This document shows, piece by piece, positions 1-64,000 of a DNA stretch of 64,000 nt. The first letter of the stretch is position 1, and every line of letters begins with the position of its first letter. Where the stretch lies: the NCBI GenBank assembly GCA_004431415.1, contig QPMI01000687.1:1-64000 (forward strand). The letters run 5' to 3'. The DNA comes from Cyanophora paradoxa CCMP329 (Eukaryota > Plantae > Glaucophyta). The notes beneath the pieces were generated by a model. That model was given only the letters and a program-made list of their open reading frames with translations, was not told the DNA's origin and made no database searches. Position numbers and translations under genes: made by a program.

Positions 1-3000
1 GGTGGAAGTGGAATGAGAGCTCAGGCGAGCTCGAGAGGGTCTGGTACTGGGAGCAAGCAGTGCACGTGTGCCGGTACGAGAAGAAAATCCCGGATCCCGA
101 ATTTCCGGGCTGCTACAAGACGGTCTTTGTCACGGACGTCATTCCGCGATTCTGGGCATTTGTCCTGGCCATAAAGGTCAGTTTTCGGCACGGTCATGCG
201 CAGATTTCTGCATCCCGGTAACGAACAACGGCGAACGCAGGCCACAGTACACTCGTTTCCTCATCTTGGAGGCTTGCGAATCAAAGTGCGCAGGCGAAGT
301 TGCTGATCGTCCTTCGCGAGAAATTTGCCTACTTCGGCGCATGCACAATCCTGTCCTGCGACAACGGATCGGAGTTCAAGAATGATGTGAAATCCCCCGT
401 TATCTCTTGTAAACTTCAATATTAATTATGTTAACGGAGTATGGCAGATCATGAAGTCCTTATGGCGGCCTACCCGAACTCGTCCATCGCCTACGGGAAA
501 CCGTACACTCCAGAGCACCAGGGCTCTGTGGAGCGCGCGAACAGGGACTCGAAGCCGACGCTCGAGGCTATTTGCTACGAACGCCGGAACCAGAATGCGG
601 AGGACTGGGCGAACTGGGCCCTAGCCATTCCCGATGTATTTAAAATCCTTTCCATACCCCATTTGAAAATTCCAAGTGCACTGATCGATGCTGGATTCTC
701 AGGCAATGGAGTCCCACAACAGCATGAAGTTCGCGAACGGGCACAAGATGACACCCATCGAGGCCATGACCGGGCGCAGACCTTCACGAAGGCCTTTGGG
801 AATTGAGCCACCGTCGGATCCGACAAGGCCGTACACCGAGAAGGACATTGAGGACCTCCTCGGAGTGCGCAACGGAATGTCTGCGCATCCCAACGCATGC
901 GTTGGTAATTGTGTTGTCAGGTTGCAAACATGGAGGAAGTGAACAGAGTGTGCGATGACATGGCGAAGTACGAAGAAGATATCGCCAACGCTCTTCTGCA
1001 GAGGGCGGAGAGCCCGCTCTTGAAGGATATCCCGGTGTTCTACGTAGTAAGTGCCGTCAATTCATTGCAAATTTTGTCGCACTCTCATCCAACGCATTCT
1101 CAACGCATGCGTTGGACAGATCGATCAGTTTGTGCGTGCATTCGGGAATGTCCAGGCATGCGCACGGCTTGCCGTGTACAGAGACCAGATGAAGGCGTGC
1201 GCGGAGAAGCAGGGAGCAGGTCCTGTTATCTACAGTATCGGGGATCGTGTGGCCGTCCTTGTCAAACAGCTCGGCATGCACGTCCTCCTACAAGCAAGGG
1301 TACCTGGGATCGTCACAGAAGTGGTGGACGTCCCGCATGGCCTCTACACGATCAGGACGATGGCGGGTTTCATTGACACTCCCATTCAGGGAGCACAATT
1401 GATCAACATGAACCTCGGGCGGGCGGTACGTGCAGGGGTAGTCCCATTTGCACGAATGTTGCACACTCATCAAAAAACTGGTGCAGGTATGCAGACAATC
1501 TGGAAGACAATTGAGGAGAACCGTGCGAACAACATAATGAACGGCACCGTTCCTCTCATGACAGCATTCAAGAGCTTCTGTGGCCAGGCCCCCGGTCTCG
1601 ACGTGGACCCGTGCAAGTGCAGGGATGGCTGCCTTCCAGAGAAATGCGGCTGTTTCACAAGCGGCCTGGTGTGCTGCTCGAGCTGCCAGTGCAGCAAGTA
1701 CGGGTGCAAGAACAAGCGTGAGCGCATCTACCCGGAGACGGCCAGTGTCGGGGAGAAAATCATTCCGCGCCAGCGTGGCGCAACGGCAGAATCGATCGTC
1801 GCCGACAATGCAACAGCAGATGGCCCTGTCGACGACAAGTACGGCCCCATCCCGTCTGTTGATGGGATACGACGGGTGCGTTTTTGTAGCAACGCAAAGC
1901 ACACGTTTGCGTTCTTCAATTCAACGCTTGCGGTGCAGTTGCGTTGGACTTCCTCTTCTAATTTCCTTTTTCTCGCAGCTTCTGGCCCTGGCATGCACCA
2001 CCACAACAAAGCCCCTGCAGGCATTCCTCCGTGCTGCAAACCTGCCGCACACAGGTAACAAGGAGGCTCTCAAGCTGCGAATTCTAGCTTATCTCAAGAA
2101 AGAGGAGGAGGATGCCGCTCAGCGTGCAGCCCAAGCAGCCGCAGCACGTGCAGCCCAAGCAGCCACAGCCCACGCTCCGGCCCCACCCGCCCCGTCTACT
2201 GCTGCGGCCCCGCCTGCCCCATCTCCTGCTGCGGCCCGCCCGGCCCGTCCCGCGCTCCTGCCCGCCCGCCCCGTCTCTGCTGCGGCCCCGCCCCGCCCCG
2301 TCTCCTGCTGCGACCCCGCCCGGCCCGTCCCGCGCTCCGGCCCCGCCCGCCCCGTCTCCTGCTGCGGCCCGCCCGCCCCGTCTCCTGCTGCGGCCCCGCC
2401 CGGCCTGTCCCGCGCTCCGGCCCCGCCCGCCCCGTCTCCTGCTGCGGCCCCGCCCGCCCCGTCTCCTGCTGCGGCCCCGCCCGGCCGGCCCGTGCTGCGG
2501 CTCCGCCCGGCCCACGCCCGCCACCTCTGCCGCACTATGCACCTGGGTTGGTGCTGCCCCCTGTTGGGTCAGCCCCAATTGCGAGGGGTCTTGGCCCAGT
2601 CCCAGGGCGGTTCCCGTTATTGGTCCCCCACTCCCTCTGGGGCCGTCTTTCTCTTCTTCTACCCTGCCATCCTCTGGATCCAGCTCTCCCATTCGTGGGC
2701 CAGTTCGAGTTGGGCCCGCACCTCGGGACACACACGGGGTGCCTGTCCTCCCCAACTCCGGGCCAAGTTACACGCAGGCAGAGCTTGAAGCCGCCTTGGC
2801 AGCACCATGTTACCCACTAGCCCTCAGTCTAGGCTAGCTATGTCCTCGAGCCCTGTGCGCCCAGTTATGCCCCGGCACCCAGCATGGAGCAGCAGATGCA
2901 GCAGATGCAGCAGATGATGCAGCACTTTCAGATGATGATGCAGACATTCCAGCAGAATATGGCCAACACTAGGCATGGTGTATGAAGTGTTTGTCAGAAA

Positions 3001-3160
3001 TTTGCTTGAAAGGGAACTGACAGAGATGCGAAAATTGAAAGGGAACTGAGAGAGGGAACCGGGTGTGCAACGGAAACGCAACGCATGCGTTGGGAATGCG
3101 TTGTGTCCTGCCAGGCTGCATGCAGCGCGCGCTCGGCTGGGGCGTGTCTTATACATATAT
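1..3160 (+). mobile_element. Degenerate intron-containing Ginger-like (retroviral-integrase type, rve/DDE) transposase with C-terminal CXC/CRC-like Cys cluster, SAP domain, Pro/Ala repeats and Q/M-rich tail; 5' end outside window
   Basis: Integrase core motifs: ILSCDNGSEFKNDV (~348-389) and GKPYTPEHQGSVERAN (496-543). Cys cluster CKCRDGCLPEKCGCFTSGLVCCSSCQCSKYGCKN (~1612-1713). SAP-like LQAFLRAANLPHTGNKEALKLRILAYL (~2016-2096). No RT or RNase H nearby. Pieces lie in different frames, separated by introns or frameshifts. Confidence 0.75.
2170..2530 (+). repeat. Imperfect GC-rich coding minisatellite (ccgcccgccccgtctcctgctgcggccc; PPAPSPAAAP units)
   Basis: The core 'tctcctgctgcggccc' recurs roughly 8 times in tandem. 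Confidence 0.85.
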
Positions 3161-3330
3161 ACTCTTCTTCTTCTTTAGGAATCATGTACTATAATTTATA
3201 CTTTATTGCTACTACTACTATACTTTATTGATACTACATTCATTGTCATAGTACAATTTTAGATCTTGAACACGACTATAGCTAGTCTACTTGTGTGCGT
3301 GCGTTTCAAGAACCCTGGCTGTAGTTCGCT

Positions 3331-3510
3331 TTAAGAACCAGACTAATGTGCTTCATGACTCATAATCGTAGTTCGACATTAGAACCGGACTACTAAGCTT
3401 CATGACTCATGATCGTAGTTCGACTTTAGAACCGGACTACTAAGCTTCATGACTCATGATCGTAGTTCAACTTTAGAACCCGACTAGTTAGCCTCATGAC
3501 TCATGATCGT
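3331..3510. repeat. 47-bp tandem repeat array, ~4 copies
   Basis: Unit ttagaaccggactactaagcttcatgactcatgatcgtagttcgact. The 'agaacc' anchor is at 3334, 3381, 3428 and 3475. Each unit holds the near-palindrome tcatgactcatga. Confidence 0.9.
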
Positions 3511-3853
3511 TGGACGCATGATTGTAGTACAAATCTGAGAACTCTAGAATACTACAAATTGCTTCAGAGCTTCTCGAGTACTTGTCTAGTACTTGTGACT
3601 ACAGATCTAGTCACTGAGTTACCTACTAAACTCATCCTTCGAGTTCGAGCGGCCAAATCCTTTGAATTTCCATCCCACTCGACTAAGCAGTATCCACTTC
3701 ACTGTGAGCACGTCCAGCCTGCCCACACTTCAACTTTCATCCCCATCAGTACCACAAGTACGACTTGTAAAGTAAGACTTGTAAATTGTGCAGAGAACAC
3801 AAGCTGAAGCAGTTGCACAATGGCTACTTTCTGCACATTAATCTACTTCTACT

Positions 3854-6800
3854 TCAACAGAATCTACTTCTTGAGCATGAAGATGTCCCACTTGTGCCAC
3901 CAGTTGTCCTTGCCTCCACTGTTCCCTCGTTGAAGTCCGATATTTCGCCACGCAGCGGCCGCGGGTGTGGCCGGTACGAGATAGAACGGCGGAAGGTCCT
4001 GCGATCCTCCACCTTTCCTACAGTGACCGCGGGGCCATTCCGAAGTGCAAAAGTCATCTCGCCCTCGGCGTCCGTCTCCTCGTGCTGCATCCAACACGTG
4101 AGCAGCGGAAACGCAACGCATGCATTGGAATTGCGTAGTTACCTGCAGGGCTAGGAAGAGTTCGTACTCGGCATCCCAATCGAGCTCTACCTGAGCGTAC
4201 TGCACGTAGTAAACCGTGGATGTGTCGAAGTGCAGGACGCGCCCGGGTGCCTGTCCGTATGCTGTCTTGGACTGGTCGAATGGCACGAGGATGGTGTGTT
4301 CTCTCTCCGTACTCCTCCTGCCGCGAACCACGAGACGCGTTCGTGGCTCGAGATCGAAATGCGGCGGCCATCGCAGCTTGAGAACTGTTTTCACGATCTG
4401 TTTCCGTCCGTTCCAGATGTGCGTTGCCACCTCATCTGCGAGGGCCTTCTTGGAAATGCGGCCCCACCCAGGTGCCACAAAATCGGTGAGGCCTCAACGC
4501 GTGGTTCACATCTCTGCCAAGACGTGTAAGTAATAACGCAATGCCCACAAAATATGCCGTTGCACGCACACAACACCGCCGCCGTCTTCCGGAGACGGCT
4601 GGACATACAGCTTTTTGTCCGTTCTGCATTTGAAACACGGCAACGCAATATCAACGTTAGCGCTGGAAAAGCGTTGTGTAAGCGTTGAAAAGTTATGCTC
4701 GCCTCAGAATGGGTCTCGAGAGTTGCGGGCGGGCATCCTCTGCGGCTCCTTCTGCGACGTTCAACCTGCAGACATTATCTGAATATTTTGTGACGTGAAT
4801 GGGGCATTGCATACCGCGTGGGAGTGCTGCAGGTTCGGACAGCGTCTAGAAATGTGTCATCGACGGCGACGGGGACGACTTCACGCTTGCCCCGTTTCCT
4901 GCCACCGTCATCCTGTTTGACTGGCTGAAATATGTATGGCGTCATATATTGGACAACCTCGTCCCCCTGTTTAATGGCGGCCCCGATGATGATGGGGTCA
5001 TCCCGCGGCCACTCAATGACCACAACGAGGGGGCCTCCCCCCGACGATGTCTCCGCTGCGAGACGGGGTTCGAGCTGGGCGTACTTGTGCGTGTTGCACA
5101 GCCTCCAGGGGTGCGACGTCACCCCTGGTTGGTGATCCCATACCGCAACAACTTGCTCCGAGCCCGGAGGGAGGTCGTCGTTGGGCTTTGTGAAGCACAG
5201 ATACGACGACTTCGCATCGTATGCACTTATGTGCTCTTGTTCGCGGATGAAGTGCTGAGCACGACTGAGACTGAGAGGTTTCTCCGTTCTGATTTACAAC
5301 AACGCTACATCAACGTATGTACAACGCAAGCGTTGAGTATGCGTTGCAATGCTATGCTCGCCTGAGAAAGGGTTTGGATGAAAGCTCCAGGATCGAGCCG
5401 CCGTCTGTAGAGTTCGAGCTGCACATGTATAATTACAGTCTGATTTATTACAGTACCGATTGTATAATAATTTGCGAGGACTGCCCGTGCGCACCCGGTT
5501 TCCTGGTTTACGTAGGCCAACCGGCCCCGGGCGGGAGGGAGTATCTTGGGGGCGAGTGGACTCTCTCCGCCTGACTTGGCTTTTGCGCGCTCTGCCTTGC
5601 TGCGAAGCTGCCGAAAGCTGCTCTGCTTTCCAGGATTGAGAAGCTTGGGAAGGGGCGGCAGCTGTCGGGATTTGGGATTATTGGCTCCGCCGCCAGCTCA
5701 TATGCAGCCTTCCTCTTCTTTCGGCTCTTCTCTGCAGGCGCCTCTGCCAGCTTCTCCGCTGCCACCGCCTTGTCCTTCTCCTTCAACTTCTTCTCGGCCG
5801 CCTTCTGCGCTGCGTGATTAGAACTCTTTCCTATGCCAGGCGCTCGCACAGAGTGACGCGAAAAACTGCACCCTCTCCTGTGCTGCCGCGGCAGCCTCTG
5901 CCTGCGCCTTCGTTTTCGCGGCCTCCTTCTCGGCTGCAGCCTTCTTTGCTGCCGCCGCCTTCTCCTTCTCCTTCGCTTTCTTCTCGGCCTCCTTCTGCGC
6001 TGCGTTATTAAAACTGTTCCCCAGGCCCGGAACGCTCGCAGAGAGTGCCGCGCAACACTGCACCTTTTCCTGTGCTGCTGCCTGCTCCGCCGTTTTTGCG
6101 GCCTGCTTTTCTGCTGCGGCCTTCTTCGCTGCCGCCGCCTTGCCCTTCTCCTTCGATTTCGCCTCGGCCTCCTTCTGTGCTGCGGTATTAAAACTCTGCA
6201 CTATGCCCGGGACTGGCACAGATTGCGTTTTTAAGACTGCACCTTCTCTGTCATTGCTGCGGCCTTGGGCTTCTTCGCCTCCTTCTCCATCTCCTTCTCC
6301 TGCTTCTTGCGCTTCCCTGCTTTCTGCTTTTCCTGCTTCGCCTCCTGACCCTTCGTCTCTGCCTTGCGGTTGCGCTTCCTCGAGCTTGCCGCCTCTGCGT
6401 CCTCGTCCTCGTCCTCGCCCTCGTCCTCGCCCTCGTCCTCGTCCTCATTCCCGCTCTCGTTGTCGTCCTCGAGCTTGTCCTCTACGTCATCCTCCTCGTC
6501 GGACTCTGCGGGCACGGAATCAACGAAAATTGCGCTGTATCTTTGCAACGCAATCAACCAACGCAATACCAACGCTTGCGTTTTCGATGCGTTGTGCATG
6601 CGTTGTACACATTGCGCACCTTCGTCTGTCGGGGGGGCGCGGACGCGTGCCTTGCCCTTCTGCTCTGCCACTTTCCTTGCCGGCTCTGCAAGTGCAAAAG
6701 TGCGCGTGAGCCTTGTGCCAACACGGAGGGAAGTTGATTACGTCAACACTATTCATCGTATGTCAATCAACGTATGCGTTGAGAGGTGTTGAAATATGCG

Positions 6801-7230
6801 TTGGGATTGCGTTGGAACAGCGTCGCGTACCTTCGCACGAGTCGTGATGTTCGATTTCCTGCTTCTTCTTGCAATTGGCCTTCCTCTTCGCCCGGTCGCC
6901 TTGTACCTGCGTGGTAAATTGTTTCCACCGGTCAGTTTCGTATGTGTTGCTCGAAATAATGGAACTCTTGCTCACTCTCCGCTGTCCACCTTGTCCTTGC
7001 CATCCATCCAGCCGGCTACGTTCTCCTCCATCGCCGTCAGCTTGTGAGTCCCTAGGATGAAGTCGGCGACATCCAGAATGCCGGGTCGCGAGATGCCCTC
7101 AAGCTTGTAGTGGTCGTCCGGCACCTCCTGCTCCGCTTTCCTCATCCTTAGAATGCACAGTCTGTTCGGAGTGTACGCATCAGGGGCGTGGCATCGTTGC
7201 CCATCTTCAACGCACGCACATGTTCTCAAT
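3854..7230 (-). pseudogene. Multi-exon unknown passenger gene(s) of the mobile region, with an acidic tract, Lys/Ala/Glu repeats and a Cys cluster; appears disrupted
   Basis: Minus-strand exons: EDEGEDEGEDE tract (6231-6520), AQKEAEKKAKEKEKAAAAKK repeats (5700-6180), CACNGIFCGHC (~4535-4570) and globular-looking segments (4140-4480, 4780-5290). In-frame stops and frameshifts separate them. Confidence 0.5.
5700..6245 (-). repeat. Tandem triplication of an exon+intron unit (~185 bp)
   Basis: Three homologous introns (5810-5871, 6000-6063, 6180-6242; gtgcag...taat..cgcag), each followed by a homologous KEAE(K/A)K..KEK..AAAAKK exon. Confidence 0.75.
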
Positions 7231-7402
7231 GTTATGAAAATAGATCTCTTTCTTGCATCTCGTGAGGGATTGAAGGTGGCTGAGGTCCTTCTTGTCGAAT
7301 GGGGTGAGCAGCGGCCGCAGTCTGCTCAGCGTGTCGTGCGTTTTGCGGGTGCCGCCCCCGCACTTCTGCATCCGCGAGAGAGCGTGAGCTCGAGATATAA
7401 AC

Positions 7403-8112
7403 TTAAATTCTAGCTCGATAACTGAAATGAAGGGACGGCACCTTCAGAAACAGCCAGGCTCGCGGGCATGTCTCCGGAGTGTACTCCCCCCCGATCCCTC
7501 GATCGGCTCGTCCACAGTAGCCGCACGACGTCCCGTGCCGTGTTGCAGTCCCAGTGCCGCGCTTGCCATCCGTGTCCTCCTTCAGGTAGTTCGCGCCTGT
7601 CGCCGCCCTCTTCTTTGCTCGAGGTTCACCTGCAGAGGCGAGCGCAGCTCCGACGGATGTCTGGACCTGCAAGCGCAACACCTCCACGAGCGAACTCAGC
7701 TGCGCCGAGTCCGACGAAGTCGCCGCCTGAACCGGCTGCTGCGCCTTGCCGCGCTTCATGAGCTTCACAAGTTCGGGGTCGGCGTTGCTGTCGCCGTCCT
7801 CGTGCGCTGGCTGCATGTCCGCCGCACGACGTAGAAGAAACATCCGGGACTGAGCTTCGGCAGCTTCCGAGACGCAGTCCTCAGATCGAGGGTGTCCGCC
7901 TCCGGATCGTAGAAGTACAGGTCCAGGCCCGCAGGTCCGACGGATTGCGTGAAGCGGAGCTGCCGCTCCGCATCCTTCATGAGCTCCGCAGGCCATCCCG
8001 TGCCTCCCTCGACCTCGATGGTCACCGTCGCTGCGTCACGGGCAAGGTGCACGCGCGGTCGGGCATCATGATCAGCGCGGCGCCCGGTGCGCGCCTTCGC
8101 ATCACAGCTCAA
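7403..8112 (-). pseudogene. Gag-like retroelement ORF remnant with a degenerate zinc knuckle
   Basis: C-terminal CGYCGRADRGIGGEYTPETCP is Cx2C...x4C with the expected His replaced by Tyr. Frameshift between ORFs 7765-8112 and 7403-7996. Lies downstream of an LTR-like repeat. Confidence 0.4.
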
Positions 8113-8402
8113 GAGTATCGAACCTTTGGTCGTAGTAAGGCCCTTGCTTGGCCACTTTGCCCTTCTTGGGCGCCATGTGCGGACCGCCCCGCCCGCTGCC
8201 GCAGTGCTGTCTGCCGGCTGCTGCTGTGCGCACTACCTACTAGCCTAGTAGTATAGTACTATTGCATCATACGCTGCGAGTCGTAGTAACCCCCCCAACG
8301 CAAGCTCCGGCTGCGCTGGCCGGCGCATTTTTTTCTGCGATGGCTCAAAAGCGTGCGCCATAAAAATAAGATGGCGCGCCATTTTATTTGGCGCACTACA
8401 GA

Positions 8403-8589
8403 TTCCACTGAGTCGAGCCGCTCGTACCATGTACCCCAGTCAGTAGTCTTGCTGTACCCTCCGGGACCGCACCACGGCTCCCAATACAGCCCCACCACCC
8501 CTCGGGGCAATCTCGCGTGTAGCGCACGGGCTGGGAGCACAGCTGGGCAGCCACAGCACAGCAGAGCGGGCCCAACAACACCAATAATA
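8403..8589. repeat. 187-bp direct repeat, copy 1 (LTR-like)
   Basis: Identical by inspection to 10271-10457. Confidence 0.92.
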
Positions 8590-10270
8590 CCCTCGCCGGG
8601 ACAGCCCCTGGCCCCGTCGACGGACGCTGCGGACGTCGATGCGCCGGTGGAGAGTCCGTGGATTCTGCATGGTGGAGAGTGCGCGCGATCGCTGGACTAC
8701 GAAAAGGAGGGACGATCGGCACGGAGGCCGAATCTTCAAAAGCGGAGGGAGGAGAAGAAGATGGCGATCCAACCGCGACCGCAGCGATGTGCTCGTCAGC
8801 AGCAGCACCGGGTGATGCCCCGCGACCGGCCCTCGCTCGCGCGCTGGACCGCGTCGGACCGTCGGGTGATTCCCGTGCCGCCTGCAGCAGCCTTGGCAGC
8901 TGGGTGATTCCAGCGTAATCCGTGCGGCCTGATCGAGAGCTGGTGCTCTTTCCACGTCGATCAGCGCAATCGCGCATCGGAGGCCGGGTGATTCCGGCAT
9001 GAGCCTCGGCTTGCGTACCTCAGCGACCCAGCACGCCGCGCTCCGCGCGCATGAGCAAGGGCGCCAAAGGCGAGCGCTGTCTGCGAGTGCTGCGCGTCCC
9101 GGGAGTCCGCCCAACCAGACCGGCGCGCACTTGGCCGCGATCGCCCGGACCTGCGCATACGGACTGGAGGCGGCGATCAAGCTACATCTCCACGCTGAAG
9201 ATACGCTCTCTCTCGTTCTTTCCGTCGCATTAGCAGCTCGCCCCCCCGAGAGTCGCTCTTAGAAGGGAACCATCTATGCGTGTCCCGCGACTCGGCTACC
9301 CATGCCAGTCGCCTTGAGAGTCTATGAGCCTTGAGAGTCTATCTTGCTTCCGACTGAGAGTCTGTCGCAACCGACTGGGAGTCCGGCCCCCGCGCCGTTC
9401 AGTCGTGACCCTTATCGCTGTCCGATGGCCCACGGATGATGTATCCGATGCGGCGTTGCCCCTTCCAATCCCGGATGATGTATCCGATGAGTCGCATAGC
9501 CTGCCATGGCCCGTTGGAGCCCCGAAGAGAGTTGCCTCGCCGGTCCCGAGCTGCTAGCCTCCCGCCTGAGTGATGGCCCTGCGGAAGGATGGCTCTGACC
9601 GATCCCTCTTGCTGTCTTGCTCAGATGCGGTCACTCGCAATCGAGGCTTCAAGATGACCAGACTTACCTTGCGTGCCGCGCGTCACACCCGTCTTTACGA
9701 TGGCCGTGATTGCCCGAGCCGCCCCTCCCCGTCGCTGACGTGCTGTACCCCGACGTCGATGTCCCCGGGCCCTGCCCCTTGCATCCTTTGCCGTTCTCCA
9801 TTCCTCTTTTGAGTCTTCCCATTTCCTTTCCCGTCGGGTGGTGGTTTTCTGCCTGGTCTCTTGCTGTGGGATGCAAGTGCCGGTGCCTCTCTGTATGGCC
9901 CCAGGGTCCCATCAGTGGCTTGGCCTCTTCAGACCTCACGCCTCGCTGCTGCCCTGGATAGCGGGTTCTTTCTCATCCCTGTCCTTTCTCGTGCAGTTTC
10001 GTAGTGGCTTCATCCTTACCAGTGAGGGAGATCCCCCCCGGGTAGCTTTCACCTTACCAGTGAGGGAGATCCCTGTACCCCTCGTTCCCTTGGCGTACCC
10101 CTCGATCTTTCGGACGGCCCTTGAGAGTTGTACCCCTTCTGGCCCTTGGTTCATTGCCAGGCCTAGGCGTTTTCCGTCCCGGCCCCGACCACGTGGGCGT
10201 AGTCGTTGCCGTTCCGATGTGGACCACGTGGACGTGGTCTTACCAGTGAGGGAGATGTTGCCAGCCTGGT

Positions 10271-10457
10271 TTCCACTGAGTCGAGCCGCTCGTACCATGT
10301 ACCCCAGTCAGTAGTCTTGCTGTACCCTCCGGGACCGCACCACGGCTCCCAATACAGCCCCACCACCCCTCGGGGCAATCTCGCGTGTAGCGCACGGGCT
10401 GGGAGCACAGCTGGGCAGCCACAGCACAGCAGAGCGGGCCCAACAACACCAATAATA
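10271..10457. repeat. 187-bp direct repeat, copy 2 (LTR-like)
   Basis: Identical by inspection to 8403-8589. Confidence 0.92.
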
Positions 10458-10890
10458 ATATCGATGCATATGCCGTATACGTAGCCAAAGCTTAAAAAAT
10501 TAAGCGATGACCGGCGCCCGGCCAGGTTCAGCGCTGGCGCCAGCTGCAGCGCTAGCGCCGGCCGTGACGTCGACCGCGGCGCCGACGCCTGCGCCGCGGC
10601 GCCCGGCCCCATGCACATTATCATCTTCCTCGCTGAGTCGAGCTCCCACTCCGCCTAGAGGCTATAGCTCGCTACAGGCGCCCCGCGCCCGGCCCCAGCT
10701 CAGGGCATGCGCAAGATCTAGATCTAGAGCCCCTAGGCCTAGGCCTGTCGAGTACTGATCCTCCCGCCGGCCCCCCTCCAGCTCCGCCGGCCCCTGGCGG
10801 CCTCGCTGTGCCGCCGGAGTGCTGCTAGCGATGACGTGCACATGGAAGCGTTCGAGGCAAGTGCCTTGGGTGGAGAGGACGGGGCGGGGC

Positions 10891-12547
10891 CTAGTCGCGC
10901 CAGGTGCCGGCGAAGACCTCGGCGGCCGGCCCCGTCTTGTACACGCAGTTGTCCCCCTCGTCCCACTCGAGCTCGAGGTCGCCGCCGAGCAGGGTGATCC
11001 CCACGGAGCGCTCCGTGCGGCCCGTGAGGACGCCGGCCACGCACACCGCCGACGCCCCCGTCCCGCACGCCAGCGTCTCCCCCGAGCCCCGCTCCCACGT
11101 CCGCTGGATCAGCTTCGTGGGGCTCACCACCTGCGCCCCCGGCGGCTCGGGCGGGGCGGGGGGCCGGGGGCGGGGGGCGGGGCCGGGGGCGCGCCTGGAC
11201 GAACTCGACGTTGACGCGGTTGGGGAAGAGCGCGTGGTTCTCGATCTTGGGGCCCACCTGCGCCCCCGCCCCTCAGCGCCCCGCCCGGCGCGCCCGAGGC
11301 GGCGGGGCGGGGGGGCGGACGGTGGTGACGGGGAAGTTGGCGGCGTCGTCGACGAAGATGATGCAGTGCGGGTTCCCCATGCTCACCGCCGTGTACCTGC
11401 CGGCCACGCTCGCCCCGCCCCCGCCCGCCCGCCCCGCCCCGCCCCGCGCACCGGTACTCGACGCCGTCGATGACGAGCGGCTGGTCGACCATGCGCGCGC
11501 TCGCGTCTTCCCCGTCGCCGACTGCGCGCACGTCAGGCGGCGCGGGGGCGGGGCGATGCGCGGGGGGCGGGGGGGCGGACCGGACATGGGGATGCGGGCG
11601 CGCTCGAGGATGGGCTCCCCCATCTTCACGCGGATCGCCGCCGCCTTCGTCGCGTCCCCCGCCTCCGGCGTCACCGTCACCGTGAGGATCCCCGCCCTGC
11701 CCGCCCCCGCCCCCGTGAGGCGCCCCGGAGGGGGCCGGCGGGGGCGGCGGCCCCGGAGGGCGGACCCGGTCTCGATGGGGAAGACGAGGTCGGTCTCCAT
11801 GCGGCGGTCGAAGAGGAACTTCGCCACGCACCGCAGCCCGTTCCCGCACATCTCCGAGATGCTGCGCCCCCGCCCTCGGCGAGACGGCGGGGGGGCGGGG
11901 GGGGGTGGGGGCGGGGCGGGGCTCGGGGCGCGCCTCCCGTCGGCGTTGTGCATCTGCATGCGGTACTTGGCGCCGGGCTTGGTCGCCTTCTTGATGAAGA
12001 TCACGCCGTCCCCGCCGATCCCCTGCGCCCCGCCTCAGCCGGCCCCCCGCAGCGGCCCCGCGTCGCGAGCGCGTGCCTTGTTGCGGTTGCTCATGACGAT
12101 GGCCATCTGCTTCTCGACGTCCATGCCGGGCTCGCTCTTTGTCGCGTCGATGTAGACGTAGTCGTTGCCGATCCCGTGCATCTTCACGAACTCGACCTCG
12201 CCGAACGCTGCGCGCGCCTCGGCCGACGCTCCCGCGAGCGGGCAGCCACGCAGCCCACGCACTCGTCTTGGCCGACATCATGACCACGCGGCATCCCCAC
12301 CGCTGCGCCGCGCGGGCCTCGAACCGCCGCGCCCGATCGAATCTCGACGCCTGGCTGGCGCCCTCGAAGGCGTTCCGCCGCGCGACGAACGCGCCCTTCT
12401 TGCTCTCGCGCAGGGCGGAGGCGGGCCTCGCGCCCTGGACGGCCGCCTCATGGCCGACGCCGCGGCCGACGAACACGGGGATAGCTGCCGGCGAGGAATC
12501 AGCGGGATGGCAACGCGAGACACCGGAGTGAGCGAACCGAACGCCAT
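10891..12547 (-). CDS. dapF: Diaminopimelate epimerase, plastid-targeted, multi-exon
   Basis: Spliced motifs [68 protein letters not shown] and [11 protein letters not shown]-terminus MAFAIPVFVG... is a transit-peptide-like extension. Confidence 0.95.
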
Positions 12548-12797
12548 CTCAGCTGCGGGCCGCGGTATTCCTTCCACAGTACCGTGTCAGTGAGGCCAGG
12601 CCGGGTACAGAACTAATTGAGGTCAGAAGAGCCCACTCTCACAGCGCTCATTTGTCGGCCTCGCACCTCAGCGGCCCGTACGGCGCGGGCTTGTCTTCAG
12701 CGTGCTGCCTCGCAGCCTGCCCTCTCTGGAAGGTTCCACACCGTCACTCGCTTCATCCGCACCGGCCATCGGCGCCCATCGACGTACACATTGAAAG

Positions 12798-14489
12798 ATG
12801 GTGCGAGCTGCCACTGAATGAATCATAGCCTGCACAAGGCGTGCACGCTGTGGCGCCCGTCGTGGCACGTTTGAGGCGCGCTCATTTGTGAGCCCGCGCA
12901 CGCAGTTCGGGGGTATCTTCGGCGGCGGCGGGAACCCGTTCGGAGGGCCGATGGGAGGCTACGGTGGCGGCTACGCGGCTGGCGGCGTGTTCTCCCACCA
13001 GTACCGCGTCTACCCTGTCGTTATGATCGACAAGCCGCAGTGCGTCATTGCTGCCGCGCAACTCTGCCGGCCTCGAGCTGACTGCCGCACGTCGCCTGGC
13101 AGCCTTGAGAACGGAGACAAGAGTGCGCGCTTCGGGAGCTGGTCGACCACTTAGCTGACCCGCTGCTGACCCATCCTCGCGCTCGCAGTCATCATGCCGC
13201 CGTCGGCGCTGGACATGCTGGGTGCGGGGGCCGCGCGAGGCGGGCGCGGGGGCGTGCGCTGACGGGCGGGGCGCAGCGCACCTGCACATCAGCTACCCGA
13301 TGCTTTTCGAGCTGACGAACCCGAAGCAGCCCGGGCGGAAGACGCACAGCGGCGTGCTCGAATTCGTCGCCGACGAGGGCGTCGTCTACCTCCCCTACTG
13401 GGTGCGCCCGGGCTACGACCGCGCGGGCCGGGGCGGCAAGGCGGTTGACGGGCGGGACAGATGATGCAGAACCTGCTGCTGGAGGAGGGGGCGATCATCA
13501 ACATCAAGAGCGCGACGCTGCCGAAGGGCACCTTCGTGAAGTTCCAGCCCCAGACCAAGGACTTCCTCGACATCGCCAACCCCAAGGCGGTGTACGCGCG
13601 CCCCGGCCCGCCCCGGCGCGGCGGCGGCGGGGCGTGGGTGCGAGCGGTGCGCAGGCTGGAGACGACGCTGCGGCACTTCTCGGCGCTGACGAAGGGGGAC
13701 ACGGTGCGCCTGAACTACAACAACAAGGTCTTCAACCTCGACGTCCTCGAGACGAAGCCCCGCGACGCCATCTCCCTCATCGAGACCGACATCATCGTCC
13801 GCCGCCCCGCCCCGCCCTGCCCCGCCCGCCCGCCCGCCCGACACCGGCCGGCCAGGTCGACTTCGCGCCGCCCCTCGACTACGTCGAGCCGCCCCGCCCC
13901 GCGCCGGCCCCCGCCGCCTCGACCTCCCCGCCCCCGCCGGCGGCCTCATCTTCGGCTCCTCCGCACCCTCCCCAGCCGCCGCTGCCGCCGCCGCCCGTGC
14001 GCCCCGCCCGCCCGCCCTCGGGCCCCGGCGGGCGGGATGCGACGGGCGGGGGCCTGGCGCGCAGGGGCGGCGAAGGCGGCGAAGAAGGAGGAGTCGGAGG
14101 AGGAGGAGGAGGAGAAGCCCAAGTTCGTCCCCTTCTCCGGCAGGTGCCCCCGCCCCGCCCCGCCCCGCCCCGCCTGCCCTCCCCCCTCGCCTGAGGCCTG
14201 CGCAGCGGGCAGCGTCTGGACGGGAAGCCGCCGCGGGGCCCTCGGCGCCGGCCAAGTCGTCCTCGCCGGCGGCCCGGCGGCGGCGGCCACGCCGGTGGCC
14301 TCGGGGAGCGGCGCGGCGGCCGCGGCCGCGCTGCAGCGGGCGGCGAGCTTCGGGCAGCGCTCCACGACGCCGCACCTGAGCTTCAAGAAGAGCAAGGACG
14401 ACGATTCGGGCGAGGAGGACGAGGAGGACGAGGGATCCAAGCCCAAGTTCAAGCCCTTCGCAGGCAAGGGCTACTCCCTCAAGGGCTAG
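12798..14489 (+). CDS. UFD1: Ubiquitin fusion degradation protein 1 (p97/Cdc48 cofactor), multi-exon
   Basis: Motifs [88 protein letters not shown] and VDFAPPLDY, plus SHP-box [11 protein letters not shown]. The first coding exon is the ATG alone (intron 12801-12905). Confidence 0.95.
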
Positions 14490-14722
14490 GCGCCCCCTTG
14501 AGCCCCCGCCCGATCTCCGAATGTTGTACAGTAGAAGTCCTTGCCATCCCGGCGCAGCGTGCCCGCGACCCGGCTGCAGCAACTGTCCCGCGCAGCCAAA
14601 TCACGGTTGCAGCTCAAAGCTGCATCAGATTGGCCGGGCGTGGGTTGGACGGGGCTGGACTTCAGGCTTAATTATAAGCTTCGAATTCGATTTGCACTCT
14701 CGGTTAAGGTCACTGAGTCAGA

Positions 14723-14978
14723 TCGTGAGCATGGTATGATCATGAGCAAGCACGCCGAGGCTCTCGGGGCTTTACCCTTCGCGAGGACGCAGGGGTCCGA
14801 GGACTAGAGCACACAGACGGAGAAGGTCGTGCCTGAAATCCATGTAAAACTGAAATTTGCAATCTCGGCATACATCGTGATCATGGTATGAGCAAGCACG
14901 CCGAGGCTCTCGGGGCCCCATCGGACGCAGGGGACCGAGGACTGGAGCACACAGAGGGAGTGGGTCTGGCCTGAAAAC
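14723..14978. repeat. Diverged tandem duplication (~110-125 bp, two copies)
   Basis: Shared tcgtga.catggtatga...gcaagcacgccgaggctctcggggc...ggacgcagggg.ccgaggact.gagcacacaga...gcctgaaa at ~14723-14838 and ~14875-14977. Confidence 0.8.
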
Positions 14979-14996
14979 TGATATCATATCAATCGA

Positions 14997-15730
14997 TCAA
15001 TTAGTCCAGCCTAGTCGAGCTCGTATCTTGGATAGGGAGGGAAGGAAACGTCCTCGGCGGGTTGGGAGAATGGGAGCGCTACGATCTGCCGTTCTACGTG
15101 TCCGCGTCGAAGATGAGCTGCTTTGGGGGCCGCAGAGGCGCCGGATCGGCGAGGAGCCGACTCCCTGCACTCCGCATGCTGGGCATCGAGGGTCACAACG
15201 TGCCAGGAGATGCATAATTCGACGCACTCCACGCACCAGCTCTTGCATCTTGCAAAGCGCGGCGAGCGGACGGGATCGTCGCGATCGGACCCGCCTCCAA
15301 AGCCGCGAAGCGCTCCAGGGGTCGCCGGCGACGCGCTGCGCGGTCAGCACGATGGGAGGGAATCGGCGCGCGCGCTTTTTCTTTGTTTGGAAAGAGGGAG
15401 TCGGCCGGAGCAGTAACCCCCGTTGTGTTTCACGGGCGCAGAGCGCCAGCGAGCACACATGACTCTGATTCTCATGAGCAGCTCGAATCGAGGCCACGGA
15501 GGGGCTCTTCGCCACGGGCAAGCCCGCGAGCGCGTCTTCGCCCTGCAGCTCGAAACGAGGGTCCGCCCGCCTGGGGTCGGCACTTTCTGCCCTGGGATGC
15601 GGGGAATTTCCCTACGGCGCCTGAAACCTCGCAGAGCGGGTTTCCGTGTGTGCAGCCGCATGCGTGTGCTTGCTCCGACCGACTGAGGCTCGTACCCAGA
15701 CCCGACCGACCTGACCCCCCCCTCCGTCGG
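14997..15730 (-). other. Putative spliced non-coding host transcript of the MRP RNA (introns 15695-15336 and 15236-15165)
   Basis: Donor G|GTACGA 11 nt upstream of the MRP 5' end. Branch GCTGAC (15348-15343) and acceptor CGCGCAG downstream of it. A second typical intron GTGCGT...GTGCAG follows. Only a short unrecognisable ORF results after splicing. Transcript ends are approximate. Confidence 0.5.
15399..15684 (-). ncRNA. RMRP: RNase MRP RNA (~286 nt)
   Basis: All on the minus strand. P1: AGTCGGTCGGAGCA / TGCTCCGGCCGACT. P2: AGCACACG / TGTGTGCT. P3: TGCGGC..GAAACC..GGTTTC..GCCGTA with internal loop. CR-I: GGGAAATTCCCC (15612-15601). MRP-diagnostic P8 GGCA-GAAAG-TGCC with GARAR loop (15591-15579). 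CR-IV: AGTCA. CR-V: ACAACGGGGGTTAC (15426-15413), which can form the P4 pseudoknot with CR-I. Confidence 0.92.
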
Positions 15731-15749
15731 CACCCGACCCGCCGCGAGG

Positions 15750-18700
15750 ATGGACGACGATAGCGCGATAGTCCGATGGGTGCGCTGGGGCATCCCGTGC
15801 AGGGCGAGCGCCGCTGAGCGGGGCCGCAGGTGGGCACGTTCGACGGGCTCTCGCGGCCGTGCGTGCAGCTGCAAGATCTCTCTGATGGCCAGCTCTTCTC
15901 GGAGATGCTGTTCCAGATGTGCGCCACGCGGCGACGCCGAGCGGTTTCGAACGAGCGCTGACTAGCGTGGCCGGCGCAGCTCGCCGCAGCATTTCCCGGC
16001 GCCGCAGGGCCCGCTTTCGGACCCTCGCAAGCAGCTGCATCTGGTCACTGAGCTCGCTCACGCGCTCCAGGCATACTACCGAGACGTGCGCCGACCCTCC
16101 GAACCTGCGGCGCCGCCCGCGCCTCGATGCAACTGGCCGCCGCCATTGTATACGCTCAGCGTGCTCACGTGGCGTGCATCAGGTGCTCGGCGTCCCCGTG
16201 AACCTGGAGAACATCGACCTGCCGCAGGCGGTCAAGGGGGACGCTGCGGAGATCTTGAAGCTAGCGGAGCTGACGCTCGGATGCGCGGTGCAGTGCGAGA
16301 ACAAGGCGCAGGTGAGCATCTGCTCGCGCGGCAACGGCCGCCAGCGCTCGGCGAGCCAGCAGCGCCTCACCCCCGCTCAGTACGTCACGGCGATGATGAG
16401 CCAGGACTCGGAGACGCAGGCGCAGCTCATGATCATGATCGAGGGCATCATCAACGGAACGTCGGCCGTGCTGGCTCCCTCTTCCCCGAGCAAGCCGCGC
16501 GCCAGGTCGACGCGGCGCTGCGCTCCGCGTGCGCTGCGCGTCACTCGTGCCGCAGCGAGGCCGTGGGCGAGGGCGCGGGGCGCTCGGCGGCGGACATCGC
16601 GGAGCTGGAGCGGCTGCGGGTCGAGAACACGCGCCTGCTCAACGAGCTGGAGGCGATCCGCGCCGACCACGTGCGCCGCCAGCTGCGCGGGCCGCCGGCG
16701 GGGCGCTGAGCGGCGGCGGCAGCAATCGACGATGGAGGAGCACAAGCAGGCGCTGGCGAAGGTGGCGGAGGAGCGGGCGGAGTGGAACAAGCTGCTCGCC
16801 AACCAGAAGGCCGAGATCGACCGCATCAAGAAGTCCTGGTGCGGGGCGCGGCGGCGCTCCTTTTTCCTCCTTTGCCGACGGGCAGGGCAGCGCGATGGCG
16901 GAGTCGCAGAGCCAGGAGTACCGGACGGAGGCGGCGGAGAAGGACCGCCAGATCGCCGACCTGAAGCAGAAGGCGCGCCCCGCGGCTCCGGCGCCGGGGC
17001 GCGCTGGCGCTGAGCGGGTGCAGGCGGGGGAGCTGGGGCGGGCGGAGAAGGAGCGGCGGGCGCTGCAGGACGAGCTGGACGTGACGAAGGCGAAGCTGGC
17101 GCAGGCGGGGCGCGACGAGGCCGCCCTCGAGAAGTACAAGAAGCTCGCCCAGGGCGCCGCCGACCTCAAGAAGCAGCTCAAGGCCCGCCCCGCCCGCCCC
17201 GCCCGCCCCTTCCCCGCGGGGCGAGCGGGGCGCGGGGGCGCAGACGACGGAGGAGCAGCTGAACGGGTACATCGAGAAGAACCTGGACCAGGAGGAGCAG
17301 CTGAAGAAGATCGGGGCGCTGAAGGGGCAGGTGGAGAGCTACAAGCAGCAGGTGGTGGCGGCCGAGGAGCGGGCGGCGGAGCTGCAGGTGGCGCTCCAGA
17401 AGAAGGAGTTCGAGGCGGGGCGGCTGCAGGAGGCGCTCAAGGCGGCGACGGGCGAGCGCGCGGCCGCGCAGGGCGAGCTCGAGGGCCTCCGCGCCCGCCT
17501 CGCCTCCCTCCAGGCCGCCCCCGCCGGCCCGCCCCCGGCCCCCGCCCCCCCCGCCCCCGCGCCCCGCTGACGAGCCCCGCAGCCGGCGAGGGGGGCGGGC
17601 TGGAGGAGGGCCTGCTGGGGGGCATGAGCGTGGAGACGCGGGAGAAGATGGCGCGGCTGGAGCGGGAGGTGGCGGCCTTGCGGGGGGCGGGCCCCGAGGC
17701 CGAGAAGCTCGCCCTCCTCGAGAGCCAGCTCGACGACGCCCTCCGCCTCAAGGCCCCCGCCCCCGCCCCGCCCCGCCCCCCGCGAGGCCCCGCTGAGGGG
17801 CGCGCGCAGGGGAAGTTCGAGCAGGAGCACCTGCGCGCGAGCGGGCGGCTGCTGCAGCTCGAGGCCGACGTGGCGGACCTGCAGCAGAAGCTCGCCCGCG
17901 CCGAGGCCGAGCTCGCCTCCCGCCCCTCGTCCGCACCCCCCGCCCCGCCCCGGCCCGCCCCGGGCGCTGAGCCGGCGCAGGGAGGCGGCGGCGGCGTCGC
18001 GGGCGCTGGAGGCGGAGAAGGGGCGGGTGGCGGAGCTGGAGCGGGCGCTGGAGGAAGCGCGGGGGGAGCTGCAGCGCGCCTCCTCGGCGGCGCACGGGGC
18101 GAGCAAGGAGGCGGCGGAGCGGCTGCAGGCGGAGGGCGAGAAGCTGGCGGCGAGCGTGGAGAAACTGACGGAGGAGGTGGAGCGGGAGCGGGAGGAGAAG
18201 GAGCGGGCACGGGAGGAGGCGCGGCGGCACATGGAGGAGGTCGCCCGCGCCCTCCGCGACAAGGACGAGGTCCGCGAGCAGTACATGAAGCTCCGCGAGC
18301 AGGCCCGCCCCGCCACCCCGCGCCCCGCCCCGCCCCCGACCCCGACGCACGCTGACGCGGGGCGCAGATCCACGTGCAGGACAGGACTGTCGCGTGCGCG
18401 GGGCGGGGGCGGGCGGGGTGGCGGGGCGGCCTCTGAGGGGGTGGGGCGGGGCGCGGGGCGCAGGGAGCAGGAGTCGGCGCTCTCGTACAAGACGGCGGAG
18501 CTGCGGCGGCTCGGGGAGGAGAACGTCTCGCTCACGGCGATCGCCAAGGCGGGGCAGGAGCAGCTCGCCGGCCTGCAGGAGCAGCTCGCCAAGGCGGAGA
18601 AGCGCGTCTACGAGGCGCAGCTGGGGCGGGAGCAGGCGGAGTCGCGGGCGCGGGAGGGGACGCGGGCGCTGGAGGAGAAGCTGGTGAAGTCGGGGCACGA

Positions 18701-19264
18701 GATCGCGAACCTGATGGCGGACAAGTCGCGCCTCGAGGCGTACATGAAGCAGGCGAAGCAGGTGATCGCCAAGCAGCAGGAGGACTGGAAGGCCCGCCAG
18801 AAGGAGGCCCGCGGCCGCGAGCTCGAGGCCCGCCCCCCGCCCGCCCCTCCCCGGCCCCGCCCCCCGCCCCTGAGGCGGGGCGGGGGCGCAGCGGTACGAG
18901 GGGCAGGTGGAGGGCCTGCGGGAGCAGCTCCGCGAGAAGGAGGCCGCCCTCGAGCAGCTCAAGGCCCGTCCCCGCTCGCCCGCCCGCCCGGGGCGCGGGG
19001 CGAGACGGGGCGGGGCGGGGCGCAGCGGACGCGGGAGGAGGAGCGGGCGGCGATCAAGCGGGAGAACAAGCTCGTGATGACCGCCTTCTACGAGATGGGC
19101 TTCGACCTTATGAAGGCACGCCCCCCTCGCCCGCGCCGCGCCCTGCCGGCGGGGCCCTCTGAGTGGGCGGGGCGGGAGCGCAGATGCGGGCGATGCCGCA
19201 GATGTTCAGGCAGGTCGCCACCTCGCCCCTCGGCCGCCTCCGCCAGCACGTCACCGGCAGCTAG
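15750..19264 (+). CDS. HOOK: Hook-family microtubule/dynein adaptor coiled-coil protein, multi-exon
   Basis: N-terminal Hook domain: WVGTF..LQDLSDGQLFSEMLFQI and EILKLAELTLGCAVQCENKAQYVTAMMSQDSETQAQLM. Long coiled coil. C-terminal Hook motif KRENKLVMTAFYEMG. Confidence 0.88.
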
Positions 19265-19585
19265 CCTCCCCGCACCCCCACCCCGCCCCCTCGCCCCAAC
19301 CCCATCCCTGTCGACATCCCCCTATATCTATCTTGATCTACCCGTCGATCCCGAGTTACATGTCATTCGCCATTCTACGCGGCCCGGGCCCGCTCTTAGC
19401 GTCGTTCGCGATGACCGCGAGCATTGCTTTGCAAAGCGCGCCATTTCTTCCGCATGCGCAGTTCAGTGCGTGGCAGGAGCGCGCGGGGGGCGCCGGTTTG
19501 GGCGCTTAGCGGTCAAGCCTGGCAGATCAGGCGCCAGCTCCGCGCGCTCCCCGCGGCCGCCGGCCCGGCCAGCCGCCCGCACCGA

Positions 19586-20185
19586 TCAAGCATGGCGCAC
19601 TCGCCATCGGCGGCAGCCGTCGAGATGAGATCGATCGGAGGCAACGCTCCCCCTGCTCGCCAGCCGCGCGCGTTGGGCGGTAGACCTGACGGTGCGGATG
19701 GGGGGAGCCTCGGAGAGGGGGAAGTTAGCTCGGAGGGAGCAGATGTGGGTAGGGTACGCTGGGCGAACCTGGATCATCTCCTCCCGCGGGGGTGGAGGAG
19801 GGCGCGGGGGCGGGCCTGGCCCCCGGTGCCGAGCGGGCAGGGGGGCGGGGCAGGGGCCCTCGCCCCGGGGGCGCCTAGGCGGAGTGGGAGGGGCGGGAGG
19901 GGTCGGCGGCGGGGCGGGCGGCGCGGGCGAGCTCGGCGGCGTCGCGGGCGGCGAGGGCGCGCGCCGCCGCCTCGGCGCGCTCGCGGCGCCGCGTGGCGAC
20001 GATCACCCACAGCGTGCTCCCCACCAGCACCGGCGCCCCGCACCACGTCTGCCGCACCCTCACGGGCCGCCCGCGCAGCCGGCAGGCGGCCATCGCACCC
20101 AGAAGCCAGGGGCGGCGGACTGCCGCAGGGCGAAGCCGATGAGGGTGCCTGCGGCGCGGGAGGTCGGGGGGCCCGAGGAGGGAGA

Positions 20186-20216
<31 letters not shown>

Positions 20217-21567
20217 TCGGGGACCTATGAAGGGCTCCAGCGTGAGCCCGACTGCCGGAGGCGTGAGAGGGGGCAGGGGGCGGGGGCAGGGGAGGGCGGG
20301 GGGCACCGGAGACGACGAGCGGGGGCACGTACTTGAGGGCGGCGTTGAGGCCCTGGTGCCCCACGAAGCCCGGGCCCAGCGCCAGGTAGAGCACCGGCGC
20401 CCAGTGCCGCCCCGACACGTACCTGCCCCGCAACGCCGCTCGCCACCGAGGCAGCGGCGGCGGCGGAGGAGGAGGAGGAGGACCGGAGGGGGCGGGCGCA
20501 CCCGACAATGTCGCGCGGGGAGGCGCCGTCGACGGCGAGCGCGGTGCCGGCGAGAAGCAGCGCAGAGGTGGCCGTCACAGGAAACGCGTACATGAACAAC
20601 GGCGTCCAACTTTGCGAATGCATGAGTATACCAAGAAGTTACAAAAGTTGTTCCACTAAACCATGCACCTCCTCAGGTGCCGGCCCGCCGCCATGTAGCT
20701 GAGCCCCGCGTGAGGGCGCGCGGGAGGCGGGGGCCGAGGTGAGAGGACCCGACGACGGCGATGGCGCCGGCGAAGGCGAGGAGGTCGCCGGGGAGGGTGA
20801 CGCGGCGCAGGTGGTCGGCCGGGTCCGCCGCGCTCTCGTCCAGCAGCATCACCACCGCCCCCGCAAAGCCGAGCAGGGATCCCAGGACCTCCCCCGCCGA
20901 GACCCGCCGCCGCAGCACCAGCAGGCCCGTCACGATGATGATCGGGTCTGCGCGCCCTCAGGGGCGGGGCCGGATCCGCCGGACGGCGGGGGGCGGACGC
21001 GTCGTGACGAGTAGAAGACTGTGCGTCAGAGTGGTGGAGTTCAGACTCGCAATCCAGCAGCCAAAGTGGAGCGCAAGCGCCGCCCCCGACGCCAACAGCA
21101 CCCGCCACGTGCTCCACGCCCAGTACTGCGCGGCGTTGGACGCCGAGGGGTCTTCACAAAGCTCGGGCGATGACGGCGGGCGCGCACGTGCGCACCCGCT
21201 CGCGAATGTCGGCCGGCGCCGTGCGAATGTCGCGGACGAAAAAAGGGAAGAGAACCAAGGAGCTGGCCTGCAATCTCCAGCTCGCCCGCGTGATGGCAGG
21301 CGCATCGATGCCGCGTAACACCGCGCCGGCGCTCGAGGCCGTGATGATGGCAGCTGCGAGGACGACCCAGCACCAGATTGGCACGTGCGCCTCCGATCCC
21401 GCGCGCTTCTCGTCGATGTCGATGTCTTCGAGCTGCGCATCTTCGAGCTGCGCCTCTGCGCGCTGCGCGAGCTCGTCGCCGGCGCCGTCCCCGAGCTCGG
21501 CGTCGCCGTCCGCGTCGAGGCGGCTGTAGTTGCTCGCTGCCGGGGTAGACGTGCGTGCGGCCGTCAT
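19586..21567 (-). CDS. EamA/DMT-superfamily membrane transporter, multi-exon (3' end approximate)
   Basis: Hydrophobic helices and DMT motifs: RASWRLQ, LASGAALALHFGCWIASLNSTTLTHSLLLVT, GDLLAFAGAIAVV, LALGPGFVGHQGLNAALKY and LTLEPFIG. Confidence 0.85.
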
Positions 21568-22038
21568 CGCAACCGGCCGTGGCGTAGTTCAATGTAGCGC
21601 GGCCCGCGTGCGTTGGGTTGGCCGGTTGAGGCGCGTACCCCCCGTCCGCGTACCCCCCGTAAAGCGCAGTGGTGCCGCAGTGCCCAATGTGAGTGCTGCT
21701 CGCCGAAGAGACGCCGTTGCCGCAGTGCAGCGGGCGCTGCAGGCTGCTCATCGGCAGCTATAGGGCGAGCGCTGCGCGCCTACCCCCCGCCCCATCTCGG
21801 GGGGTACAATTCGCGTCGCTTCAGTTCTCAGTTCTTCATGCCATGCCATGATGATGATCAGTCTCGCGCGCGCACCGCGGATCCCACTTCGCGCATGCGC
21901 GATAACTGTGAACTGAGAACTGAGATATCGCAGCTAGCTCGAGCTCTGGCGTAGTCCTCAGCCAATCCGCCCGCAGCTGTGTAATGCGCAACCCCTCTCA
22001 TTCCGTTCCCACTCAGTCATGCCTACGCTGCAGCCACA

Positions 22039-25000
22039 TCACAGGCGGCCGGTGCCGTCGGTGGAGCGGCTCTTCCTCGCGGCGCGGCCGGCCCCCAGCA
22101 CTGCACCGGCCCCGCCCCGCGTCGGCCCCCGGGCGCGCGGGGCGGGGCGGGCAGCCGCGGACCGGAGGTGAGGAAGTCGAGGGTGTGCGGGTCGTGCTCG
22201 GCGGGGCCCCCGCGAGGGCCGCCTCGTGCCGCGCCTTGCACTCCACCGCCAGCTCGCGCACCTCCTCCTCTAGCGTCCGGCGCGCCCCGCGCGCCGCCCC
22301 TCCCGCAGCGCCGGCGCCCCGCTCCGCAGCACCTCCTCCAGCGCCGGCACCTGCCGCGCCGCGCCCTCGGCGGGCGGCGGGGGTGCGGGGCGCGGGGGGG
22401 CGGGCCTGGCTGCCGAAGGATGCGATGAAGGCGTCGAGGGCGTTGTCGTCGCCGGTGTGGACGTAGGCGCGGTGCGCGGCGAGCACGAGCTCGAGCGCGT
22501 CGCTCAGCCGCTGCGCACGCAGCTCCAGCGCCTCCCCTGCCCCCGCCCCGCGTCGGGCCCGGGGCGGCGGCGGGGGGCGGCGCGGACGCGGGAGCGGAGG
22601 TCGGCGAGGAGGGAGGAGACGAAGGCCGACTGCGCCGCGTGCACCCGCCGGTGGAACGCCGCCTCTGCCGCCCCCGCCGCCGCCGCCGCCCGCCGCGCCC
22701 CTCCGCCGCCTCCACACGCCGCCACACCCCCGCAGGTACTCCTCCAGCTCGGGGCCCCCGCCCTTTCCCTTCGCCACCGCCTGCGGGAGGGCTCGGGCGG
22801 GCGGGGCGGGGCGGGGCGGTGGGGTGACGCGGCGGGGCGCACGCGGGCGCCGGCGACGAGCTCGTCGGCGGAGGGGAGCGGGGCGGGGGCGGGCCGGCAT
22901 CCTCGTCGGCCCGCTCGCCCCGAGGTCCGGCGCGCTCGCCGCCGTCCCGAACACGTCGCGGACCCGGTCGATGCCGGCTGGGGCGGCCTTCCCCCGAGGC
23001 CCGGGACGCTGCCGGCGCTCAGCGGCGCGGGGCGGGGCGGGCGGGCGGGCGGGGCGGACGCGGCGGCGGCGGGGAGGTCGGCGCTGGGCGGGAGGACGGC
23101 GCCGAGGGCAGCGAGGTCGGCCGCCACGCGCGCCGCCGCCCCCGCCGCCCGCTCCACCGCCTCCACCACCCGCGACTGCCCCCCGTCAGCCGCGGGCGGG
23201 GCGGGGCAGGGCGGGGCGCACGTGGAAGGGGCGAGGGCGAGGAAGAGGGGGGCGGCGGGGCGGAGGGCGGCGTGGAGGGCGGAGAGCTGCGCCTGCAGGC
23301 CGCACAGGCGGCCCTCGAGCGAGCGCATCGCCTCCGGCTCCAGCGCCGCCCGCTCCCCCGGCGGCAGCAGCACCGCCTGCCCCGCGTGAGGCGCGGAGGG
23401 CCGCCCGGGGCCGGCGGGGCGCACGCCGCGGGCGAAGCGGGGGGCCCCGGGGGCGCATCCGAAGGCGGCGGGGAGGGCCGAGGAGCGGCGCCTGCGTCGC
23501 CTGCGCGCACGCCCGCCGCACGTCCCCGAGCCGCCGCCTGCGCCCCGCCCCGCCCCGGCCCGGCCCGCGTCACCGGCCGGGCCTCGGCGCACGAGGGGCA
23601 GGGGCGGGGGCGCACCGGGCGGCGGCGGCCCACTTGGCGGCGTCGGCGAGGGCGGGGCCGGGGTCGGGGCGGCGGCGGCGCGCTCCTCGAGGGCGGCGAG
23701 GGTCCCCTCCGCCTCCGCCACCAGCTCGTCCCGCGTCCGCAGGGCGCCCCACTGGAGCCCCACCTGCGCCCCCTCAGCGGCGGCCCGGGGCGGGCGGGGG
23801 CGGGCGGGCGGGCCTGGCGCTCGAGCTGGAGGCACTGGGCCTTGAGGAGGAGCAGGCGCCGCGGGTCGGGTGCGGGTGCAGCGCCCGGGCCCCGCCGCCC
23901 CGCTCGCGGCGGCGGCGGCGGCGGCGGGGGCGCCGGCGCGGCCCTCGGCGGGGGCCTCGGCGACGAGCTGGTCGCAGAGGGCCTGGAGGGCGGCGAGGCG
24001 GGCGGCGAGGGTCGCCTTCTCCCGCCGCAGCCGCCGCACCCGCTCCGCCCCGCCTCCCGCTCCATCGGCTGCCCCGCGTGAGCGGCGGGGGACGGGGGGG
24101 ACGGGGGTGGGGGGGGGGGGGATGGGAGGGGGTGCGCACGGCGTCCTCCTCGCCCTCGGGCTCGTCGTCGCCGGCCTCGAGGGTGCCCATCGTCAGCCCC
24201 GCCCCCGCGCCCCGCCGCACCGGCCCCGCCCCCGCCTCCACCGGCACCACCGCCCCCGACAGGCGCGGCCGCGGCGCCCCCAGCGGGGCCCGCTCCGGGG
24301 GCCCCGGCGAGTGCCCTCCAGGAGAGATGGGGACGGGGAGGCGATCGCGCGCTGGCGCAGCGTCGGGCGGGCCCGGGCAGACGGGCGGGGAGCGCACCTG
24401 CCGGGGGGCCGACGCGGGCCGCTGGCGGGAGGAGGGGCTCGGGAGGGGCCCGGCGCCGGCAGAAGGGCCGGCGGCGGGCTTGGGGGAGGCGGAGGGGAGG
24501 GCCGTGGACGCGTCGGGCTGGGGCGCGTGAGCGGGGCGGGGCAGGGCGGCCGGGATGAGGCACCTTGTCAAGGCTCCGGCGGGACCCCGGGGCGTCACTG
24601 GAGGAGAAGGAGTGGCTCTGGGGCAGGTGGTGGGGCCGCGGCGGGGGCGGCCCTGGCCCCGACGGCGCCGCCTGCGCGCTGGCCATGCCGAGGAGCGAGG
24701 CACGCCGCAGGTGGTCCACCAGCAGCTGCATCGCCCCGTGGCACGCCCCGCGCCGCTGCAGAAGCTGCTGCCCCGTCGCCGCCTCCGCAACACCGAGCGC
24801 CTGCGCGCCCCGTCACACGGCGCGCCCTCGCCGCAGCGCGGAACGCGCCTTCAGCTCCTCAGCGACAGCGCGGAAGAAGACGGCGCGGAAGGCGAGCTCG
24901 TTGGCCTGCCGCTCGTCCGCGCTCCGCCCCTCTCTGCGCTCCGCCGCCTTGTCCCGCTCCCGATCGGCAACCAGGCCCTGGCACGTCGACGCGTCACAGC

Positions 25001-25245
25001 AGTTACTGCCAGCATAAGAGTGCGCGGCAACGTACCGGGAGGACGCTAGACGCCGGGGATAATTTGCTGAACAATGTCACCAGAACCTGGCGCGCTGTCG
25101 AGAAGGAGAGCTCGCTCAGCTCCTTCTCAGTGAGCAAGCTGAGCTCGGGGTGGCGCCGGAGCTGCTGGAGCAGCCGTGGGATGTTGGCCGTCGCCGAACC
25201 CGAAGAGCTCGCCTTCGCGGCGTCGGGCGCTCGGCGTGCGTCCAT
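22039..25245 (-). CDS. Uncharacterised multi-exon protein with coiled-coil segments
   Basis: Consistent exon/intron chain from MDARRAPDAAKASSS... through LLLKAQCLQLERQ|VGLQWGALRTRDELVAEAE to ...HDPHTLDFLTS|VLGAGRAARKSRSTDGTGRL*. No family recognised. Confidence 0.6.
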
Positions 25246-25482
25246 TGAGAGCGCCGGCGCTGGCGCCGCTTTCAAAGCGCCTCGTCGACGCGCTGCGGGA
25301 TCCGGAGGTCGAAGACGAAAACCCGAAATCGAACCCGAGTCTCTGACCTAGCTTTTTGAGCGGAGACGAGCGAATCCGACGGCCCCGCGCGTCCGAAAGC
25401 AATAGCAGCGAGCGGCCGAGGCACAGCGAGCGCTGCGGAACCGCTTTCTGAACGAGTAGGCACAGCAAGACGACAGCGCCAG

Positions 25483-25993
25483 ATGAACGAGTTCAAGCAG
25501 GCTTGTCCCGAGTACAAAGAGAAGTACCAACAGTGCTTCAACGAATGGTGCGCGCCCTGGCCCAGCTAGCTCGCGCGGAAGGGCTGGTGGGATGGCGCTA
25601 GAGCGAGAGGCGGCGCGGCCGTGGCGCCCCGAGCGGTTTGTGACGGTTGGCTGACAAGCTGACCTCCTGCGCGCTCGCTCGCTCTTGGTTTGCAGGTACA
25701 AAGAGCAGGCGCGTTTGGCCCCCTAGCCGTCCGCGCCGCGCGCTACCGCGTGCGCTTGAGGTCGGACGCTCGCGCACCGCAGTTCCTGACGGGGAGGATG
25801 GCGAGCAACGCGTGCAAAGAAGAATGGGAGGACTTCCGCGTCTGCATGCAGGTGCGGCGCGTGCGAGCCACCGTCGCCGTCGTGCCGGCGCCTTATACGC
25901 GCGCAGGCGTTCATGAAAGTCAAGGCGGAGACAGATGCGGGCAGCGGCGCGGCTCAAGGAAAAGCACCGAACAGCGGCGCCGGTGCCCGATAG
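25483..25993 (+). CDS. MDM35: TRIAP1/Mdm35 twin-CX9C mitochondrial intermembrane-space protein (4 exons)
   Basis: Spliced product MNEFKQACPEYKEKYQQCFNEWYKEQFLTGRMASNACKEEWEDFRVCMQAFMK... Exons 25483-25547, 25696-25708, 25783-25851 and 25907-25993. Confidence 0.9.
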
Positions 25994-26559
25994 CGGGGGC
26001 TCCTGCCCGGCGCGAGGCGCGCCGGGCGCCTCCCGAGCTCATGGTCAAGTCCGGCTGCTGGCCCTGCGGCGCTCGCGGAACGCTGGCCGGGCCCGCGCGC
26101 GCCGGTCCTGCGCGCCCGCTTCATTTGCAAGCGGAAAGTAGTGGAACAGCCGACGTTGCCGAGTCGCGATCCAAACAGTCTCTCTCTATATCTACGTATA
26201 CTAAGACTCTCTTAAGCTTCGGATACAAGTAGGCGACACCCCCGAGTTCATGTCTCGGCGCCTGCCCCACTCGGCCAGGGAACTCGGGAGCCCGCAATTT
26301 GCAATTAGCGATTCGCACGAGATAGAGCAGTCCTGTATGTAAACACGACTTCGCAGCCAAGCGGTAGAAACCTATTCAAAAGTTACTGATCGCGATCGCG
26401 AGCTACAATTTTCAAAAGCGCTAGCTAATTATAAAAGTCTTGGTCGACCCTTGTGCGCCGAGAGCGTGGCGTCATATGCACAGGCCTTGCAATTGACGTG
26501 CGCCGGGCTCGAGGCGGCGCCGCGGGCCCGGCGCCCCCGAGGGGCGCGGCGGGGGCGGC

Positions 26560-26944
26560 CTAGCGGGCCCACGCCGGCTTGACCGAGGGCGGATGCCAGT
26601 AGCGGGAGATGGGAATGGGGTCGACGGGCGCCGAGCGCTCGAGGTCGATGGTGGCGTACATGCAGCCGCCCTCGACGCCCATGTTGTCGGCGCCCATCTT
26701 GAGCTTGAACCAGCCGTCCTCGCCCCAAAAGGTGCCCCAGGTGTTGCGGATGAGCCAGTACTCCTCCCCCGTCTTCTCGTCGACGCCCCAGCCCGAGACG
26801 GCGACGTCGTGGTCGTAGTCCTCCACGCTCCACTCCGTCTTCTCCGCGTACACGCCCCCCGCGTAGTTGTACTCGAAGTTGTCCGTGCACTCCATCCCCT
26901 GCCCCCGCGCCCCCTCAGCCGCCCGTGGGAGAGGCGCCCTGGGC

Positions 26945-26975
<31 letters not shown>

Positions 26976-28409
26976 GGGGCGGGGCGGGGCGAGGCGCACG
27001 CAGATGATGGGCCCGTTGGCGAGGATCTCGGCCTTCATCGCGTGCGTGTTCATCGTCGGGATCCGCCCGTAGTGCTTCACGTACCACTTCCGGTACTCCT
27101 TGATCGCGCTGCCGCCCGCCGGGTCGCCCCGGCCCGAGGCGTGCCGGGGGCGGGGCCGGCGCGGCTCACTACTTGGTCTTGCGGTCGGACTCGGCGTTGT
27201 TGCAGATGCACTCTTCCTTGCAGTGCGCAAAGTTCTTTTGATGCTTCGGCACGCACTCGGTCCCCGTCGCCGCCCGGTACGGCTGGCAGGTGTTGTCCGG
27301 GATCCCGTGCTGCCCGCTCCGTCAGGCCGGCGCTCCCCAGGCCGGCGCCCGGAGATCAGACCTTGCGGGCGAAGCCGAGGACGCACATGGCGTCGCCACC
27401 CTCCTCGCAGTCACCGCAGTCCTGGCAGTTGAGCATCACCTGGTGGGCCTGCGTGACAAACTCTCGTCAACACGGTCCAGCTGGGCATTCTGAAAGTGGA
27501 GCACAGAGCGCGTACGAGGGTGATCGCCGGGTACGAGGCGTTGCGCGCGATGTGAATGCGGTCGCTCAGGGCCTGAACCGACGAGAAGACCCAGCAGCCG
27601 CCGCAATACTGTGCGTGCGCGTCAGAGAGTGCTCCGCACGCGCAATCCTCAAAGGAAAACGCTCGTACGTTGGGGAGGTGCTGCTGGCTGTTCTGAGTGA
27701 GCACTACGATTGACGGAGTCAGCCAAGAGGTCGCGTCGCAGAGGCATATGAAGCCCGCAGCGCGTACTGTTCCTGCCCGACACATTACGCCAGTCCCTGC
27801 TCATACACATCAGGAGGGACCGTGGGGAGCGCGAGGGATGGAGGATCGCGCGCAGGGTCGCGATCAGAAGGGACGCACCACTCCTTGGGAAGATCCTCAG
27901 GGGCTAGCACCTGCAATCGCACAAGAAATGCACGTATGAGCGCGAAGGCCAATGGAGCGCAAAGACGCGAGCCAGGACCGAAAGGTCAGGAGGACCTGCC
28001 CTTTGAGAGCACACACGCGCACCTCCCAAGGGGCCTCACCCATAGGATAGGCATGGCCCTCGAGGTACGGTGCCATGACTGCGATACGCGCAGCACGATT
28101 CTCCTTCGTGAGCCGCCCGACTCGCCGCCGAGAGCCTGGGTGAGTGGTTGGACGCGGGGGCAAAACTCCCCTATGATACGGCGCACCGTCGCGGCGGAAG
28201 GCGACTTGGGGCATAGCTGTCGTCCCAGACTGCCCCTGAGGCTGGATCGTGCCCCTCGCCTCGCGCAGCTGGCGAATTTCATTACGCTGAACAGCCGTGA
28301 CGATGACGAGGGCCAGGCACGCGAAGCACGCGACTCCAAACGCAGCAGCCCATTTCTTCGCCGTCGTACGCCTGATCGGGACGCCAGGAAGGAGGGGCTC
28401 GTCCTCCAT
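26560..28409 (-). CDS. CTSZ: Cathepsin X/Z-like papain-family (C1A) cysteine protease with N-terminal membrane anchor
   Basis: QQHLPN-YCGGCW (cathepsin X mini-loop plus catalytic Cys), ALSDRIHIAR, MKAEILANGPI, DHDVAVSGWG (His) and YWLIRNTWGTFWGEDGWF (Asn). Confidence 0.9.
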
Positions 28410-28483
28410 TTCGCAAAAGTGACTCCGTACCCCCGGAAGATCAAATCTCTATGGAGCTCAAGCGGCCTTGCAGGGAGCGCGCG

Positions 28484-30208
28484 ATGTACGCGGCTTGCTC
28501 GGCCGCACAGCTCGACAAAGCATTTTTGTCTCGTGCAGGCCCGAGCACCGTGAGCTCGAGCTGCTCGACGGCGACTGCGGCTGCGCGTGTCCGATCGAGC
28601 CAACCGGCTCGGAGAGCAAGCGCCAGCTTCCTCAAGCGCCCAACCATCGAGCTGGACACAGCCAGCCGCCGCTGGACAAACTCGAACTCTATCCACTTCC
28701 GTTCGATCGCTGCCAGGCAAGCCGGCAGCGCTTTTCGGCAGCGCTTTGAGCTCCCGAGAGGGATCTCTTTCTAATGCTTGCGATCTCCTCCGCAGGCGCA
28801 GCCCGCTTGCCCAGCTGCCGTTGAAGCCCGCCGTCCCCTGCAACGCGCGCATCTCTCCGGCGGAACGGCCGTACACGGCCGTCATGATCGTGCCTACGGG
28901 CATTGGTGCCTCAATCGGCGGCTACGCAGGAGACGCCCTGCCCGCGGCGCGCGCGCTCGCAGAGGTGCGCGGCCTGAGGCACGTCGAAGCCGCATGGCGC
29001 GACCCTCGGGGCGCCTCTCGCAGGTCGTGGACTGCTTGATCACGCACCCGAACGTGCTCAACGGCGCTCAGCTATTCTGGCCGATGCGCAACACGCTGTA
29101 CGTGGAGGGCTACGCGCTGGACAAGTTCGCCGCGGGCGAGTGGGGTGCGCGGCGTCCCGGGCCCCCGCGCCCCCCGCGGGGCGCCGCTGACCCTCGCCGC
29201 CGCGCAGGGCTGCGGCCGGTGCACTCGAACCGCGTGGGCCTGATCCTGGACGCGGGGATCGAACCGGAGCTGCGGCTGCGGCACGTGCAGGCGGCAGACG
29301 CGTGCCGGGCGACGCTCGGCCTGCAGGTCAGTGAGTACGTCGTCACTGACGAGCCGCTCGGCGTGGAGCTCTCCCGCTCCGCCTCGGGGGCCTCCTGGGG
29401 CACGCTGCGGAGCCCCGGGGCGCTGCTGCGGGCGGCGGAGGGCCTGCTGGCGCGGGGCCGGACGGACGCGGTGGCGGTGGTGGCGCGCTTCCCCGACGGC
29501 CTCGGGGACGAGGAGGCGCTGCAGGCCTACCGCGAGGGCCGCGGCGTCGACCCCCTCGCCGGCGCCGAGGCCGTCATCTCCCACCTCGTCGTCTCCCGCC
29601 TCCGCGTACCCTGCGCCCACGCCCCGGCCCTCGCCCCGCTCGCCCCGGACCCGGCCCTCGCCCCAAAGTCCGCTGCCGAGGAGATCGGGCACACCTTCCT
29701 CCCCTGCGTCCTCGCGGGGCTCGCGCGGGCGCCCCTGATCGTCCCCAGCCGGGCGGCCTCCGCGGCGGGGGACATCTGGCGCGAGGCGGTCGACGCCGTC
29801 GTCGCCCCGGACACCGCCTGCGGGGGGCCCGGCCTCCTCGCCCTCGCCGCCGGCACCCGCGCCCGCCTCGTCACCGTCCGCGAGAACGAGACCGCCATGC
29901 GGGCCGCCCCCGACGCCCTCGGCATCCCCGACGCCGCGCGCCTCCGGACCTACCTCGAGGCCGTCGGCTGGGTCGCCGCACACAAGGCCGGCGTCGACCC
30001 GGCATGCATCAGCCCGCGCGTGGAGCCCCTCCCGGAGGTCCCGCCCCTCCCCCGTCACGACTCCGTCGCCCAGTCCAACGGCGAGCTGACATTCCACTCC
30101 TTCTCGGCGACCGTACCCGGCGCCGGCCCCGTCCAAGGGACCGCACCTCCCCCAGCGAGTGTGCCTCCGCACTCCCCCGCACCCGAGCGCTCCCCTGCCG
30201 TAGCTTGA
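28484..30208 (+). CDS. DUF3326-family protein (cyanobacterial/plastid), with transit-peptide-like N-terminus
   Basis: VMIVPTGIGASIGGYAGDALP, LITHPNVLNGA, LYVEGYALDKFAAG, GVDPLAGAEAVISHL, CAHAPAL and SAAEEIGHTFLPCVLAGL. Ser/Ala/Arg-rich leader. Alternative ATG at 28451. Confidence 0.88.
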
Positions 30209-30482
30209 TCTGCAGCTCAGCACTGGTTCTGCGCGGCAGGGCAGGTTTGCGTACTCACTAGACTCACAGAGCCTCCTAGACATATGTATACATCGATCTA
30301 GCTAGATCTATAGAGCGGGCCTCACGAGCGGATCTAGACGTCGACTTAGCTTTGGATCGAGGGGCTCGGTGCTTGACGTCGGCCGCGGCCGGATCGGAAG
30401 AGGGGCGTGCGGATTAGTTCGCGGGGCCCGGGCGAAAGCGAGACTGTGCAGCGTGTCCGAGAGCGAGTCACTGTTGTGGTCG

Positions 30483-30768
30483 TTAGCTCTTGTTCGCTGC
30501 CGCCGCCGCGGCCCTGCGGCAGCACCGGTTCGACTACAGCACGCGCGACGTGTGCGCGGCACGACGCACTTTTGCTTGCATTCGCTCTGGAAGTTTCGGA
30601 CCTCCTCTTCGCACTTCTTCATGTCGTTGTTGTTCTCGGCGAGGCCTGCAGCGCGTCTCACGCGATGCCCCGAAGCGGCGAGGGGCGGTGCTGACACTTC
30701 TGCAGCATTTTCCAGTCGCATGGTGAGCGGTTCCCGATCTCCAGCTTTGCCGCGGCGCTCGGATCCAT
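30483..30768 (-). CDS. Small cysteine alpha-hairpin (CHCH-like) protein, ~59 aa, 3 exons
   Basis: Spliced product MDPSAAAKLEIGNRSPCDWKMLQKCLAENNNDMKKCEEEVRNFQSECKQKAAAAAANKS*, with four Cys in helical-hairpin spacing. The last acceptor is inferred. Confidence 0.65.
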
Positions 30769-30839
30769 CGAGCGAGTCAAGCGCCCCGTGTGTGTGCACC
30801 GAAGATGTCACAGTGTTTGAGAGCTAGTTGCGCTTTCGA

Positions 30840-30905
30840 AGGCTGCAGGCTGCAGGCTTGCAGGCTGTAGGCTACAGGCTACAGCTGCAGCCTGCAGGCT
30901 GCAGC
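30840..30905. repeat. 7-bp microsatellite (GGCTGCA/GGCTACA)n in a divergent intergenic region
   Basis: ggctgcaggctgcaggcttgcaggctgtaggctacaggctacagctgcagcctgcaggctgcagc. Confidence 0.8.
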
Positions 30906-31099
30906 TCGTTCAGGGATACCGAATCTAATTGGGGGTACAACCTGCAAAGGTGTGTGCGGCGTCGAGAAGCGAGAGCTTGTCACCCGAACAAGTGCATTCA
31001 CAAGCTTGTCATCCGAACAAAGCCAGGACAGGAACACTAGCACGCAGCAGGAGTCGCGTTTTGAAAATCCGACAGCGTTGTTCGGGCTATCTTACAAGG

Positions 31100-33114
31100 A
31101 TGTCGTTCCGCACGCAAGAGCGTGACCGGGTGAGCATAGTCCGCCGGCCGCTCCTAGCCTGCCTACACAAGCCCGAGCTGACTGCGCGACGTACCGCCTA
31201 TCGCTTACTCCCCGAACACGTACAGATCACACTTATGCAGTCCAACTTGGAGAGCTGGAAGCACGGCTTGCGTAGCCCCGGGAGCTCTGGAACGCCATCG
31301 AAGCCGCTCGCGGGGCACTTTAAACCGACCTCGGCGTCGCCGGACAAGAGCTTCGTCAGCACGGGCACGGGCCGCGATGGCCCTGCTCCGTACCTTTCGC
31401 CGTCCCCTCCGCGCGCACCAGCTCCGGCTGCACAAAACGACATGCCGGCTGAGCCTGCAGTGCCGAGCCGCCGGGACTTGCTCATCCAGTACGCGCCCGA
31501 GATCCAAACTGGTTTCGAGCGGCTGGAGTCAGGCCGCTCGACGTGCGCCGATCCTCGCTGGTGATCAACTTCCGGCCTCACAGATTCGCCCGCAGCGTCG
31601 ATGATTTCGTCAAGGTAGTGAAGAGCTGCGGGGTTCAGCCGTCGACGGAGACTGTCCGCCTGCTGAATCTCTTCGCAAAGGTGCGCGCCCGCTCTTCCCC
31701 CACGCTCAATTCACTCGCTCAACTTGGCCGCGCAGAACGGGAGTATCGGCTTCACGCAAATTATGAAAGCGCGCGCTGCCCTGCTCGGCCGCGGCGCACC
31801 CGGCTGACCTCCCGCCCGCAGTCGCTGCTGCACAACGAGGAGGACTCTGCCTTCACGTCGCGGGCGGCCGGTGGCCCGGGGGCGGGCGTCGTGGAGGCGC
31901 ACTTCTACCAGCAGTCGCGGCACAGGCCACGGTCGCCTGTGCGGGAGACCGACCCCCTGGGCATCGCGACCCCGGAGGAGCCGCACCGCCCCGCCCGCAA
32001 GCGCTCCGACCTGCCGCACGCGAGCATCAACCAGGAGAGCATCGCTCTGCTGCACGCCGCCTCGCCGTCGCCGGGCAAGCCGCAGGCCGCCGCCACGCCG
32101 CGGGGGGCTGCCACGGCCGGCGAAGAGGACGAGAGCGTGAAGGCGGTGGTGCACGACGCGATCCGGCAGCTGCTCAAGGGCGGGATCAGCGCGGCGCAGT
32201 TCAAGGACATCCTGCAGACGGCGACGGGCCGGGCGGCGGGGCCGGACGTGGAGAAGGCGCTGGCGCGCTTCGTTGCGCGGGGCGACAGCACTTTCCGCGA
32301 GGTGGCGACGGCCTGTGCGCCGTACTTCGTCCGGGCGCCGGGCCCGCAGGACGCGGAGTCCGTGCGGCGCCAGCTCGAGGAGGCCGGCCTCCTGCGCGAG
32401 CCGCCCGCCCGCCGCCCCAGCGAGCTCTGGAAGGCGCCCCCAATCGACTCCCGCGGGGAGCCCCTCCGCATGTTCACCGCGGGCCACCAGCCCAACTCTC
32501 CCGCCGCCGAGCGGTGCCCCTCTCGCGCGACCTTGCCGCTCGCCCACCCCGTTGACCCCCGGCGGCAGCGTGGCCGGCGATGTGATCAGCTTCCGCTACG
32601 GATCCGTGGCGGAGGGAGGCCCCGAGGTCGCACAGCCGGCCCGCCCCGCGACCGCCAAGTTAGCCCGGGCCCCGCCTCGCTGCGGGTCGGGGCAGAGCTG
32701 AGTGGGGGGCAGGCTGCAGACGCCGTCTTCGTTCGACCTGATCAGCGGCCGCGTGGACAGCGGCGTCGTCCGCCACAGCGACGGCGTGCGCGCCGCGCAC
32801 CCGCGCCGCGCGCCCAGCCCGACCCCGCCCCGCAGCTCGAAGAGCCCGAGCAGCGCCCCGCCCGCCGTCCCGTCGGCGGCAACTCGCCGCCGTCGCACCT
32901 GCGGGCGGCCGCGCCGGCTCGGCCCGTCACGGCCGGCTGCGGTGAACGCGGCTTTCGTGCCATATGTATTGCGTCTACTCATGCTTCTGCAGGTGACTTC
33001 ATCAAGTGGGAGGGGGTGGACGAGCGGGCCGTGCAGACGCCGTCCAAGACGAGCGTGCACCCGCGCTCCGCCATCGCCCCGCGCGAGAGCCCCTTCGCCA
33101 CCAACTACGGCTGA
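31100..33114 (+). CDS. Uncharacterised multi-exon protein with two repeated helical (EF-hand-like) modules
   Basis: Exon chain MSFRTQERDR|ITLMQSNL... to ...APRESPFATNYG*. Module 1: DFVKVVKSCGVQPSTETVRLL..F..NGSIGF. Module 2: GGISAAQFKDILQ..GPDVEKALARF..RGDSTF. Confidence 0.65.
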
Positions 33115-33302
33115 CGCGCCCCCCGCGCCACCACCCGTCCATCAGCCCGAATCCAATCGAACCACCGTCTATTGCAGCACGTGGGGGGGACGTGGGGGGG
33201 ACAGGAGGGGACAAAGACGGATGATGGGGGATGGTGGAGGTGACGGGATGCCAAGAGGGGTCTAGCTTTAGCGCTGCTCCCGCCGGTGGCTGTCGGCTGG
33301 GT

Positions 33303-34567
33303 TCAGGACGCGCCCTTGGCCGCCGGTGCTTCCTCTTTCCTATCAGCGACGGTGGGCAGCTGCGCGGCGGGAAGTCAGCGGCGGGAGCTGAGCGGGGCAC
33401 GCGGGGCCCACGGACCGAGTTGTAGATGGGGAGGGCGAGGCTGTCGCCCGTCTTGAGGTGGAGGGCCTGCGCGGCGCTCATGTGGGCCGCGAGCCTGGGC
33501 CTCCGGGGGGCGGCGGGGCGGACCTGGATGTTGGCCCACTTCTTGGGGACCTTCTCGGCGATGGCGTCGATGGCGCCCATGATGTTCTCCACGATCTGCG
33601 CCTCGCTGAAGCCCGTCCGCGCGATCTTCACCGCGCTGCACCCGCCGTCAGCGCCCCGCCGCGTAGGTGCAGGCGGGCCCGGGCCGACGCGCCTGACGGG
33701 GCCTGTGCCGTAGAAGAGGTACGTCGAGTCGCACGCCCGCAGCACCTGCTTTGTGATGTTCTCCTTCGTCAGCCGCACCGTGATCGGGTGCCTGTCCCCG
33801 CGCGCGGCGGGTGAGCCAACCGCCCTGCCGCCCCTCCCCCGCGCCGGCGCACCGCTTCCTCTGGATGAAAGCCTTCCCGAGAAGCGTGGGGAGGAAGCGG
33901 ACGATACGCTCGTCCGCGAGGAAGAGGTCGTAGCTGCCGCTGAGCTGGCGCTTCGCCTCGTACGTCTTGTACTTCGCCCGCAGCTTCGAGAGGCCAATCA
34001 CCTGCGCGTACGTGATGTTGGCACAAAGAAAGCGCATGAGATAGCTGCGCGGCCGAGCCGGCAGACCTTCTTGACGCCCGGGACCTGCTTCTCCTCGATC
34101 ATATTCTTGTACTCGCGCTGCGGGTCCTTGGTGAACAAGCAGAGCTCGGTCTCCTCGATCGGATGCAGCGTGTGCTTCAGCGGTCTGCACGACACGGGGA
34201 GTCAGCTCCCGCTCTGACGAGCCGCAGGACGCGATCGCGCCGGCTGCGCCCGGCGATCCAGCGCAGCCGGCGCGATCGAGCTTGTTTATACGGCGGATGT
34301 TAAAGGCGGTTTGGCGGTTGCTTGCATTTGCGCGGGCGTGAGGATGTTGTTCTTCTTCGGCACGGTCTTGTATGTGATCTGGAGGACGATGAAAGCGTCA
34401 TCGTCGAACAGCTCCGACTTTCCCTGCTGCTGCTGCTTGTTCTGCTTCACCACCTCCGCGTGCTTGAGGAGAGCCTTGGCTGCCTTTCGGACCTGCGCGA
34501 TCCCCCTCGGTACACGCGATAGCTTGTGCAACGAGCTGCATACCTGCTTCTCGTTGAGTTGTGTCAT
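33303..34567 (-). CDS. RSL1D1: Ribosomal L1 domain-containing protein 1 (Utp30/Cic1 family)
   Basis: VRKAAKALLKH, ELCLFTKDPQ, VIGLSKLRAKYKTYEAKRQLSGSYDLFLADERIVRFLPTLLGKAF, IVENI and KWANIQALHLKTGDSLALPIYNS. Confidence 0.93.
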
Positions 34568-34765
34568 CGGGGCGCTCGCTGCGTGCTTTGCTGGGCTCAG
34601 GGCGCGGCGACGAACGAAAATGCCTATCCTGGATTCGAGCCGGCGTTGAAACAACGAGGGGGAGAGAAGAGGAGCTAGGAGATCTGGAGGCCTCCAGGCC
34701 TGTATAAGGAGAGTTGACGTGTGAGGAGATCTAGAGGTCCGCGCCTGCACGCGCTCTGTGCGCCG

Positions 34766-37527
34766 ATGCGCATGCGTCGGCGGGCCACGGCCGCGGCGCT
34801 CCTCCTCGCGCTGCTCCTGGAAGGTGAGTGTTAGTAGATATAGTGCGCGGCTGCGTTTTGGGGCGGCCATGCTGAGCCGCACGCAGCCGGGCTCAGCGCC
34901 CGCGTCGCTGCGATCGACGCGGGCAGAGATGAACCGCACGCACGTGGCGAAGTGGCGGCAGAAGGATCCTCGGCAGAATTCGAAGCGGTCGAACACGCGG
35001 AGCTGGAGGTGGCCGTCGCGACTCCAACGCCGGTCCCAGAGTGGAGGCTGAAGGAGCAGCGCGAGAGAAGAGCCAAGGAAGAGCAGAAGCGGAGGAGCGC
35101 GCTGGCCGAGGCGGCGTACCGGGAAGGGCGGCGGCTTCAGATCTCCGACCCCGTGGCGGCGAGCGCGCGGCTGCGGGAGGCGGGGGAGCTGGGCCACGCG
35201 TACGCGCCGGCCGAGCTGGCGGTGCACTACGTGCTGGGCTACGGGGTGGAGGCGGACGAGCGGCGGGCGCTGGAGCTGTACACGGAGGCGGCACGCCGGG
35301 GATCTCTACTCGCACACATCGCGCTCGCCGTCCGCCACGCCTTCGCCGTCGGCACCCCCGCCGACTGCGCCCAGGCCTGCGCGTACTACCTCCCCGTCTC
35401 TCGCACCGGTCCGCCGCCCCTCTCCACCGCGCCGCACACGGAGGGGCCGACGAGTGCGCGGGGCAGCCGTCTCGGCGTCCTCGAAGCAGGCGTCGGGGGA
35501 GTCGGGCTCGCGCCGGGAGCGCGCCGCGCAGGCCAAGGAAGAGATGCCGCGCCTCTCGGAGGTCCGGGGGGGAGCCCTCGGCCGCTTCCTGGGGCGCGCC
35601 CTGGGCCCCGGGGCGGCCGGGGCGCTGCTGGGCGGGGCCGGCCGGGCGCAGCAGCGCATGCACGACATGCTGCACTACGCGGAGGCGCGCGCAGAGGCCG
35701 GCGGCGCCCCGCACTACGCCGTGCGCGCCCCCGGCCCTGCCGCCGCGTCCCCCGCCCGAGCCTCTGCGCAGCTGGCGATCGGGCAGGCGCACCGGTACGG
35801 CATGCATGGGTTCGCGCGGGACCCGCGGCGCGCGGCGCAGTTCTTCCAGCGGGCGGCGGCCGCCCCGAACCCCGACCCACTAGCATTCGTCCACCTCGGG
35901 GAGATGCACGAGCAAGGCCTAGGCGTGCCGGCGAGCAATGTGACAGCTATGGATATGTACCGCCGAGCCGCCGACCTCGGGTCGCCGCTCGGCTGGGACC
36001 GCATCGGCCAGGTGCGCGCACCCCGCGCCCGCCGCTAACACTCGCACTCGATGAGTCCCCTACCCCCCCGGTACCCGGGCAGATGCACATGCACGGGAAG
36101 GGCGTCCCGGTGGACCCCGCCAGCGCGCTGCGGTCCTTTCGGCGGGCGCTGGGGGCCCCCGAGGAGCCCCGCCCCGACGGCGAGGAGCCGGCGCTGGGGC
36201 CCCTCGAGGCGTGGGGCCCCGACCCGGGGGAGGGCGGGGGCCCCGCGCCGCCGCCCGGGCACGGGGACGCGGTGTACAACTTGGCGCGGCTCTACTACTA
36301 CGGGATGGGCGTGGAGCGGAACGAGACGGCGGCGGGGCGGCTGCTGCAGCGGGCGGCGGGGCGGGGCCACCGCCTCTCCATGCACCTCTACGGGCGCCTG
36401 CAGGCCGACGCCCTCGCCCGCGCCGCCGCCGAGGGCCGCGCCCCCGACGAGCTCGCCCTCCCCTGCGCCCGCGCCGTCCGCTGGCTGCGCGCCTCGCCGA
36501 GTCGGGGCCCTGGAGCGGTGCCCCCGCCCCCGCCTTCGCCCCGCACCGCGCTCTCGGAGCGAGCGGGGCGGGGCGGGCAGACGCGGTGCGGGACGGGGTG
36601 GAGGCCTGGCTCGGCGGCGACGAGCTCTTCGGCCTCATCCGCCTCGTCACCGCCGCCGAGATGGCCCGCCCCGCCCCGCCCCGCCCCGCCCCGCCGCGGC
36701 GCGGGCCGACAGGGCGCAGGGCCTCGAGGCGGGCCTGGTGAACGCAGCGCACGCGCTGCTGCACCTCTCGCGGGGCGCGGCGGCGAACTTCACGGCGGAC
36801 CTGGGCGAGCTCGCGCGGGAGTACCTGGAGCGGGCGGGGGCGCAGGGGAGCGCGGAGGCGCTCGTCTTGCTGGGCGACCTTGAGCACGCGCGCGGCCGCC
36901 GCGCCGCCGCCGCCCTCCTCTACCGCTCCGCCGCCGACGCTCCCGCCGACGCCGTCCGAGGCGTCCTGGCGGCCCTCGGAGCCGGTGCCGCCCGCCCCGC
37001 CGCCCCCTCCCCGCCCCCCGCCGACGGCCCCGCAGACGCGCTGCAGCACGTCGCGGGGGCGAGCTCCGGCAAGAACGGCCTCGCCTGGCGCGCCCGCGCC
37101 GCCTACAACCTCGGTGCGCCCCTGCCGGCCGCTGGGCGCCGGCCCCAGGCCCGCGCACCGACGCGGCACAGGGTTCATGTCGCAGTTCGGCGCGGGCGTG
37201 CCCCAGAGCATCGCGCAGGCAGCGCACTGGTACCGCCTGGCGGCTGCGCTCCATCCCGTGGGCGCCTTCCTCCCGCGCGCGATGCTCCGCCTCCTCCCCG
37301 TCCAGAGCGTCGTGCACGAGATCCGCAGCGCGACGGCGGCCCTGCCCGACGAAGTCCGCGCCGCCGCAAAATCCATCCTGTTAATCCATCTCTTCGTCCA
37401 AGCCCTCCTCCTCTCCTGGCTCTGCGCCGCCCTCTGGCGCATGAGGCACCTGCAGGGCGTCGACCAGGCCCTCCGCCGCGGCGAGCGCCCGCACGTGCCC
37501 CCCTGGCCCGCCGCCCTTGCCGCGTAG
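34766..37527 (+). CDS. Sel1-repeat membrane protein (SEL1L/Hrd3-like) with signal peptide and C-terminal TM
   Basis: Leader MRMRRRATAAALLLALLLE. Several Sel1 repeats (LAVHYVLGYGVEADERRALELY; LGEMHEQGLGVPASNVTAMDMY; YNLARLYYYGMGVERNETAA; AAYNLGFMSQFGAGVPQSIAQAAHWY). TM segment ILLIHLFVQALLLSWLCAALW. Confidence 0.82.
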
Positions 37528-37871
37528 TGCCTTGCAATTGCAAGCTTCCATTTGCGAGCCCGAGTCGCGTAAAGACGCCGCCGCACAGATGTATACGTAC
37601 AGCCGCATGCGCAGCTGCGCATGCCGCGCCGGCGCCCGGCCGGCGCCACTGAAGGCTAGCGCTAGCGCTTTCGCGATCGAAGCACGTGCACGACACGGGG
37701 GGGGGGGGACGAACGGGGGGGTCGAGCAGCTCCCGCAGGTGCAAGGTGGTGTAGTCGGTGTAGAGCCAGGGCTGCAGCTGGGTCTAGCTATAGGCCTGTT
37801 GCGTGATGGTTCCGCTCGTCAGCTTCACCACAGAGGGACGCATTTCGGTGTAGGCATTTCGCATTTCGCGG

Positions 37872-40800
37872 ATGGAGAACCTCACAAGCCTCCAGCCGCT
37901 CACCCTGGAGAGATGGCTCGACGTCGCGGTTGCCCTCGCGAGCACGATCTATGAGGTACGCGAGCTGAGCCTGCGGTCTGAGGGACGCCAACTCCTCCCG
38001 CGTCAAAATGCATAACGCTCCTCACCCGCAGCACCACGAGCAAGGAAAGCTCTTTGGAGAACGCCTTCGACCTGCTAACATCAACGTACAATTCGGCAAC
38101 GAGACAAGGGTCCGGATCTCAAACGCGCCAGCGAGCCGGGACGCTCTAGAGCTTCTCGACGGGTTCACGTACACAGCGCCAGTGCGCAGCGTCCGCGTGA
38201 GTGCTAATTGCTCAGCTGAAATTCACTCGACTTGCACAGGAGCTCACGGGGCGCTGGCACCAAAGCGAAGGTGCGCCCCTCGCTGCCGCGCAGGTCCCGA
38301 CGCCCCAACGCTGTCGCGCAGGTCCCGACGCGCGAGCGGACGTGTACCTGCTGGGGGTGGGTCCGCCGGCCCCATGTGGGGCGATCTCTTGACGGGCGCG
38401 GCAGCTTATCCTGCACGAGGCGTTCACGGGGCGGCCATGCTTCGCTGCGGGGAGCGCTCTCGAGCTGATCCACGCGCATCTGGCGCGGCCGCCGAAGCCC
38501 GTCTCGCACGTTTCGCCGTCCCCCATACCCGAGGTCGTCGAGCGGATCGTCGACCGTTGCCTCGCCAAGATGCCCGGGAGCCGGTACCAGAGCGCGTTCG
38601 GCGTGCTGCACGACCTGCAGCGGTGCCGGGCGTCGCTGCGGGAGGCGGGCGCAGTGGCGAGCTTCGAGCTGGGGGAGCGGGACCGGAGCGGGCAGCTGGC
38701 GCTCCCCGACCTCCTCTACGGGCGCGCCGCGCCCCTCAACCGCGCCCTCGCCGCCGCCCGCGCCGTCGCCCAGAGCGGCCGCCCCGCCCTCTTCGCCCTC
38801 CGCGGCCTCCCGTGCGGCCCCGGAGCCCGCCCCCCGCGCCCCGCCGGGCTCACGGGCGGGGCAGGGGCGCGGGGAAGACGTTTCTTGTTCGCGAGGCGGC
38901 GCGGCGGGCGCTCGAGGAGGGCACCGCCGCCTTCTTCGTCTCGGGCAAGGCGGACCAGTTCAACCGGCTCCCCTTTTCTTGCTGGTCGCGGGCGCTGCAG
39001 GACCTCGTGCGGCAGCTGCTCGCCACGCGGGAGGAGGGCGTGGCGGCGTGGCGCGCCGCGCTGCTGGCGGCGCTACAGGGCAAGGCGCGCCTCCTCGTCG
39101 AGCTCGCCCCCGCGGCGAAGCTGCTGCTGGGCGCCGACCTGGCGCCGCTGCCGGAGGTGCCGGGCCCCGAGGCGCAGGCGCGCCTGCAGCTCGCCCTCGC
39201 CGAGCTCTTCCGCGCCGTCTGCGGCCGCCCGGGCGCGCCGCCCCCGAGCCGGCCGCCGACCCCGAGGCGAACCCGAGGAGGCGGAGGCGGAGGAGCTGGC
39301 GGAGGAGGGCGGGCCCCCGGAGCTCGTCCTCGCGCCCCGACGCCCCCGGGCGGGGAGCCGCAGGCCTCCCCCAGGCCGCCCTCGCCCCCGGCCCTCGCCC
39401 TGGAGGCGGCCGGAGGGGAGGCCCGCGGGGCGCCCGCGGGGCGGGGGCCCGTCATCGTGCTCCTTGACGACATGCGCGCCCGCCCGCCCGCCCTGTGCCG
39501 CCGTGCCTCGCGAGCGGCGGGGGCGCAGGCACTGGGCGGACCTCGAGACGGTGAAGCTGGTGGAGAGCCTCCTGGCGGCGCCGACGCCCGACCTCCCCAT
39601 CCTCCTCTGCATGACCTACAGGGAGAGCGAGGTCGCCGAGCGGCACCCGCTCGCCCAGTTCCTCGCGCGCGCGCGGGAGAGCTTCCCCGTGTACGAGGCC
39701 GAGGCCGCCCCGATGCGCCGAGAGGACTGCTGCTCCCTTCTCGCCGACGTCGTCCGCTCCCGCCCGGCCGCGCCCCGGCGCACGGCCGGCGCCTCTGACG
39801 GGGCGGCAGCTGCGGTGGGAGGGCGGGCCGGAGGAGCCCCGGCTGGGCGCTCTGGCGGGGGCCATTTTGCGCAAGACCCTCGGCAACCCGCTCCACGTGG
39901 TGCGCCCCGCCGGGGGCCCCTCGCCGGGCGGGGGAATCCCGTTCGACGCGGCGCGGCGCAGCTCGCGTTCCTGCGGCACCTGCACGCGCGGCGCATCCTG
40001 CGCTTCTCGCACCCCGAGGGGGCGTGGCGGTGGAGCCAGGGGGAGGTGGAGGGTGCGGAGGAGGGGGCGAGCCTGGGGGAGATGGTGGAGACGTCGATCG
40101 GGCTGCTGCCGGCGGCGACGCAGCACGCCCTCAAGGTCGCCTCCTGCTGCGGCGCCACCTTCTCGGTCCCTCTCCTCGCCGCCATCCTCGGTGCCCCCGC
40201 CCCGCCCCCACCCCCCACCTCCCTTGCCCTCATGCCCGGCCCTTGCTCCCGCCAGGGTGCTCGGAGGAGGAGATCGTGCCGCTGCTGCGGCCAGCGCTCG
40301 CCGCCGGCCTCCTCCTCATCGGCGAACCGCAGACCCTCCGCGCCGCGTCGCCACTCCCCGCGCCGCGCGGTGCCCCCGCCGACGCCGCCCCGCCCCGCTT
40401 CCTGCGCCGAGCGCGCCGCAGGGATGTCGCTCTCGCCGGCGCGGGCGCTGGGGGACCGGCGGCGGAGCGCGCCGGCGGTGGCGCAGGAGATCGCGTCGGC
40501 GGCGCTCCAAGTGCACGCCTCGCACTCCTTCCCCGTCCTGTGCGAGGCGCCGGAGGCGGGGGCGGCGGGCGGGGCGGCGGGGGCGAGGAGGCGTGGGCGG
40601 GGCGGCGGGGCGCTGAAGGTCTCGTTCACGCACGACCGGGTGCAGCAGGCGGCGCACGAGGCGCTCTCCGACTCGGAGCGCGCCTCGGCCTGCTTCCGCG
40701 CGGGCTCGCCCTCGCCGCCGCCCCGCCGCTCCCCGGGCGCCCCCGCGCCTCCCTCTTCGAGCTCGCGAACCTCGTCAACCAGGGCCTCGCCGCCGGCGCC

Positions 40801-43800
40801 GCCGCCGCCGAGCGCCCGCCCCTCCTCGAGGCCGCCCGCCTCAACGCCGCCGCCGCCCGCCGCTCCTACGAGATGGCCCGCCGCCCCCTCCCGCCCTGCC
40901 CCCCCCCTCACGCGCCGCGCGCAGTGCTCGTACCGGCGCGGGGCGCACTACGCGCGGGACGGCTGCGCTTCCTGGACGCGGCGCCGCGGCGGCGGGCGGG
41001 AGGTGCCGCGGGCGCCGCAGCGGTGGGGCTGGGACGGGCGCTGGTGGGCGGGGAGGGGCGGCGGGCGGAGGAGGGCGGGGAGCTCGCCTTCGAGCTCCGC
41101 GTCCTCCTCGCCGAGTGCGAGTGCCTCTCGGGCGCGTCGAGGCCGCCGAGGCCGCCTTCGCCGAGGCCGCCCGCGCCGCCGCCGGCGACCAGCAGCGCCT
41201 CCGCCGTCCGCGCCCCGCCCCGCTCCCCCGCCCGCCCTCACCCGCCCCGCCAGTCTACCGGCTGCGCATCGCGCTGGCGGGGGCGGCGGGGACTACGGGG
41301 GCGCGCTCGAGGCGGGGCTCGAGTGCGGGCGGGAGCTCTTCGGGCTGACCCTCCCCGCCGAGCCGACGATGGCGGACCTGGAGGCGGAGTTCGAGGCGCT
41401 CCTCGCCGCCCTCCGCCCCTCGGAGCCGCGCCCCGGGCCCGGCGCGGCCGCCGACTGGGGCGACCTGCTCGCCGCCCTCCCGGAGGCCGTCGCCCGCCTC
41501 CCCGAGTGCACCGACCGCCGCACCCTCGACCTCATGCAGGCGCCCCGCCCCCCGCCCCGCCCGCCCCGCCCCGCCCCGCCCCCAACGCCCGCCCGGCGCA
41601 GGTGTGCGGCGAGTGCGTGGTGGCCGCCTCGCTCCACCCGACGGCGTGTCCCCTCGTGGGGATCCTCCCGGCGCGCGCCGTCCGCCTCTCCCTCGAGGCG
41701 GGGCGCGCGCCCCAGACGGGCTTCATGGCGGGGGCGCTTGCACATGCCGCCTCGGCCTCAACAGCCTCCTCCCCTTCGTCGCGCCCCTCGCCCAGGCCCG
41801 CCCTGCCGCCCCCGCGCCCCCTGCCGCGCGTCGTCACGGGGCGGGGCCGGCGGCAGGTGTGCGTGCGGTTCGGGGGCGAGGGGCGGCACGCGCGGGTGCG
41901 GGCGAAGGCGCTGGTGGCGGCGGCGACGTGCTGCATCTGGGGCGACTCGTTCCGCGCCTCCATGCACTACGCGGAGCAGTGCGCCCTCGCGCGGCAGCTC
42001 CCTCCTCTCCGCCGCCGGCGACGGGGCGCAGGTGCTTCGGGCTGGCGCGGGAGCTGGGGGACCTGGTGGACGCGAGCGCGGCGGCCTCGGCGTGGGAGGC
42101 GGCCGCCCTCGGCGCCTGCGAGCGCCTCCCCGCCCTCGAGCGCCGCCTCCTCGAGCACCGCCGCTTCTTCGGCCCGCCGCCCCCGCTCCCCCGCCCCGAG
42201 TCTGCCCCCTCCCCGCCCTGACGCCGGCCCTGCAGCCGAGCACCGCAACGGGTCTGCGGGGCGCTCGCGGGGCCCACATCGCCCTCGTCCGGGGCCTCCT
42301 GGTGCGGCCCCCGCCGCCTCGGCGCGTGCGCCCGTGAGGCGCGGCGCAGGGCAAGCCGGAGCTCGAGGGGCGGGCCCCTTCGTGCAGGGCCCGTCCCCGG
42401 CCTCCGCCCGGCGCCCGCCCTCGCCGCACGCCTCCCCCGAGCTCGCGCCGGCGATGGGCGAGAGCTCGCCGCGGCCATCGCCGCGGCCGGCGTCAGGCCC
42501 GCTCGGCCCGGCGGCGTTCAGCATGTCGCGGGTGCAGGCGGAGACGGCCGCCCTGCCGGCGTGGGCCCGCTGGCGCTACAGAACGCTGGTCGCGCTCCGC
42601 CTCCTCTTTTTCGGCGACACAGCCAACGCGTGGCGGGTGCTGGGCGAGTACGAGTGGGGCGGGGCCCTGGAGCAGCCGCTGCGGGCCGCCTTCTCGTGCC
42701 ACCAGGTCCGCAGCGTTTCTCAAAGCCATCGCATTGTCGGCGACGAACTGACCACGTTCCCTTGAAGGATCTCGTCCTCGCTCTTGGCCTCCTCCTCGGC
42801 CGCGTGCGCCCTGCCCGCCCCGCCCCGCCCCTCGCCGCCAGCGCTGCTCAGCGTCCGGCCCCTCGCAGCTGCTCTCGCCGGGGCACCCGCCGGCTGCCTC
42901 GGGGGGCGTCACCCCGGCCTCCCTCCCCTCGTCGCCCTCCGTGGCGGCCCTTTCCTCGCCGGGAGGCGCCGCGGGGCGGGGGAGCGGGGAGACGGTGCCG
43001 GCGGTGCCGGAGGCGGGGCGGCTGCTGGCGCGGCTGGAGGGCGTGTGCGCGCAGGCGCGGGTCTACGCGGAGGCGGCGCCCCAGAACTACCTGCCCGCAG
43101 CCTCCTCCTCGACGCCGAGCTCGCCCGCGCCCGCGGCGAGAGCGCCGCCGCGGCGCGCCTCTACGACGCCGCCGCCGACGCCGCCGAGGCCGCCCGCTTC
43201 CACTCCCTCGCCGGCCTCGCGGGGGAGCGCGCCGCGAGCCTCCTCCTCGACATGGGCGCCCGCCGCGGCGTCGAGGGCTACCTGCGGGCGGCGGCGCGCG
43301 CGTACGCGCTGTGGGCGCGGCGGAGAAGGTGCGGGCGCTGGGCTGCTGGCGCCCCCGGGACGCCCCCGCTGGCGGCGAGCGACGCCAAGACGACGCCCCT
43401 CGCCTCCCGCGCCCCCGTCTCGCCCTCCCTCGAGAGCCCCCGATCGGGGCTCGCCCCCCGTGCGCGCCGCCCTTGCCTTGCAGCGCGCCCGCGGCTGCGG
43501 CGGGGCGTGACGGCGCGGCAGGCCGCTGAAGGCCGTCTCGTCGCTGACGAACGTGGCGGGGGCCGCCGGGGCGCGCGCCGCCAGCGCCGGCCTCAAGACC
43601 GTCGCCTCCGCGGGGGACGTCCACGCGCAGGAGCTCCTCCACCGGCCCCGCCCCGCCCTCGGCCCCGCCCCGAGCCCCCGCGCCGCCACCCTCCTCCGCT
43701 TCGCCGACTCCGCCGCCGAGCGCAGAACGGGTGACATCTCTCCACCCGAACCTTCATTTGCTTTGCTTTGCTTTGCGTGCTCGCTGAACCACTCGCCTCA

Positions 43801-46800
43801 CAGCGCTCCTCCGCTCCGCTGCCGCCGCCTCCGGGGGGCCAGCGCCGGCGCCAGGCGAGGAGGGCGGAGAGGGCGTAGCGGCGCCGGCGCGGATGCCGCG
43901 GAACCGGAGCGGGGCGAGCTCGCACGGGACCGGCTGCGGGGAGGAGCAGAGCTTCGACTGGGAGACGCTGGTGGCGGCCTCGCAGCTCCTCTCGCGCGAG
44001 ATCGTCCTCTCGACCCTCCTCCAGCGCCTCATGACCGTCGCCATGGAGGCCCGGCCCCCGCGCCCCGCCCCGCCCCGCGCCCCCGCCCTCACCCCCGCCC
44101 CGCGCAGATCGCCGGCGCGCAGCGCGGCTTCCTCATCCTGGAGCAGGAGGACGGGTCGGGGGCGGGGGCGGGGGCCGGGGCGGGGCGGGAGGGGGCGCCG
44201 GGGGCGGCCTCTTCGTCGGAGCTGCCGGCGCCGGAGCGGCCCGGCGCCTACAGCGTCGAGGCCGCCGCCGAGGTCGCCGGCCCTGACGAGGGCCCCGCCC
44301 GTGCGGCCCCGCCCCCTGCCCCCGCCCGCCCTCACGCCCCGCGCCAGGCCGCGCTCGCGCTCCGCCTCGACGGGTGGCCGCGTCGAGGGCGGGCGGGCGG
44401 GCCGGGGAGGAGGCCGAGGCGGGGCCGGGGCCGGGGCGGAGGCAGAGCGAGGAGGCGGGCGGGGAGCGGGCGCTGCAGGTGACGGTGATGCAGGGCCTGC
44501 CGCTCGCCGAGTGCGGCGACCTCCTCTGCCTCCGCGCCGTCGAGTCCGCCCTCGCCACCGAGGGCCCGCCCCGCCCCCGCGCCCCCGCCCCGCCCCCGCG
44601 CCCCGCTGAGGCCCCCCCGCGCGCAGAGATCGTGCTGGTGCAGGACGTCGGGGGCCGCGAGGAGGGGGCGCAGCTCTCGTTCGAGAGCGACCCGTACGTC
44701 GCGGGGGCCGGCGTCAAGTCGCTGCTCGCGCTCCCCGTGCTCCACCAGGGGCGCCCCGTCGGCTGCCTCTACCTCGAGAACCGCCTCCTCCGCGGCGCCT
44801 TCTCCCCCTCCTCCATCGAGACCCTCGGCATCCTCTCCTCCCAGCTCGCCATCTCCGTCCGCCCCGCCCCGCCCTGCGCACCGCCCCGCGCCGTGCCGCG
44901 AGGCGACGGGGGCACAGATCGTGAACGCGCGGCTGTACGAGTCGCTGCGGGCGCACTACACGAGCCTGCAGCAGCGGGCGCGGGAGAACGCGGCGGTGCT
45001 TGAGGCCTCCCACGACGCCATCCTCGTCCTCGACGACCGCGCACACATCCTCTCCGCTAACCCGTCAGCCCCCGCCCCCCCGCCCCGCACCGCCCCGCCC
45101 CACGCGGCGGCGAGCGGCGGGGGGCGGGCAGGGCGGCGGAGAAGCTGTGGCGGCGGGCGCGGCGGGAGCTGCTCGGCCTGCGCCTCGACGACCTCCTCGT
45201 GGTCGCGCGCCCGGCCGAGCCCGACCCCGCGGCCCCGGGGGGCCGCCCGGCGGCGAGCCGCCCCTCTCCGCCCTGCTCATGCAGGAGGCGCTCGGGGCGT
45301 CGCCCGGGGGCCGGCCCCTGTGGGCGGGCTTCGCGCTGGGCGAGGGCGGCGCGCACATCGAGGTGGAGCTCTGCGTGGCGGTCTTCGAGGGGGGCGCGGG
45401 GCGCCGCCACGGGGCCCTCACCGCCGCCTCCAGCTCCGCCTCCCTCCTCGAGGCCCGCGCCGCGTCCGCCGGCCACGAGCCCGCCCCCGCCCACCGCCTC
45501 GCCACCTGCCCCGAGGAGCCCTTCCTGCTGCCCCCGGCCTCCGCCCCGCCCACCACCGCCCGCCCGCCCCTCTCCCGCGCCGCCTCCCAGCGCCGCTTCT
45601 CGCCCCTCGTGGGGCCCCTCGCGAGCCCTTTCTTCAACGGGGCGGCGCCGGTGCCGGGGCCGCCGGCGGGGGGCCCGAAGCGGTTCGCGGCGTTCGTGCG
45701 GGACGTGAGCGAGCGGGCGAAGGCGGAGGAGCAGCTGCGGCGCGTGCAGAAGCGCTGGTTCGCCATGCTCACCCACGACCTCCGCACCCCGCTCAACGGC
45801 CCGCCTGTCCCGCCCCGCCCCGGCCCCCGCGCCCCGCCCCGCTGACGCAGCGCGCAGGCATCATGGGTCCGCGGCCGCGAGCCCCGCCACGCCTCCGCCC
45901 TCTCCTCCCGCGCGGCGCTGAAAGGAGCGCAGGGATGCAGCAGCTGCTGTCGGAGACGAAGCTCACGGGGGAGCAGCGGCACTACCTGGAGAACATCGGG
46001 TCGGCGTCGGAGATCCTGCTCTCGCTGATGAGCGACATCCTGGAGTACAGCAAGCTGGAGGAGCAGCCGGCCCTCGCCGTCGACCACCTCCCCTTCGACA
46101 TCGTCGACTCCCTCGAGGAGACCGGTCCGCCCCGCGCCCCGGCCCGGCCCCGCCCCCGCCGGCGCGGGCCGAGGGGGCGGGGCAGTGTCGATGGTGGCGG
46201 TGGCGGCGCGGAACAAGGCGATCGAGCTGGCGCTGTACGTGCCGGCGGGGCTCCCGCGCCGCGTCCTCGGCGACTCCCTCCGCCTCCGCCGCCTCGTGAT
46301 GAACTACCTCTCCAACGCCCTCAGTCCGCCCGCCTCGCGCAGCGCAGGCGCAGCCCGCCTCGGCTGAGCCCCCCGCAGAGTTCACGCCCCAGGGCGGCCG
46401 CGTCGAGCTCCGCGTCGAGCTCGAGCCGGCCCCGGCCCCCTCGTCCCCGCCCCGCCCCGCCCCCCTCAACGCCGCGCCCCTCAACGCGGGGCCCCTCAAC
46501 GCCCCGCCCCTCAACGCCGCGCCCCTCAACGCGGGGCCGGGGGCGGGGCCGGGGCCGGCGGCGTCGTCGCCGGCGCTGTGCGGGGCGGGGCCGAGCTCGC
46601 TGGGCTCCCTCGCGAGCCCGCGCACGCCGGCGTCCGCCCCCTCCGCCCCGCCCCTCCTCGCCTGCCTCTCCGCCCCCGCCGCCCCGCGCCGCCCCCCTCC
46701 GCCCCCTCCCTCGCCCCGCCCCCCGCCGACCCCGACGAGGCGTTGCGGTACCGTATTTCGGTCACTGATTCCGGGTGCGCCTGCGAGGACTAGGGCATCA

Positions 46801-49053
46801 CGTATGCCCTAACGATGCCTGCGCGCTCAAATGACAGGATCGGGATCTCGAAGGCGCACCAGGCGTTGCTCTTCCAGCCCTACTCGCAGGTCCCAAAGAA
46901 CCGCTCGACGCGCATGTTCGAGGGGACGGGCCTCGGCCTCGCCATCAGTCGGCGCCTCGCCGAAGCCATGGGCGGCGCCACCGGCGTCCTCTCCGAGGAG
47001 GGCAAGGGCAGGTCCGCCCCGCCGCGCGCCCCCAGCCCAGCCCCCGCCGCCGCGTTCGAAGGGGGCCGGCGGGGCGGGCAGCACGTTCTGGTGCACGGTG
47101 ACGCTGCGGCGGGACCGGACGTGGGGCCCGGGCCCGAGCCCGCTGGCGGCGCCGGCGCGGGCGGCCTCGGTCTCGTCGACGACGCCGCTGCCGACGGTCA
47201 CCGACGTCGACTCCGACGCCGAGGCCGGCGCCGAGGCCGGCCCCGACGCCCCGGCCCCTCCCGCCCTCCGCCTCGCCCACCTCGGAGCCCTGCGTCCCCC
47301 GCACGCCGCCCCGCCCCGCCCCGCGCTCCGCCCCCGTGCGGGCCCCCCTCGAGGTCTCGGCCTCCGCCCCGCCGGGGCGCCTCGCGGCGACCCTCGCGCA
47401 CGCCGCCTCCCTCCGCTCCCCGCCGGCCTCGCCCGGCCCAGCGCACCACCGGCCCCGCTCGGTGGCCACCCTGCAGCGCCTCGACCGCTCGGGCTCGGGG
47501 GAGGGCGCCGGGGGCGCGCACCTCGGGCTGGCCTCGTCGCTCTCGCTGCCGCCGGGCTCGTTCGGGCAGAAGCTGCAACTGGAGTGGCCGGACCTCACGG
47601 GCGTCCACTGCATCCTCCTCCTGAGGGAGGCGGGGGCGGCGAGGGCGCTGGAGTACTACCTGGTGCAGTGGGGCGCGACGGTGGAGCAGTGCGGGGACGC
47701 GCGCGGGCTCTTCGCCGCCGCGCACCCCGCCTCCCTGCGTGACCTCGGCCAGCTCCGCGAGGCCGTGCCCGGCACCCCGCCCCGCCCCGCCGGCAGCCCC
47801 GGCTCGCCCCTCTTCGGGCCCTTCAGTCCGGCCCGCGGCGGCCCGACGCCGCCCTCGTCGCCGCCGTCGCTGCGGCTGCCGACGGGGACGGCGGGGCGGG
47901 GGAGCCTGGGGAGCCTGGCGCAGTTCGGGGGCCCCGGGGCGGAGGCGGCGGGGCTGCTGGCGGGGAAGCCGCTGGTGGTGGCGGAGCTGGCGGTGCTCGC
48001 CGAGGTCGACGCCTGGCTCCTCTCCGCGGGGGCCGCCCCCGCCGACCTCGCCGCCCACTTCCGCGTCCTCGCCCTCCTCCCCGTCGACACCGCCCTCCCC
48101 GCCTGTCCGCCCCCCGCCCCGGGCCGCCCCCGCCGCGCGCCCCTGACGCTGGCGCAGCGCTCTCGTGCTTCCGGATGCTGGAGACGCTGTCGCTGCCGGT
48201 GCGGCCGACGCTGCTGGCGCGGGCGATCTACAACACGATCCGCCTCTCGCTGGGCGAGGGCCGCCTCCCCCGCACCTACGCCGCCTGCGAGACCCCCGCC
48301 CTCGGGCCCGCCTCCCCCGCCCCCCCCGAGCCGGGCCCCCTCGACGGCGGCCCCGCGCCCCCGACCCCGCACCCCGGCGCGGGGAGCGGGGAGGCGCCCT
48401 CGGCGACGGCGCGGCGGGGCCTCATCCTGCTCGTGGACGACATCAAGGCGAACCTGCTCGTCGCGAAGAAGATGCTCGAGCTCTCCGGCCACGCCGTCGA
48501 GACCGCCGAGAACGGGCAGCAGTGCATCGACCTCTACGCCGCCGACCCCGACAAGTGGGACTGCATCGTCCTCGACGTCGAGATGGTGCGGGGGGCGCGC
48601 AGCCTTGCCGCCCCCTCTGACGTGGCGGCAGCCGGTGTGCGACGGGCGGGAGGCGTGCCAGCGCATCCGGGCAATGGAGCGGGAGGAGGCGGGGCGGGCG
48701 GCGGAGGGGGAGGCGGGGGCGGCGGCGCGGCGCGTGCCCATCGTTTTCATGACGGCGAACGCGCTCCAGGAGGACCGCCAGGAGGCCCTCACCCTCGGCG
48801 CCGACGAGTTCCTCGTGCGCCCCGCCCCGCCCCGCCCCGCCCCGCCCCGCCCCTCACCCGGCCCCCGCAGACGAAGCCTATCCGGCGACCCGTCCTCATC
48901 GAGGTCGCCCCCCTGCCCCTCTGCCTTTCCCCTTCCCCTGCTTCTCGCGCGCCGCCCCTCCAAATTAACCGCTGCCTTCCCTGCACACAGGTTGTCAACC
49001 GCTTCCTCTCCCAGCGACACTCCAGCGTCCCTGCATGCCCAAGCACCCTCTAG
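37872..49053 (+). CDS. Giant hybrid sensor kinase: Ser/Thr-kinase-like + AAA_16 ATPase + helical region + GAF + PAS + HisKA + HATPase + receiver
   Basis: Kinase C-lobe (YTAPELTGR, DARADVYLLGV, LELIHAHLA, CLAKMPGSRYQSAFGVLHDL). Walker A GLPGAGKT; GKADQF; LLDDMHWAD; GNP; FTHDRVQQAAH. GAF (ASQLLSREIVL, KSLLALPVLHQGRPVGCLYLEN). H-box LTHDLRTPLNGIMG; N-box NYLSNALKFT; TDSGIGI; GTGLGLAIS. Receiver: LVDD, LDVEMPVCDG, MTANA, TKP. Confidence 0.92.
46462..46536 (+). repeat. 15-bp coding tandem repeat x5 (PLNAx) inside the HATPase region
   Basis: cccctcaacgc... repeated five times. Confidence 0.85.
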
Positions 49054-49293
49054 CACCTGGCCAGGCCAGCTCGCCTATGCAGGTTGACCTTGCCAGGACA
49101 GCATTGCTTGTACAGGATCTGAGCTCGAGGTATACGCTAAGGATCTTGCGCCCCTCGCATGCGTGATCGCATTATCTCGCCTAAACAGCAACCGGCTCAT
49201 TTCCATCCAATTTCGGGAATTCCGGTCCGGCGTACAGCATTCAGCACCCGTTGTAGCCAGTAGCGGCCGCGGGACGTCGACCCGGCAACCGCA

Positions 49294-50503
49294 ATGGCGC
49301 TCAATTCTAGGACGCCACTCAGGGCTGTCTTTGAGCCAGCCGCCGCAGAAGGGGTGAGCGGGCGAATGGAAGGGCGCTCTGGCACTTGCAGGCCACGCGC
49401 AGGCTCCGTCGACGCAGGGGCTATGAATGCCTTGCTCGTCGACTCCACAGAAGCCCTGGAACGTCTGCAGACCAGCCCGTGCGTCGCTGTCGGTTAAGCG
49501 GCGCGGATCGCTGCAGCTCAGTCGAGAGCCTCGCAGGCGTGCGCATCAGCAGAACGAGGCGAGCACGTCTTCCGCACCCCCGCACCCCCGGGAGCGCAGG
49601 CGCAGGTGCCGCGGTACTACACGTCAGCTCCTTCAGTCGCTGACACGACGGATCGGCAGCGGCCGGTCGAACTTTGCGACGGTCAGATGGAAGGGCTCGC
49701 GGCCCGGGCAGCTCCCCCCTGTCTTCAGCCGGTACCTCAACGTGCTTGAGACGTGCAGCGATGCCACGCTTCGGCGGAAGTGCCGGGCGCCGCGGGGGGC
49801 GGACCTGTGCGAGTGGCTCACCACCAACCTGAGGGAGTTCTTCCAGATCCTCAACCTCCTGTGCGCTGCGCCCTCGGGGGCCGCCGGCGGGGCTGAGGGC
49901 CGGGGCGCGGGCAGGTGGAGCATCTCGTGCGAGGAGGAGTGCACGGCGGAGTCGTGCCCGCGGATGACGGCGGGGGAGGCGTGCGAGTACCTGTGGCAGG
50001 ACGTGAGCAGCGCGGAGTTCGCGGAGCCGCGGCGGGTGCCGGCGCGCGAGTACGTGGAGCGCCTTTTCACCTGGGTCGAGCTGCAGCTCGAGGACGAGTC
50101 CCTCTTCCCCGAGCCCGGCAGCCTCGGCCAGCGCATCTCCCCCAGCTTCCTCCCCGCCCTCAAGACCATCTTCCGCCGCCTCCTCCGAGGCCCGGCCCGG
50201 CCCCCCGCCCGCCCCGCGCCGCGGCGGCGCTGACGGGGGCGCAGTGTACGCGCACATCTACCGCTCGCACTTCCCCTTCCGCGAGATCCGCATGCTCAGC
50301 GGCGAGGAGCACTTCAACAGCTGCTTCCGGTGCCCGCCCGTGCCGGCGCCCCGCGGGGGCGGGCCAGGGCGGGGCGGGGCCGACGTGGGGGCGGCAGGCA
50401 CTTCATCTACTTCTGCCGGGAGCACGACCTGGTGGACGCGCACGACAGCGCCCCCATCAAGGACATCGTCGACCGCATCCTCGCCCTCAACTCCGCGCCC
50501 TAG
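49294..50503 (+). CDS. MOB1: MOB kinase activator (Mob1/phocein family) with N-terminal extension; start approximate
   Basis: PRGADLCEWLTTNLREFFQILNLL, CTAESCPRMTAG, EYLWQD, PAREYVERLFTWV, DESLFP, KTIFRRLLRVYAHIYRSHF and HFNSCFRHFIYF. Confidence 0.9.
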
Positions 50504-51231
50504 CCCCCCGCCCCGGCACCCCGCTCCCGCCCCCACCGCCCTTCTCTCCTCCCCGCCCGCCCTTTCCGACCGCTGCCTCCACCCCCGGCTCTAGTTTTGT
50601 AGCGGCTCGCCCCGCGAGGCTAGCGCGCGCGTTCACCCCGCCCTGAAGTTTTGGCACCAGCATGCGCAGCAAGTTCTGCAGCAGATCAGCGTTGTGCATT
50701 TTGGCAACTGTACATGTATAGGTTTTTGAATGCGGAATATGTTTACAGCGCTTAATTTCCGGGGCCGCTCGCGATCGAGCTCATCAGCTATCAGCGGCTG
50801 TATGCATGTGTTCGTGCATATAATATTTAATTATATAGAGCCCCGCGGCCGCGCGCGTGCCAAGGTGCACTGTGCACGTGCCACCGTGGGCACGGTGCCA
50901 CTGCGCATGCGGCGTGCAATTGGGCCCCGGCTCCGCCCCCGCGCCCGCGAACGGCAAGGTGCAGCTGCAAAGCACATGCGTTGGCGCCATCACCTCGACG
51001 ACTGCTGCAGCAAGACAGGAACTCTCAGAGAGTAGAATTGAACAGCGAATGAAAAAAGACATGAGCGAAAGTCGAAGGTGCAGAAGCCTATACAAAACCA
51101 GCGGAAGCCGTCGCAACCCTGGCGGGGCACATCTTAAAGTACCAGCGTCCTAAAGCATCGGCCGCTGGGCATCCTGAAAGGAATGCACGCCGCATTGAAA
51201 CTAAGGTTGAAAGGTGTCCGAGGGGGCCGAG

Positions 51232-52334
51232 TCAAGCCTCGACGGGGGCCCTCTGGGGGGCGCTGTATTGGTTAATAGCCTCGAGCACGCGCTCAAACTT
51301 CGCCCCCGAAAATTCGTGAACGGTCTCCCCGTCCACCTGCGCAGGCAGCGAGGGGCTGCCCGTCAGGCAGGCGCAGGGCCGGCGGCGGCGGGTCCACGGA
51401 CGATGAAGCGGAATGTTGGGACGGATTTAATTTCGAGACTCCTGCACAAGTCACGCAGGCCGTCATTCTTGTCGCCAACGATCTTGATGAACGCAAGCTC
51501 TGACGACGACGACGTCAGCCAGGAGTCACTAGAGGGCCGGGGCTAGCAAGGCGAGGGGCGATCACCGTTCCTTTCCGCAGCTAGCCTGGCCATCTTGGGT
51601 GCGATGCCCTTACAGGGCCTACAGAAAGAAGCCGATACCCACACAATAACCAGGCTCTCGCTCTCCTTCGCAACCTGGAGCACTTTATTTGAGTCCGGTG
51701 CGCATCCACAGGTTTGCGCATTGCTTTCATTCCTTTTACCTTCAAAATTGCTCTGTACTCCTCGGGTGCATCAAGCTCGAAGATCTGGGCGCGGGCCGCC
51801 TGCGCGAAAGGAAAGGTGAGGCCACCACATCCGCCCGCCGCCCGCCGCCCGCCGCCCGCCTAACAGATAGGACACAGAAAGCACCAGATATACAGAAGCT
51901 GAACCGCAGCACGGGTAAACCGCCCTAAGATACTTCGCCCGCGGCACGGCTAAGCTGCTCGCAGCCATCCCGGAGCCACTGCGCCCGCAGCGTGCCTAGA
52001 CCGCCCAAACGCTTCGCCCCGCCTGAACAGCTCAAAGACAATCGCACCTCGAGAGGGGCGGGGAGGGGCGTTAAGTGGCCGTTAACGTGCCGCACAGAGG
52101 TGCCGTAGAAGGTCCGCGCCAATGGGACTGTGGAGAGAGCGCGCGGCGCGGTTAGCGCGCACGGGCGCACGAGCCTGGGAAACCAATCTCACCGGCGGCG
52201 GCGAACTTGCGGGTAGGACGCTGCTGAGACGAACAAGCGACCGACCGCCCGGGCTGCTGCGCGTCCAGGCTGGTGGTGTTGACGAAAGTGCCGCCGCAAC
52301 GGGCGATGGTAGCGAATGATGCCGCGAAGGCCAT
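51232..52334 (-). CDS. Plastid-targeted thioredoxin (Trx f-like) with FCRPC active site
   Basis: Transit peptide MAFAASFATIAR...; LVIVWVSASFCRPCKGIAPK; FIKIVGDKN; IKSVPTFRFI-VDGETVHEFSGAKFERVLEAI. Confidence 0.85.
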
Positions 52335-52584
52335 CTTGAGTTGCTCTGTCGTAGAGGCAGTCCGTTTAAGGACGCCGGAAGCCCGTGGGCTTGTCAACAC
52401 GCGCTTTGGTTTGTTTGTTTGTGTACCCGGGTGGCCTCTTTCCCCCCCAATCTATGCCTCCGCCGTTGGCGTGCCGCACGTGCACTGCCGCCGCCCTCCA
52501 GCTGCAATCGCGCACTCCGCGAGGTGCTCGCTAACATTCGTCCTAATACGGTGCGCGGGGGTGAAAAAAAACGAAAAGGGTGTC

Positions 52585-53354
52585 CTATATGAGCTTGCTG
52601 TACTTGTCGTTCTGCAGAGAGGCAGTCGGAAGAGGCGCGCGGGGGCGGGGGCGGGGGCGGGGGCGGTGACGGGGGCGGACCTTGCGGAAGTAGATCCACC
52701 AGCCCATGGCGAGGGCCTGGAAGAGGAGGAGCCACCAGAGGGCGGAGAGGAGGCCGCCGCCGGCGTGCGCCTTGACGGTCTGGGCGACGGTCTCCTGGAG
52801 GCCGGCGAGGTCGCCCGGCTGCCCGCCCCGCGCCCCCTCCATCGCCGACTTGGCCCGCGCCAGCTGCGTCGAGAAGTCGTTCACGCGGTTCGTCAGCTGC
52901 CCCAGGTCCTCCTGCCACGCCTTCTTCACCCAGCCCTTGAAGCCCTCCGACGCCGCGTCCCTGCCCCCGCCCCGCCCCGTCACGCCCCGCGCGCCGCACG
53001 GAGCGCCGGCTGCGGGGCCGCCCGGGGCGGGCGCACAGGAGCTGCTTCTGGGAGTCGCGGAGGGAGGTGCCGAGGTTGGCGACCTGCTGCTTCAGCGCCT
53101 CGTTCTGCTCCCTGCGCCCCGCCTCAGGCCGCGCGGCGAGGGGGCGCGGGGCTGGGGTGCGGGGCGGGGGCGGCACTTGAGGGAGCGGAGCTCGCCGGCC
53201 TGGCGGTTCACCAGCTCCCGCAGCGACTCCACCGCCTGCCCCCGCCCCGCCCCCCGTCACCCCCCGCCCCGCCCCCGCCCCGCCCCGCCGCCCCGCCGCC
53301 CCGCGCACCGCCTCCACCGCCGCCGAGTTGCCCGACACCTGCTGCGGCGCCGCC

Positions 53355-53387
<33 letters not shown>

Positions 53388-54997
53388 GGGGGCGGCGGGG
53401 GCGGCGGGGCCTGCTGGGTCTCCTGCGCGGCCGGCGGGGCCTGCTGCTGGCTGCCCTGCGTGTTGGGCGTCTCCGCGGGGCGCTCCGCGGCGACCGGCTG
53501 CGCCGCCGCCTGCTCCTGGCGCGCCGCCTGCGCGCCCCCCGAGGGGAGCTGCACCGCCTCAGGGCGGGGCGGGGGGGGGGGGCGGGGGGGCGGGGCGGGG
53601 GCGGACGGAGTTGAGCTCGTCGCCGTCGATGGGGCGGAACTGGAAGCTCATGACGTCGTGGTTGTCGAAGTAGTAGCCGGTGGCGGCGGTGAAGCCGAGG
53701 TAGTAGCCCGTGGGGACGACGACGTCGGCGGCCCGGAAGCACTCCTCGAAGGTGCCCGTGTTGCGCGCGTCGATGGCCACCGCCAGGCCCCGCTTGACGT
53801 AGCTCACGCGCACCTTCACGTAGTGCGGCTGGTTCCGGTACTCCGACACGCACATCCCGATCGTGTGCGCCGCCCCGTCGTGCTGGTGGTCTGCCCCCGC
53901 GCGTCGGGCAACACGGAGGGACGCGGGCGCGGCGGCCGCACCAAAGCTCTTCGTCCCGTCGTTGACCATCGCGTAGACGGCCGGGTTGTTGCTGCGGCGC
54001 GTGAGCCGCCCGGCGCCCGGCCGCGCGCGGGGCGCCGGCGCGGGGGCGGTGCGCACTGGCGGCCGTCGTTGTCAAACTGGGCGGGGCGTGAGGAGCGGGG
54101 CCGGGGCGGGGAGGCGCGGGGGCGCGCACGGTGTCGAAGATGACGGCCAGGCCGCGGAACTTCTCCGCCCCGCCGAACACCGGACCCTGCTGGTGCGGCT
54201 TGTCCACGTACCAGAACGCCAGCCCGTCCGCCCCGGGGTTCTTCGGCCCTGCGCGCCGCCTCGCGGGGGCCCCGGCACCGCGCCGGGCAGGGCGGGGCGG
54301 GGAGCGCGCCGTGGACGCGGAACTCGAAGACCGCCTCCCAGTCGGGGACCTCCACAGGGGCCATGTTGAAGAGCCAGCCCGAGCGGCTATCCAGCGCCGG
54401 CGTCAGCCGCACGTGCCGGTCCTCCAGAATCGCCGCCCCCTGCTCCCCGCGTCAGAGGCGCCCGCCGCGCGCAGGTGCGACGGGACGCACTCCGAAGTCC
54501 CATGAGTTGATGTAGTTGGTTCTGCGGCAGACGCGCATCAGCGAGTGCGCGCGACTGAGGGCCTCAACGGAGGAGCTGTGGCGCGGGTCTGAATAGAGGG
54601 CATAAGCATCGCTTCTCCGGCTGAGGTGCGGCTTGAAAGTGCATTTCAACATCGCTTATGCCACTGTCTAAAATAGAGACGGCATCGCGGTCCGAGGCGT
54701 CGGCGACGGGCGATGTCGCGTGTGTGCAGACACATTGAGCGCGAGTTCGCCGTCGACGGCGGTCCGCGAGCACGCTTCTATGCGGAAAGCTCTCTTCTTG
54801 ATCAATGCCGGCGAGCACGCACCGGAACGGAGCCTGCGATGCGCCAAATGTGAGTGCTCGGCCGCGAGTTCCGCGCGGGGGCGTCGGTGGCGGAGCGCAA
54901 GCGGATACACCTTGAAACTGTGCCGCGGGTCGATCTCGCTGGACGCCAGCGCCAGCGCCGCGACCAGGGCCAGCGCAATGGCGGTCAGGGCGCGCAT
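52585..54997 (-). CDS. L-type lectin cargo receptor (ERGIC-53/VIP36 family)
   Basis: Signal peptide MRALTAIALALVAALALA. Motifs HSFKAPF, VRLTPALDSRSGWLFN, WEAVFEFRVHG, GADGLAFWY, GPVFGG, GLAVIFDT and GYYLGFTAATGYYFDNHDVMSF. Coiled coil, TM and tail NDKYSKLI*. Confidence 0.92.
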
Positions 54998-55175
54998 TTC
55001 GTTGTCTGCCCTTTCCGACTGCTCTTCGAAACGCGAGGCTCTACCGCTGGCCTAGAACTTTCAGTCTTGCCGAGACTTTTCTTCGCTAGGGGGCTACCCT
55101 AAATTGAATGCCACGCGCTGCGCGCCAAGGGAATCCGCAGCTTGAGCTTCCGGCGTTTCAGTTGACACATCGTTC

Positions 55176-58100
55176 ATGGCGGCCGAGCCATCCGGCGCGG
55201 TCGCGGCGGAGGAAGTGTGGATGACGGCGGAAGAGATCGAGAGCGCGCAGCTGCTTTCCCTGCCTCCGAAGAGCGGTGGAAGAAGCGTTATCGGATGCAT
55301 CGCAGGAAGCTGCGTCGCCATGCCGTCATGGACGCCGATCGGCCTGCTCCTGAAGCGCAATTCTGCGTACGTGTGCTTAGTGGCCGCGTACGCCAGCTGA
55401 GCTGCGCGGCAGGTTCGCCCGACTAGCTGCAGGAGCTTGGACCTACTCCTTCGCGGCGCGAGCTCTGCTTCGGGAATTCTGCTCCAGATGGCCAGGTGCG
55501 TGCGAGCGACGGCCGCTCCAGCGGGACGCAGCGAGCCGGCGCGGTCGCGCAGAGGTTCTTTCAGCGGTCGGGGCGGGCGAGCAGGTGGACCCAGCTGAGA
55601 GCCACCCGGACCGGAACGTGAACCAGTACGTGCACGGCGTGCCCCCCGCCGTGGTGGCTGCCCTCGCCGCCTGGCGCGCCGCCGTCCTGCCCCGCGCCCT
55701 CATCATATCCTTTCGCGCCGCCTCGCTCGCGCCGCGCTGCGCCGCCGGCCTGGCGCGGCCCTTGACGTGCGCGGAGAACGAGGAGGACGATGTGGCCGTC
55801 CTGCAGGGCAAGACGGCGTGGGCGGCCGAGGCCGGCGAGCCGGCCCCCTTCCGCCTCAACGCGCGCGCCCCGGAGTTCCGGCCGCCTTCCAGCATCCCTC
55901 CGGCCGGCCAGCCGGCGGCGGAGGGCACCGCGCAGGAGGCCGCCGCGGAGGGGACGGCCGGCGAGGAGGGCGGCGCGGAGGGGGCCCGGCCGGGCGCAAA
56001 GAAGCGGCGGCGACGGCGGAGGCGGAGGAAGGGGGTCGGCGGTGCGGCCGGCGACGAGGCGGCGAGCAGCGGGAGCGAGGAGGGCGCGGAGGCCGGCGGC
56101 GTTGGGGCGGCAGCGCCCAAGGGGGCGGACGGGCCGCAGGGCGCGGGCGGAAAGGCGGCGGGAGCGAGACGGGACGATGGCGAGGCTCCCGTGCGGGGCG
56201 TGCTGCGGCTGCCCGCCGAAGCGATGGCGGCTCTGCGCGGCGCCGACCCCGCCGCCTGGCCCCGCTCCCCGGCGGCCCCGCCGCACGCTCCCCCGAGCGC
56301 CCCGCCCCTGTCTGGCTCGCCCGGCCCGCACTGGGCCCCGCCCCGCGCCGGCCACCGCGGCGGCCACCGCGGCGCCCGCCTCGGCGGACGAGGGCGCGCA
56401 GCAGGCGGCGGCCGGCGGGGCGAAGAAGGCGCGGCGGCGGGTGCGCCTGAGCCAGCGGCGGGCCGCCGCCGGCGGGGCGCCCGAAAAGGGGCGGGAGGGG
56501 CGTGAGGAGGGGCGGCGGGCCGAGGAGGCGGCGACGCCGGCGACGCCGGCGAGAAGCGGGGCTGGCTCGCCGCCGTCCTCTCGAGGCCGCCCAAGGAGGA
56601 GGCGGCGCCGCCTCCCCCCGCCTCCTCGGCCTCGCCGGCGACCCCGGCCGCCGAGGGGCGCCCCGGCTCGCGCCTGCTGCTCCTCCGGCGCACCCCGGGG
56701 ACGCCGGCCGCGACGCCGCCCTCGCCCCACCCCACGCCGCGTCAGCGGCTACGCCACCGACATCCCGCCCTCCAGCGCCGCCCGCTCCCCCGGCGACCCC
56801 TCCCCGTCCTCGCCCGCCGCCGCCTGCCACCCTATCTCGCTGCCGCCCGCGCCGCCGCCCGCCCCGCGCCCCTCGAGCCCCGCGCGCCCCCTCCACCCCC
56901 GCCACCCCCGCCGGGGGCGCTGCAAGGCCCTCTCCGCCTCTTCTACGGCCCGCCGCCCGTCGGCGGCGCAGCAGCCGCCGCGGAGCCCGTCGCCGGCCCG
57001 CGCGCCCCAGCTAGCGGGGGCCCCGGAACTCCGCCGGCCTCCTCCCAGCGCGGCGGCTCCCGCCCCGAGGCGGCCTCTGGGGCGGGGCCTGCTGCCGCCC
57101 CCGCGCTCCTTCCTCAACCCGGGCGGCCCCTCGTTGGCGCGGGGAGCCCCGAGAAGCCGGCGTGGGGCCCCTCGCGGGTGCCCCAGCCTGCCCCGCCCGC
57201 CCAGCCCGAGGCGTGGCCCGAGCTCCCGCGCGGCCCGCGCCCCGCCGGCCCACCCCGAGCAGCAGCACCGCGCCCAGTGGCCCGCCCTCAGCGCCGGCGC
57301 CCCTCGCAGGGCGCCGGCGCCGGCTGAGGCGGGGGGGCGGCGGACCTCGGCGTGGCGGCAGCTTCCGAGGGCCCTCGGGGCCGACTCGGACGCCGCCGGC
57401 TCCGGAGTGGAGGGCCCGGCGGGGCGCGGCCCGGCGGGGCGCGGCGCGGCGTACGAGGCCGGTGGGGGTACGAGAGCGCCCCGGGGGCCTTCGCGCGCGC
57501 CGCCCCCTCCTCGTACGCCATGGCCGCCCGCGTGCCCCGGCCAGACGCCGGCGCCGCCCCGCGCGAGGCTCCCGCCCGGGGCCCCGCCGACGACGGTGCG
57601 CGCGCTGCCTCGGGGGCGGGGGCGGGGGCGAGGCGGGTGTGGCGCAGAGGCGGCGCTGGCGGGGCGGATGGCGGCGATGGCGGCGGTGGCCCGCCGCGAG
57701 CAGCGCGCCGCCCGCGAGCGCGCCCGCGCCGCCGCCGCTGCCCACGCCCGCGCCCCGCCCGACGACCCCGAGTCGCCCCGCCGTCCCCGCGCGCCCCGCC
57801 CCGCACCCCCGCTGGGGCGCACAGGCGCCGCCCCGCCCTCTGCCCGGGCGCCTCGGCGAACAGGAGCCGTTCCCCGCGCTGCGGGCTCCCGAGCCGCCCG
57901 GGCGCCGCCGCGCCGCCCTGGCCCCCGCGGGGCGGCAGTGCGCGCCCCGCCTTCGGCGCGCAAGAAACCGAAGCCGTCCAAGGCGTGCGGGGCGCGGCGC
58001 CGGGGCGGGGCCTGTCGCTGGCTCACCGCGGCGCCCCGCAGGTCTTCCCACTGGGAGAGTATCTCGGCCTCGCATCCGACTCCGTGCGCCCCGCCACCCC

Positions 58101-59647
58101 GCCGCCCCGCCCCCGCCCATCCCCCCACCCGCAGGAGCTCGCCCTCAACCGCGGGGCGCTTCTCGGGCCCCGCGCCCCGCTCCTCGCCTACGCGCGCTCC
58201 GGCGGCCACGCGGCGGCGGGGCCGGGCGGCAGCAGCGGGCGGGGGCAGGGGCGGCGAACAGCGAGGGGCGGCTGGTGCGGAACCCCAACGCGGGCGCCTC
58301 CGCCCAGTTCGTGCGCTCCTCCCGGCCCCCCGACCGCCCGCGCTGCGCGGGGCGCCCGAGGCCGGCCGCAGATCCGGCGGCGAGGCAAGGAGCGGGAGCT
58401 GCCCAAGTCGAAGCGCCTGTCGCGCCTCAAGCGCATCATCAACGCCGAGCGCGAGCGCCGCAGGCTCGCCGTCGCCGCCATCCCCGCCAGCCCCGCCCCC
58501 TCCGCCTTCTCCAAGGCCGCCGGCGGGGCGGGGGCGGGCGGCGGGGAGGCGGGGGAGGCGGGGCGGGAGGTGCCCGGGGGCTACTACACGGACGGCGACG
58601 CGGGGCTCCCCGCCGGCCCCTCGGGCGACTCCAGCGGCGAGGCGAGCGGGGGCGGCGCCCTCGCCCCACGCCGCCTGGGCCCCGGCGCAGCGGCCGGCGA
58701 GACGAGCGCCTCGGAGGCCTTCGACAGCGGCTCGGAGGCCGAGGCGCCCCCCGCCGGCCCCGCCCCCGGCCCCTGGGGCCCCCTCCACGCGCCCTTCCCC
58801 GCCGCCCGTCTGCCCCGCCCCCCGACTCCTTGGGCCCGCCCCGCCCCCGCCGCCCCGGGCCAGCCACCCTCCGGCCCGCCGCCGCCACCAGCAGCCGCGC
58901 AGCTGCCCCGCGAGTCGCCGTACCGCGAGTGCGTGTCGCCGGGCTGCAGCGGGGCCCGCTGGGCTGGGGGCGATGCGAGGGCCGGGGCGCAGGTACTGCT
59001 CGCAGGTGGTGAGCGGGGCGGTGAGCCGGGCGGCGGCCGCCCTCCTCGCGAAGCTCGTCGAGTTCCAGACGCGCCTCCGCACCCACGACCCCATCAACGT
59101 CCGCCCCGCCCCGCCCCGCCCCGCCGGGCGGCGCCGGGCCGGGGTGAGTGGAGGGCGGGGGCAGTACAAGCGGAAGAAGCGGTACGTGTGCGGGCTGCGG
59201 GAGGTGCAGCGGGGGGTGGAGGCGGGGCGGGTGCGCTGCTGCGTCGTGGCGCCCGACATCGAGCCCGTCGCCGCCCCGGGCGGCCTCGACGACATCCTCG
59301 CCGCTATCCTCGCCGCCTCCCGCGCCCGCGCCATCCCCGTCCGCCCCCCCGGCCCCCGGCCCCCGCCCCGCCGGCCCCCCTGACGCCCCCCAGGTCGTCT
59401 TCGCCCTCTCGCGAAACCGCCTGGGGCGCGCCCTCGGCAAGCGCATGAAGATGAGCGTCGTCGGCATCTACAACCCCGACGGGCCCGCCCCGCCCCGCCC
59501 CGGCGCCCCCCGCCCGCGCCGCCGACGGGGCGGGCGGGGCGCAGGGCGCACGAGCAGTACCGGGAGATGCTGACGCTGGCGGAGGCGGCCCGCGAGGAGT
59601 GGGCCGCCCGCGCCGCCGTCCTGCCCCCCGACCCCGCCCCCTCCTAG
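55176..59647 (+). CDS. SBP2: SECIS-binding protein 2 (L7Ae domain plus Sec-incorporation region) with long N-terminal extension
   Basis: RNPN...RRGKERELPKSKRLSRLKRIINAERE (K-rich/SID region). YREYCSQVVS...LLAKLVEFQTRL...KRYVCGLREV...VVAPDIE...GGLDD...IPVVFALSRNRLGRALGKRMKMSVVGIYNPDGA (SBP2 L7Ae). Frame continuity across 56300-58000 is inferred. Confidence 0.85.
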
Positions 59648-60257
59648 CTGTAGCTAGCCCCGGGCGGCAGCGCACGAAGAGGGAGTCCGTTCCGGTGTCA
59701 GTGGCGGGGCGGGGGCTTGCGGACCGGAGCTCGAGGTAGCCAAGTGACCATGGGCGAAGGCCTAGGTGTGGCCTGGTCTGGCGGCGGCGCGGGCCGGGGA
59801 GGGGCCGGGGCGGAGCTCGGCCCGGCGGGGCACCGCGGCGCCGCGACGAGCTTGCAATGGAAATTGCTGGCGAGGCGGCGCCGAGCCGGGAGCGCTCGAT
59901 CAATTGCCCGGGGGCGCTCGATCAATTGCGATGCTAGCGCCCGATGCAGAAAGGCACCTTGCGCGCGCGGCGCGGCGCTCAAGGCCGCCCATGGTGTGAG
60001 GGGCCGGCCGCGGGTGAGGAGAGCTCGATCGAGGGGGGTAGCGAGGGACAGTCCTAGCTGCCTCTACCCCCTCTGTGACTGGGACTCTTAGTCTGGGCGG
60101 ACCTCCGGCAACTCTTGCGTACACGCAGCTTCGGGAGTCCATTTGTTTTACACTGGCCATAGCGTAGAGCATCCGCGAGCCTGGGACGGCGCGATCTCGT
60201 AGCCTGCCGCTGCAGCTCCGACGTTAGCTTCGTTAGCTAGTTAGAGAGGCTCGCGAG

Positions 60258-61189
60258 ATGCCGCCGATCAGCAATGGCGAGCGCGAGTACATTGTGCGCG
60301 GTGCGGAGATGAACCTGCGATCGGACGGGCGCGGCTGCCTCGACTACCGATCTTTCTCGATCGAAACGGGCTTGTTAGCGCAAGCGAACGGCAGCGCGCG
60401 CGTGCGGCTCGCGCGGACGGACGTGCTGGTCGGCGTGAAGGCGGAGATAGCGAAGCCGGCGGAGGGGCGGCCCGACCGGGGCATGGTCGCGTGCGCCGTG
60501 GAGTGCTGCCCGACCGCCTCCGCCGAGTTCCAGGGGCGGCAGGCGGAGGAGATCAACGCGGAGCTGACGCGCGTGCTGGAGCAGCAGTTCGAGCACCCGA
60601 GCGCGCTGGACTACGCCTCGCTCTCCATCCAGCCGGGGAGGACGTGCTGGGTCCTCTTCATCGACGCCCTCGTGCTCGCCGCCGACGGGAACCTCGCCGA
60701 CGCGATCTCGGTGGCGGCGCGCGCGGCGCTGAGCAACACGCGGGTGCCGAAGATCGAGCTGGTGCCGGGAGACCGCCCCGGGGAGATGGAGATCGAGGTC
60801 AGCGACGACCCGCACGAGGCGGCGCCGGTGGGCGTGGCGAGCGTGCCCCTCTGCGTCACCCTCCACCGCATCGGCTCCCGCTACGTCGCCGACGCCACGC
60901 GCGAGGAGGAAGCCTGCTCCACCGCCCGCGTCCGCCCCCGCCCCCGCCCCGCGCCACTCCGCCGCGCCGGGGCGAGCGGGGCCGGGGGCAGGTGACGGTG
61001 GGGGTGGACGGGGAGGGGCAGGTGTGCGCCATGCACAAGCTGGGGGCGGGGGCGCTGGACCCGGCGTCGCTGGAGGGGATGCTGCAGACGGCGCGCCGGC
61101 TCGGCGCGGCCCTCATCAAGGCCCTCGACGCCTGCCTCGCCGCCGAGCGCCGCCTCGCCGACGCCCCCAAGGTCGCCTTCCTCTCCTGA
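60258..61189 (+). CDS. RRP42: Exosome complex component RRP42 (RNase PH family), 2 exons
   Basis: ISNGEREYIVRG..NLRSDGRGCLDYR, ETGLLAQANGSARVRL, TDVLVGVKAEI, CWVLFIDALVLAADGNLADAIS and DATREEE. Intron ~60930-60991. Confidence 0.94.
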
Positions 61190-61418
61190 CACCGCCCCCG
61201 CTCCCCCGCCCCGTGCCCCGCCCCGTGCCCCCGGCCCCTCCCGTCCCCGCCTCCCCCCCCCCCCCCCCCCCTCTGCCCCCTCTCTGCGAATGCATGTCTC
61301 AGCATCCGCCCCGCCGCCGCGGGCCCCGCTGAGAGAAGAGGGTTTGGACTATGAATCTGCTACACAAACTAGCCCTGCCTAGAAAGTACACGAGGGGCGC
61401 GAGGGCGCGAGGGCCTGC

Positions 61419-62559
61419 TCACGCTCCCGCCGGTCGCCCGATGTTTATCCTCTCGAGGGCGCCCTCGAGCTGCCGGCGGGCGCTGGTCACGCGACAGCGC
61501 GCGAAGGAAAGCAAGGGAGCAGGGGGTGGGGCACCCGCTTGGTGTGGTCGCTGGTGAGGGCCGTGGAGGAGAGGAGCTCGGGGACGGCGGCGGCGGTGTT
61601 GGCGGGGGAGACGCGGGGCAGGGCGAAGGTGCCGACGGTGAGCTCCTTCATCTGCGCGGCGCGCTGGCTGATCATCTTCTCCCGCTCCCCCGTCTCCTTC
61701 CCCTCCGGCGCTTGCGTGATGTCGATCATGCTCCTGCGGGCCGCCTCGGGGGGGGCGCCGAGGGGCGCCGGCGGGGGCCGCGGAGGGGCGGGGGCGGGGG
61801 CGCGCGGCGCACGCGACGGCGCGGTCGGAGATCTCCTTCAGCACGTCCTCCCGCGTCTTCTGCTTGGAGCCCTGCTGCTGCGCCTCCGCCCGCGAGCCCG
61901 CCGCCCCCCTTCCCTCCACGCCCCCGGCCCCCGACGGTCCTGGCCGGCCTCCGTCCACCATCGCCACGTCGGTCATGTTGAGCGGCTGCACCTGCGCGCG
62001 CCGGGCGCGGTGACGATGCGCGGGGTGGAAGCGGCGCCGCTCCGCGCACGTCTTTGTCCGATTCGAGGAACGCTCGGACAACAACGCTCGACGCGATTGC
62101 TTGCTGAATGAGCAACCCCTGCAAGTATGTATCCAGCTCGGCTGCGGCGCGCGGAGTGGGCGAGGTTCAATCTGAGGGCGCGCTAGCTAAACAGACGCAC
62201 CGCGGCGCTTCTGCACGAATGATGCCTCCATGGAATCGCCAAAGAAGCGCTTTCCAGGAAACTTCGGGATTCGAGGGAAGCGCTCCTTGAGCTGGGCGCC
62301 AGGGGTCGCGTCGAGTGCCCCGCGAGAATGCGCGGGGCGCGGACCTGGTCGTTGAACTCATCGAATTGACTGTATCGTTTGTACAGCCGCCAAGACGGCT
62401 CGGCGCCCTTCTTCACCTCCACGATGTACACCTTCGAAGTGCGCGTGGGCGGGCGCGCGGGCGGAAGGGTGCGGGAGGCCGCACTGTGTGTGCCTTCTTA
62501 GCATCGCGCACTGTCGCCGAGCCCACGATCTTCGCCGCGTACTCGACGTGCGCCGCCAT
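61419..62559 (-). CDS. PX-domain protein with LAMTOR1-like C-terminal region (3' end approximate)
   Basis: PX: VYIVEV..WRLYKRYSQFDEFNDQLKERF..PKFPGKRFFG..FVQKRR.ELDTYLQGLL..VVRAFL. C-terminus: REDVLKEISDRAVASMIDIT...ISQRAAQ...VPELLSSTAL...ALERINI. Confidence 0.8.
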
Positions 62560-62689
62560 CGCCAGCTGTACCCCAACTGCCAACAAAGCCCACTGTACCC
62601 CCGCAACCTCCGAATTGTTGAAGTCGAAGTCGCATACGAATCCACGTGCGATCACGATCGATTATTAGCAACAACCGCCCTCCCATGCC

Positions 62690-63287
62690 TAGGCCTGCGG
62701 CTTGCAGGCAAGCCCTTGAGCCAAGCCCTTGAGCCGGGCTGGGAGGTCAAGCCCTTGTCTGGCTTTTGGCCGGCTCAAGCCGGCTCAAGCCCTGAACGGG
62801 GAGGGGGGGGGAGGCGTCGGAGGGGGGTGCCGGACGCAGCTGGGCGCCTGCAGCGCATTTGAATCGGAGCTGATTATAAGCTTAAGATATAAGCCTGCGA
62901 CGGCAACGTTAACTAACATAAGAATCAACGGCCTGCAACGGCACGTACCCCCCGCGGCGCCGGCCAGCCACAGTGCGGCTGGCGCCTGCGTGCCACACGT
63001 GCATGCACGCGTTGGCGATTGCTATTATAATTTTATAAGAGTATATGTACATGTGTTTCTTCGTGAATTCGAAGCTTAAGCCAAATATAAGCATTGGGCT
63101 GCGGTGCGAAGGGCCTTCGGAACGGTACCCCCCCTTAGGCTTGCCGCAAGCCCGGCCAAGGGCTTGACCCGCTCGGGAGGCCAAGCCCTTGGGCCGGCCG
63201 GCCGGCCGGCTTGGCTTGGCTTGACCGCGAGGGCCCGGGGCTTGGCTTGGCTTAAGCCGACTTTTTGGCCGGCAAGCCGCACCCCTA
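62690..63287. mobile_element. Non-autonomous hAT-type DNA transposon (MITE), 598 bp
   Basis: Perfect 8-bp TSD CCCATGCC (62682-62689 and 63288-63295). Imperfect TIRs TAGGCCTGCGGCTTGCAGGC / GCCGGCAAGCCGCACCCCTA. Many subterminal AAGCC/GGCTT motifs; no transposase. Confidence 0.9.
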
Positions 63288-64000
63288 CCCATGCCTCCGC
63301 AGCCGCGTTTATCGATGATGATGGTTAGATTCCTGCAAAATTCCGAGCAGCGACCGGCGACGGTAGTAGCTAGCTATGGCCAAGCTCGCCGCAAAGTCAC
63401 ACCTTGGGCCCTTGACGTCGCCTTCAGCTTCCATTCCTCGGCCTTCGAATCTCGCCAAGGCTTTCGTCATCTGCATGCCATGATGCGTACGAAGCGCAAA
63501 CCTTATGATCAACGTGCGCAACCCTAGGCCTAGGCCTCGGCGCGGCCAGCCGCGGGTTTCGACGCGACACGCTAGCTATAGCTTCCCTCAGCTGCAGAGT
63601 CCTTCACTCAACGGGGCGCGGCGCGAGCTCGCCTGCAGGTGCAGTCCTAAGTTGATGCGCATGCGCACGTTGTCTCGAAGACACGCGCTTCGCCACCGCA
63701 GCCGCGGCTCCGGCGGGGCCGGAGGTTAACGTTCGTGGCGTGCCACGGTGTGCCCTTAAAGCTTCCGAGTGACACCAGTCCCGAATCCTTGGCTTATGAG
63801 ACGTGCAGAAGGCTTGGAGAGCAACAGACGGGGCTAGGCTCCGGATCCTATCGGAGCGTGCGCGTCGCTCATCTCGGACATCGATCACCGGACCACGCGC
63901 GCCGGGCGCCGATCCGCGAGCGTTTGGCGCGCCGTCGCCGAACCTGGGCCCAAACGTTGACGTTGACCGGATGCCGGCGGCCTTCGAAGCGGTGGGAGCG

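Follow-up and report, generated by a model that had tools for sequence, protein, structure and literature searches.

The window analysed here, a 64-kb stretch of Cyanophora DNA, is very GC-rich and has introns of 50–100 nt. It carries a DapF-like gene with the N-terminus MAF, and an MAF N-terminus is a transit-peptide trait of glaucophytes and red algae. Searching the window with Rfam covariance models matched a single family, RNase MRP RNA (RF00030), on the minus strand at 15684–15400. The match scores 71.3 bits, where the gathering threshold is 50 bits, with E 8.5e-18, and it aligns to model positions 1–266, which is the whole model. No other snRNA gene and no tRNA gene was found in the 64 kb by the Rfam and tRNA searches, and between 14450 and 15800 no further Rfam family appeared at a cut-off of E 10. 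The RNA is 285–286 nt long (15399–15684), and its fold has a z of −2.9. Its closing helix P1 is formed by 15673–15684 and the partner strand 15410–15399, with 12 of 12 positions paired and one G-U among them on inspection of the fold. The P4 pseudoknot is also present, its 5′ strand lying in CR-I (15601–15611) and its 3′ strand in CR-V (15412–15428), and the CR-I and CR-V columns were almost invariant when compared with three other MRP RNAs. CR-IV (AGAGTCA) is found at 15460–15466 by the Rfam alignment and by motif, as are CR-I and CR-V and the helix P8 (15579–15591). A GARAR loop on P8 is the signature that separates MRP from RNase P RNA (PMC4287351), and the P8 loop here, GAAAG at 15587–15583, fits it. 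The complete MRP fold at 15684–15399 that a first-pass annotation of this DNA had claimed is thus borne out, with P1, CR-I, P8, CR-IV and CR-V all confirmed. The locus at 15684–15400 is a genuine RNase MRP RNA gene, and judged by sequence and fold its product is ordinary and probably functional, with a predicted mature RNA of ~285 nt.

To place this gene among transcribed sequences we turned to public sequencing data. Twenty runs of one organism cover the stretch, all as assembled contigs and with library types absent from the record; we aligned four of them to 13400–16900 at a threshold of 1%, of which three belong to separate named studies and the fourth gives no study name. Such contigs carry no information on strand, cap, poly(A), true 5′ ends or single molecules, minor forms drop out of them, and one contig need not equal one transcript. 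Run X15 is unspliced across 14362–16556 and behaves as DNA; its contig is unbroken, and no near-identical second MRP copy was found in the window. Runs X1 and X2 are RNA, as one intron of a UFD1 gene and six introns of a Hook-family gene are spliced in them as GT-AG joints. The UFD1 gene, of which the 3′ part lies at 13461–14686 on the plus strand (Pfam UFD1_N2, E 6.9e-07), converges on the MRP gene, and its RNA contigs end by 14686. Its C-rich intron stretches at 13796–13853 and 13964–14188 are masked as repeats, which leaves two UFD1 introns outside the contig comparison; one-base insertions at 13925, 14232 and 14272 stem from repeat-prone alignments. The Hook gene, absent from the first-pass annotation, lies on the other side of the MRP gene and diverges from it (5′ part at 15708–16670, plus strand; ATG at 15750; six RNA-shown introns). 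Pfam HOOK_N matches its exon at 16183–16311 (E 5.8e-05), and removing the RNA-shown introns leaves 236 stop-free codons with a GC3 of 0.91. Further into the gene, several introns within 16973–19183 apparently use GC donors, each after AG, as predicted from branch motifs rather than from RNA.

On the MRP side, X1 and X2 each contain one contig, and both contigs are spliced downstream of the RNA. The X1 contig (record 3) joins 14843–15178 to 15237–15670, and the X2 contig (record 20) joins 14840–15178 to 15237–15683. The observed first exon, 15237–15683 on the minus strand, thus consists of MRP followed by a 163-nt trailer; it is followed by a 58-nt GT-AG intron at 15179–15236 (CT..AC on the plus strand) and by a last exon at 14840–15178. 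In the third study, X18 contributes an unbroken piece (record 17, 15290–15515) that spans the MRP 3′ end. The three studies also agree on where the contigs stop at the 3′ side, at 14840 (X2), 14843 (X1) and 14844 (X18). The spliced RNA therefore measures ~787–790 nt, of which ~500 nt come after P1, and RNA that continues past the mature MRP 3′ end and has undergone spliceosomal splicing is present in MRP-bearing contigs. The 15178–15237 joint is missing from the DNA-like X15, and we rejected a DNA artefact as its source. The annotation had placed an intron at 15236–15165: both its donor at 15236 and the fact of splicing held, but the acceptor at 15165 did not, as the contigs join 15237 to 15178 instead of to 15164.

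The trailer is apparently non-coding. The only spliced ORF starting in it has 59 codons (ATG at 15248), with a GC3 of 0.62 against 0.91–1.0 in the neighbouring genes and no codon-position bias. We searched this ORF exon by exon, and its exon-2 part returned no homologue among proteins of similar length and no Pfam match. A protein gene in the trailer is therefore unlikely, in keeping with the earlier statement that the spliced exons encode nothing recognisable. The 3′ end of the transcript lies in a repeat: 14722–14976 comprises two diverged tandem copies of ~140 nt, 80% alike, one within the transcript and one beyond it, each folding into a long hairpin that ATACCA follows on the minus strand. 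The X2 contig end at 14840 falls 3 nt past an ACA, an arrangement that is faintly H/ACA-like, with a weak second hairpin. We considered snoRNAs in these repeats and found no support for them, given a weak 3′ hairpin and no Rfam match to E 10.

At the other end, the MRP-side contigs start at 15683 (X2) and 15670 (X1), matching the MRP 5′ end, while those of Hook start at 15708 (X2) and 15718 (X1). Depth in the bin 15623–15739 (68.4 and 45.9) is reproduced exactly by these two contigs alone, and in X2, the deeper run, no contig covers 15684–15707, so MRP appears to form the very start of the RNA. The contig-free gap between the divergent 5′ ends, delimited by bin depths at 15685–15707, is presumably the core of a shared promoter. 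With Hook transcribed divergently from 15708 or earlier, there is hardly any room for a host exon upstream of MRP. The two RNA 5′ ends lie at most 24 nt apart, and only 65 nt separate the MRP 5′ end from the Hook ATG (15685–15750). A candidate shared promoter motif was discarded, its matches elsewhere in the window being C-rich low-complexity stretches that are mostly intron-like.

The first-pass annotation had proposed that the MRP RNA resides in a 360-nt intron, 15336–15695. The motifs behind that proposal are in the sequence: donor-like GTACGA at 15690–15695, 11 nt 5′ of MRP, and branch-like GCTGAC (branch A at 15344) with acceptor-like CGCGCAG at 15336–15348, all on the minus strand. Their use was not seen in the contigs, however. 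A 15696–15335 joint, whose absence the annotation itself had taken as telling against the intron, did not occur at contig level in any of the three RNA runs, though the stretch yielded seven true intron joints. Contigs from all three studies instead run unspliced across the proposed acceptor at 15336, those of X1 and X2 retaining MRP, and neither of the features expected of an intron-encoded RNA, flanking exons joined over MRP and a transcribed upstream exon, was seen in the contigs. The donor and branch motifs match those of this genome, yet the branch A lies only 9 nt from the AG at 15336, as against 12–19 nt in eight RNA-shown introns and 11–28 nt in a set of ~22 introns from the three flanking genes. 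The pairing of motifs is not trivial, since a GTRCG donor in the 30 nt before a site together with a CTGA-branch/GCAG in the 100 nt after it occurs at only ~0.6% of random positions (9% and 3.5–5% for donor and acceptor motifs singly), a figure obtained with windows picked after the fact and on a background that contains real introns. A first exon reaching past ~15738 would have 31-mers in common with the Hook contig and so cause a fork in the assembly graph; no such fork is seen, which disfavours an upstream exon of normal size. Assemblers discard short tips, and a first exon of up to ~42 nt would form such a tip, so a micro-exon is compatible with the contigs. Release of MRP from the 360-nt intron is thus not supported, though not fully refuted, and is now the less likely claim.

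The signals of an independent type-3 Pol III gene are absent as well. Neither a TATA nor an A/T run of at least 4 occurs in the 150 nt upstream of MRP, and P1 is followed directly by only TTT and then a 13-nt A-rich tract (15376–15393, minus strand), the first T4 being at 14977, 423 nt past P1. On both counts, no TATA and nothing longer than TTT after P1, our inspection agrees with the annotation. T4 is rare in this GC-rich window, following within 30 nt of just 2% of random positions, so its lack says only that no terminator has been selected; the T4 criterion is moreover the general Pol III terminator rule, which may not be Cyanophora's own. As a gene, then, the locus matches neither an intron-encoded non-coding RNA (no joint, no upstream exon in the contigs) nor a type-3 Pol III gene (no TATA, no T-run), and in place of an intron host the data show a spliced RNA that starts with MRP and is apparently non-coding. 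The absence of type-3 signals, taken with this spliced minus-strand RNA, makes a Pol II-like route of synthesis likely, splicing alone being no proof of it. The earlier interpretation therefore survives in one half, an MRP RNA carried on a spliced, apparently non-coding RNA of probably Pol II-like origin, and lacks support in the other, release by splicing from an intron, for which no joint was seen in the contigs.

We favour, with moderate confidence, an MRP gene that is independent and probably transcribed by Pol II into a spliced minus-strand precursor that begins with MRP and has its 3′ side trimmed away. A tight divergent promoter common to Hook would fire the MRP unit, with transcription starting where MRP begins or a few nucleotides upstream, so that the 5′ end of the precursor would also be that of mature MRP, presumably capped. 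Transcription would go ~560 nt past P1, there being no Pol III terminator; the 58-nt intron of the trailer would be spliced and the RNA, probably polyadenylated, would end near 14840. If the contigs represent one end-to-end molecule that serves as precursor, the trailer may be removed by cleavage, by exosome or Rex3-type 3′ trimming, or by both, halted by MRP proteins at P1. This last step is modelled on Rex3 acting on yeast MRP (PMC12129344) and on the exosome acting on Drosophila RNase P RNA (PMC6797745). Against such an independent precursor stand the donor- and branch-like motifs, which it leaves without explanation despite their low joint chance of ~0.6%.

Those motifs are what a host with a very short first exon would account for. 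Here an exon of at most ~40 nt, starting between 15696 and ~15738, would precede a 360-nt intron that holds MRP and is spliced slowly; MRP would be freed by splicing, debranching and trimming, and the contigs would represent intron-retaining or 5′-trimmed RNA plus mature MRP. A donor 11 nt before P1 and a strong branch 55 nt after it have the geometry of an intronic snoRNA; a first exon shorter than ~42 nt would have no 31-mer in common with the Hook contig and could be dropped as a tip, and the introns that hold Drosophila RNase P RNA have weak or missing acceptors (PMC6797745). However, the pre-mRNA should reach into 15684–15707, where there is no contig, the shallow X18 assembles the intron-side spacer as readily as exons, the exon would be forced inside the Hook start region, and to these come the missing joint and a branch-to-AG distance below that of all ~22 flanking introns. 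We consider such a host rather unlikely. Another use of the same branch would be spliceosomal first-step cleavage, in which the branch at 15344 would act on a GC donor at 15375 and so cut 24 nt after P1, the too-close AG would block the second step, and the MRP exon would be freed for final trimming. This would account at once for the 9-nt spacing, the missing joint and the strength of the branch motif; GC donors are common at this locus, and fission-yeast telomerase RNA offers a precedent (PMC9564094). Yet all assignable Hook GC donors follow AG and the one at 15375 follows AAA, and its distance to the branch is 31 nt against at least 37 nt in RNA-shown introns, so that we hold this route to be highly improbable.

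The data could also reflect two overlapping RNAs: a short independent MRP, made either by Pol III, ending at or near the TTT, or by Pol II, with a 3′ end of snRNA type, and a spliced RNA that is not its precursor, either read-through or a separate lncRNA from the Hook divergent promoter. MRP is a Pol III transcript in animals (PMC4287351) and has type-3 promoters in plants (PMC1796607, PMC8287931), that of Ostreococcus is uncapped and has a T-run (PMC7671301), and a single contig may combine more than one transcript. But the upstream DNA offers neither a TATA nor an AT-rich element, the nearest downstream T4 is 423 nt away, the two 5′ ends are only ~24 nt apart, and the MRP 3′ end is crossed continuously in three studies, all of which make this account unlikely in our judgement. 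Taking the intron with a micro-exon and cleavage after P1 together, we regard it as possible but doubtful that release of mature MRP depends on the spliceosome at all. Our literature searches turned up neither route for an MRP RNA.

The accepted view is that animals, land plants and green algae make MRP RNA with Pol III and with ready-made ends, yeast being the known Pol II exception. If our reading of an independent precursor is correct, a spliced, mRNA-like MRP precursor in a glaucophyte would represent an independent polymerase switch within Archaeplastida, one that parallels insect RNase P RNA and telomerase RNAs, and it would raise the concrete question of how a trailer of ~500 nt is removed. 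Two essential-looking genes moreover start within ~24 nt of each other at this locus. In the literature, we found no report of an intronic or spliced-precursor MRP, for which a precedent in Candida or elsewhere is possible, and no description of an MRP gene for Cyanophora. A metagenome pattern scan returned three MRP RNA loci, with neighbours unrelated to those of the Cyanophora gene. In Ga0115099_10615283 (L002:33-437), MRP (33–322) and tRNA-Sec (352–437) lie on the same strand 29 nt apart, with no more than a T4 between them, just before tRNA-Sec, possibly forming a eukaryotic MRP-tRNA dicistronic unit. In Ga0308018_10016852 (L001:1500-2040), MRP is head-to-head with a kinase-like gene at ~160 nt and the first T-run comes 51 nt after P1. 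The third (L003:1-2073) places MRP at a contig end directly after a bacterial-looking adenosylhomocysteinase-like gene and is probably a chimeric assembly.

Compared with the RNAs of RF00030, the Cyanophora MRP RNA shows no important difference, sharing the whole fold, P4 motifs, GARAR loop, CR-IV and normal length; it is the gene that stands apart, through its long spliced 3′ trailer. NME1 of S. cerevisiae resembles our reading in being an independent gene, transcribed by Pol II (PMC7277114), whose 3′ end is trimmed by Rex3, but it has a T tract directly following the mature end and only ~7 nt trimmed (PMC12129344), where the Cyanophora RNA, once spliced, still has an extension of ~500 nt. 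The MRP genes of plants, green algae and animals encode the same RNA but are type-3 Pol III genes, with USE/PSE, TATA and T-run (PMC1796607, PMC4287351, PMC7671301), whereas the Cyanophora gene lacks TATA and T-run. The Ostreococcus gene is intergenic and its RNA uncapped and T-terminated (PMC7671301). The Drosophila MRP gene sits inside an intron yet has its own Pol III signals (PMC1796607, PMC4287351), and animal MRP genes keep such signals even where RNase P RNA has moved into introns (PMC4287351). That intronic RNase P RNA of insects and crustaceans, the sister RNA of MRP, has lost its Pol III signals and become Pol II-dependent (PMC4287351, PMC6797745), and in Drosophila its intron has a weak acceptor (PMC6797745), to which the acceptor-like motif beside the Cyanophora MRP RNA may be comparable. 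Its host, however, is protein-coding and its intron demonstrably spliced, whereas in Cyanophora no splicing is seen around MRP and the host is apparently non-coding. The telomerase RNAs TER1 of S. pombe and TER of U. maydis, although different RNAs from MRP, are likewise RNAs of catalytic RNPs that come from a longer, intron-containing Pol II precursor (PMC9564094). In TER1 the RNA stops at a 5′ splice site, and the TER of U. maydis derives from a 3′ UTR (PMC9564094), whereas the Cyanophora MRP RNA lies at the 5′ end of its putative precursor, with the RNA-shown intron starting 163 nt downstream.
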